DNA from: Felis catus
Taxonomy: Eukaryota
Assembly: GCF_018350175.1 (NCBI RefSeq)
Contig: NC_058368.1
Coordinates: 15,564,001 to 15,628,000 of the forward strand
Length of the DNA stretch: 64,000 nt
Direction: 5' to 3'
Below are positions 1 to 64,000 of this stretch, in pieces (position 1 is the stretch's first letter; the number at the start of each line of letters is the position of its first letter). A program made the position numbers and the translations under genes. Under the pieces are notes generated by a model. That model was not told the origin of the DNA and did no database searches. It saw only the letters and a program-made list of their open reading frames with translations.

Positions 1-867
1 GCTAGCACATAATAGGTATTTCATAAGTATTTGTTAAGTGGATACATAAAAGTGCAAAGTTAGGTATTCACTTAATGTATTTCAAAGGAAAATTGCCAAA
101 AACAGGCCCGCCAAATCAGTTACAGAACTGAAACCTCATCTCACTAGGGTGACGTGACTGCCACATGACTAGCTAGTGGCAGAGTTCCAACAGAGACCAG
201 TGTCCTCACTTCCCCAGAAATTCATGTTTCAGTTTAAAGGAGCAGAGTGAAGATCTATGTTGCTACATCAAGCTCTTCTCCAGTTATTCCCTAACAGCTG
301 AGACAGGAAATGAGACAAGGAAGGATGAGCATCCAGCTTTCTTCAACCACTAAGAATAAAGACAGAGAGCAAAATGCCAACAGGAATGGGAGCAGATCTT
401 GAACAAACAAGGGAAAAGAGGAGAGGGCCAGAAAGAGTCATCCTTACTAGATTTGAAGATTTAGCATTATTTTCACAACTCCCTTCATTTGCTCTGAACT
501 AATGAATGTTCTCTGGGTCCTTCTCAGTACGAGCCTTCAACATCAAAGAAATGATTACAATGCTAAATGTTTTTTCCTATACCAAATGTGTACCATTTTA
601 TTGAGTTTAAAGGAGATGTACCACTATATACCAAATAAAAAATAATGTTTCATATAATTAGTATTTATTTTTCCAACTACATACTTTTTGGGTAACAGAT
701 GTAGTTACATCCCAAGGCTTACTAAAAAGACTTAATTTCTACTTTACTGAAAAATATAGAAGTTTCCATTTTTATTAAAAAACACATCAGGGGAAAGAGA
801 AACAATTGTAAAATACAGACAATATTTAGATTCCAAAGAAAAGAGGAACATTGTATTTCCCTTAAAT

Positions 868-1333
868 TTTTTTTAATGTTTATTTATTCGAGAGAGAGAG
901 AAATAGAGTGCAAGGGGGAGAGGGACAGAGAGAGAGGGAGACACAGAATCTGAAGAAGGCATCAGGCTCTGAGCTGTCAGCACAGAGCCCAACAGGAGGC
1001 TTGAACCCACAAATGTCAAGATCATGACCTGAGCCCAAGTCAGACACCTAACCAACTGAACTGCCCAGGCGTCCCTGTTTTTAAACAAATTATAAAAAGA
1101 GATGATCTAGGGGCGCCTGGGTGGCTCAGTCGGTTGAGCGTCTGACTTCGGCTCAGGTCACGATCTCACGGTTCGTGACTTCGAGCCCCGCGTCAGGCTC
1201 TGGGCTGATGGCTCAGAGCCTGGAGCCTGCAGCCTGCTTCCGATTCTGCGTCTCCCTCTCTCTCTGCCCCTCCCCCATTCATGCTCTGTCTCTCTCTGTC
1301 TCAAAAATAAATAAACATTAAAAAAAAAAAAAA
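868..1333. mobile_element. Two divergent Can-SINEs (~868-1074 -, ~1109-1333 +)
   Basis: ggggcgcctgggtggctcagtcggtt head, (CT)n, poly(A); the + copy has TSD aaaaagagatgatctag. Confidence 0.92.
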
Positions 1334-2112
1334 AGAGATGATCTAGTTAGAAAGCACTGGTCAGTGTATATGGTAAAAAAGCAGTATCTATCCTCTGTCC
1401 TGCCATCTCTTCAGTTTTACTAGAGCCAATGCTGAGACCTATTATCAGTCATTACCCAATCCTGTCTGTAGGATTTCCTAATTCAGTCATGAATATAAGC
1501 ATAGAGTTTAGGTACCGGGAAAGAAGTGGTATAAGTGAAAATGAAATTTGTTTCCAATGAAATAAAGGCTTTACAGCACACTCAATATAAAATGAAGTAC
1601 CCTTCTCCCAACATATATTCAACAAGCGCTGGCTGATATTTTCCTTACCTGGGGTAGATGGTTCTCATTCCCTTTCTACACAGCAGAGCCTATTAGACTA
1701 GCCAATTCTTTCTAAATTCTACCCCTTGAGAATTACAAAGAATGTTAGTAAATGCTACAAGAGAAACAAAATCTGTAATTAACCAAAAAGTTCAAAAAGA
1801 CCCTGGCTTAAAGAAAATGATTAGAATGATTTGTTTGCTACCAGTTTTTCACACTCCCTTAATATGCTAATGTGAATAGAGAATCTCCAAAAAAGGGATT
1901 AATATGAACTGTTTTCCAAACTTTTTTGGCACCTTTTTTTTCTCAAAGCATCTTGGGGAGAAAATGTCTTTTTCTCTTTACCTGTGTCAGAAAAGGCACC
2001 TTCAGCCATGCTTAGCTCTAGTTTCTGAGTGGAAATCAATTCTCATATCACTTCCCTATTTAAAATCTGTCAGTTTAAAATACTTCAGAATATTTTAAGA
2101 ACATAAAATCCT

Positions 2113-2676
2113 GGGGTGCCTGGGTGGCTCAGTCGGTTAAGTGTCCGACTTCACTCAGGTCATGATCTCATGGTTCATGGGTTCGAGCCCCGCGTCGGTC
2201 TCTGTGCTGACAGCTCAGAGCCTGGGGCCTGCTTTGGATTCTGTGTCTCCCTCTCTCTCTCTGCCCCTCCACCACTTGTGCTCTATCTCTCAAAAATAAA
2301 TAAACATTAAAAAAATTCTCTTTAAAAAAAAAAAAAGAAAAGAAAAGAACATAAAATCCTGATTTTGGCTTGTAATTCTGACCCCTACCTGAATCTGCAG
2401 CTTCGTCCCTTAACTTGTCCCAGTTAAGCCCTTAGAAGGTGCCCTCCCGGGGCGCCTGGGTGGCTCGGTCGGTTAAGCGACCGACTTCAGCTCAGGTCAT
2501 GATCTCACGGTTCATGAGTTCGAGCCCCGCGTCGGCTCTGTGCTGACAGCTTGGAGCCTGCTTCCGATTCTGTGTCTCCCTCTCTCTCTGCCCCTCCCCT
2601 GTTCATGCTCTGTCTCTCTCTGTCTCTCTCTGTCTCAAAAATAAATAAACGTTAAAAAAAAATTAAAAAAAAAAAA
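2113..2676 (+). mobile_element. Two Can-SINEs (~2113-2345, ~2449-2676)
   Basis: Full SINE structure; TSDs aagaacataaaatcct and agaaggtgccctccc. Confidence 0.92.
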
Positions 2677-4253
2677 GAAGGTGCCCTCCCGTCCCTGGGC
2701 TTTTGTGCACCGCCATTCCATAGACTGCAAGAGCTGCTTGCTGGGGAATGGCCCCTTCCTGGCGCTCTGGCCTGGCAGACATCACCCCACCCAGTCTGGT
2801 CTGGGTTCCTCCGTGCCTGTACCTCCTCCGCCGTGCCACAGCTCCAGTGACCGTTCACTTGTCTTTCCCACTCCTTCTGAGTAATAGGTACTGTTTAAAT
2901 GTTTGTTGAAATGGATGGATGAATGAAGAGTTCTCACCTAACAGAAGTGATGAGGATGGGGAAGGCAGGGATTTAATGTCAACAGACTGTGAAAGAACAC
3001 TCTGCTTTATACTAAACTCTTGGTTTTCCATGTGACACATTGTGCAGCCTATTTAAATCACCAAGGAACTGGCCGAAACCCTACCATTTATGGTAAAAAT
3101 AAAATTTCGCTTTTATTTTTGACCATGTTGGACATATAAACATCCTGCAGCATAAAATCTACACACATATATTCTTCCATCCACTGGTGAATCATTCATC
3201 TATGATTCTATTTTTCCATTACTACCAGATTCTCTTTCTTGACATTTGAGGACTCTAATTAGCAAGAAGCTGCTTTTTCTTTCAGTATTATAAAAATATT
3301 TTTTAAGGGAAAGGAGAAATTAATGATTCCAAATAAATATCAGCCCCATTTATGCCTTATCAAGCAGGACATATCGGTTCGAATGTGTCCCGGAGGTAGA
3401 AGCTGGGATTCTGTCCTATGCAGATGAACGAACATTGCCAAAGTCCACAACTGCATGCTTGCATGAAGCCTCCAAATCCTAATGAGCTCCATCACTGTGG
3501 CCAAGGGCCGCAGTCTGACAGGTCTGCCAGCAGCACTGCTGAACTGCTAATGGGTTTTCCTGCCTCTCTGCTCAAGTACAACAGAAAGGTTGTGTGCTAA
3601 AACTTCCAACTAGTAAGAGGGAAGAAAAAAGAACTACGATAATTTTCTGAAATCATAAATTAGGAGATTTATTTTTTACTTCCTCATCTCGTTGCTTTTT
3701 TTTTCCTCTTCAGTTTAATAGAGTCCTGAAGTCAAATGTAAGATGTCCTAACTTATTGTTTATATGGATTATAGTAATCGGAATCAGGACTGCATGGATG
3801 CAGGGAGAAAGTAGCCATCTATTCCAGGCGGCCACCTAGATGGTGTGCTTTCCTTTTCAAAAATAATACCACTTACACCTTTTCTGAAAGCCTGAAAAAT
3901 GGAGAGCTAGAATATAAGATAATAAAGGCCTGTCTTCTTGGAGAAGTCTGTCGGATTTGGCCTATGTAATATAATGCTTTATATTAACATTATGTTTGAC
4001 GCTCCTTTATGTATAAACATACATGCACAAATATGAAGGCACTAGATCCCAGAAGGTCAAATTGTTTTTGAAATACAACCATACCCCTAAAGACTTCATC
4101 TACTTCATAGTTTTGCTTAGTGATAGAATTAGTTTAAATTACATATATACATTTAATCTATTTCCCCATTTAATCTATCATAGTGCTAAACACTCTATAA
4201 ATATGTGGTGAAATCAATGTTTTGTACAATGACAGGATTAAAAATATTTAAAA

Positions 4254-4700
4254 GCAGCGTACCTGGGTGGCTCAGTTGGTTGAGCATCTGACTCTTGATT
4301 TCATCTCACATCATGATCTCACAGATCGTGGGATTAAGCCCCACATCAGGCTCTAAGCTAACAGCGCAGGGCCTGCTTGGGATTCTCTCTCTCCCTCTCT
4401 CTCTGCCCCTCTCCCACTCATGCTTGCTTGCTCTCTCTCTCTCTCTCTCTCTGTCTTTCAAAATAAACAAATAAACTTTTGGGGCACCTGGGTCAGTTAG
4501 GCATTCAACTTTGTCTCAGGTCATGATCTTGCATTGCAGTCTGTGGGTTGGAGCCCTGCATCAGGCTCTGTGCTGACAGCTCAGAGCCTGGAACCTGCTT
4601 CGGATTCTGTGTCTCCCTTTCTCTCTGTCCCTCCTCCACTTGCATTCTCTCTCTCTCTCAAAAATAAATAAGCATTTTAAATAATTAAATAAACTTTAAA
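4254..4700 (+). mobile_element. Tandem Can-SINE pair, the second inserted in the tail of the first
   Basis: Two consecutive SINE bodies; aaataaacttt is repeated around the second. Confidence 0.88.
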
Positions 4701-5130
4701 AAAATGTTTTAAAAACAAAATGAAGCAAAATCATAACATTTTTCTGCAAAAACGGTATAAGTTATTACTCTTTAGTGTGTCAGAAGTTTTGATTCACTAT
4801 AACTTATAAGGATGGCCCCTGGAGTTACAGAATGAGCATGTCCTAATGCTGGGATAATACAGACCCACTGCACTTTCAGTTCTGCTGAAAGTGCACAAAA
4901 CAGTTCTGCTTTGATTCTGCTCTGAACATGTCGGTAGCACCTGGCTGGTTTGTCTGACACCGTATCTCTCTGCTAGCTATTGAACAGAATGTTGAATTTG
5001 GTATCATCTTTGCTTTGTATACCTTGATTTAACACTAGTTCTCTCTTTCTATTTTACCAATCCTGAGGAAAACCAAAATATTTCATGTTGAAAATATTAC
5101 GCATGGCTCTTAAGAACACTTACTCAAAGA

Positions 5131-5578
5131 GGTGGCAGATTGAAAAATGGCTCTCCAAAAGACATCCATGTTCTAATTCCTGGAACCTGTGAATGCTACC
5201 TTATTTGGGAAGAGGGTCTTTGCTGATGAGACGCATACCCTGAGATGAGGAGGTTACACTGGATTATCTGGGTGGGCACTGAATGCCATCACATGTACCC
5301 TTACAAGAAAGAGATGAGAGACAGACACAGGGAGGAGAAAGTGATGTGACGATAGAGCAGAGCCTGGAGTGATGCGGCCATGAGCCAAGGAATGCCAGCT
5401 GCCACCGGAAGTCAGAAGAGCCAAGGGAGGGTTCTTCCCTAGAGCTGCCAGAGGGGACGTGGTCTTGTTAACACTTTGATTTCAGACTTTGAGGCTCTAG
5501 CGCTGTTAGAAAATAAATCTGTGTTGTTTAAAGCCACCAACTTTCTGACAATTTGTTGCAGCAGGCACAGAAAACTGT
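5131..5578 (+). mobile_element. MaLR solo LTR (MLT1-type)
   Basis: Characteristic ctaattcctggaacctgtgaatg...agccaaggaatgcc...aataaatctgtgttgtttaaagccac. Confidence 0.8.
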
Positions 5579-6204
5579 AGTGTCATTTCCTCTTTAAGAA
5601 ATTACAGATTAGGAAGGGCAATAAAACAGGTTCACAGGTAACAACAGTATGAGGTGTCAAATCACAAGTACCCCCCAAAAATGCAGAGGGCTATTCTTGG
5701 AAGTTACTCTTGTAGAAATATATAATATGGGGGGGGGGAACCCACTAAACCTAACTGGCAATATGAAAAGTATGGTTTTCCTGCAACATACTAGATATAA
5801 ATTACAAATGAAGAGGACAGGGCAGATGTCAAGAGCTCACAGTGAGATGAACTTGACCAGATTTGGCAAATAATCAGCCGGCAAAGGAAGAAGTCAAAAA
5901 GAGGGCTGGAAATGTGTGTCAGGAGAGATGGTCATTGTTAAAATAGAGGTAAAGAACACAGGAAGAAGAACAGATTTAGGAAAGGTGGATGAGTTCAGTT
6001 TTAAATACACTAACTGCAAATTATTGGCAAGATGTGTACATGATAATGAAATTCAGGAAGCAGGAAATGTGGAATGGCCCCAAGAGAGAGGTTGAGGCTG
6101 AACACAGAGGAAGGTGTGGGGATCATCCATACGTATGATAGTTACAGCCAAGATATTGGGTAAAATTTATAAGAGATGGGGTGCAGAATACCCATTATTT
6201 GCAA

Positions 6205-7095
6205 TTTTTTTTAAAGTTTATTTATTTATTGAGAGAGAGAGAGAGAGAGAGAGCGCATGAGCAGAGGAGCGGCACAGCAAGAGGGAGAGAGAGAATCCCA
6301 AGCAGACTCTGTGCTGTCAGCTCAGAGCCTGATGCAGGGCTTGATCCCTCAAATCATGAGATCATGACCTGAGCCAAAATCAAGAGTCAGACGCTTAACG
6401 AACCAAGCCACCCAGACACCCCTGGAATACTCATTCTTAAGTAGAGTGGGAAGTATGGAGAATGTCTCTATGAGGAATGTAACAGAATATCCAGGAGTTT
6501 TAAAAAATACGCCATTGTGAGTCCCTCACATATGTTGAGAAGAAACAAGGCTGAGAGGAAATGGTATAGACAGAGCTTCCCAATCAGCATGCCCATGACA
6601 CTGTGTCTTCAATGGGTTGCAGGTCTGCTGCAAGAAATTGATCCCCACAAGCTTCAGTATGGCTAGTAGATTCTTTTTGTTTGTTTGTTTGTTTTGGCTG
6701 ATAGATTCTTGAGGGGTCAGAGTTCTCCAGTCTCCTTCAGCCATGAACAGCTTCAATGTGAAGCTCCATGCAGAGTGGCCAAAGCAGAGCAGGATCTGAT
6801 GATGTGCCCTGTGGAAACCTCACTGTTTCGTGGTGGCCAAGAATTTGAAGAGATTATCATTTTAAAAGTCTTGGTTAGGTGGGGCATCTGGGTGGATCGG
6901 TCAATTGAGCATATGACTCTTGGTATCGGCTCAGGTCATGATCTCACCGTTTGTGAGTTCAAGCCCCATGTTGGGCTCTGTGCTGACAGTGTGGAGCCTG
7001 CTTAGGATTCTCTCTCTCTCCCCAATCTCTCTCTGCCCTTCCCCTGATCGTGCTTTCTCTCTCAAAATAAATAAATAGACTTTTAACATAAAATC
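6205..7095. mobile_element. Can-SINEs at ~6205-6422 (-) and ~6881-7095 (+)
   Basis: SINE heads and tails; TSD aaagtcttggttagg for the + copy. Confidence 0.88.
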
Positions 7096-7127
7096 AAAGT
7101 CTTGGTTAGGAATTGCAAGCCAATCAA

Positions 7128-9884
7128 ATTCATTCTATGAGGTCAGCATCACCCTGATACCAAAACCAGATAAAGACTTCACTAAAAAGAGAACTACAGG
7201 CCAATATCCCTGATTAACATGGATGCAAAAATTCTCAATAAAATACTAGTAGATCAAATCCAACAGTATATTAAAAGAATCATTCATCACAATCAAGTTG
7301 CATTTATTCTTAGACTGCAAATGTGGTTCAATGTTTGCCAATCAATGTGATACACCACCTAAGAACCATATTTTCCTTTCAGCTGATGTAGAAAAAGCAT
7401 TTGACAAAGTGCAACACTGATTCATGATAAAAATAAAAAATTTAAAAAAAAACTCAAAAAGTAGGGATAGAGGCAACATACCTCAACATAATAAAGGCCA
7501 TATACAAAAACCCACAACTAATATTATCCTCAACGGGGAACAATGGACAGCTTTTCCTCTAAGGTCAGGAACAAGACAGGGATGTCCACTCTTACTACTG
7601 TTATTTAACATATTACTGGAAGTCCTATCGGAGGAATCAAACAACACAAAGAAATAAAGTGCATCCAAATAAGCAAGGAAGAATCCAAATTTTAAATATT
7701 TTAACTAAAGGGGCACCTGGGTGGCTCAGTTGGCTCATGTCATGATCTCACAGCTCGTGAGTTCGAGCCCCACATTGGGCTCTGTGCTGACAGCTCACGG
7801 CCTGGAGCCTGCTTGGGATTCTGTGTCTCCCTCTCTCTGTCCCTCCCTGCTCACACACTGTCTCTCTCTCTCTCTCTCTCAAAAATAAACATTAAAAAAA
7901 TTAAATATTTTAACTATGACATGATACTCTATATAGAAGACCCAAAGATGCCATCAAAAAACTGTTGAAACTGATACACGAATTCAGTAAAGTTGCAGGA
8001 TATAAAATCAACACACAGAAATCTGTTGCATCTCTAGACACCAACAACAAAACAGTAGAAAGAGAAATCAAGGAAAAAATCCCATTTACAACTGCATCAA
8101 AAACCATAAATTACCTAGGAATAAACCTAACCAACTGAAAACTATAAAACACTGATGAAAGAAACTGAAGAGGACACAAAGAAATGGAAAAACATTCCAT
8201 GGTAGAATAAATATTGTTAAAATGTCTATAGCCCTCAGAGCAATCTACATATTTAATGCAATCCCTATCAAAATACGACCAGCTTTTTTTTCACAGAGCT
8301 AAAACAATCCTAAAATGTATATGAAATTACAAAAGACCCTGAATAGCCAAAGCAATCCAGAAAAAGAAAAGCAAAGCTGGAGGCATCACAATTCCAGACT
8401 TCAAGTTATATTACAAAGCTGTAGTGATCAAGACAGTATGGTACTGGCATAAAAACAGACACACAGATCAATAGAAAAGAACAGAAAACCCAGATATGAA
8501 CCCAAAACTATATGGTCAATTCATCTTCAACAAAGCAGAAAAGGATATATCCAATGGAAAAAAGATGTGTCTTCAATAAATGGTGCTGGAAAAATTGGAC
8601 AGCAACATGCAAAAGAATGAAACTGGACCACTTTTTACACCATAAACAAATATAAATTCAAAATGGATTAAAGACCTAAATGTGAGATAGGAAACCATTA
8701 AAATCCTAGAGAGCACAAACAGTAACCTCTTTTTTTTAATGTTTATTTATTTTTGAGAGAGAGCACATGCAAGCAGGGGAGGGACAGGAAAAGAGGGGTA
8801 CAGAGGATCTGAAGTGGGACAGGTGTGCTGTCACAGGTGCTGACAGCAGACAGCCCAATGTGGGGCTTGAACTCATGAACCGCAAGATCATGACCTGAGC
8901 CAAAGTCAGACACTTAACCAACTGAGCCACCCAGGCACCCCTGGAACCTCTTTGACATTGGGTGTACCAACTTATTACTAGATATGTCTCCTAAGGCAAG
9001 GGAAACAAAAGCAAAAACAAACTATTGGGGGGTGCCTGGGTGGCTCAGTCAGTTAAGCGTCTGACTTCAGCTCAGGTCATGATCTCACAGTCTGTGAGTT
9101 CAAGCTCCGCCTCAGGCTTGTGCTGACAGCTCAGAGCCTGGAGCCTGCTTCGGATTCTGTGTCTCCCTCTCTCTCTGCCCCTCCCCTGCTCATGCTCTGT
9201 CTCTCCTGTCTCAAAAATAAATAAAAACATTAAAAAATAAATAAACTATTGGAACTACATCAAAATAAAAAGCTTCTGCACAGCAAAGGAAACAATCAAC
9301 AAAATTAATAGGCAACCTATGGAATGGGAGAAGATATTTGCAAATAAAATATCTGATAAAGGGTTAGTATCCAAAATATAAAAAGAACTTATAAAAGTCA
9401 ACACCCATAAAAACAAATAATCCAGTTTAAAAAATAGGCAGAAGACATGAATAGACATTTTTCCAAAGAAGACATACAGATGGCCAACAGACATATGAAA
9501 AGATGTTCAACATCACTCATCATCAGGGAAATACAGATCAAAACTACAATGAGATATTACCTCACACCTGTCAGAATGGCTAAAATCAACAACACAAAAA
9601 ACAACAGGTGTTAGCAAGGATGTGGAAAAAGGGGAACTCTCTTATACTGTTGGCAGGAATACAAACTGCTGCAGCTACTCTGGAAGACAGTATAAAGGTT
9701 CCTAAAATGTTAAAAATAGAACTACTCTACAATCCAGCAATTGTACTATTTACCCAAAGGATACAAAAATAATAATTTGAAGGGATACATGCACCCCAAT
9801 GTTTATAGCAGCATAATTAACAATAGCCAAATTATGGAAAGCACCCAAATGTCCATTGACTGATGAATGGATAAAGAGGATGTG

Positions 9885-9930
<46 letters not shown>

Positions 9931-10320
9931 TATTACACAGCTATCAAAAAGAATGAAATCTTGCCATTTGCAGCAATGTAGATGCAGCTCAAGAATATTA
10001 TGCTATGAAAATAAGTCAGTCATAGAAAGACAGTACCATATTATTTCACTTATATGTGGTATTTAAGAAACAAAACAAATATACATAAGGGAGAAAAAGA
10101 GAGGAAAACCAAGAAATAGACCCTTAACTATAGAGAACAAACTGATGGTTACCAGAGGGGAGGTGGGTGGTGGGATAGGTTAAATAGGAAATAGGGATTA
10201 AGTAGAGCACTTGTGATGAGCACTGGATATTGTCTGTGCTTAATCACTAAATTCTACACTTAAACCTAATATTACACTGCATGTTAACTAACTGTAATTT
10301 AAATAAAAACTTGAAAAAAA
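7128..10320 (+). mobile_element. 5'-truncated carnivore L1 (ORF2 3' part + 3' UTR), interrupted by three Can-SINEs (~7710-7900 +, ~8729-8941 -, ~9028-9240 +) and a (CA)n
   Basis: ORF2-like peptides ([21 protein letters not shown]); A-tail at ~10305-10320; degenerate TSD aggaattgcaagccaatcaa / aggaattccaagctattcaa. Confidence 0.9.
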
Positions 10321-11375
10321 AGGAATTCCAAGCTATTCAAGCATAAAACCTATTATAAAGAGGTTATAGTCACAGAAGCAAACTCCCAATGTCTCAAGAA
10401 AAAGTTTGAAAAAAAAAGTTTCTTTTGGAAGGTTTTAATTCTATTTTTCTTATCATATGTATGTAATATAAAGGAAATACAAGCAGTTGTCTGCCAAACT
10501 TCCCATACAGCCACCGCCAAATCCCCTCCTGTTTACCCTCAGTGTGCAATATTATTATTTTACTGTGTGTGTCATGATATAAGAAAGATTGAAAAGCACT
10601 GATATAGAGAGACAAGGGGTATCAAATCAGATCCTTGTGAAATATCTCCATTACAGGAGAGAGGGCGGTGAAGAAAAGACACAGAGAGGGTAAGTATCTG
10701 GCATATAGGAGACAAGTCCTGCCTCAAAAGGTGGAAAATTTCCCGAAAGGAAATGGATTTAGATGCTGGGCCACCAAAATAGATAATACTTGTCCCAAAC
10801 AGGTCGGCAACGCCAAATGTCACAGAAAAGTGCAATAAAGATGAAAAAATATCCATGGGATTTGATAATTAGGAAGCACTAGAAATGCTAGCAGCATCCA
10901 TTACAGGACAGGCAAGGAAAGGACACACAATAGGGAGCTGGGGTGGAGGTGGGGGAATGGTGTGGACAGAAATAAATAAACTGCTCTTTTAAGAAGGTTA
11001 TTATGAGAAAAGTAGTGGAAGTGGAGGGGAGCAAGGATCAGGGGATGTCAGACTTGCGTGTGTTTCTACCTCAAAGGTAAATCGGCAGCCCAGAGGCAAG
11101 TTTAAAGAGGAGATATTTGTAACTGCAGAGGAAGGCATACCCTTGACAGAGAAAGCTCCTGAAGAAGCTGAAGGGATGAGATTGAGCCCAGGTAAAAGGA
11201 TGGATCTTGGATAGATGTACACTGGCTCAAGAGAAGGCAGGCAAGGATGGCACAAATCATTTCACCAATCAGAAATTAGGAAGCTGAGGTGGCTGTGTCT
11301 GGGAGCTCTCTTTTCTCTGTTTTCCGGGGATACAGACTGAGACATACTAGAAATGGAAAAAACAATGGGTTTGGC

Positions 11376-11610
11376 GGGGTGCCTGGGTGGCTCAGTAGGT
11401 TAAGCGCCCGACTCTTGGTTTTGGCTCAGGTCGTGATCTCTTGGCTTTGTGGATTCAAACCCCTCTGCACTGGTTGGTGTGGTGGCTTTGTGGATTCAAA
11501 CCCAGGCTCTGCACTGGTTGGTGTGGTGCCTGCTTCAGATTCTCTCTCTCTCTCTGCCCCTCCCCAATTGCGCTGTCTCTCTCTAATAAATAAACTTAAA
11601 AACATTTTTT
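11376..11610 (+). mobile_element. Can-SINE with an internal ~42-bp tandem duplication
   Basis: SINE head and tail; duplicated tggctttgtggattcaaaccc..ctctgcactggttggtgtgg. Confidence 0.88.
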
Positions 11611-13589
11611 TAAGGGTTTGACAATTAGAAGGTCATTTATGACCTTTGCAAAGACACTTTTAGTGCTTTATTGAGCCAACGGGTATTTATCATACTAGTG
11701 AATGGGGCACAAGACTGGAGGTCCTGAAATGAGAGTCCTGGATTTTAGATTTAGCTTTTCACTCAATTAGTTCTTCATAAGTGAAGGCACCTTTTGGGGA
11801 CTTACTTCCTCAAAATGGAAGAGTTGGAAGAAATGATGACTTCATCCATGTCCAACACTTATAATATTTGTCTGCTCTATACAAGGCACAGGCCTGGCCA
11901 AATATGTAATACAAAGATGCAACAAGATGCAACAGGGATTGGGCCCTCAACGGCATCACTGCCTCCAAAAGCAATTACTACTAACAATAAGTCATCTTGT
12001 TCCAGGAAGTGCTCCTTCTCAGGTCAAGGTCAGCTGTTAGGGGGAAAAGCATTGAAATTTATATTTTAAGGGGAAAAATATAACCAATTTCTAGTATGAT
12101 TTTTAAAAATACTATCAAACTTGGACTGAAAATCTCAAGACCTTTAGCTACCTAATAAAGTTATTCCTCAACATGATAAATCTGAGAAATGAATGAGTCA
12201 CAGATTTAGGGGTCCTTTAATAAGTGAGAAAATTTGGCATTAATTTGAATACTGTGAGTTTTATCTGAATCTGTCCCTTGGATGTTTAGCACAACACACT
12301 AAATGGAAAGTTGTGACTGCACATGTTATATTTTTTAAGACAAAATAGATTCTGCCAACTTCTGAGCTAAAGGAACAGAAAATACAGGCACACATAATGA
12401 AGACTGTCGAAATGTGATATAAAAAAAAAGATGTATGATGTTATCTCACACATCTTCCCATCAACATGTTCATTATAATGCATTCTTTTGTTCTATCCTA
12501 TTCGGAATTTCTAGCTGTCTATTTGTACATTGATTTTGCACCTCCCACCACAGAGCTTAGAAACATTGACAAGCATCTTCCCATACTCTAAAATGCTGCA
12601 GTATGAGGAGGAGGACATTTCTATTGCTTTAATCTTCATAAAGAATGCTCACGTGGCTAATTTGTTCAGTTCCAAGTCTTTGGTATCTTGTCACTCCTTT
12701 TGAATATAAAGATGTCTAGGCTGACCTCCTTTTCCCAAAAAGAATCCTTAGTATAGCTCTGATTGGATTCAAAGTGCTACCAAGTTCTTTGCAGAAGAAA
12801 GGCTATGTTAGAAGAAGTACAGATTATTCCAGAGGTGTGTCTGTACCATTCCAACCCATCGTTATCAAGATGTGCAAATCACCCATCATTGGTAACTAAT
12901 TCTCTGTTGTGGCAAATTAGTTTATGATCACTTACCTCCCCTCCTCCCAAAGCCCCTGCTTCTATGTCAAACATCTCTGAGGTTCTCCTAAAGGGATGGG
13001 GTTGCTTCCTTGTTTTACTTCCAACATATGATTGTGTTGAATGAAAGGCAGTGGGCAGCCAAGTGACTGCAGAATTGAGAGTTAAGAACACCTGACTGCA
13101 AGCCCTTCTCCTGCTACTTATTTGCTGTGTAATGTTTAGCAGTTACTTAACCAGATGTTCAATTTATTCCTCTGTAAAAGAAAGATTAATAATACCCACC
13201 TGACCTACAACATGAGGCTGCTGTGAAGAAGAAAAGGAAATAGATGACATAGAACATTTTTTAACCTATTCTTATGACTTGGCTTGCTATGGTGGGACAG
13301 CAAAGGCAAGCAACCTGAGCACTGATTTTCTCCCCAAAGCAGGCAAGACCTTTCCTTCTGCCTGGACTGCTTCTTCCTTTGAGCAAGACCACATGGGACC
13401 ACCCCTTGAAGGAATACGGATGCAGGGGCCAGCCCTGCTTCCTACAGGCCTGTCCTTACATTCTGGTGTCTCAGGGTGGGGCACTGGGACTGGTTTTTGT
13501 TTGTTTGCTTGCTTGCTTGTTTGTTTTTGGTAATTTCAAATCTCTGTTCTGAAGCTTTTTTCCCAGAATTATGGGAAGTCAGACAGTAG

Positions 13590-13703
13590 TATTTTATTAT
13601 TTCATTTCATTTCATTTCCATTTCATTTCACTTTATTTTTGAGAGAGAGAGCATGTGCATGAGTCCAGGGGAGGGGCAGAGGAAGAGAGAGAAAGAGAGA
13701 GAC

Positions 13704-13748
<45 letters not shown>

Positions 13749-14653
13749 CTTATGTAGGCTCCATGCTCAGCGTGGAGTCTAACACGGGCCTCAATCTTAC
13801 GACTCTGGATCATGACCCGAGCCAAAAATCCAGACTTAGGCAGTCAACTGACTGAGCCACCCAGGTACCCCAGAACAGTAGCTATTTTATTTTTTTATTT
13901 TTATTTTATTTTATGTTTAAATGTTTATTTTTTTATTTTTGAGAGAGAATGGGGGACAGGGAGCAGAGAGAGAGGAAAACTCAGAATCTGAAGTGGGCTC
14001 CAGGCTCTGAGCTGTCAGCACAGTGTGATGTGGGGCTCAAACTCACTAACTGAATTGATGCATAGGGGCACTGTACCCCAATGTTTATAGCAGCACTCTC
14101 AACAATAGCCAAATTGTGGGAAAAGCCTAAATGTCCATCAACTGATGAATGGATAAAGAAATTGTGGTTTATATACACAATGGAGTACTACATGGCAATG
14201 AGAAAGAATGAAATATGGCCTTTGTAGCAACGTGGATGGAACTGGAGAGTGTGATGCTAAGTGAAATAAGCCATACAGAGAAAGACAGATACCATATGGT
14301 TTCACTCTTATGTGGATCCTGAGAAACTTAACAGAAACCCATGGGGAAGGGGAAGGAAAAAAAAAATGAGGTTAGAGTGGGAGAGAGCCAAAACATAAGA
14401 GACTCTTAAAAACTGAGAACAAACTGAGCGTTGATGGGGGGTGGGAGGGAGGGTAGGGTAGGTGATGGGCATTGAAGAGGGCATCTTTTGGGATGAGCAC
14501 TGGGTGTTGTATGGAAACCAATTTGAAAATAAATTTCATATATTAAAAAAAATAAACACTAAAAAAAATACAAAAAAAAAAAAAACCTCACTAACTGAGA
14601 GATCATGATCTGAGCTGAAGTCAGACGCTTAACCAACTGAGCCACCCAGGTAC
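13590..14653 (-). mobile_element. Two tandem minus-strand Can-SINEs, the second split by an L1
   Basis: SINE heads end at ~13870 and ~14653; the flanking motif ag(a)acagtag occurs three times. Confidence 0.88.
14054..14586 (+). mobile_element. Young cat-type L1 3' end inserted inside a minus-strand Can-SINE
   Basis: L1 ORF2 C-terminus plus 3' UTR plus poly(A); TSD ctcactaactga at 14042-14053 and 14587-14598; near-identical to the copy at 38453-39318. Confidence 0.9.
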
Positions 14654-16786
14654 CCAGAACAGTAGTTACTTTAAACAGATTTTTATCTTCTATATAACAA
14701 AAAACACTGTTAAACAAGGAATCATTGGTGTTCACATCAAACAAAAATATGACATTTAAAGTGACCAAAATGCAGCCACTGTTTCTGTTCAAGTCACTGC
14801 ACAACTCCGTCCCATCTTGGAATCTGATATAAGGCCAAACCCAGCAGAGAATGACAGACTATTGGAATTTTTTCCACCAAAGTTACTTCTATTACCTCCA
14901 AATAAACTAATGAGTTTCGATTAAAACTCCTGAAGTCCATTTTCAAATATTCTGAAATATGTATCCCCTTAGTCAAATCAGGATTCTAGGGATAGACAAA
15001 TTTCCTGTTAGTCAAGATCAGTTATGACTGTTTATTCCTGAAGTAAAAGCTGAGCCACTGTAACTTCAGAAAATAACACCCAGTATCATCAATGTGAATT
15101 GCTCTAAGTATGTCTAACTTTCAAAGAAAGACCTATCTCCTCAAAAATTAATGTTTTTTTAAAAAACTATTCTATATTAATCTTTTATAAATAATATGAG
15201 ACATTTTATGATACCACATTAAAGGATCCAATTACTTCTTTTAAAAAGTATTTTTATTTTTCTCAATTTCATTTTTACCGTGTGATTCAAAATAAATGGC
15301 ATTCTATCATAAACAGTACTGTCACACGTATTACCTCATTTTAATCTCAAATTACTGTCCCTATCTTGCAGATACAGATTCCGTGTCATAGCACAATGCT
15401 GGTGCAAAATAGATATCTGAATGAATGAATCAATCAACTGATCAACTGATTGATTTTAAGTGACCTGCCCAAGCTTTAATAGCTAGGAAGATCAGACTTG
15501 AGCCCATAACTTTGGCCCACTGTTCTTTCTACTGCATCACACCCCCTCTGCTCTTGCTAACAACACAACAAAAAAAGTTTAAGCAAATTATCACATCTAA
15601 TATAGATTTACAAGCACCTGATTATACTTCCTCTCAAGCACATATGGAAGTGTTGATTTCAGATTCTAAGGAAATATACTAAAATGGAATTCATTATGAT
15701 TAAGAACTAGAAATTATCTTGTCTTTATTTCTTCTCTGGATATGCTCTAAAGAAGGTATCAATTTTACATTTCAAAACAGATTGTTCTCTTATTCCATTC
15801 CTAGAACTTTTACCATTGTTGAGAATCCTAGCAAGTCACAAGTAGCCATGTAATTGTGGGCTCAGGAGTTAGGTGGGAATGTAATTTGGCAACAATTGCT
15901 TTAGAAATTAGCCAGATATGTTATATAGATTGTGCATCCCTTTCTCAGTAAGATCTAGTGTAGGAAGGAAACACAGCAATCATGGAATAGAGACTTCAGT
16001 GTTCTTCCCACAGAGCAAAATTTCTTAAAAAATCTGAAGGCTGTGATTGAGAGAACTCCTTTATTATGCTATTGCTAGAGAGCAGACTTTAATATTATCA
16101 CACTGAACAGAGAGAGAACAGAGTATAAAGCCTGATGAGGAACAGAATGACCACCAAAGAGGCCAAGAGTCCAGTTCCTAGCCCTTCCCATAATATTTTA
16201 AGTATAACCACAAAGCAAGCTCTGAGCAAACATTGAAGTGAAAGACAGTACAGCCTTATACCCCATTACATATCTTTCACAAAATAATGATCCATTTTCT
16301 CCTGCACTCAGGTCAGGAGAGACCAAACAGCATGTTACCTGATGAGATCACACCCTGAAAAACATAACTTCAAGCACACCTCATTTACCGACTGGCACTG
16401 AAAAGCAGGTAAAACTTTACCCTTTAGGGGAAAAAGAAAGATAATCAACAACCTGTATGTGCTATATTCATTTTTTTTTTTTTTGCTATATTCATTTTTT
16501 AAAGCAACAGAATGCTGAGATCAACTCTCGAGTTCTTACTCACACATTCATAGACTCAGAGTGAGGGTTAGGAGTCACAACCAACTCTTGAAACATAATG
16601 GGTCAATGGGATATCAATATTGATTTTCATTATAACCAGTCACCAAACGCATGGGATCCACCGCAATGCAGTGGAACATGTGTGTTGTGCCGTTTTTGCC
16701 ATTGTGGTGGTTATTAAAGACATTCAAGAGTGAAAATGTATGAGTTTCTCATTTTGTCAAAGAACTTACAAGAAATGTATCTTCCA

Positions 16787-17403
16787 GGTGTGCCTGGGTG
16801 GCTCAGTTGGTTCAGCATCCAATTCCTGATTTTGGCTCAGGTCATGATCTAGCAGTTGTGAGACTGAGCCCCTTGTCGGACTCTGTGCTGAGCATGGGGT
16901 CTGCTTAAGATTCTCTGTCTCTCTGTTCCTCTCCCCCTCCCCAGAGCTCGCTTACCCACTCTCTCCCTCTCTCTCTCTCTCAAGGAAAAAAAAAAAGTAT
17001 CCTTCATACCACATTCCCTGCCCCAATAAAATGCAAAAAAAAAAAAAAAAAAAAAAAAAGACTACATACTTCCATTGCCCGCTTTCATGTGATGCTGCCC
17101 TGAGGACCACAAAGCCTTGGGCTATTCCTCTAAGGGGTGGGGTGTGCTGGGAGAATGCATGAGAATCACAGACTTTTTTTTTTTAAGAATTTTTTTAAAA
17201 TTTTTTAAAATTTATTTTTGAGACAGAGAGAGACAGAGCACGAGCAGGGGAGGGGCAGAGAGAGAGGGAGACACAGAATCTGAAGCAGGCTCCAGGCTCT
17301 GAGCTGTTAGCACAGAGCCCGACACAGGGCTCGAACTCACGGACTGCCAGATCATGACCTGAGCTGAAGTCAGATGCTTAACCAACTGAGCCACCAGGCT
17401 CCC
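16787..17403. mobile_element. Can-SINEs at ~16787-16997 (+) and ~17173-17403 (-)
   Basis: SINE heads and tails; TSD tgagaatca(ca)gactt around the second. Confidence 0.88.
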
Positions 17404-18672
17404 TGAGAATCAGACTTATGTGTTAACTGCAAATGTCCTTGGCAGCTCCGGGATTGGGTGTGTGAAGCCCTATAGTAAATGAGTGAAAGGGCTATGGCAA
17501 GTCTAAACCTGATCCTCACTTTCATATGGTGTCTTCTTCCCACAAACACGCACGCACACACACACACACACACAGAAGGAACAGACATCATGCTTAATAC
17601 TGGTTCATCCTTTATCTTTAAAAAATTAATGCTGTTTGCCAAAACTGTATAAAGATTTATGTTTCTAAGTCAAAATCAGAGATTACATCATGTACCTTTC
17701 AGCAGAATCAAATGCAAAATGTGTTATGACCTAATAGAGAAAATTAAAAAAAAACACTTAGGTGATGAATTATCTGGGTTATGGTATTTTCTAGCAAATT
17801 AAAGATTTAGCAGAAAAACTTCTGTTTAAATGCTTATGGCTTTACATATTTCTACACTGTATTAGTTGTTTTCCTACCTTACTATGTATGGCATGTTAAA
17901 ACTGCCCTATGACAGGACTGGATAGTTCCTAGGAAAAGTAGGAGACGGTACCCATGATGGGTATTACACAGAGTGTTATGAAAGTGTAGACTAGAAGCAG
18001 AAGATGCCCATCAAACTCAAAGAGGGTAAGAATGCGGGGAGAGAGAGGGAGGGTTTGTTTCTAAGAAAGTGGTTCTTAAGGTTTTAATGGCCATGAATCC
18101 TTCACCTGCCATATAATTTCACCTGTTTAATAAAGCATTATTTTTAGCCTTACATCTACCTAGTTATTTTTCTTTATAAAATATTTATTCAAATATGCTT
18201 TTTAAATTCTTCCAATACCCCAAAAAGCAGGTGGGGAAAGCAGTGTTACTTACACTTCATAGATTAGGCAACAGAAATCATGAAGTTTCAGAGATTAAGA
18301 CTGAAACTCTTGCTCTCTGGCTTAGCTCTCTTCCCACTAGATCAGCTTTCAAACTGCCCTCTGAGTACTCCTTTGGGAACCAATGGAGGTGGGGAAACTG
18401 AGTGTTTTACCCAGGATAGCTACTTGTTTCTTGGTTTTACATGTTGGATTTCTATCTTAGTATTTGAATAAAGAGCTAAATTTATTTGGTTAAACTAACG
18501 ATTTCTTAATTAATGTACTTATCTCTTCTTTATTCACTATAGTATTTATTATTTACTGTAAAATATATCATTATTATAATGTGAAAAATGTAAACACTTG
18601 GGTAAAGTATCAAACTTATGATATAAAAACTATATAACGTTTCATCATAGAAACCTAGATTAAAAGAAGCTA

Positions 18673-18816
18673 GGGGTGCTTGGGTAGCTCAGCTGGCTAA
18701 GCGTCATCCCATTCCTGATTTTGGCTCAGGTCATGATCTCACAGTTCATGACAGTGAAGAGCCTGCTTGGTATTCTCTCTTTCTCCCTCTCTCTTTGCCC
18801 CTCTCCCACTTGCGTG

Positions 18817-18866
<50 letters not shown>

Positions 18867-19345
18867 ATAAATAAACTTTAAAAGAAGCTAGACCCTTGGG
18901 GCACCTGGGTGGCTCAGTCAGTTGAGCGTCCGACTTCAGCTCAGGTCAGGATCTGACAGATCGTGGGTTCGAGCCCCCTTGTTGGGCTCTGAGCTGTCAG
19001 CACAGAGCTTGGAGCCTGCTTCAGATTCTGTCTCCCTCTCTCTCTGCACTTCCCCTGCTCATACTCTGTGTCTCTCTCTCTCTCAAAAATAAATACACAT
19101 TAAAAAAAATTGAGGGGCGCCTGGGTGGCGCAGTCGGTTAAGCGTCCGACTTCAGCCAGGTCACGATCTCGCGGTCCGTGAGTTCGAGCCCCGCGTCGGG
19201 CTCTGGGCTGATGGCTCAGAGCCTGGAGCCTGTTTCCGATTCTGTGTCTCCCTCTCTCTCTGCCCCTCCCCCGTTCATGCTCTGTCTCTCTCTGTCCCAA
19301 AAATAAATAAACGTTAAAAAAAAAAATTAAAAAAAAAAGAAGAAG
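18673..19345 (+). mobile_element. Cluster of three Can-SINEs; the youngest (19114-19340) sits in the tail of the second
   Basis: Three SINE heads; target motif aagaagctag(accc) repeated at ~18664, ~18881 and ~19343. Confidence 0.9.
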
Positions 19346-22300
19346 AAGCTAGACCCCTTCCTTAATAAGATTCCTGAACTTAGTAGGAATGAATAAGATG
19401 AAATGAAACATCCAAGGACTGATCCTGGTCTCTGGGAATAGTGGTGATGAAGTAATGGGCTAGGTCTTGAACAAGAGCTCAGCTCTCTTTCCTGGACAGA
19501 GCAGACCAAGCCTACAGAAGGCAGGACTGAACCAAAACTGAACAAAGGGTTATAAAAGAAGCAGAAGTACAAGGAATAAACTTAGGCTGGGGTTGGGAGG
19601 GTAGAGTAGTGGGGGAAAACAGTGTAGAGAACTGATGAAATGGAGGAGAAATGAAGAAAAGAAAAACATAGAAAAATATATGAGGAAGAAAACAGGATAA
19701 CTTTATGACTCATTGTTTATGGGAAGGAGAAAGAAAGAGAATGGAAAAGAACAATTTCCAAGTTCTCAGTTCCATAGACTGGGTATATCCTGACAACTAA
19801 GAGTCAAAATAGCAAGTAGAAGCGAGTCTGGGGAGGGAAGAGGAAGAATTTAGTGTGGGATATACTTAAGAATTTAGTGTAGGATATTCATGGAAAGACG
19901 AAGATCTGATGGTAGGGTGTGTGAGGGGATATCTAAAGGAAAGTTCTACCTGAGCTGGAGATATTTAGGAGTCATCAGCATCCACATGTCTATTAGACCT
20001 ATGAGAGCAGAGAAGAGCAGCCAGAGAATACACAATGTGAGAAAAGAGGAAGGTCACAGTGGAAGACAGGGAATATTACGGAAGGGCCCATGGCAGAAAT
20101 GATAAAGGGAGGCCAAAGAGATGGAAAAAAGCAACTAAGTGGTATAAGGAAAAAGGGAGTTTTGAGAAGAAGAAATTCACATTCAGCATAAAGGACTGTT
20201 ATGCACTGAAAACAATCCTTTGAATTCAGTAATTAAGGAGTTGTTGAGAAACTTACTGAGGGCAAATTGAGTGTCCAGAATGTTAAGAGTTTAAGAAATC
20301 TGAAATGGAAAATTCAAATGATGATAAAATCCAGTGGGGAGAGGGGTGCCTAAGGAGTAGGGCACCGGAATGAAAAGAAAGTAAAATCAACAGAGTTAAG
20401 ACAATAGAACAAACAACCAAATGTGCTGTTGAAATATACCAAGATGGCTGTTTGTGTAGTTGGGAGTGGATAAACAAAGTGCCATAGTCTCCAGTGGATG
20501 CTACAGATAACTGGGCCACCTACTAAAAGAATAAAGAGGAAGGGACAGGGAGTAGTGTGGTCACATTACCTAAGTGTTAAAAGAGGACAGGCACTGACAG
20601 GAGAGGAGAGGAAAAATAATGGGAATCAGCACATGGGGAGCCCAGTTAGTGCTGAACAATCCTACCCTCCACCATTAGCAGAAAGCCTGAAATTTCTTAT
20701 GATTCTTGGAGAATAATAAGTTTTCCCACTGGAGCTGAACAAGATATGGTGAGAAGAATGTTCTATGAAGATGTCAAAGAAACAGAGGGTCTTCCTTGTA
20801 ACAGAACATGATTCGCCAGTACCTAGTTAGAAGACTGTGATCCATTAAAGTATAAGAGTCAGAGGGATGTGGTGTTGACCTGAAGAGTGGTGGGCATGTA
20901 TACAAGATATGATAGGTGACGGGGATGAGACGTGGAAGAACCTGACAGGAAGGAGGGATGGAACTGGCTAGCTTCAATCTCTCAACACAGGCTGTTTGTG
21001 TGTCCATCCCTCATGATTACTGGACTTGGATGGGGTGGGAGGGATGGTGTGCCTCTCCTAGTTGCCTGGCTTCTAACCCTGAAAGCAAATGGTCAGAAGA
21101 AGTGAGATTTAGCAATTGAGAGTTTTGTCCCTATGATAGGTAAGTCAAGAATAGTATACATAGAGACCAAAAGTTCATCTCAGCACTTGCACATCCTTTC
21201 TATTCCCTCAGGGTACTTTTTTCCTCCTTGAATCACTATCATGACACTTTTTCATAAAACTGGTTTTCATTTGCCAACATGGCTTCTTTGAAATCCATAG
21301 AAGATGTATCAGGTATCCATCTATCTTGATGCCCAAAATCCAAGAAACAGTAATCAACAGGGGTAGAGAGGGAGAGGGGGAGGTCAGTGGATTCCTAGGG
21401 GATGGTCTAGATGGGGAGATGTCATCATTAGAGGAGGTACAAGCTTTTTTCCTTCATTCCAAACTGTTCATAGTTTAATGCAACAAGATTCAAGAAAGAG
21501 TTCTTGCTACTCTTAAGAGTCCCATGTTCTTTTTCTCATCAAGCCCCTTTCTTCCATAGTTCTTAACAGTCATCCACTATACCCCTTCCTTCACGCATAC
21601 TTTCATATGGTTATTTTTGCCTGGGCACTGCACTGAGCTCAATGCTGAAGGGAACATATATCAAAATGTCCTTAGTGTAAAGGGGCAAAGGCAGCTGAGA
21701 GGCAATGGGGAAATAGAGCCCTGGAGTAAGAAAGCCTGGGTGTGAGCCCCAGCTATTTCATTTAGTAATTTTGTGGTTTGGGGCAAGATACCTAACGTGA
21801 TTACTTCTACTTTCTCATTTATCCAATGGAGATAATAATATGTACTTCATCAGGATTTTATGACAATTAAATGACATGTGTCAAAGTGCTTTGGAAATTA
21901 TAAAACCCCTACAATGGACTATGGTAAGTGGAGGAAAAAACGTCTAAATAGAATTGTTTGGATATTCACAGAAGACAGCATACTCCCTACCACATGTTAA
22001 AGCTGATACTTTCCTTATGCTTTTACTAATTATAACAGATATAGAAAGACCTAAAATCACAGCTCCATGTAAACAAGCTCAGAATTTCTCCTCAGGTAAA
22101 GTAGGCCAACAGTCTTCTCAGTAGTATTTTGCAAGCTAAAATTATAAGTCACAAATACATATTATTTTTTCCTAGTAACGGGCCTAAATCAGGCAAGATT
22201 CAAATAAATAACTTTATTTACTGAATCATGAAATAAATAGAAAATTTCCCATAGAGATAAGAAACTCAAATATCCTTAGCCTCAAAGAACTTTTGATTGT

Positions 22301-22839
22301 AACCATATAAATGTCATTGCGAGAGATGAACTTTTTCACGTATTGCTATTCTAAAGCCCCTTATACCATTGTAAAGTCCCTTCCAACTCCAAAATCTGAA
22401 TACATGAATAATTTTTGAATTGCAGCAAGTTTTTCACACTTGTGAGTAAAAGCCAACCTCATTAAAAAATTGAAAAGGAATACCAATTCCAGTCCAAGAA
22501 AGGCATTTTATCTGAATTGCTTAGAGCACTCCTTATTCATACTTGTGAATCATGGGTGTAAAAACACAGACCAAAAAAAAAAAAAAAAAGTCAGAAAATG
22601 TAAATGTCTTTAAAAACACCTTTATGTGAGAAATCATTAATATAAAATGGTGAGGCATGAAGGAAAAATGAACTGCACAGATAACAGCATAAGCAGACAT
22701 TACTCTTGAAGCAACTTACATAGGATTTGCATTTATTTAAATTCAAATGATTGCTGACATGTATTGAATATTTGCTTCATAGGAGGTTGTTACCATAGCC
22801 ATTATACTTTTATCAATTCACTTAATCCTCAGCAACCTT

Positions 22840-23460
22840 CTGGGTTTGAGGAACCACCAACCTGTTCTCCACAGTGGCCACATCATTTTCTTTTCACTCC
22901 CTTTTAAAGTATTTAGTTTGAACATTTTAAATAATGCAACATAGTATTTTGACATTACAGTATTAACATAGCACTTGATTAAAGGTCTGCAAATCTTTGT
23001 AGTTGCATGTTTTAAGTTGAAAAATTAACTCAGAAGGCATATATGAAATTGTCAAATTCACAGAAGCAGAGAATAGGATGGTGGATGCCAAAGGTTAAGG
23101 AACGGAAAGACTTAGGGATGTATTACTCAAAGGGTACAAAATTTCAGTTATACAAGATGAGTAAGTCCCAGAGATCTACAATACGACATAGTGCCTATAG
23201 TTAACAATACTGTATTGTACACTTAGAATTTGCTAAGAGGGTAGATCTTATGTTAACTGTTCTTATACACACATATGAAACATATTAATAGTAAATAGCA
23301 AGGGCGGAAGAAAATTTTTAGCAGTGATGGATGTTTAAGGCATAGGTTGTGGTAATGATTTCAAGGGTGTATACTTATGTCCAAACTCATCAAGTTGTAT
23401 GTATTAAATGTATATACAGCTTTTTGTACGTCAGTCATACTCAATAAAATCATGGGTTTG
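22840..23460. mobile_element. Old L1MA/MB 3'-end fragments
   Basis: Typical L1M 3' UTR text, e.g. gtatactta-tgtccaaactcatcaagttgtatgtattaaat and gttaacaatactgtattgtacactt. Confidence 0.7.
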
Positions 23461-25296
23461 CACTACGGGAAGCAAACTGTCACAATAATTTAAGGCATCT
23501 ACATGTTCCAAATATGAAATAATTTTAAAAATCAAGAACTTGCAATATACCATCTTAATTTTTTTGAGAGGTAGAGATGCTTCTAGTTACTTGACAATTC
23601 ATTTTATCTCTTGCCTTGATTGTTGATACCTCCTGGTCCTTCCAAGAGAACACTTGTTGGAGGAGAAATAATATGATTCTTTCAAGGTTCTGAGGACCTT
23701 ATTACAACCTGAGTCTGGTATACACTACTGCTTTGGGGCTCTGATCTCAGCAGGTGAGTGCAGGTGGGGAAAGTGCTGCCTGTTTCTTTCTCTTTCTGAA
23801 TCTGGCACTCCTGCCCTTTGACTGCTTCTATGAAATCCCAACATCCTTCCCATAAACTGTTTCTTGTCATCTCGGCCAGAATGGACTTCTGCTGTTGTCA
23901 CCAGAGAAGCTACCATTCACCTGGCCAACTCCTACTATTCTTTCAGGCCTCAGCGTAGATGCTGGAATTTTTATCCTGCCTGGTACAAAAAGCTGAATTT
24001 CATCTGCCTGTACTTCCATTCCTTTATTCCCCTACTTGCCAGGTTTCAAATGGTTAATGAGAGGAGTAGACTCGTTTTTCTTATATTTAATGATTCATTC
24101 TCATTCTCATAACCCTGTATTTCCCTATTTTCAATAGCTTTGTTTTATATTGAATTTTGTGATTATATTCACAGCAGTTATTTATGCCTAAGTCCCTGTA
24201 CTTCATTGATTTCATTTTTCTACTCTCTGGTTCTTAATTCTGAATCCCCCAGTCAGCAAGGTATCTGCAAGCAGTTTATTTTCTAGGCCTTTGCCTTTGC
24301 ACAACAACATACTTCAGCTGAGAATGGAATTCTTAATTACATTTCCTCCTCTTAAAATGTTTACAAATTTTCCATTATCTTTAGGAATTCAGTATTGCAA
24401 AGAAGTCTGAATAAAACAACTAAATTTTGGTCTCTTTTAAGGAAAGCTGCTTTTCCTCCTTCCTGACTGGATATTTGCAGGATTTTATAAATAGTCTTAA
24501 ATTTTTCATTTTTTTTTTGACAAGGCATGTCTACTTTTGATATTTAGAATTAATTTAGAATTTGCTTGGACTATAATGAACCATTTTTCAAAATTGACTG
24601 CTTTTTTTTAAAAGCATATTAGAGTTATTATATCTCCTGTATCAGTCACGGTATAATCAAAGAAGCAAAACCAGAGGGGATATTATTTATTACCAGAAGA
24701 GAACCTTTAGAGTGCCAGGAAAGTCTTTCCTTGAAAGAGGCAGAGTTCCGGCTGCATTATTTCTCTGCTTCTACTATAGTTTTCACCTAAGTCAGCAAAG
24801 ATAGTCAAATTCCATGTTCACAAAGCAATGGTAGACGAGGTTCCAGCCTTAAATTGTTAATGTCAGGCTCAAATAGGTAGGACCAGATCCTACTTACCAA
24901 ATTCTATTCTACATTCAGAGCAAAAGAGGATACTTTAGAGAAATTAAATTCATGTGGCTTTTCAACAATCTTGAGTCACCCCAACTATGCCAACTCAAGT
25001 TGACCCCAAATTTGTTCATTCCATGAGTTCAAACTCAGGCTTTAGATTGAACACTAAAATTACAGACTCAAACATAAAAGGATGATATTTTTATTAATAA
25101 AACAATAAGAAAAAAATGGGCATTATTGAAAACTATGTCATCTTCTTAGATTACACTAGAGAAAAAAAACCCTGAAATTATTGCTGACCCAAAGAAAATA
25201 AAAATGCTGATAATTTTAATACTGTCTCTAGGGAATATGATTGGTCCAAATACCACAAGAAAGCAGAGGAGAAATTAAAATAAAGAAAAGGAAGCA

Positions 25297-25448
25297 GGAC
25301 ACCTGGGTGGCTGGGTCGGTTAAGTGTCCAACTTCACTTTAGGTCATGATCTTGCAGTTTGTGGCACAGGTCAGGCTCTGCACTGACAGCTCAGAGACTG
25401 GAGCCTGCTTTGGATAATGTGTCTCCCTCTCTCTCTGCCCCTCCCCTG

Positions 25449-25480
<32 letters not shown>

Positions 25481-25910
25481 AATAAGTATTTTTAAAAATC
25501 TTAAAGAAAGAAAAGGAAGACACAAGTTAAGCTAGAGAGAAAATATTTCCTTAGAGTAAGGTTGAATCTTAGGGAACATATTAAAGAGAAATTAAACTGA
25601 AAAGGAGATTTCAATAGCCTTCAGATACAAAAGAGAAAGGAAAATGCAGTAAGATCTAACTGGTATTAAAGAGGATATCAGATGGGGCGCCTGGGTGGCG
25701 CAGTCGGTTAAGCGTCCGACTTCAGCCAGGTCACGATCTCGCGGTCCGTGAGTTCGAGCCCCGCGTCGGGCTCTGGGCTGATGGCTCGGAGCCTGGAGCC
25801 TGTTTCCGGTTCTGTGTCTCCCTCTCTCTCTGCCCCTCCCCTGTTCATGCTCTGTCTCTCTCTGTCCCAAAAATAAACGTTAAAAAAAAAAAAAATTAAA
25901 AAAAACAAAA
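25297..25910 (+). mobile_element. Older Can-SINE (~25297-25515) and young cat-type SINE (25684-25910)
   Basis: The young copy has the gtggcgcagtcgg...agccaggtcacgatctcgcgg signature and a perfect TSD aaagaggatatcagat. Confidence 0.92.
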
Positions 25911-25997
25911 AGAGGATATCAGATATAGGGAAAATGTTTGGTTATTACTGTATCAGAAACAATGAGTCCAAAAGTTTCAAAATTATCCTAAAAAATC

Positions 25998-26462
25998 TGT
26001 AACAGACAGAACTGTGTCCCCCTAAAATGTGAATGTTAAAGCCCAAACCTTCAATGTGACTATACTGAGAGAAAAGGTCTTTAAAGCGATAATTAAGGTT
26101 TGAGGAGGTTATAAGGTAGGGTCACTGATCCAACAGGACTAGTGTCCTTATAAGAGGAGGAAAAGACATCAGGGATATGGGCACAGAGAAGGCCATGTGA
26201 AGACACAGTGAGAAGAGACACCTGAGAACTCATGGGCTCCTGTTCTCTCTATCCATGTGATCACAAAGACCCCAGCCTATGTGAGCAAAGAGCAAGATGA
26301 TGGCTGCCTACAAGCCAAGGGAAAAGGCCTTAGAATGAAATCTACCTTGCTGGCACTTTGGTCTTGGACTTCTCAGTCTCCAAAACTTTAAAAAACAAAT
26401 TTCTCTTGTAAATCCACCCAATCTGTGATATTTTGTTATGGTAGCTCTAGCAGACTAAAACA
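25998..26462 (+). mobile_element. MaLR solo LTR (MLT1A-like)
   Basis: TG...CA ends; tgtccttataagagg, ttggacttctcagtctccaaaact, gttatggtagctctagcagactaaaaca. Confidence 0.8.
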
Positions 26463-26575
26463 AAATCTGAGAGAGAAATAAAGTACACCAAAAATAACAC
26501 TCTTGAGAGAGCTAGGGTCCAGGAAAATACTAAAAGGTAGATTCCATTTTTCAAATTATGTATTTATTTATTTAT

Positions 26576-26624
<49 letters not shown>

Positions 26625-26919
26625 TGCACAGGAGCACAGGAGGGGCAGAGAGAGAATCCCAAGCAGGCTCCATGCTCAGCATAGAGTCCAACACGGGGCT
26701 CAATCTCACAACTGTGAGATCATGACCTGACCTGAAATCAAGAATCAGATGCTTAACCAACTGAGCCACCCAGGTGCTCCTTAAAAGGTAGACTCTTAAA
26801 ATTGCTAATAGAGAGTCTATAATAAAAGCAATTAATTTCCTTGCCTCCCAAACTATATCCCTCTAATACATTTATTTCTAAGAAGCAAATCTGATAGTGT
26901 CAGTCCTTTCTCCAAACTC

Positions 26920-26955
<36 letters not shown>

Positions 26956-27279
26956 CTCAAACTAATTAGCTTGGAAGATAAGCTTTTCCAATACCTGGTT
27001 TCTATGTACCTTCCTGAATTGTTTCTTCATAGATCCCAACCCTGCATCCTGGGTTCCAGTTGTACCAAACTATTTGCAGGCCTCTGAGCATTATTAAATT
27101 TATCATGTGGTCCTTCTGTCTGATAGGCCCATTTATCCTAGTCTGTGTGGATCCTGCAAGATTCAGCTTAACACTTCTATAAAGCTCTTCTTTACTCATT
27201 CAGATAGAAATCCTCGCACATTCATACCACCTATAACATTTTATTTTTCTTAAATATTTGCCACCTTGCATTTTAAGCC

Positions 27280-27445
27280 AGTGGCTCTCAAAAGTTGTAA
27301 TATAGCCCCCTAGGAGGCATTCTGAAAATATAAGAGGCGTTTTTGGTTACTGCAAGAGTGAGGATTGGAAGAGCACTATAAACATACAGTGGACTGGATC
27401 AGGGATGCTAAACACCTTTCAACATGCAGACAGGCCTCTATAAAA

Positions 27446-27519
<74 letters not shown>

Positions 27520-28800
27520 AAAGGCATCATGTCCACCTTTTGAATGTTCCATTAGACTTTCATGTAGGTGAAAAACTTACTTAGAACTATCTGAGTTGAG
27601 AATCAAACTCTGGCTTATAGATCACCAAAACTATGATTGCATGCTGTTATATACTGAGGTCACAGGAATATAACTATCATATAAATTGAGGAAAGAATGT
27701 ACTTGGTGTTTGTTCAGAACTTTACCAAGTTGTTCCCATTTCAGAAAGTCAGGTCACCAAAGGAAGCACTGTATTTTAGTCACCAAAACAACACAACTGG
27801 ATTAGTCTGCATTTGTAGCTGTAGAATCATGGTGATTCTAAGTAAATGTACCAATTTCCTTATTTGGATCTTATTTCAAATGTCAGACATAAATTTAAAA
27901 TGTGGGCAAACATTCAGCTAAATATTTGAAATTGGGTTGTACAGTTTTTTGTACAAATGAACAGTCACCAATGCCTACTCTGCCAACTCGTTTTTCCTTT
28001 CTTTCTTTTTTTTCTTTTAGAGAGAGAGAGAGAGCACAAGTAGGGGAGAGGGGCAGAGGGAGAGGGAGAGAATCCCAAGCAGGCTCCATGCTCAGTGCAG
28101 AGCCCCATGCTGGGCTTGATCCCACAACCCTGGGATCATGACCCAAGGAAACTCAAGAGTCGGACACTCAACCAACTGAGCCAGCCAGATGCTCCTGCCA
28201 ACTCATTTTTCTAATCAAGCCAATAAACCCATCAAGATTAAGTGAATATTTTACAAAGGAATATGTTAATCCAACTGGAAAGACACATATATGTTTCACA
28301 CATATATATATTGAAAACTACTGAAAACTACAATACCATCACTGGAATGTTTGATAATGCTCTGTGCAAAAAAAGATAGGTCTCCTTGTTTCCTTCAAAG
28401 CAGTGTATGGCATGCTACACAACATTCAAGAACAATTAATCTTAATAGCTGTATAAAAGACTACTCTGAAGATGATAAAAAGAAATCATATTAAATGATT
28501 TCCTCTATTCCACTGCATTGTTGCCTTAAGAAGGTTACAAAAGGTGAAACCAACTGCATAATATAAATAAATCTTTATTACAAGTAGGTGAATGCATCCT
28601 GTCTCACAGAGAGCCTTCACCATTCTCATATGTCAAGTTTGCAAAGACAGAAAAAGTTGCAGAGAAAATGTTATTTTCAAATTGCTGACAGTGAATAAAA
28701 AAGAATTGTCAATTTTGAAATCCTCAAAATTACTTAAAAGAAAAAACATTTTTCCAACATTGTTGCTTATTAACAAATAGAGCATTAGTAATGATAGTCT
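27280..28800 (+). mobile_element. MER20B/Charlie-type hAT relic with internal (transposase-like) sequence, interrupted by (GAAA)n and Can-SINEs
   Basis: Starts cagtggctctcaa...ccccctaggaggcatt...gggatgctaaacacct and continues with catgtaggtgaaaa and gtctgcatttgtagctgt; downstream peptide KYLKLGCT resembles Charlie/Buster N-termini. Confidence 0.6.
27445..27520. repeat. (GAAA)n microsatellite
   Basis: Direct reading. Confidence 0.95.
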
Positions 28801-29029
28801 AGAGCCAATTTTAAAGTTTTTTTTTTTTTTAAATTTTGAGAGAGACAGAGTGCAAATGGGGAAGGGGCAGAGGAGAGAGGGAGACAGAGAATCCTGATTA
28901 AACTCATGAAACCGTGAGATCATGACCTGAGCCGAAACTAACAGTTGGATACTTAACCAACTGAGCCACCCAGGTGCCCCTAGAGCCAATTTTAAAAAGA
29001 CGCACACACATACACACAAAAACTTCATA

Positions 29030-30720
29030 AAAAAAATATCAGGACTTGTGGGTACCAGAGGCAGGAGATGAGAAAAGAGGGAATTGGAGGAAGGTGGTCA
29101 AAAGGTACAAACTTCCAGTTATAAGATAAATGTATAGTAGGGATCCAAAAGAAAACACAGGCAGTAATCTCTTGGACATGGGCCTTAGCAATGTATTTAT
29201 AGATATGTCTCCTCAGGCAAAAGAAACAAAAGCAAAAATAAACTATTGGGACTACACCAAAATAAAAAGCTTTTGCACAGCGAAGGAAATGATCAACAAA
29301 ACAAAACAGCAACCTACTGAATGGGAGAAGATATTTGCACATGACATTCCAGTAAGGAGTTAGTATCCAAAATATATAAGGAATTTATACAACTCAACAC
29401 CAAACAAACAAACAAAACAAATAGTCAAATTTAAAAGTGGGAAGACCTGAATAGACATTTTTCTAAAGAAGATACACAGATGGCCAACAGACACATGAAA
29501 TGATGCTGAACATCGTCCATCATCAGGAAAAGGCAAATCAAAATCACAGTGAAGTATCACCTCACACCAGTCAGTATGGCTAGGTTCACAAAGACAAGAA
29601 ATAACAAGTGTTGGCAAGGATGTGGCAAAAAGGGAACCCTTGTGCACTGTTGGTGGGAATATAAAATGGTGCAACCACTGTGGAAAACAGTATGGAGGTT
29701 CCTCAGAAAATTAAAAATAGAAATACCATATGATCCAGTAATTCCACTACTAGGTATTTATGCAAAGAAAACAAAAACATTAACTCCAAAAAATATACGC
29801 ACCTCTTTATTATGGCATTATTTATAATAGCCAAGATGTTGAAGCAACTGAAGTGTCTATCAAAAGATGAATGGAAAGAAGAGACAGTATATCTACCTAC
29901 CTATCAGTCAATATACCTATCTAAATCGATACACACACACACACACACAGTGGAATATTACAAAATATTACTTAGCTATAAGTAAATGAAATCTGGCCAT
30001 TTGCAACAACATGGATGGACCTAGAAGGTATTATCCTAAATGAAATAAGTCAGAGAAAGACAAATACCATATTATTTCATTTATAGGTAGAATCTAAAAA
30101 ACAAACAAGACTCTTAAGAAACAGACTCTTAAATACAGAGCACAAACTGGCGGTTGCCAGAGGGGAGGTAGGTGGGAGGATGGGCAAAATAAGTGAAAGG
30201 GATTAACAAATACAAACTTCCAGTTATAAAATAAATAAATTACAGAGATCAAAATTACAGCATAGGGAATATAAACAATAATACTGTAATATGTTGCATG
30301 GTGACAGATGGTGACTACACTTATGGTGAGCATCAAGTAATGCATAGAAATGTTGAATTACCATGGTGTACATCTGAAACTAATATAACATTGAATGTCA
30401 ACTATACTTCAGTAATAAATAAAAAAATAGTACTAAGGATGTTAAGTACAACATGTGACTATAGCTAACGCTGCTGTATGATATATAGGAAAGCAGTTAA
30501 GAGAGTAAATTATAAAAGTTCTTGTTACAAGGAAAAATTTTTTTCCTTTATTCTTTTCTTCTTTCTTTCCCTTTTATTGTATCTACATGAGAAGACGGAT
30601 GCTAGCTGAACCTCTTGTGGTAATCATTTCACAATAAAAGCAAATCAAGCCATTATGCTATATGCCTGAAACTTATACAGTGATGTGTGCCAATCACTTG
30701 TCAATAAAATTGGAAAAAAA
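29030..30720 (+). mobile_element. L1 fragment (~29140-30428) inserted into the 3' end of an older L1MA-type element
   Basis: ORF2-like [23 protein letters not shown]. The older L1 3' UTR stops at ~29140, resumes at ~30430 and ends in aataaaattggaaaaaaa. Confidence 0.8.
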
Positions 30721-31385
30721 TATGTAGCAGAAACACTTCTAAGTTTCCTTTTGCTTCTAAAACTTTATTATGCTATTAGTCTTAAAACTGTATTTAGTTC
30801 ATTAGAAAATAGTACTTCTTTCCATCTCCACACATTTAACACTGAACAAAAGGTACAATTATATGAAACCTGTATCTGTAGAGGAGTTCAGAAAATGAGC
30901 TTCAGAACACAAAGCTGCATGCTTTCTTCAGGAGTAAATCCAATGATACATGAAAGAATGTGTTGTTACTCTTAATTTCCTCAACATAGTGCTGAGCTTT
31001 GCCTGTATGTCAGGAATACTAGGACAATACGTGAGGCATTTCCTCATCTGCAGTCACTCTCCTTCACTGCCACAATGTATACCTTGTTGGGCTACCACCT
31101 GGAAGTATTTTTCAATTCAACTCATGCTTAACTCACAATTTATATTAAACTGTAATGGTCATTAGATCATGAGTTTGATGTGCTAAACTTATACTACTCA
31201 TCAAAATAAAAACATCAGTATCGGGGCGCCTGGGTGGCTCAGTTGGTTAAGTGTCTGACTTTGGCTCAGGTCATGGACTAGCAGTTCGTGAGTTCAAGCC
31301 CCACATCAGGCTCTGTGCTGACAGCTCAGATTCAGAGCCTGCTTCAGATTCTGTTTCTCCCTCTCTCTCTGTTCCTCCCATGCTT

Positions 31386-31423
<38 letters not shown>

Positions 31424-31482
31424 AAAAATAAAATAAAGATTAAAAAATAATTAAAAAAAAATAGAAACATTAGTATTAAAGT

Positions 31483-31484
<2 letters not shown>

Positions 31485-31536
<52 letters not shown>
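31485..31536. repeat. (TA)n microsatellite
   Basis: Direct reading. Confidence 0.95.
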
Positions 31537-31538
<2 letters not shown>

Positions 31539-32367
31539 TTTTATTAAAAAAAACCAACTGACTGAAGTGATAAATGATAGATATTACCTTGGGTAATTAC
31601 AGTTTTATGTTTGTTCATTTTTCTAGTAAATTCACATTACAATAAATGCCAATTCTGTATGCCAGTATTAGCAAAATTAAAAAGTCAAACTACGGAAATA
31701 TGGCTGTCCACATAACTAAACAAAATTTTTCTTGGAAATTAATTATGCTCATATAACTACACTTAAATTCTTAATTTAGTTGGGTATTGTGAGATCAGAT
31801 TTTTAAATTATATAATACATAATATCACAGATGCATGTAAAAATAATTTATTTCATAAATACATTTATACTTTCTATTTTTAATTTTTTTAAATGTTTAC
31901 TTTTGAGAGAGAGAGAGAGAGAGATAAAGTGTGAGCAGGGAGGAAGCAGAGAGAGAGGGAGACACAGAATCTGAAGCAGGCTCCAGGCTCTGAGTTGTCA
32001 ACACAGAGCCCAACATGGGGTTTGAACTCATGGACCATGATTATCATGACCTGAGCTGAAGTCAGAAGCTTAATCAACTGAGCCACCCAGGCACCCCTAT
32101 ACATTTCTACTTTCTAATGTGTTCTGATTTACTATGTATCATTAGTATCCCTGGTAAATATCAGTTTGCATACAGTAACTGGGGTGCATTATATATACCT
32201 AATACTTAAATTGAAGTATTGATTTTTCATAAAATATATGTTCTAAATAGAAGACACAAGGTATGTATTTTGTATACCTTATACTAAATGGTAACTATAC
32301 CTGCAAACATGAATATTAAAGAAAATTAGGAAAAAAGAAACACCAAATGTTTAAAATTTTTTTAATG

Positions 32368-32398
<31 letters not shown>

Positions 32399-34069
32399 CC
32401 AGAGAGGGGCAGAGAGAGAGGGAGAGAGAATCCCAAGCAGGGTTCACGCTGTCAGCACAGAGCCGAACATGGGGCTTGATCTCATGAACCATGAGATCAT
32501 GACCTGAGCTGAAATCAAGAGTTGGATGCTTAACCAACTGAGCCACCCAGGCACCCTGCACCAAATGTTTTTAAAAAGTCATTTCATTATTCATCAGCAA
32601 TACTTAATTACTAATAATTATTGAAATAAATTCCATGAATCAATGAATGTTCAAATCCTTTCAATAATAGATTACCCATAATCTATCAAATGTCCATGAA
32701 GGGTCTGAATGTCTTATCCAAATAAGATGGTTCTCCAACAAATTTTTAAAAAGATTTGGCTCACATTATGGACTTCTGTGGAATTTCTGATATAACCAAT
32801 GAAAAGATAAATATCAAATTTGAAATAATGCAAAAGAGTGAGGTGTATCTTCCAAGTCATATTTGAAAAGGCCTTTCTCTTTATTCAATTTATAATTATT
32901 TTAATTTATATTTTATATATTAATATGTATATTTTTAAATATACAGAAAAACTAAAAGTCCAGGGCAATAAACATCCATATCCCCACTACCCAGATTCAA
33001 TAATCGTTAAGTATTTTACCATAATTGGTTCCTATATGTATTTTTTGGCTAAAACATTTCAAAGTAAAAATGTAGATATCATGCCACTTTACCCCTAAAT
33101 TCTCAAGCATAAATCTCTTACATATAAGGATATTCTCTTACATAGCCACAACAGCATTATCACATCCCCAAAATTTGGAATAATTGTCTAACGTCATTTT
33201 CAAATGTCTCCAGTTGTCCCCCAAAAAATACCTTTTATAATTGTTTTTTTGTTGGTTGTTTTTAATGGGAATCTAATCAAAGTTCATACTTTGCATTTGT
33301 TATATAACTCTTCCAGTCTCCTTCAATCTAGAAAATTTCTTAAACCTATTTTTAAAGAAAAAAAATTACAAAATTGACTTTCTTCCACTAGGCCACTTGT
33401 GTTTTACAATTCCACATTCTGGATGTTTCCAGTTTGTCTCCTCAGGGTGCGGTTTAACTTATTCCTCCCTCTCTCCCCTGTAAATGGGAAATTTTTTCTA
33501 TAGGTTTAATTAGACTCATGCTCAACATTTTGGGCAGAATACATCATATATGATGTTTTGATGTTTATCCTTCATTTTCACTCACATAGGAGATGGGAAA
33601 GAGCAAGTCTTCCTCTATTAAACTAATGCTATCACATGGGTAAGGAGAGATAGTCAGATCTTTCCATTGCAAAGGTACATTTATAGCATCAATGAGCTCC
33701 TTCTTAAACTTTAAGGAAAAGGGACCAATCTTATTCAAGTTGAAGGGAATTCTCATGGCTCTTTCAACAAATGAAATAGTTAAAAATAACCTTGCTCACT
33801 TGGGACTTTTATAGTTTTTAGCTTTGTAGTGTAATCTATCTAACATGAGGACAGATTAAAAGATACTTGACTCTGAAATATACTGCTCTCATTTGGATGC
33901 AATGATAATTAGACTTAAAGACAGTTAACATTTTACAATAGCAGATTGGGTGGTTTTAAACAGATGTGGAATATGTCAGCCAGCGTTTTCAAAAGAAATT
34001 AATTGATCTTCAAAAGAACCTGAGGACAAACCATGGTTTAATCAATCTAATTAAAAACGTTAGAATCCA

Positions 34070-34305
34070 GGGGCGCCTGGGTGGCGCAGTCGGTTAAGCG
34101 TCCGACTTCAGCCAGGTCACGATCTCGCGCTCCGTGAGTTCGAGCCCCGCGTCAGGCTCTGGGCTGATGGCTCGGAGCCTGGAGCCTGTTTCCGATTCTG
34201 TGTCTCCCTCTCTCTCTGCCCCTCCCCCGTTCATGCTCTGTCTCTCTCTGTCCCAAAAATAAATAAACGTTGGAAAAAAAAAATTTAAAAAAAAAAACAA
34301 AAAAA
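34070..34305 (+). mobile_element. Young cat-type Can-SINE
   Basis: CpG-intact body; perfect TSD aaaaacgttagaatcca. Confidence 0.93.
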
Positions 34306-35814
34306 AAACGTTAGAATCCAGCCAAGACTTTCACATCTACATGTCTGAAAACAAGCTAAATTATGGCAGCATTTCCTGCTATCTATATAGTTGAGAGTGG
34401 GTTTAGTCAGTGTGCTTACTGCAAGTCATGAAAACCAATTACAAAGATGAAACAGAACATTTTAAGCTAACTTTAATAGGCTTAGTAAAAATATTAAAAC
34501 ATAGATATCTCACTGAATTTCAATGAAAGACAGTTCTCAAATATTTCATATTCTTATATGTTAAAAAGTTTTACATACTCTTATAAGATATATGTTATAA
34601 ACCTACATTTATTTTGTAAGTTTATTGTTTATTGAAATTATGTGTTTATTTTTGGGTTACTTGTTGGGTTTTTTTGTTTGTTTGCTTAAGTTTTCTATGT
34701 AACTCTAATAGGGAGTTCCCAGAGAGAGGTATAGTCCCTCCATAGCCTCTTGTATGACTATTTCCTTTACTAGTCTATTTTGTATTCATTGTTGCTTATT
34801 AGAGAATAGACTTTGACATATTTTTAATTTCTGGAAGCTGGATGTATAACTCAATAAATTCTGGAATTTTTAGATAGAATAAATGTTTTCCGAGATACTC
34901 TTACTAGCACTCCATGTCATAATACAGAAAACTATTTCACCCTTCATTTATAAGTTAATGGCCAAATCATTCTTTGTCATTTTCCTTTGACAGCCCATAA
35001 TTTCTCTTTGCATGTTTTCCTTACTAAAATTAAATGTTTCTCCCTCTTTTCTATCATATACAAACTAGTCTGGTTTGTTTTAGCTTATCCTAAACTATTT
35101 CTATTCTGGGATCCACACATGCCTGTGCTCTTTTTTTGTTCCTTTGTAAGGAAAAACTTCTAACCTTCTTATTCATTCATTATTTATTTTTAATGTTTGC
35201 TTATTAATTTTTTAGAGAGAGGGAAAGCACAAGCAGGGGAGGGGCAGAGAGAGACACACATTCACATAGAATCTGAAGCAGGCTCCAGGCTCTGAGCTGT
35301 CAGCTCAGAACCCGATGCAGGGCTTGAACCCACAAACTATGAGATCATAACCTGAGCTGAAGTCAGATGCTTAACCAGCTGAGCCACCCAGGCACCTCTC
35401 TTATTCATTTCAGTAAATTAAAGCATTGACTACATCATTGTATTTTCCAACCTAATTGTGCCTGAAAATTTAAATGCTGGATACACACATTATTTGATAA
35501 TATATTATTCTTTTTATGTCCCTTTTATATCACATTTAGGACAATGTTGATTTTCCTTAATTGTGGTAAAATATATATAACATAAAATTTCCCATCTTAA
35601 CTGTTAGTGTTAAATATATTCACATTGTTGTCCAACCAACCTTCAGAACATTGGTTTTGCAAAACTGAAACTCTATACCCATTAAACATCTCCCCATTCC
35701 TCCCTGCCCCAGCCCCTGAGGACAATGTTTTTAAAATTATATGCATAAGTAAATTACATTAAGTGTTAATTAAAATTTCACTTGGGATAGAGAAGAAATT
35801 TTACAAACTATTTG

Positions 35815-35946
35815 TAGAAAGAAAGAAGAAAGAAGGAAAGAAAGGAAGGGAGAAAGGAAGAAAGGAAGGGAGAAAGAAAGAAAGAAAAAAAAAGAGAAAA
35901 AGAAAAAGAAAGAAAGAGGAGGGAACAAAAAAGAAAGAAAAAGAGA
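35815..35946. repeat. Polypurine (GA-rich) low-complexity tract
   Basis: About 130 nt of almost exclusively A/G. Confidence 0.9.
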
Positions 35947-35963
35947 CCTTGGGTCTAACACTG

Positions 35964-36682
35964 TGTGATGGTTAATTTTATGTATCAAGTTGACTGGGCT
36001 AAGGGATACCCAGATAGCTGGTAAAACATCATTTGTGCATGTGTACGTGAAGGTGTTTCTGGAAGAGTTAACATCTGAATCAGTAGATTGGGTAAAGAAT
36101 ATTGCCCTGGGGTGCCTGGGTGGCTCAGTCGGTTGAGCATCCGACTTCCGGCTCAGGTCACGATCTCGAGGTCCGTGAGTTCCAGCCCCGCGTCGGGCTC
36201 TGGGCTGATGGCTCAGAGCCTGGAGCCTACTTCCGATTTTGTGTCTCCCTCTCTCTCTGCCCCTCCCCCATTCATGCTCTGTCTCTCTCTGTCTCAAAAA
36301 TAAATAAATGCTAAAAAAAAAAAATAAAAAAAAAAAAGAATATTGCCCTTACCAATGTGAGCAGGCACTAGCCAATACATTGAAGGCCTGAACAGAAAAG
36401 AGGCCAAGAAAGGGTCAGTTTGCACTCTCTATTGACTTGGGACACCCATTTTTCCTGCTCTAGGTCATTGATGCTCCTGATTCTCTGATCTTGTAACCTA
36501 GATGGAATTATAGCACCAGCTCTCCTGGTTCTCTAGCTGGCAGACAGTAGATCATAGGACTTCTCAGCCTCCATAACTGTGTGAGCCATTTCTATAATAA
36601 ATATACAGTATTATATATAAAAATACATACCACATTACATGTCCTATTGGTTCTATTTTTCGGAAGAACTCTGACTAATACA
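35964..36682 (+). mobile_element. ERVL MLT2 solo LTR interrupted by a Can-SINE (36108-36338)
   Basis: Starts tgtgatggttaattttatgtatcaa and ends tcctattggttct...ctgactaataca; the SINE has TSD aaagaatattgccct. Confidence 0.85.
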
Positions 36683-36790
36683 CAGGGTGAAGGACCACTA
36701 CTCTAAACTACTTGAGGGAAGAGTGTCTTATTTATCTTGGTATTTCCAAGGCTTATAACACTGTGTAAATAATAGAAGCTCAATGAATAT

Positions 36791-37412
36791 TGTTAAAAAC
36801 AAACCACATACCCCCAAACAGCTTCACTTAGATTAAGGTCCCAAGTCAGAAAACCAAGACTTAATATCTAACCTAACTGCAGTTTCAGCCCACCGGAAAT
36901 ATAACCTTTAACCAGTCAACATAGGGATTTCCTGGTCAGCGCTAGGAAATTTACAGATAGACCCCTTCCACTCCCCTTAGGAAGGTGACTTTGCCTAAAA
37001 CAATGGCATCTTGCTAATACAGTAAAATCTTGGTTTGTGAGCATAATTCACTCCGGAAACATGCTTGTAATCCAAAGCACTCGTGTATCAAAGCAAGTGT
37101 CAAGAACCATTGGCCCAGTTGTGATCATGTGATGTTCAGCGTCACATGCTACTCATATTGCAAGACATTGCTCGTTTATCAAGTTAAAATTTATTAGAAA
37201 TGTTTGCTCGTCTTGCAGAACACTCACAGAACAAGTTACTTGCAATCTAAGGTTTTACTGTAATTGCTTTTTTCCATTCCCTCTCTACCATTAAAAACCT
37301 TTCCTTTTCTGTAGCCCTTTGGAACTTCCCTCTACTTGCTAGAGGGGATGCTGCCTGATTCATGACTAGAGTAATAAAACCAATTATATATTAAAAATTT
37401 ATTCAGTTAACA
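36791..37412 (+). mobile_element. Probable ERV1-class solo LTR containing a DNA-transposon MITE
   Basis: Inverted termini TGTTAA...TTAACA, AATAAA near the 3' end, approximate 4-bp TSD atat/gtat. Confidence 0.65.
37020..37260. mobile_element. 241-bp Tc1/mariner (Tigger/pogo-like) MITE
   Basis: TA target duplication on both sides; terminal inverted repeats cagtaaaatcttggtttgtgag / cttgcaatctaaggttttactg. Confidence 0.85.
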
Positions 37413-38339
37413 GTATTTATTGAAAAAATGAATTATTGATATACTTAGTGAAAGGAATCAGTCACAAAATACCACACTTTGTATGATACCATGTAATTAA
37501 ATGTCTAGAATATGAAAATCAATAAAGAAGTAGATTAGTGGTTACCTAGGGCTGGGGAAGAGAAGAGAGGAGAAAAAGAATAGGTAGTGACTGCTAGTAG
37601 ATATGAGGTTTATTTTCAAATTGATAAAAATGTTCTAAAATTAGATTATGGTGATGATTACACAACTCTAAATATACTTTAAAAAGGTTGAAATGTATAC
37701 TTAAAGTGGGTGAACTTCATGGTATGTAAATTGTATCTCAAAATTTTTTTCAAAAAGAATTAGTGACTGAATAAATTGTACAATGTGTAGTTCCCATCCT
37801 TGACAAGTCATCTAGAACTCTATCAAAAGTCTGACCAATTATGGTTTTATAATTTCATTTGAAATGCCAGGTATTTTCAGATTATCAGATACACAAATGC
37901 ATTTTATATCCAAAGCAAAATATAAATTCCAATTTTATTTTACTTAACCATTCAGAACAAACTTTATTCAATGCACCAATTCATCAGCATGGTGTGAATT
38001 CAAGAGAAGGGAAATATGGAGTAATTTCCTCCTATATCAATAACTTACATGAAGTTCAAACAAGAAAATTATACTTAAGAAGTAAGGAATAACTTGTCCA
38101 AGGTAGATACCTTGCAGGCAGAGCTCCATGGAAACCTGTTACAGCCAACTGCATAAGGAATAAAAACCCTGTCCAGTCACAACGATTGGATTCTCACCTC
38201 TATATCACCTCAGGAGAAGCTGGTGCATCCCTAGCTGAGCTGGAGTCAAGGTTCTGCTGAGTCACACTACCACTGGATCTTAGTTCCTGACCATACCATG
38301 CTGGTGCCCAATGCTTGCAATTTAAAGCCTCATAGCTAC

Positions 38340-41300
38340 ATACTACACTATATGTTAACTAACTTGAGTTTAAATTAAAAGAAAAAAAAAGCATTTGACA
38401 AAGTACAACATCCATTCATGATAAAAACTCTCACAAAGTAGGTTTAGAGGGACTTCTCTAAAGAAGACATCTGGATGGCCAACAGGCACATGAAAAGATG
38501 CTCAACGTCGCTCCTCATCAGGGAAATACAAATCAAAACCACACTCAGATATTACCTCACGCCAGTCAGAGTGGCTAAAATGAACAAATCAGGAGACTAT
38601 AGATGCTGGAGAGGATGTGGAGAAACGGGAACCCTCTTGCACTGTTGGTGGGAATGCAAATTGGTGCAGCCACTCTGGAAAACAGTGTGGAGGTTCCTCA
38701 AAAAATTAAAAATATACCTACCCTATGACCCAGCAATAGCATTGCTAGGAATTTACCCAAGGGATACAGGAGTGCTGATGCATAGGGGCACTTGTACCCC
38801 AATGTTTATAGCAGCACTCTCAACAATAGCCAAATTATGGAAAGAGCCTAAATGTCCATCAACTGATGCATGGATAAAGAAATTGTGGTTTATAGACACA
38901 ATGAAGTACTACGTGGCAATGAGAAAGAATGAAATATGGCCCTTTGTAGCAACATGGACACTGGAGAGTGTTATGCTAAGTGAAATAAGCCATACAGAGA
39001 AAGACAGATACCATATGGTTTCACTCTTATGTGGATCCTGAGAAACTTAACAGAAACCCATGAGGGAGGGGAAGGAAAAAAAAAAAGAGGTTAGAGTGGG
39101 AGAGAGCCAAAGCATAAGAGACTGTTAAAAACTGAGAACAAACTGAGGGTTGATGGGGGGTGGGAGGGAGGGGAGGGTGAGTGATGGGTATTGAGGAGGG
39201 CACCTTTTGGGATGAGCACTGGGTGTTGTATGGAAACGAATTTGACAATAAACTTCATGTATTGGAAAAAAAAAAGGCAAAAACTCAAAAAAAAATTTAA
39301 AAAAAACAACAAAAAAACCAAAGTAGGTTTATAGGGAACATATCCCAACATAATAAAGGCCATATACGAAAACCCCACAGCTAACATCATATTCAATGTT
39401 GAAAAAAACTTCAAGCTTTTTCTTTAAGATCAGGAATAAGACAAGGATATACACTCTCCCCACTACTATTCAGCACGGTACTGGAAGTCCTGGCTACAGC
39501 AACTAACAAAAATAAATAAAAGACATCCAAATTGGTAAGAAAGAAGTCAAACTTTCACTATTTGCAGATGACATGATACTATATACAGAAAACCCTAAAG
39601 ACTCCATCAAAAAAACTACTAGAAATGATAAATGAGTTTAGTAAGGCCACAGGATACAAAATCAATATACAGAAATCTATTCTATTTCTATGCAGTAATA
39701 ATGAAGTAGAAGAAAGAGAAACTAAGAAAATAGTTCCATTTACAATTGCACCAAAAATAACAAAATATCTAGAAATAAACTTAACCAAGCAGGTGAAAGA
39801 CCTGTGCTCTGAAAACAATAAAACACTGATGGAAGCAATTGAAGTCAACACAAACAAATAGAAAGATATCCCATGCTATGGACTGCAAGAACAAATACTG
39901 TTAAAATGTCCATAACTACCCAAAGCAATCTACAGATTTAATGCAATCAAAATACCAACAGCATTTTCACAGAACATGAATAATCCTAAAATTTGAATGG
40001 AACCACAAAAGATCCCAAATAATCAAAGCAATATTTTTTTAAAATTTTTAATGTTTATTTATTTTTGAGAGAGAGAGATAGAGTACAAGTGGGGGAAGGG
40101 CAGAGAGAGATGGGGAGACACAGAATTCAAAGCAGGCTGCAGGCTGAGATGGCAGCACAGAGCCTAACTCAGGGCTTGAACTCACAAGCTGGGAGATAAT
40201 GACCTGATCCAAAGTTGGATGCCCAACCAACTAAGCCACCCAGGCACCCCCCAAAATAGTCAAAGAAATGTTGAAAAGGAACTAAACTGGAGGCATCACA
40301 ATCCCCAGTTTCAAGATATAATATAAAGCTGTAGTATACAAAACAATATGGCACCAGCACAAAAACAGACATACAGATCAATAGAACAGAACAGAAAGCC
40401 CATAAATAAACCCACAATTATATGATCAATTTATCTGTGACAAAGGAGTCAAGAATATGCAATGGGAAAAAGATGGTCTCTTCAACGCATAGTATTGGGA
40501 AAACTGGACAGCTACACACAAAGAATGAAAGTGGACCACTGTCTTACACCATACACAAAAACAGACTCAAAGTGGATTAAAAACTTAAATATTAAGACCT
40601 GAAACCATAGGTTTCATGTTCATAGGTTATGTTTATAGAAAAAAAAACATGGGTAGTCATTTTTCTGACATTGGTCACAGCAACATTTTTCTAGATATGT
40701 CTCCTGAGGCAAGGAAAACAAAAGCAAAAATAAACTATTGGGACTACATCAAAATAAACATCTTCTGCACAACAAAGGAAACAATCAATAAAGCTAAAAG
40801 ACAACCTATTGAATAGGAAAAGATATCTGCAAATGAGTACCTGAAAAAGGTTGGTATCCAAAATACATAAAGAAATTTTACAACTCAACACCAAAAACTA
40901 AATAATCCCATTAAAAACTGGGCAGAAGACATGAACAGACATTTCTCCAAAGAAGACATACAGATGGCCAACCAAAAGAGGCTCAATATCACTCATCATC
41001 AGGGAAATACAAATCAAAACTACAGTGATGGGGTGTCTGGCAGGCCCTGTTGGTTAAGCATCCCAACTCTTGATTTTGGCTCAACTCATGATCTCATGGT
41101 TCAGTTCATGGGATCAAGTCCTGTGTCAGCACAGAGCCTGCTTGGATTCTGTCTCTCTCTCTCTCTCTCTGCCCCTCCCTCACTTCTGTGTGCATGTGTG
41201 CTCTCTCTCAAAATAAATAAATAAACAAACTTAAAAATGAAAAAAAAAAAAACCCACAGTGAGATACCACCTCACACAGTTAGAATGGCTAAAATCAAAA

Positions 41301-41579
41301 CCACAAGAAATAATAAGTGTTGTTGAGGATGTGGAGAAAAAAAGAACACTCGTACACTTTGGTGGGAATGCAAATTTGTGTAGCCACTATGGAAAACAGT
41401 ATGAAGGCTCTTCAAAAATTAAAAATACAACTATCATATGATCCTGTTAATTCTCCTCCTGGGTATTTACCCAAAGAATATGAAAATACTAATTAGAAAA
41501 GATATATGCATCTTATGTTTATTGCAGCATTATTTACAATAGCCAAATTATGAAAGCAATAGAGGAATGGATAAAGAAG

Positions 41580-41610
<31 letters not shown>

Positions 41611-42018
41611 ATGGAATATTACTGAGTCATAAAAAGAACAGAATCTTGCCATTTGCAGCAACATGGATGGATCAAGAGGGTATAATGCTAAGTGAAACGA
41701 GACAGAGGAAGACAAGTATCATATGACTTCACTCATGTGGAATTTAATAAACAAAAGAACAAAATAAAAATAATGCATAATAAAAAAGATTCAAACCAAA
41801 AAGCCAGACTCTTAAATACAAAGAACAAACTTATGGTTACCGGGGGGGCGAGGGGAATGGATGAAATAGGTGAAGGGGATTAAGAGTATGCTTATCATTC
41901 TAAGCACTCAGTAATGTATAGAATTGTTGAATGAGTAATATTGTACACCTGAAAGTAATATAACACTGAATGTTAATTATACTGGAATCAAAATTTAAAA
42001 AATAAAAATAAATAAAAT
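38340..42018 (+). mobile_element. Older 5'-truncated carnivore L1 hosting the young L1, two Can-SINEs (~40033-40250 -, ~41030-41252 +) and a (TATC)n
   Basis: ORF2-like peptides ([28 protein letters not shown]) and an A-rich tail at ~41990-42018 abutting the NDE1 retrocopy. Confidence 0.88.
38453..39318 (+). mobile_element. Young cat-type L1 3' fragment nested within an older L1
   Basis: Open 188-aa ORF2 C-terminus (38475-39041), poly(A) tail, TSD caaagtaggtttagaggga (38434-38452) / caaagtaggtttataggga (39319-39337). Confidence 0.92.
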
Positions 42019-42020
42019 AT

Positions 42021-42850
42021 AGTTTCCCAAATTTAGACACTTACCAACCATTCATCACCCCACACCATACTAGCACTGCCTAGCTTTTTGTCTCTGTCAT
42101 CTGTCCTTGCTCCCTCACCAGAAGGTTGTGACATTTGCTTAGCTTGAAGACTGACCCCATACAAATTTTTAAAAGAATGCAAGATTGGTTTTTAGTGCCC
42201 TACTTTTCACAGCAAGTCCCCTATAATTTTGAAGGCAGACCCTCTGATCCACAAGATAAAGGAGTTTCCCATACCTCACAGGACATCCGAGTTGTATTCA
42301 GACTGGAACCAGGTCCATGGGTGACATGAAGTCAGTGTTTTGGCTTGGGTGTTGCAGGACCAATTCCTTTGATGTATTAGATGGATTCCAGGAGACTCTC
42401 CTCTTCAATTCACTCTCCAGAAAGGCATTTCTTTCAATGGTTGATTGTACACTGCTCTGTCTTCCAGAGTAACAATTACGTGTGTTGCATATTTTCCAAG
42501 TCACCATTTGTTTTCAGCTCTCTGACATATTTCTGCAATTGATCTTTGATCACTTTCATCTATACAAGATCATCCTCTAGTGCTCAGACCTCCTGGGAGC
42601 CTTCATAATATTGCATTTCAAACTTCTCCTTGGCCATGCGACCTCCATATGGAGTCCGGTATTTTTGGTCAGAAGGTCCCTATTCCCAGTTTAATTTGTT
42701 CTATCTGTGTCTCCAATCTAGCTTCATATTCTCAGCTTTCCTCTTGGAATCATTGTATTCATCGCTTGCTGCTTTTGTGTCATAGTAGATCTTCCTAAAA
42801 GGCAGTCTCTTCTCCCTCATAGAGGAAGGTCTTTTTCCTAAAGTCCTCTA
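42021..42850 (-). pseudogene. NDE1: Processed (intronless) NDE1 pseudogene, heavily decayed
   Basis: Minus-strand fragments translate to FQEES*EYEARLETQIEQI, KEKFEMQYYEGSQEV*ALEDDL, IKDQLQKYVREL, IERNAFLESEL, HGPGSSLNT, SAFKIIGDLL*K, ending in a GD..LGK.L.FGK-like segment. These are collinear with NDE1, contain stops and frameshifts, and have no introns. Confidence 0.88.
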
Positions 42851-45549
42851 AATATATAACTAATGGAGAAATTAGTGTTCTTATGGATGGTTTTTGGGCT
42901 CAGCAAGTAAAGACTCTGATGGCAATGAGGAATCTAAAATATTTTTATTATTTTCAAATTCAGTACTGCCTCAAACTATTACTTCCCTCCTTTAGTGCAA
43001 ATCATGCAAAGCTGCCTGCACAAATTTGGTGATAACAATGATAGTAACATAAACCGAAGGGAATGTCGGACTGGTGGTGGTGAATGGTACACATACTGTG
43101 TTGATGGAGGAGTGACAGCATTAGAGCCCACCTGAACTAAAAACGGCAGGGATGAATGAGAAAATAACAGTACACCAAGGGAAAAAAAAAAAAATATATA
43201 TATATATATATGGATAATCTAAGTGGCACAGCTACAACTTCCAAATTATAACTACTTTCCTTCCTGTTACCTCACAGTTCCCAGTCAGCCCCCAAAGATG
43301 AGAAAAACAGGTTTTAAGTGCCCACACATAGGCAACAGGACAACAATGTGGTTCCAAACTGGCTCTGTAACTTGAAATCCATTCCCCATTATAACTCCCA
43401 CCCCCCACTTTAAATATAAGACAAGTTGAGAATGTGACAAGAATGAAAAAGATTGAAGAGATTTTTTTTCTTTTTCTTTTTCTTTTTTTTACTTTGAAGG
43501 GAGTTGGAGTTGAACTGTTTCCCTCCTTGTATCTTTTAAGATAAATATGCTGAGCTTAGAACATTTCAGAGAAACTGCACACATATACACTAGAGTTCAG
43601 GGGATGACAGGGACTGTTGCCTGAACCTTCCTTAAAAATGGCTGAAGCAGTCTCCATAACACGAAGAAAGGTGGGAGCAACAGGAACAAGCCAGTCTCCC
43701 ATCCATGATGGAGCAAGGTAGCTGGCCTTGAGTTATCCTGAAAGGACTCTGTCCTGTGTGCTGAGATACAATGATCCAGCAGCAGAAAGATGCTATGGAA
43801 ATGGTATCACCAAAATCAGGAGAGCAGAACTCGCTGAAACACCCACCAGCAATAAAGCCAGCATTAGGGCATCTGCTACATGAAGGGCTATAACTGTGGA
43901 TTATAATAACACCTGCCATATAAGTTTGTGTTCTTCAAAAGTTCTCCTTACTGGTCTCAGTTAAAGAGCACACAGATCATGCTCATTGGGGAAGAAGGTA
44001 TTTAAATGATGAAAGGGGGCGGTTTGCTCATTAACAAGGCTCACTTTAATCTTTCACTATGGATGGCAGAGAGTTTGGGGCCAGACATTGGATTAGAGAG
44101 AATCTCAAGTTTAGTAAACCAAAGAGAGGTTATCCAAGAAAGGAGGAACAGATAGATGCTACAGGACTAGAATCCAGAGCCCTTTTGATGCAGTGAAACA
44201 GATCATGTCACCCTTCTGCTTAAAACTCTCCAGTGGATTCCCACTGTATCCAAACTCTGTACAGTGGCCTATTGGCACCTACTTATCTTCTCCCCACCAA
44301 CCTCCCCCCATCCCTTCTCATGGTTCAGGTCTAAGCTCAGATGTCACCTCAGTGAAGCCTTTCTTGTGTAGCCTATTAAAAATGATTTCCCCTAGTGCTT
44401 TTTTTTTTTTTTTTAAAGTTCCCCTTATCTCTTATTTCTGACTTGGAGGGGTCAGAAAGAGCAATTGTGAGTAAGGGAAAAAGTGAAGGATAGGAGAATA
44501 AAGAAACCAAGTACTCTCCTGCCCACCATCCCCCAGTCGGTTTCAAACTTCAGTCAACCTTGAGTTATGGAGGGAGAGAGAAGCTTTAAAGCAAATGGGG
44601 GGAAAAATAAAGTTTTGATATTATACTTTTCTGAGCTTGTTAAAATCTGAAAATGAGACTGTTTATTAATCTATGAAAGTGAACAGAAAAACAACAGGAT
44701 ATTCCCCAAACATCGTCCAGAGGTGGGAAAGAAAGAACACATACATTAAGCTTAAAGACAGCAGTAAGAGAAAGTCTAAGTTACTTTCCAAACCCTACCA
44801 ATTCAGCTCATTTTTTTTTTAAAGGACACAACTTTTTTTTTTTTTTTAATTTTTTTCCAACGTTTATTGTTTGAGAGACAGAGACAGAGCATGAGCAGGG
44901 GAGGGGCAGAGAGAGAGGGGGAGTCACAGAATCTGAAGCAGGCTCCAGGCTCCAAGCTGTTAGCACAGAGTCTGACGCAGGGCCGGAACTCACGAACCTC
45001 AAAATCACGACCTGAGCCAAAGTCGGATGCTCAACTGACTGAGCCACCCAGGCGCCCCCCCCCCCAATTCAGCTCATTTAACAAACTGTTTATCCTGCTG
45101 TTATCCTTAACTGAGCACTTATTAAATGCTAGAATCTTATGTCATTTAGTACTTACAGTAAATCTATGAGAAGGCCAGTCCTCACAGTCTCCTGCTAATT
45201 TAGGAGTAATATTCCTTTGCAGTTTATTAAAAAGAAACTTTAAAGGGATTTCCTAAGGAAAAAGAAAGAAAATGTAAAGATGAGCTCTAATTATGAGAAG
45301 ACAGCACAGCACAATCATGTTTTCAAAGGCTTGGAAATCCCCTCGGTAATCCTTTCCCTAAAATAATTCCAAACCCAATCCTCCTAAGTGGACCCTTAAA
45401 CTCAAGTGAAAGTTCTTCTCTGAAAGGCACAGCCTCCATCCAGTTTACCACTTATCTGGACAAAGTACTTATGAATCAAGATGGATTTACACACAGATGA
45501 TGATGCTTAAGTTCCAAGTCTTTCCCCTTCTTCCTGTCCAAGGCTGGGA

Positions 45550-46474
45550 GGGGGCCAACAATAGGTTCACATGGGCATATATTTATGTAAAATTTGCAAA
45601 AGAAAGCAAGCAATTTAATCTCAATTGATTGAGACCCCTGTCTCTTTCCACTCAGGACTTCCCTTCTGTCACATTTCTTCTTGTGCTGGGTGGTACTGAA
45701 GAGGCTCTAGACATGCGGGGATCTGGTTGGAGGAAGCTGAGTTGTGATACAATTAGTTTGGGTTTAGTGGGATATATTTATGTGGTTCATAGCCAAGGGA
45801 TTGCTAACTCACTCTCCCACTCTCCCATGTAGCAACAGCTTTCAGGAATGTTCCTACTACCTATACTCTACTGATTCATTGGGCATGAAGACAAGAGAGT
45901 ATATAGAGGATCAGGGGTCGGATCACAATATGAATGTGACAAAAGTGTCCGATTGCTCTTAACATGAAATAGTGGAGGACAAAAAGGGTTTGAAATGTAT
46001 GGAGCCAGAAACCAATCTGTGGAAAATTACTCTAGTCATCAAATGTGTAAAATCGTAAGATTTGGTTTTCATCAACAGCTAGTCAATCAGAAGTTCTCTC
46101 CTGTTATGAATATGGCATACACAACTATAAACATACCATGTATTTTTATGGGAATTGTGCAAAATAGAATTTACCAGAATGATATGTTTTTAGGCAGCAT
46201 AAATATAAATCTAGCAGTACTACCAACAGTAAGTACATCAACAGGTGAAATGCACGGTTTTTTTTTTTAATGTTTATTCATTTTTTGAGAGACAGAGTGA
46301 GACAGAGCACGAGCAGGGGAGGGGCAGAGAGAGAGGGAGGCACAGAATCTGAAGCAGGCTCCAGGCTCTGAGCTGTCAGCACAGAGCCCAACATAGGGCT
46401 TGAACCCACAAACCATGAGATCATGACCTGAGCCAAAGTCGGATGCTTAACCAACTGAGCCACCCAGGTGCCCC

Positions 46475-46521
<47 letters not shown>

Positions 46522-46534
46522 AAGTTTGTTTATT

Positions 46535-46585
<51 letters not shown>

Positions 46586-46800
46586 TGTGAGCAGGGGTGG
46601 GGCAGAGATGGAGAGGGAGAGAGAGAATCCCAAACAGACTCCACGTTGTCAGCGCAGACATGGGGCTCAATCTCACCTACTGTGAGATCATGACCTGAGA
46701 CAAAATCAAGAGTTGGATGCTTAACCAACTGAGCTACCCAGGTACCCCAAAATGCAGGGTTTTATATATCATATGATTGTGTGTCTTTCCTCAGTTCCCT
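45550..46800. mobile_element. Probable hAT-Tip100 (Zaphod/MER115-like) relic interrupted by two Can-SINEs
   Basis: ggttcacatgggcatat...gtaaaatttgcaaaag and tgggtttagtgggatatatttatgtggttc resemble this family (recalled). Confidence 0.45.
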
Positions 46801-46833
46801 ATTCCATATCATGTGTTGTTTAAAATCATCTCT

Positions 46834-47330
46834 GGGGTACCCGGGTGGCTCAGTTGGTTGAGCGTCCAACTCTTTGTGTGTGTGTGTTTTTTAATTTTTA
46901 ATGTTTATTTATTTTTGAGAGAGAGAGGGAGAGAGAGAGAGGCAGATCGCAAGCAGGAGAGGTGCAGAGAGAGGAGACACAGAATCTGAAGCAGGCTCCA
47001 GGCTCTGAGCTGTCAGCATAGAGCCCGACGTGGGGCTCAAACTCACAAACCGTGAGACCATGACCTGAGCTGAAGTCTGGAGCTTAACTGACTGAGCCAC
47101 CCAGGCGCCCTGAGCATCCAACTCTTGATCAGTTCAGGTCATGGTCTCATGGTTCGTGGGATCGAGCCCCACGCTGGACTCTGTGCTGACAGCATGGAGT
47201 CTGCTTAGGATTCTCTCTCCCTCTCTCTCTCTGCCCCTCCCCTGCTCATGCTTTCTCTCTTGCGCACACGCACTCTCAGAATAAACTTTAAAACAAATAA
47301 AATAAAATAAAATAAAATAAAATAAAATAA
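46834..47330 (+). mobile_element. Can-SINE with an antisense Can-SINE (~46880-47110) inserted in its head
   Basis: Inner TSD tgagcgtccaactctt / tgagcatccaactctt; outer TSD taaaatcatctc / taaaataatctc. Confidence 0.9.
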
Positions 47331-50300
47331 TCTCAGATCCCCTTGATGAAGCGGTCATGCTAAGAGCAGTGCCAGCTCTTAGCTTAATAGAGCTTAAGGT
47401 CACGAGACTGAAGTGTCTCAGAACAAACATTACTTCACTCATCATGCTACCAGAGTTAGCCTCTTTAATCTGTCATTAGAATGTTGTTTGTTTTGTCTAA
47501 TAATTATCTAGTAGAATGGATCTTTGATAAAGTAACCTACCCACACTTCTGAAGATCCTGTCATCTCTGGAAAAAAGTAATGTTGCTATAAATTGGTGGG
47601 GTATAACACCTTATTTCACTCAGTTAAATCTTAAAACAAAAAATCCTAATTAGAAAAACAACTTAGTTGTATAACTTAAATTAAATCATGAAGCCTCCAG
47701 GAGTTTTCCATGTCCTCCCTATCTCCACACATAGCTCAAGAAGGATGAGATGATAACCTGTTTCTCAGTGGAACCCAGAATTTCATTGCCATAGCAGATG
47801 GATCCAGTTGCCAGTTCTCACTTCATGTAGATCGAAACCTGCTTCTCATTGTTCTTCCAATCACACTATTTGCCTGGAACCAAACTCATCTGGATTACTT
47901 AGAAATAGTTTTAAAAACTTTTTCCTGCTTATGTTCAAATGAGGACTCAGACTGGTAGTGGCGATATCAGATATCATGAGTGTTATGAATACATATCACA
48001 TGGGATAGAAGAACTCTCCTTGTAAAAGAACCAGAGGAGGTCATCTTACAGATATTTCTTTGCTTTTCTGTATTTTATTGGCATTTTGGCAATACATTTT
48101 GTGACATTTGTGTTAAGCTAAATTCAAGGATGATTTGGGATATGAAAGATCAAATACACGGGCACTTAACCTGTGACTAAAGTCTAAACGTCTGTCACTA
48201 ATACCCCGGAATATTTCCTCCCCTAAAAGTTCTCAATTCTTACACTGATAACATAAATATCAAAGTATCATGTACCCAGAAACTCTGTGAAACCCTCTTT
48301 CAAAGGAGGTTATCTCCTGGCTCTCCTAGACAAAATGCTAACAATATATCTGAAAGTCTGAGCAGAGTCTGTCTTTTGCTACAGTCATGCATTTATCTAT
48401 AGACGGATGAAGACAAGAAATACAAATATGGCCTCAAAATGAACTGTGCTAATTTTTATTTTCTTAATAGGCCTTTTATTTTTCTGGAAGTAGAGAATAA
48501 ATTTAAAAAAAAAAACTGATTAAGGGGAGCCTGGATGGCTGAAGTGATTGAGTGGCCAACTTTTGATATTGGCTTAGGTAGCAATCTCCTGGTGGTAGGA
48601 TTGAGCTCTGTGTCAGTTCTGGGCTGAGCATGGAGCCTGCTTGGGATTCTCTCCCTCCCTCTCTCTTTCAAAATAAATAAATAAACATTTTTAAATTTTT
48701 TAAAAATAAAATACCAATCAAATAAAATATTGATATACAACATAACATGTAATATAGATTGCCATGAATAAATTTCTCATATCATACCCAGAGTTATCAT
48801 TGGGAAGAAAGAAGATACTAATGTGGAATGAAGGAAGTCAAGAAACGCTACTGGGGGTAGGATCAGAACAGAAGTAATCAGTATGAATTCATGATTAAGT
48901 ATAGATACATACATGTTTGGATTTTTTCCTTTTATCTGTTAAAAGTGCCTAGTAGCATAGAGCACATCTAGCACCCAGAGCTTGGTTTCTAGGTATCATC
49001 CTCCATGAAAAGGAACCAGAGATCCTAGGAAATCTCCTAGGAGAAAGGAGAAATGGACTGTAGCTAGGACAGTACAAGACAAGTCTGGAATATCTTCTTA
49101 TGCCAGAAAGCAAGGGAGTGCCCAAAAGGATACAGGAGCCTGCTTGAAGGACTACCACCAGCCAAATCTAGGAAGTCCAGCCAAATCCAGAACAATCTGA
49201 GCATTGATAAGGTAAGTAAGAGACTGCAATCCGTTAAATAAAACAGAAATTCATGAGTCCATACTGATCGTATATAAACAATAAAGAAATAAATACAGAA
49301 AGTAGAAGGGATGGCTCTTCCCAACAGTAAAATGCCAACTCAGAAATACAGAGGAAGTGATAAGAGTTGAAAATTGTCATTTTGCAATAATCATAATATT
49401 CATTCAATCAGTATCACAAACATGATATATAGAATACTTTATTTTCTTCTGAAATAATAAAATAAAATCCAAGACCTATAGATTTATTTTCATACAAGTT
49501 TTCCTAGATAAAAATGAGGGCTGTAATTGGTTTTAAGACAACTCTACTATGCTGTAATCACAGTGGTAAAATTCTGTTCTGGTGAAAATTGGTACTTTGT
49601 TAACACCAAGCTTCATAGTTTGAAAGAACCGTAAGAAGACTGATAAAAGGAAATAAGAATGGTTCCTTTCCTCAGCTCCCAACACACAGCATATATTACT
49701 TCTCGGGGAAGCGTAAAACTATTGTCTAGAAGCCAGAAAGGAAGAAAAAAAATAAACTAGAGAAAGTAAACTCATCTACAGAGTTTGAAATAGAGGAAAA
49801 CAGGTGTGGAACTCTGGTTCTAGGTTTAAAACAATTTTATTTGAATTAATAACTACATAAAAATTAACCATATATCATTTTCTTGAGCAAAGGAAGAAGC
49901 CTAAGTCAGAGTTAAAATACACTGAGAATGGACAATTAAAGCAGTACTACAAGAGTCTATTGGCCCCTGCTGGCCTATTTAATTAAGTTGTATACTTACC
50001 ATGGGTGGGTTTTATAGCATGCAAATTATATCTCAAAAAAACCAAACAAACAAAAACAACGGGGTGCCTGGGTGGCTCAGTCAGTTAAGCGGCCGACTTT
50101 GGCTCGGGTCATGATCTCGTGGTCCATGAGTTCAAGCCCCGCGTCGGGCTCTGTGCTGACAGCTCAGAGCCTGGAGCCTGTTTCGAATTCTGTGTCTCCC
50201 TCTCTCTGACCCTCCCCCGTTCATGCTCTGTCTCTCTCTGTCTCAAAAATAAATAAATGTCAAAAAAAAAAATAAAACAAAACAAAACAAACAAACAAAC

Positions 50301-50371
50301 AAAAAAACCCTGCTGTCATTTATTGAATACCATAACAGGAATTTGCACTAGGGTTTAAATAGCACTGCCTT

Positions 50372-51536
50372 CAGTGATATGCTGATAAATTTTTAAAAAC
50401 CAGTTGACTGGTAGAAAGAATGTTTTAGCACATGATTTACAAATAATAAAAATCACAAGACTCCTTATTGTAATTCCATACACTTCAGTGTAACCTGCTA
50501 TTTCTTGCAAAATCCACTATCATTTTTTATAATTATTTCACCAAAAAGTGTCAAGAATTCAAACTATAAATAAATGCTTGATTTTTAGCCGATTCAGCAA
50601 AGAAGTTGCTCACATTAGTGAGAGTGCAGTTCTGCTCTGAATGTTGGCTGACATTTTTGTTTCTATTGATGAGCAAGACAAAAGTGAAACAATGAAGATG
50701 TATGCCAGAACTTCACTTATTGTTCAATGACAGGAGCAACTTCTTTGCTGAAATCATGGTAATTTTCAAATACTGAGAGAATATTTCAATTTTGGGAGGC
50801 TACTGACAACGTGACAGCCACAGCCATCAAATGTGTTAAGTTTAATCTTCATTAACATTTTTACTATCACCTTGAGTCTGAAGACAATCGACAGCAAGTC
50901 AAGCTCTGCTTTGTATCACTTGACAATCCCCATAGTGTAAACACGCTCACCATGGCTAGTTTCAAGCAACCAACGTGACATCACTGAATGCAGAGCTGAG
51001 AAGAGACGTGCAGTATCACATCTAGTGATAGTACTACTAACTAGTACTAGTAGTAACTAGCAGTACTAGTACTACAACTAGTATTTCCACATACGTATCT
51101 TATAAGCATTGCTAATAGTAAAACACTGAAAAACGATTAGAAAGGGATGAGTTTTGAGGTTTTTAACTTTTGTTTTTAAAATAATTTAATGGGTGGGGCG
51201 CCTGGGTGGCTCAGTCGGCTAAGCGTCCGACTCAGCTCAGGTCACAATCTCGCGGTCCCTGAGTTTGAACCTTGCGTGGGGCTCTGTGCTGACACCTCAG
51301 AGCCTGGGGCCTGTTTCCGATTCTGTGTCTCCCTCCCTCTCTGCCCCTCCCGTGTTCATGCTCTGTCTCTCTCTGTCTCAAAAATAAATAAATGTTAAAA
51401 AAATTTTTTTAATAAAATAATTTAATTGGAAGTTTATGTAATTTAATTTTTAATAATAACAGTGTTTAACTTCCAGCTCATTAAATACCTGGTATTTCAA
51501 CAATGGCTCTCATCAACCTCATCTAGCACACCACTG
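50372..51536 (-). mobile_element. MER63-like hAT DNA transposon relic, interrupted by a Can-SINE (~51195-51415)
   Basis: TIRs cagtgatatgctg... and ...tagcacaccactg. The minus strand reads cagtggtgtgct..gagagccattgttgaa..attattaaaaattaaattacataaactt, as in the MER63 consensus (recalled). Confidence 0.7.
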
Positions 51537-52184
51537 ACCCTTCCTTTTACTATCGAGAAAGCTGACTGTCCCAGAGGCTGTCACCAATGAGGCCTGGTCA
51601 CACAGGACAGTGCCAGCCAGGTCTGTCTATATTCAAACCTCTTTGTGCCTCTCTTTGAAACGTAGGTAGCTGGTGACCTACTCACACATCAACACCCAAA
51701 CACCTTAATGTGAGTGGACTTATCATTTGTTGGGGTAGTCATTGCTCTCCTTCCCAATAGGTGGAATGCAAAACGCAAGCAGGCAAGGAGGAAGGAACAA
51801 ATGGAAAGAGAACAACTACCTGGCACTTTCGTTCAAGAGGCGGCAGGGTCGACTCCCTCCTGAGATGTGGCTAAATTAAGATTTAGCAACCAGCACTTGT
51901 GCAACAACTGGTAAAAATAATAGGTCGTTTATTGTTGTTTTTTTTTTAACGTTTGTCATTCAGGGTTGCATTTTACCCGTTTTCACTGTATTTAATGAAA
52001 ACGTTATTAAAGACTCATCTTAGAGGTCACAGCAAAGGACAAATATTAAAATAAAATAAGTTTCCAAGAGAGAAAAAGAAATGTATCGGAACAAATCACT
52101 CAGCTTTTAACACAAACTTGGCCCCAAGTCTGGCCCACTCCTTCTCCACCATATTTTCAAATAGGCCGCCTCTGCCCTCCTTGA

Positions 52185-52198
52185 CTGCCAACTAGTGG
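52185..52198 (-). promoter_or_regulatory. Candidate CTCF site upstream of RFXAP
   Basis: Minus strand reads CCACTAGTTGGCAG, one mismatch to the CTCF core CCASYAGRKGGCRS. Confidence 0.45.
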
Positions 52199-52379
52199 TG
52201 CCAGGTTGTGGCACACGCCAGCTTCACATCTCCCATTTCAAGACATTTTGGGACAAAATACTATGATAATTAGCATTAAAACGCCGTAAGTCATAAAATC
52301 GCTCAGGAGCCATCTTAACTTACACTGTGGAGTTCCAGTACAAAAGTGTTTTTGAAACTTTTTAGACACAGTAGGTTTC

Positions 52380-53510
52380 AGCAAAAAAGCGCGGTCTTAC
52401 CGAGCGCGCACAGAGAGACTTCAACTGCACACAGAACCTCCACAGCAGCGGCGGCGCCAGCGCAGCGAAACGCAACGCAGCGCTTCCAGCCAGCGCCGCA
52501 GCCGCACTTGCGCAGTCAGCTCCTTCGCTGGCTGCTCAGCCCCGCCCCTCAGAGATGCGAAGTTCCCAGAAAGGCGCCAGGCAGAGAAACGCTCACGCGC
52601 GAGACGCGGCCGCGCAGGCGCAGTCAGGGCCCCCTCACCTAGCCGGAGCCTTTTCCCCTCCGTGGTCTTTGGCTTGCGAAGTGCCGCTGGGCTTCGCATT
52701 TGTTGAAAGGCTGGGGTCGTGGACCCCTGCAAGGTGTCAGCAGCACGGAGGTGCAGGGCGTCGTCGAGGGTGCGGGGCCGGGCGCCGCCGGTGGCGCGCT
52801 CCGCCCCGGGGCCCCCGCCACTGCTCTGGGCCAGGCCCTGGCTCCAGCCTCCGTCCCGGCCCCGGCCTCGCAGTTCACCCTGCTGGTGATGCACCCCTGC
52901 GGAGGGCAGGACGAGTCCGCGGCGGAGGGCGTCCTCAGGCAGCCTCCGGCCCTGGGGGACGGCGGCGCCGGGACGGGCAAGTCCATTAGGTACCTGTGCG
53001 AAGTGGCGGGGGCTGGCGAGGAGGAGGCAGGGGAGGACGAAGCCGACCTGCTGGACACTTCAGACGCCCCGGGGGGAGGCGAGAGCACGGCTAGTTTGGA
53101 GGATCTGGAGGACGAGGAGACACACTCGGGGGGCGAGGGCGGCAGCGGGGGAGCCCGGAGACGGGGTGGCGGCGGGGGCAGCATGAGCAAGACCTGCACC
53201 TTCGAGGGCTGCAGCGAGACCACGAGCCAGGTGGCCAAGCAGCGCAAGCCTTGGATGTGCAAAAAACACCGCAACAAGATGTACAAGGACAAGTACAAAA
53301 AGAAGAAAAGTGATCAGGCCCTGAACTGCAGTGGGGCCGCCCAGCCTGGCAGCGCGGGAAACGTCAGACTGGAGGTATCAGACCTTAGCTGGGGTCTTGG
53401 GGAGTGGGAGGTGGTTAGGGGGGGAAACAACACTCTTAGCGCAAACCGCGTTTCGTTTCCAGCGCTGCCCGCCGGCTCCCAAATGGGCCAGGTTGCTATG
53501 GCTCGACTTG
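52380..53510. promoter_or_regulatory. CpG island / TATA-less promoter of RFXAP
   Basis: Abrupt rise in GC and CpG density. GC box CCCCGCCCC at 52540-52548, TTCCCAGAA at 52563-52571, NRF1-like GCGCAGGCGCA at 52612-52622. Confidence 0.85.
52745..53374 (+). CDS. RFXAP: RFXAP coding exon 1 (210 codons; starts at ACG in the position homologous to the human ATG; first in-frame ATG is at 52889)
   Basis: Translation (T)EVQGVVEGAGPGAA...SQFTLLVMHPC...RYLCE...EEEAGEDEADLLDTSD...SLEDLEDEETHSGGEG...MSKTCTFEGCSETTSQVAKQRKPWMCKKHRNKMYKDKYKKKKSDQALNC...NVRLE matches RFXAP as I recall it. Ends at a phase-0 donor GAG|gtatca (gt at 53375). Confidence 0.95.
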
Positions 53511-53805
53511 TGGCAGAGAGTTAGTGAGTGCTTGTCCTAAATTAGAGTTTATACACACATGTGCAAAGCCTTAACCGTTCGGGTACATCCTTGTGAGAGA
53601 TGAATAAGTGTCAATAGAAATGTTGTGACATATCAGCAGACCTGTTATTTCAAAGATCTGCAATATGGGCTGGAAGGACAGGTAGTAAGTGAATGATGTG
53701 GTTCATCGCTAAAGGAGCAGGCAAAGAAAGAGACCTTAGGAAACTAGATGAAATTATACTTTAGAGAAGGTAATCTCTTCCTGATTGCATTACCCTATTC
53801 ACAGC

Positions 53806-54044
53806 GTACTGTTACCAGTATCCCTATTTTAGTACCCAACTCTTAGTACCCCATTGCTAAGTACTCTGTTCTTAGTGCCCTGGTCTCCCTTAATCTTATT
53901 CTTTTGTACTGTTTTCAGTAACTCTATTCTCAGTAGCCTTATACTGTCCTCAGTACTCCCATGCTTAGTACCCTGTACTTAACCTTGCTCTCAGTATCCC
54001 TTTTCTTAGTACCTTGTTCTAACTATCCCTTTTCTTAGTGCCCC
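53806..54044. repeat. Degenerate ~14-bp tandem repeat (consensus approx. CTTAGTACCCTGTT) in RFXAP intron 1
   Basis: Recurrent (c/t)tagtac / cagta cores roughly every 13-15 bp. Confidence 0.7.
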
Positions 54045-57000
54045 TAGAAAGGGAAATGGAATAATAATGGGGTGTAGGTCTCAGCAGATTTTTGGAGTGT
54101 TTAATTTGAATTGTTTTGAAGGTTAAAGCCAGTGCTCTGGTGTTGGACTTTGGGCTACAAATCTCCATTCCATCATCATTTGCTGGTGGTGTGGCCTTCT
54201 TGAATAGGTTGTTAAACTCTTAGAAGCTTCAGCGTCTTCATCTGTAAAGTGGATTTTAAAATGGTACCTGGTTTGTAATGTTGCAGTGAACATGTGAAAT
54301 AGTCCATATTGAGTGTTCACACAGTGTTCACACTATCTAGCAGATAGTAAAAACCAATAAACCTTAGCCACTATTATTGTCATTATTCGTAGTATTCTTG
54401 GAAGTTGTTACAGATAAGCAGATATTTCATCTGTATGTTTTCCTCCTTTTAATAAAAGCTATAGTCCCTCAGTACATTGAAAAATTGAATTTTGTTAAAA
54501 ATGATCCAGAAAAAATTTTAAACTGAAAGCTGTCCTAGAATGTATTCTGAAAGTCTTTAAATTTCTTAGTTTTTGCTGGACTTGAACAACCTCCTCATTG
54601 CCAAAATTTTAGACTTTGGGGTTGTTTATAAATGTAATGTTATAAATATTTTTAAAATTTAAAGCCCTCAACATGTCACACTTAATTTACACTAATAAGG
54701 GCCTGAGTGACTTCTCTTTCCCTTTTATCTCATTGAGTCTTAATCTGTTTAGGGTAAAAGGATTTATTTCAGAATCTGATAAAACCTAATGAACCCTTTT
54801 CCCAGAAAAAATATATACATGTAGGTATTTAATTTGCATACACATTATAGAGTTCAAAACCCCTGTGGACCTGAACCTGTGTCCTTGTAAAATGTATTTT
54901 ACCAAATCTTAGATTACAAGGAATTATGGAAATAAGCATTTCACTTATTACAGAATGAAAGTAAGGTTGATTTTTTGCCCCCTATATGTTTCAAAGTTTC
55001 TCCTGTGTTTCAAATTCACTTCAGAATTCTTCAGAGAGAGAATATACTTCTTTTCAAGAAAGAGGTATTTTACCTATAGTTACTTTTTTTCTTTTAACTG
55101 TCCAGCTTTTACATCTACAGTTTGAAGAAAATGTATAAAAGGCAAATAGATACTGAATTAAGTCTCCCCCTCGACGTCCCACAAAGAAGAATCTTAATAA
55201 TTTTCCTATTCTAAAATAATTTGCATGATTTTTTAGGAAAGAGAAGTAATTGCTATCAGCAAGAATTAATACCCTGCTGTACCATTTGTCTTATATTATG
55301 GGACACTTTACCAGTTCTGAGACTTCAAGAGCTGTAAGTCTTTATCTTTGTTGAACTGAGTGTGAAGAAAACCAACAGTGACCATCAGGATATAAGGGGC
55401 AACTGTATAGCACTTCTTTAGTAGTGGAAAGGAGGACAGATCATTATAGGCTGAGATACTCTGGAAAGGCTTTGCAGAGAAAATATAACTCAGTATAAGC
55501 CAGAAAGGGTGGCTAATAGTTTATGCTTAATCAGCTAAGTGATGTGCCAGACACTGTGCAAAGCTGTAAATGGAGTGTCACATCCTTTAGCAATGCTAGA
55601 TACGTGCTGTATTTCACATACATGGAAACTAAGGCACAGAAAGGTGAAGTAACTTGGTCTAGGTCTTATAGCCAGCAAATATTCAAACCCAAGTAGTCTG
55701 ATTCTAGAGCCTTCACTCACATAGTGTATCCTCACACAATACTGTTTCCCTCGAATTTGGGTAGGTGAAAGAAAATGAAGCTCATCTTAGTAAAAAAAGG
55801 GAAGTGGGAATACAGAAGACACTTTTGGGAAGAAACAGGAGGACCACTCTAGCTAGAGTGAAATATTTATGTGGAAAATTCATGAAAAATAAATTTGGAA
55901 AGAGAATTGGAAGCCAGTTTATGTATGGTATTGAATGGCAGGTTATGGGATTTAGGTTTGGAGTCTTTAAATGAAGCTTCTAATTAGGAAGTAACAGGGC
56001 TCTACTCTAATGGGATGGTTTAAAGTCAAGGCTTGTAGACTTAGAGACTTTAGGAGATTATTATAGTAGGACTGATGGGCAGTGGTAGGGGTCTTCTGTA
56101 GTGTGAAAAGCAAATTAGAAATTAAGGTTTTTAAAATCATTTACATAAATCAAATAAGGAACAAATATATATAATATTTAGTCTATGCATCTAAAAGTGT
56201 ATTATATGAGAGAACACATAAAAGGAACTAGGGTTAAAATAATTGACTTATGGGGTTGATCATTATCCCTAAATATCTAAAAGGCTATCGTTTAGAAGAA
56301 GCAGTAGGTTTATTTTGCATAGTTTAAGTAACTAGGAACCTTAGGTGAAAATCACAAGACATATGTCTTTCAGCTTGACCTATATAAAAGCTACCTAGAT
56401 GTTGGAGTTACTTAAAATTAAATGGGATGCCTCAAAAGTTGGTAAACTCCTTAGGGCAAAAGGTGTTGAAAATTTTTGAAAAAGGAATTTGAACACTGTA
56501 GAAGTTTGGACTAGCTGACTCAAGGTTATTTCTACTACAAGCTTCTGTGTTTTTGTGACATTAACATTGTGAATCTACATAGTGCTTTTCTGGGGTTGTA
56601 AGAATAACACCATCAAGTCAGTTTCATTATTTTGTTTCTGTGCACACAAAAATGACATGTAGTTAATCCTGTGGGGAGCGAGAGAGGAAGAAATTATTTT
56701 TGTTTTCTCTGGTATCAGAATGCTCTTTTTACAGTTTTTTTTTTTTTTTCCTTTACATTTTGCGGCCTAAAGTGTTTAGGGATTGAACATTTTTGTCACA
56801 TCCAGTTGATAAACTTCTCATAATGAAAGAGAGAAAGTGGATATTTTAACAGAGAACTCAGAGCCAGTGGGGAAAGAGGTCAGGAGAAGAAAACAGCTTC
56901 AGTAACCACCTAAATAAAGAGCAAAGAGAGGAGAGTAAATTTACATATGGCTTCATGGTAAAACACTTACAGTTTTATATTTGCTTAGTTAGAATTTCTG

Positions 57001-57345
57001 GGTGTGGTCAGTATTGTATCAGGTTTTCTAAGAGTCAGAATATCTTAGTTAACTACAACAATATTTAGTTATGCCAGGAAAATTGTATTTTAAGATTCTG
57101 TCAGGTAACGGGATACATATTTGGTAGTTAGTGCTGATTTTGTTTAGTTAAGGATGTCTCAGACTATGGTTTTCATTTTAGAACTTAACTATTTTGGCTA
57201 TACCAATAGCAGGAGATTATTTATACCAGTGCTTTCTAGTCTTTTCAAAGCCAGTTTGTCATTTTTTTCCTAGTGACTTCCAAAGTTTGAAAGCTTCGTC
57301 TGTCAGTTGCTTCTTTAATATTTTACTGCCCCCCCCCCCCCCCCC

Positions 57346-57433
57346 CCGCATTTAACTGTTGTTAAATGGGCAAGAAACTATCAGGGTGTCCGCATTTAAC
57401 TGTTGTTAAATGGGCAAGAAACTATCAGGGTGT
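57346..57433. repeat. Perfect 44-bp tandem duplication next to a C19 tract
   Basis: ccgcatttaactgttgttaaatgggcaagaaactatcagggtgt x2. Confidence 0.95.
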
Positions 57434-57850
57434 CTCATTAGCAATATGTAAATTGCCTTTGAGTTATGTATTTATGACAAACTTTGTTTTGGCCTGGGTG
57501 GCTTTATCTGAAGAGAATGTTTAATTTCCACTTGGCATTTTTTGTAATATTGAAAATAGCTAACAAGTAACTCTTTGCTTCTTCCACCTCTGCCCCACTA
57601 TTGATTTTGAGACCTTCAAGAGACTGGAAATCCCAGGTTGGAAATCGTAGAAGGTGAGGGAGTGAAGAATGTCCTATAAAATTAACTGCCATCACTTTAC
57701 CTATGACTTAAACAGGGATTTTCCCAATGTTTCACAGGGACTAAGCAAGAAGGAAGAGAAGCTGAGACCCATTCCTTACATCATTGAAAGCTTACAATCA
57801 CGGATTATTACTTAACTTAATCCTATTTGTATTTTTATCATTTATCCCAG

Positions 57851-57958
57851 GAAAGTACAGATAACATACTCTCCATTGTTAAACAAAGAACAGGAACCTT
57901 TGGGGATCGTCCTGCAAGACCCACTCTTTTAGAACAAGTGTTAAATCAGAAAAGACTG
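57851..57958 (+). CDS. RFXAP: RFXAP coding exon 2 (36 codons)
   Basis: Polypyrimidine acceptor tttttatcatttatcccag|GAA; translates ESTDNILSIVKQRTGTFGDRPARPTLLEQVLNQKRL; donor CTG|gtaaat; phase 0/0. Confidence 0.96.
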
Positions 57959-58269
57959 GTAAATATCTGTTTGTAAAGTACTTACAAATTTGTGAACAAA
58001 AGTTTTTGTAAATAGAATTATGTAGCTTTTGTGATTTTAAAACTTGTTAAACGGTTACCAGGATCGAATTGTTCTTCCACCACACACTAGAATGTCATAA
58101 TGCTCTCCCAAAACTGGATGAGCTGAAACACCTTTATTCCTATATCTTCACTGACTAAACCTTGAATATCTGAGCAAGATAGGGTTTTAAAAGAGACTTG
58201 CTTTGTACTGAATTCTGTGATTTATGGGATAATGCTTTAGTGGTATGGAAGTATAATTAGGCTACCATT

Positions 58270-59120
58270 TAAGAAAGATCTCTATTATAAACTTGGTAGA
58301 AGGCATCAGAATTCAATCAGAAAAAGAGAGATTATTCAATAAATACTGAAATAACTGGTTAATAATTTGAGGACAAAAAATAATTTAACTAATCATGTCA
58401 CTGTACATCAAAATAAATTCCTGATAAAGATTTTTAAAAAATGGCATTGAAACTTTATCTCAAAAATATTTTTCTGGCTTAAAAGAAATAGGCAAAATTA
58501 CAAAGAAATGAATACTATCGTCAAAAATGGTGGTAAAAATGCAAACTTCAAAATAACATATAGGAAAAATCTTTGCAACAAATATAAGAGACTGTGGTTA
58601 ATATGGTTGACATTTTTAGTTTACAAAATATTTATATAAGTTGATGAGGAAAAAGTTTTGACTTTAATACATTGCAAAAAATATGAATAGGGAAAAAAAG
58701 CAGAAATGCCACTATTTAATGATATGAAAAGGTATTCAATGTCAGTAAAAATCACAATAAACAGTACAACAGATGAAAATTATTTAAATGATAACAAACA
58801 ATGACGTTGAGGGTTCCATGAACTAGATATTCATTCTTTTGATGGTATCATATGTTGGTATAATAAGACTTCTGCAAAGCAGTTTGGCACTATGTATCAG
58901 AAGTCTCCAAACTAATCATTCATTTAGCTCAGCAGTCATACTTACTGTGGAGATCTCTGCAGGAAATAAATTCTGTATATGGATAAAGTTAAGCATAAAG
59001 ATGTTGCCAGAAATGTAATTATCACAGTTAGTAAAATTGTAGTTTAAACAGCTTAAATGCTCAAACAGTGTCATAATAACTGAGTAGACTATTGTGCATT
59101 TACTTAATAGAATTTGGGAC
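58270..59120 (+). mobile_element. Ancient L1M fragment in RFXAP intron 2
   Basis: Degenerate ORF2 3' region motifs (gattattcaataaat; gcaaagcagtttggcactatgtatca). Confidence 0.55.
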
Positions 59121-59190
59121 TATCTTTACAAATACATGTTTTTATTGAAGTATGGTTGACTACAAGTAAGTTTTAAAACCAGTAACTAGT

Positions 59191-59668
59191 GGGGCGCCTG
59201 GGTGGCGCAGTCGGTTAAGCGTCCGACTTCAGCCAGGTCACAATCTCGCGGTCCGGGAGTTCGAGCCCCGCGTCGGGCTCTGGGCTGATGGCTCAGAGCC
59301 TGGAGCCTGTTTCCAATTCTGTGTCTCCCTCTCTCTCTGCCCCTCCCCCGTTCATGCTCTGTCTCTCTCTGTCCCAAAAATAAATAAACGTTGAAAAAAA
59401 AAAAAAGTATAATAAAAAAAATAAATAAAACCAGTAACTAGAAAATGTACTTTGCTCTAATGTTAAGGTTTTTTTTTTTTTAAGTTTATTATATTGAGAG
59501 AGACAGAACAGTCACGGGAGGGGTAGAGAGGGAGTGGTGGGGACAGAGGATTTGAAGCAGTCTGTGCTGACAGCAGAGAACCTGACATGGGCCTCAAACC
59601 CACAAACCGCAAAATCATAATCTGAGCCGAAGTCAGATGCTTAACCAACTGAGCCACCCAGGTGCCCC
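59191..59668. mobile_element. Inverted Can-SINE pair in RFXAP intron 2 (young + copy 59191-59428; older - copy ~59468-59668)
   Basis: TSD taaaaccagtaactag for the + copy; TSD tctaatgttaag for the - copy. Confidence 0.92.
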
Positions 59669-59956
59669 TCTAATGTTAAGTTTTAACATCAGTATTTAAT
59701 GATAGTATTTCCACCTTGTTCAGTTTATCTTTTTCAGTTTTTTGGAACCAAAGTATTTTTTCTCCTCATCAATTTCTATAAGTATTTTATTATAGTAAAA
59801 TCATACTAACCAGAGTCTGTTATAGTTGTTATATGACTTTATATTTTAAAATGACAGTTGTACAAAACTGTATATATTTTTTTTGATCAGTCATATTCTG
59901 TCTTTTCTGAACTTTTGGTAATGTGCTAATATTACTTTTATTAATACCTATATACC

Positions 59957-59959
<3 letters not shown>

Positions 59960-59998
<39 letters not shown>
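59960..59998. repeat. (CA)n microsatellite in RFXAP intron 2 (others at ~9887-9927, ~26923-26950, ~46478-46518)
   Basis: Direct reading. Confidence 0.95.
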
Positions 59999-60003
<5 letters not shown>

Positions 60004-60464
60004 TTTAATTTCTTCAGAAAGACTTAATAGGTTAGTGGGAGAAATTGGATCCTTAAGTGGATTTCCACACTAGCATCTAACGGCCATTTTCACATGTGGC
60101 CCCTTTTCATGTCCTTGTTTTTCTTGCTATAATCTTGGGCCAATGCTATTCTTGGCTGTTTGCTCTTATGTTTCATAGACAATATATATGCTGGCACATC
60201 AATAAAGCATTTCCTTTGTGTTCAAAGTCACCAATAAGATCAGGCTTCACTCACTATTTTTAGGTTTTAGTATTTTGATGTATGACATCACATTTTATTA
60301 TTATTAGTTTGCAGTTTAATTGCAATGCATCAGATGCAAGGGTGAATGCAAAGGCATGTTTTATAAGTATATTGTGCCTTGTGCAGGGACATAACAGTAA
60401 TTTTATAGCATGTGAAGATAATCCCATAAGAATAATGTTAACAAATACATATTTTCTTTTTAAG

Positions 60465-60575
60465 TCATTACTAAGAAGTCCAGAAGTGGTGCAATTTTTA
60501 CAGAAACAGCAACAACTATTAAATCAGCAAGTTTTGGAGCAAAGACAGCAGCAGTTTCCAGGAACATCAGTGTGA
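60465..60575 (+). CDS. RFXAP: RFXAP coding exon 3 (Gln-rich C-terminus, stop TGA)
   Basis: Acceptor ttttctttttaag|TCA; translates SLLRSPEVVQFLQKQQQLLNQQVLEQRQQQFPGTSV*. Confidence 0.96.
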   Translation, partial: SLLRSPEVVQFLQKQQQLLNQQVLEQRQQQFPGTSV

Positions 60576-62105
60576 AAGAATCTATCAAGAAGATCTACAT
60601 GGTTTTTATTTTGTTGTAGTAGATGGACATATTTTTATACTAAAGATAAATGGGGTAAGACATGCCAGTGAAACATAAGCAGTCATTTTCCTGTAAATGT
60701 ATGTGTGCATTTGGGGATAAATAAGTATTGCACTTTGTGCATCTAATCCTTTCAGGTTACCGTGAATTTGAAGAAACAGCTTATCTTTCCAAAATAACAT
60801 TTAATTACAGTTGTTTTTTTAAACAAAGTGTTCCTCTTCAGTCATAGTTACTGAAGGTAATGGAGCAGTTACTTTCTGTGGAAGTCAAAAAGTTAATAGA
60901 TACTAATCTTTGGTCATTTAATTCAGTGGTTCTTATCAAGGGTCATCTGCAAATGTATGGATATGTTTTTGTTGTCACAGTGACCTTGAAAACTCCTAGT
61001 TTTTTAGTGAATGGGTCAGGAATGCTAAGTGTTGTATGGTGTCTGGCATGGCCCTTCACAACTAATAATTATCTTACCCACAATGCCAGTAATCCTTCTC
61101 TTAAGATACACTGATAGTTGTGATACTACTTGTGATGATAAAATGTAGTCAGGGCACCTAGAATTGGATTCTTGTAATAACCTTTTCTTTACAGTTAAGA
61201 CTGGAGCTGTCAAAGAGGTAAGCATATTTTAAATGTGTAAGGAAAGTGATCATTGTTACTATCTGTGAAATTAGGATGTGCATTTCTTTTCAGGCATGTG
61301 CTGCTAAAACCTAGGAGAGGGGTTATCTAAGTACACTGGAATGAAAGCATCTCTTCAAGTTGGCTTCTTACTTCATGTTACCTATTAGTATTGATCTCTT
61401 TTAAAGCAGACTTGTATGTTAAGTCTGTGAACGGTATATAGATGTATCTCATTCCACCAATGTCAGGACAAAAAAAAATTTTTTTGATACTCCTTTTCCT
61501 TTTCAAAAAGAGATTCTGAAAGTAAAAATAACACTCCACCATTTTGTCAATGTTTTCCGAAACAGCTAATTTAAGATCATATTATTCCTAAAGTTCACAG
61601 AATGATGGGTAACTGGATAGATAACTTTTTCCTTGTATCTTCTCCTAGGAAAAGTTTTAAAAGGCAAGCCTACCAATAAGAGTAACCAATCAAATGTCAA
61701 GAGAGGATTTCCAATGTTAGATAATAAATGTATGTCTCTTAAGTCTAACTGCAAAAATGTGTTTGTTTCTTGGGTTTTAAGCCCTGAAATATGTATCCAG
61801 TTAAACTTAGTCATGGCTGTTCTAAGAAGTACTTAAGGAGAGAAAGAATATTTTTGTTTATTTTTTATGTGTGGTTTATACCTGCCTATCTGTGCAAAAA
61901 TAACAGATTTCACCAAAATTATTCATTAAAGCCCAGTTGTTGACCTTTGCATTGTCTGATTCACTTGTTCTATTCTTCAGTTTTTTCACTCTGGATGCAG
62001 AGGAATTCATTTACATTTGTTATTAACTGTTAGTTCTCTTACTTACGGTATTGGAGCTTTACTTAATTCCTACAGTGTAAATAAACTTTTATGGTGAAAA
62101 AAAAT
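60576..62105 (+). other. RFXAP: Probable RFXAP 3' UTR ending after an AATAAA signal at 62080-62085
   Basis: AT-rich, SINE-free sequence after the stop codon, with canonical AATAAA preceded by TGTA. The cleavage site is inferred. Confidence 0.55.
60924..61093 (+). mobile_element. MER20-like hAT MITE in the RFXAP 3' UTR
   Basis: cagtggttctt...tttttgttgtcaca...ggtcaggaatgcta...aattatcttacccacaatgcca...tacactg. Confidence 0.65.
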
Positions 62106-62274
62106 CAGCTTATCCTTTAAATAGGATAGGAGGCATATGAAAGGAGGGAAAGTAATAGGCCAGGAAGTACTGAATTAAAATAAAAGAGATTGAATTTATG
62201 TATATGTAAGTATCTATCTCAACATATACTTGCAGATAAATCACTAAAACAATAAGGTTTTTACTTATTTGGGG

Positions 62275-62826
62275 GTAGATTTATTGCATGTGTCACTACT
62301 AGTTTATACCTCCATGTGCTCATAACTTTCACCTTATGGCTTTACAGCTCCTCCCACCAGGAAATTGACTTTATTTACCTATCCCTTAAATCTGAACGAC
62401 TGGCCTGTGACTTGTTTTAGCCAATAGAATGCATAAGAAATAATATGCCAACTTTGAGTAGATTTCCAAAGATTTTGAATAGTTGCCCTTGTTCTTTTAG
62501 AATCCTACTCAGCTGCCTACTAGCCTAGCCCAGCCTAATTTGCTGGACAAGGAAACACATAGCCCAGGCATCTTAGTTACCAACAGCCTGTAACAGCCAG
62601 GCATGTGAGTGAGGCTATGCTAGACTAGCTATCCCCCAGGCGACCTGCCAGCTGACTGTAGATGCATTTGAAATCCCAACCCAAATCAGCCAAACCTAGC
62701 CCAGAACTACAGAACCACCCAGCTGACCTGTAGAGTTGTGGGCAATAATAAATGTTTATGACTGTAAGCCACAATGTTTTGGGGCGGTTTGTTACACAGC
62801 ATTCTTGAGAGTAGGTAACTGATACA
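62275..62826 (+). mobile_element. MaLR LTR (MLT1-type) downstream of RFXAP
   Basis: gtgacttgttttagccaatagaatg...catgtgagtgagg...ttttggggcggtttgttacacagca...taactgataca. Confidence 0.7.
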
Positions 62827-64000
62827 CCTAGCTATATAGTTATTGCTGCTTAACAAACCACCCCAAAATCTAGTGGTGTAAAACAACAATTTATTATCTC
62901 TCATAGTTCTGTATAGGATTGCTATAGTTTTAAATAGTCGTACAAATACTTTGAAGCTAGGTGTGGCAGGCTGTACTTTCCAAAGATGGCCACAACAAAG
63001 TCTCCCATTCCACATGCTCTTATGTGATGTGGCCCATTAAGGACTGGATTTTAGGGGCATCTGGGTGGCTCTTATCAGTTAAGTGTCCAACTCCTGATAC
63101 CGGCTCAGGTCATGATCTCATGGTTCCTAAGATTGAGCCCCGTGTTGGGCTCTGCACTGACAGTGTGGAACCTGCTTGGGATTCTCTCTCCCCCTGCCCT
63201 CTGTCTCTGCCACTATACTGCTTGCATGCACACACACGCACAGCATGTACACACTCTCAAAATAAATATTAAAAAAAAAAAAAAAGAATTGGATTTTATT
63301 TTGCTACCCCCTTGAATCTGGGCAGGCCCTATTCCCACTTTAACAGAATATGGCAGATGTAATGCTATGCTAGTTCAATTGAGACTGGAGGAAAGAGGAC
63401 ACAATAAATACATTTATTTATATAAATATAAATAAGCTTCCAGCTTCTGTGTTCCAACAAAGTCAGAGATCAACTGCCAAGATAGAGTGGGGAGTTGATA
63501 AGAAACTTTAGAAAAAAGGCAAAAGTTGGAAAGACACATTGAAGTCAGTGAGATGGCTAATAGTAGTCGCTTGCTAATAATCCCCTGATAATCTGTTTTT
63601 CCCTTCTTTCACAGTAATAGAATTTTGTGTTGGGAACATCGCCACACAACAAGATAGCTGACTTTCACATGATACCATGCTAAAGAAACCAGACATAAAT
63701 GATGTGTGGATGATTCCATTTATATAAAGTACAAATGCAGGTGACGCTTGCTGTTAGAGTTCAGGCATGGTTAGACTTGGGAGGGGGTAGAACCCAGGAA
63801 GAGGCATGAAGAGGCTGCTGGGGTTCTGGTATTATTATTCTTGCCCTAGATGCCAGGCATGCAAGTGTGTTCTGTTAATGCAAGTTCAGCAAGCTATACG
63901 TTTTATATACATATACATCATATTCACATGATTTTTATGTTTTTCAGTATATTGTATTTCAATCTTTTTAAGTTTTTCCTTTTTTAAGACTATTTATCAG

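Follow-up and report, generated by a model that had tools for sequence, protein, structure and literature searches.

RFXAP is a subunit of the MHC class II enhanceosome, and loss of its gene leads to MHC class II deficiency. The closest described system to the cat locus analysed here is the mouse gene itself. Among validated RefSeq mRNAs with non-AUG starts, compiled in 2008, mouse RFXAP (NM_133231) is listed with an ACG start at nt 97, for which the table cites Peretti et al. 2001 (PMC2396638, Table 1). The ACG start of mouse is already known, as a curated entry. The same table lists MYC, FGF2 and BAG1 (CUG) and PRPS1L1 (ACG) as mammalian genes with near-cognate starts. In these four genes and in cat RFXAP, a near-cognate codon in good context is located in frame 5' of an AUG, so that two N-terminal forms are possible. 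Cat RFXAP differs from the four in that its near-cognate codon occupies the AUG position of salamanders and monkeys, and this one codon alternates between AUG and ACG across lineages. Search of the literature on non-AUG or ACG starts of RFXAP yielded no paper describing how far the ACG extends beyond mouse, or a derived ATG in monkeys. What would be new in the present analysis is how deeply the ACG position is conserved, and that tetrapods alternate between AUG and ACG at this one codon, both documented on proteins.

The window, a stretch of 64,000 nucleotides from Felis catus, was analysed in its forward strand. The segment studied is the 5' end of the three-exon RFXAP gene of a felid, located on the plus strand (Table 1). 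The exon 1 frame read from the ACG matched the Pfam profile PF15289 (RFXA_RFXANK_bdg) with an E value of 6.4e-26 and 91.3 bits against a cut-off of 26.1, and in the protein search the exon 1 product gave 671 matches at E<=0.001 and was 98% identical to RFXAP of Panthera leo. The C-terminus matched PDB chain 2kw3_C of the solved RFX5-RFXAP structure (E 5.2e-30). Membership in the RFXAP family is thus indicated by the profile match, the named orthologues, the three exons with AG/GT boundaries, and the RFX5-binding C-terminus. The gene is single-copy, with one match in the window's own 2.4-Gb assembly. Pfam search with the two longest other ORFs and with the out-of-frame 144-codon ORF detected no family. 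When the three exons were joined, the protein was 282 aa long counted from the ACG and 234 aa counted from Met49, the same lengths as those predicted in the earlier sequence-only reading of this DNA.

Table 1. Features of the cat RFXAP locus, in window positions. Frame is given relative to RFXAP. Values of near-cognate codons are from the FACS-seq table of Diaz de Arce et al. (PMC5778536; CACCAUGG = 100) and that of Met49 is from the AUG table of Noderer et al. (PMC4299517); the reporter values were obtained in mouse pre-B cells and take into account only a few bases around each codon.
Feature	Position	Strand	Frame	Reporter motif	Reporter value	Remarks
Out-of-frame ATG, 144-codon frame	52555..52989	+	out of frame			Extends beyond Met49
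In-frame TAG	52640..52642	+	in frame			Closes the RFXAP frame 5' of the ACG, 35 codons upstream; no in-frame ATG between
TTG	52700		in frame	GCAUUUGU	0.2
TTG	52703		in frame	UUUGUUGA	0.2
Out-of-frame CTG, 92-codon frame	52711..52989	+	out of frame	AAGGCUGG	18.3	Strong context; overlaps ACG and Met49
GTG	52719		out of frame	GGUCGUGG	3.4
CTG	52727		in frame	ACCCCUGC	0.4
Initiation context agcACGg	52742..52748	+	in frame	CAGCACGG	14.2	ACG 52745-47; A at -3 (52742); G at +4 (52748)
RFXAP exon 1, coding part	52745..53374	+	in frame			210 codons; donor GT 53375-53376
Codons 1-48	52745..52888	+	in frame			N-terminal segment, accessible solely from a non-AUG start
GTG	52751		in frame	GGAGGUGC	0.4
CTG codons 28 and 32	52826..52840 (52826, 52838)	+	in frame	UGCUCUGG; GGCCCUGG	11.9; 20.3	G at +4
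Met49, first in-frame ATG	52889..52891	+	in frame	CUGGUGAUGCA	84 (78-91)	Context ctggtgATGc; start of the 234-aa form
RFXAP exon 2	57851..57958	+				36 codons; acceptor AG 57849-50, donor GT 57959-60
RFXAP exon 3	60465..60575	+				36 codons plus stop 60573-75; C-terminal segment matches 2kw3_C

The anatomy of a near-cognate start was observed at the ACG: the -3 base is a purine, the +4 base is G, and the interval from the TAG to the ACG contains no AUG in frame. According to the ORF list, the open frame extends from 52643 to 53524 and begins immediately after the TAG. Only two ATGs were detected within 52500-52900, one at 52555 (out of frame) and the other at 52889 (in frame, codon 49). Direct inspection of the sequence and this ATG scan agreed with all the earlier statements on the sequence, including those on the ACG with its A and G at -3 and +4, on the upstream in-frame TAG, and on the lack of any ATG from 52558 until codon 49. 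The ATG-free leader was rejected as a signal in its own right: the dinucleotide content of 52558-52888 predicts 0.39 ATG, and 61% of 2000 dinucleotide-preserving shuffles of this region were also without ATG. Special RNA structure 3' of the ACG was likewise rejected. The predicted fold had -61.8 kcal/mol over 101 nt (z -0.19), and 79 of 200 shuffles folded at least as well; this stable fold carries no weight, because base composition alone yields such stability. As to the out-of-frame starts, the frame from ATG 52555 would be an overlapping upstream ORF only if transcription begins 5' of 52555, and the frame from CTG 52711 is a possible candidate for an inhibitory overlapping upstream ORF.

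The strength of the candidate starts was estimated from the two reporter tables. In the near-cognate table, initiation at ACG is about 7-fold higher with G at +4, and the best ACG contexts reach about 40 (PMC5778536). In the AUG table, the value of the Met49 motif compares with 94 for the consensus (PMC4299517). The context of Met49 had been described as the weaker one in the sequence-only reading, but by this measure it is not weak. Since the AUG49 context is this efficient, the 234-aa form is probably the major product in cat. If the reporter values are taken at face value, initiation at the ACG would involve a minority of scanning subunits, and the majority would initiate at Met49. Rfxap itself is absent from the supplements of PMC4299517.

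RFXAP N-termini were pooled from two word-indexed protein searches, a full HMMER scan of cluster representatives and two cluster look-ups, and the rows were anchored by script on the codon-1 site and on the conserved motif preceding Met49. The set comprised 72 rows, phylogenetically dependent on each other, and 63 distinct versions, two of which are the window itself. Codon 1 was Thr in 58 of the 63 distinct N-termini and Met in the other 5. Thr was found in the carnivores lion, leopard cat, both hyenas, meerkat, fox, polar bear, walrus and sea otter; in the ungulates camel, rhinoceros, horse, cattle and goat; in several whales, horseshoe and leaf-nosed bats, desman, shrew and two pangolins; in hare, squirrel, beaver, kangaroo rats, jerboa, chinchilla and pocket gopher among rodents and lagomorphs; and in two lemurs (Lemur catta and Prolemur simus), aardvark and golden mole. 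Outside placentals, it was present in Monodelphis, Anolis, a snake cluster (Vipera, Crotalus, Liasis) and an Alligator cluster. As judged from these proteins, Thr at codon 1 is the common state of placentals. Conservation is known here at the protein level, and the Thr codon itself (ACG versus ACA, ACC or ACT) is identified only in the window and, through the published record, in mouse. The ACG start had been regarded as a property of 'this lineage', which was wrong in view of Thr across placentals, opossum, anole, and the snake and alligator clusters. Alignment of codon 1, proposed at that time and performed here on proteins, showed Thr in felids, other carnivores and most mammals, and argued against a felid-specific feature.

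The five rows with Met were the macaque protein P0036, the primate-like spliced contig P0067, a His-tagged construct (P0035), a Microtus oregoni model (P0107), and an intronless pilot-whale copy annotated as 'low quality, RFXAP-like' (P0063). The Met of P0107 may merely reflect non-AUG annotation; related vole sequences have Thr. Outside this set, the proteins of the newt Lissotriton (P0280) and a close relative (P0281) begin with Met at the homologous place. Birds are without the Thr (Ala in the chicken-like P0252, no match in Harpia), and LLVM is nonetheless kept. Teleosts carry a different, ATG-started N-terminus with the TLL motif still inside. The protein search seeded with the fish exon detected teleosts only, and the deeper tetrapods came from the search of cluster representatives. 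The related-locus search yielded one teleost locus only (L001) in metagenome contigs and none in genome contigs, and a degenerate DNA pattern for the invariant basic motif had no match in genome contigs or viral contigs.

As Thr is found across placentals, opossum, anole, snakes and alligator, the ATG of monkeys should be the derived state, and as both lemurs have Thr, this ATG should have arisen within primates. The simplest history that we infer from the proteins is a change from AUG to ACG before the mammal-reptile split, its maintenance thereafter, a return to AUG in primates after the separation of lemurs, and a loss in birds.

It is very improbable that the ACG arose from an error of sequencing or assembly, that it represents a private start-loss allele, or that C-to-U editing of the mRNA converts it to AUG. 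No support was found for any of these, even though one CpG transition suffices to turn ACG into ATG, which makes such variants possible, and one whale retrocopy (P0063) does carry Met at codon 1. Against them stands the Thr that dozens of species have at codon 1, in 58 of the 63 distinct versions. In addition, the sequencing-run search found 24 runs, among them 14 DNA-like runs of the same organism; these 14 runs, from 4 studies, contained every sampled word of the stretch (1.00 of 122 words from 52300-53500). Spliced mRNA contigs of three other species (P0013, P0101 and P0108) have Thr instead of Met, together with 9-41 codons upstream, indicating that mature mRNA of those species contains the codon and that it does not undergo editing to AUG there. 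The protein of the cat spliced contig (P0002) begins, as called, at codon 3. The fallback offered in the sequence-only reading, a start-loss allele or a sequence error, was thus refuted by the Thr in the 58 versions and by the 14 runs.

Conservation and codon periodicity both start at the ACG codon. For the 54 placental rows, the mean consensus fraction was 0.55 (entropy 2.05 bits) for positions -14 to -1, some flanks being annotators' junctions that lower the upstream conservation, versus 0.81 (0.95 bits) for positions +1 to +14, of which 1-6 are partly fixed by the anchoring pattern and the unfixed 7-14 still average about 0.78. The step was located at -1/+1. With the 35 rows carrying the full upstream flank, the consensus fraction was 0.59 upstream versus 0.84 from codon 1. 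Glu at +2, and hence G at +4, was present in all 54 placental rows. The residue preceding Thr was Ser in 39 of 50 rows and Ile, Thr, Gly or Val in 9, and each of these 9 implies a purine at -3; for the one row with Arg the -3 base is ambiguous, and the one row with Pro is the tagged construct. In cat, the GC content by codon position was flat for the 34 codons upstream (0.65/0.62/0.59) and periodic for codons 1-48 (0.88/0.67/0.88), resembling that of codons 49-96 (0.77/0.58/0.88).

Within codons 1-48, conserved blocks were found at both ends, and the Pro/Ala-rich middle varies in length. The early description of this segment as open and RFXAP-like was borne out, as the frame is open and both ends are conserved among the N-termini. 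The distance from Thr1 to Met49 took 18 different values, from 22 to 50 residues, with both ends in one frame, although a few of the length variants are annotators' shortcuts (for instance P0033 and P0060). The check on indel patterns suggested in the sequence-only reading, performed at the protein level, gave a mixed outcome: the 18 lengths keep one frame, but the sample is biased to open frames, since a species with a frameshift within codons 1-48 would be represented solely by a model beginning at Met49, and models of this type are numerous. The TLLV motif just 5' of Met49 is internal to ATG-started ORFs in teleosts (L001 and P0129) and in salamanders. Since birds keep LLVM without the Thr, conservation next to Met49 alone is no proof of translation. 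The evidence that codons 1-48 are translated is indirect and points one way.

The main rival explanation, to which we give a low probability, is that translation starts from Met49 only. The preceding 144 bases in non-primates would then be an untranslated leader conserved as DNA or RNA, for example as CpG-island promoter or leader elements, and the ATG of monkeys would be a new upstream start adding 48 residues. In agreement with this, all amniote sequences seen, with the exception of one retrocopy, carry Met49, and its context is the efficient one described above. Many NCBI and UniProt models start there, including the 234-aa protein P0324 that matches the window and two other felid models; marsupial and bird models begin at the equivalent Met, and so does, apparently, the model of the frog Pelobates (P0268) by visual comparison. 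The LLVM of birds without the Thr also fits. It is difficult to reconcile with such a leader, however, that amino-acid conservation and codon-position periodicity start at the ACG instead of Met49, and that the eighteen length variants are all in one frame. In fish, TLLV lies inside the coding sequence, codon 1 is Met in salamanders, and the mouse gene is curated as ACG-initiated (PMC2396638).

Initiation of an extended form at another in-frame near-cognate codon, either CTG codon 28 or 32 or the TTG and CTG codons upstream of the ACG, appears improbable. Both CTG codons 28 and 32 have G at +4 and reporter values similar to that of the ACG, and the 14 codons 5' of the ACG are moderately conserved in frame. 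The best conserved block is, however, codons 1-14, which lies 5' of both CTGs; and the upstream TTG, TTG and CTG have values close to zero in the reporter table, with a flank lacking codon periodicity. Moreover, the bat models and the out-of-frame GTG of cat suggest, as far as can be judged from proteins, that the frame is not kept 5' of the ACG. As additional minor starts, CTG codons 28 and 32 are possible.

In our view, felid RFXAP probably keeps an ancestral non-AUG start, from which a minor long form is made alongside a major form from Met49. At low efficiency, scanning 40S subunits with initiator Met-tRNA would begin translation at the ACG within its A(-3)/G(+4) context, yielding a minor 282-aa form with Met as the first residue. 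Most subunits would scan past the ACG; some of them may initiate at CTG codons 28 and 32, and the remaining ones would initiate at the efficient AUG of codon 49 to give the 234-aa form, probably the major one. Both forms would retain the acidic, basic and C-terminal RFX5/RFXANK-binding parts, the sole difference being the N-terminal segment of 48 residues. The combination of an ACG form with a leaky-scanning Met49 form, as put forward in the sequence-only reading, is the best reading and has a curated precedent in mouse, with the amendment that the short form probably predominates. Tuning of MHC class II expression by the two forms, also put forward there, would be a hypothetical consequence.

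In mouse NM_133231, a non-AUG start is accepted at the equivalent codon. ACG 52745 is orthologous to this curated start and to the codon that is ATG in monkeys. Among spliced contigs, the mouse-like P0108, P0345 and P0347, the cluster of which includes a Mus musculus fragment, carry Thr at the site and count 231 residues from it. These contigs have Thr-Glu-Ala there, and the Met49 equivalent comes after it in frame, as Met49 does in cat; the two genes differ in the length of the segment, 27 residues in mouse versus 48 in cat, and in that the mouse record uses the ACG start whereas the felid database models do not. The RFXAP of monkeys (macaque P0036, primate-like P0067) resembles that of cat in its orthologous 48-residue segment with the same end blocks and the same Met49, but codon 1 is ATG, so that the long form should come from ordinary initiation. 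Conversion of ACG to ATG in monkeys would have been a single C-to-T change at a CpG, by which the output should move almost wholly to the long form.

A further proposal, which we consider tentative and rather doubtful, is that ACG has served as the start since before the mammal-reptile split (more than 300 million years ago), replacing the AUG still found in salamanders, and has been kept together with the -3/+4 context and AUG49. If true, this would mean that selection has held the proportion of long to short RFXAP at a fixed, low level, and the isoform ratio would have shifted in monkeys, where AUG was regained, in leaf-nosed bats, with an in-frame AUG nine codons upstream, and in birds, where the Thr was lost. 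Should the proportion of the two forms have consequences, RFXAP would offer a clean example in nature of one codon switching between AUG and ACG. Apart from this proposal, what first looked like a lineage-specific loss of the start codon is the normal, ancestral state of RFXAP.

The felid database models of RFXAP disagree with each other, and many other mammalian models are likewise inconsistent. If the ACG start curated for mouse were adopted, cat RFXAP would have a single consistent model of 282 aa. The ACG is used by none of the felid models, which either begin at Met49 (233-234 aa) or are extended to upstream ATGs via invented junctions, to 329 aa in lion and 470 aa in leopard cat. The upstream ATG taken by the lion gene model through such a junction is that at 52555.

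Two near-cognate codons, CTG 52711 and GTG 52719, were found close 5' of the ACG and in another frame than that of RFXAP. The frame from the CTG runs for 92 codons and ends 33 codons beyond Met49, the first in-frame ATG of RFXAP, and the TGA stop of the GTG frame shares bases with the ATG of Met49 (GTGATG). If transcribed, these two frames could serve as inhibitory overlapping upstream ORFs.

In two NCBI RFXAP models of leaf-nosed bats, an in-frame Met start is located 9 codons before the threonine that corresponds to the cat ACG (proteins P0038 and P0059, Desmodus and Artibeus; P0045). The cat triplet matching this upstream Met is apparently the out-of-frame GTG 52719. Comparison of cat with these bats suggests a difference of one base in the length of a C-run, and this difference, as deduced from the proteins, suggests in turn that the RFXAP frame is not preserved 5' of the ACG.

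The RFXAP gene models of near relatives were inconsistent with each other (proteins P0003, P0320, P0316, P0318 and P0324). The lion model of 329 aa starts at the counterpart of the out-of-frame ATG 52555, which the model connects to the RFXAP frame via a junction; the leopard cat model of 470 aa uses a different upstream ATG, and the hyena models of 330 and 379 aa use upstream ATGs other than that of lion. Met49 is the start in the models of clouded leopard and Iriomote cat, and also in a UniRef entry of 234 aa matching the window.

Features upstream of and around RFXAP in the window (reporter values from PMC5778536, mouse pre-B cells, consensus AUG = 100)
Feature	Position	Strand	Remark
Region of frame opened by ATG 52555	52555-52989	+	out of frame; start counterpart in lion model
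CTG 52711, out of frame	52711-52989	+	-3 A and +4 G; reporter value 18.3
GTG 52719, out of frame	52719-52889	+	reporter value 3.4; 56-codon frame
Rfam tRNA match	9034-9118	+	85 nt
Rfam tRNA match	31228-31312	+	85 nt
Rfam tRNA match	59579-59663	-	85 nt; inside RFXAP intron 2

Bird RFXAP frames retain LALLVM before the Met49 equivalent (P0252, P0254 and P0255) and are devoid of the Thr-Glu-Ala site, with Ala in a chicken-like cluster; the upstream start may have been abandoned in birds.

Additional damaged RFXAP-like copies were detected in several cetaceans (P0063, P0069, P0083, P0089 and P0248), at least P0063 being without introns. In the pilot-whale copy, the Thr position is occupied by Met and the Met49 position by Thr. 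This Met is compatible with a CpG transition of ACG, and thus hints that codon 1 of whale RFXAP is ACG as well.

A teleost RFXAP exon 1, with 97% identity to RFXAP of Lates japonicus, was identified at 342-770 of a metagenome contig of 2961 bases (L001); it is DNA of host or prey within the environmental sample. The three Rfam tRNA matches in the window, with 31.3-32.5 bits barely over the gathering score of 29, are probably tRNA-derived SINE heads rather than tRNA genes.
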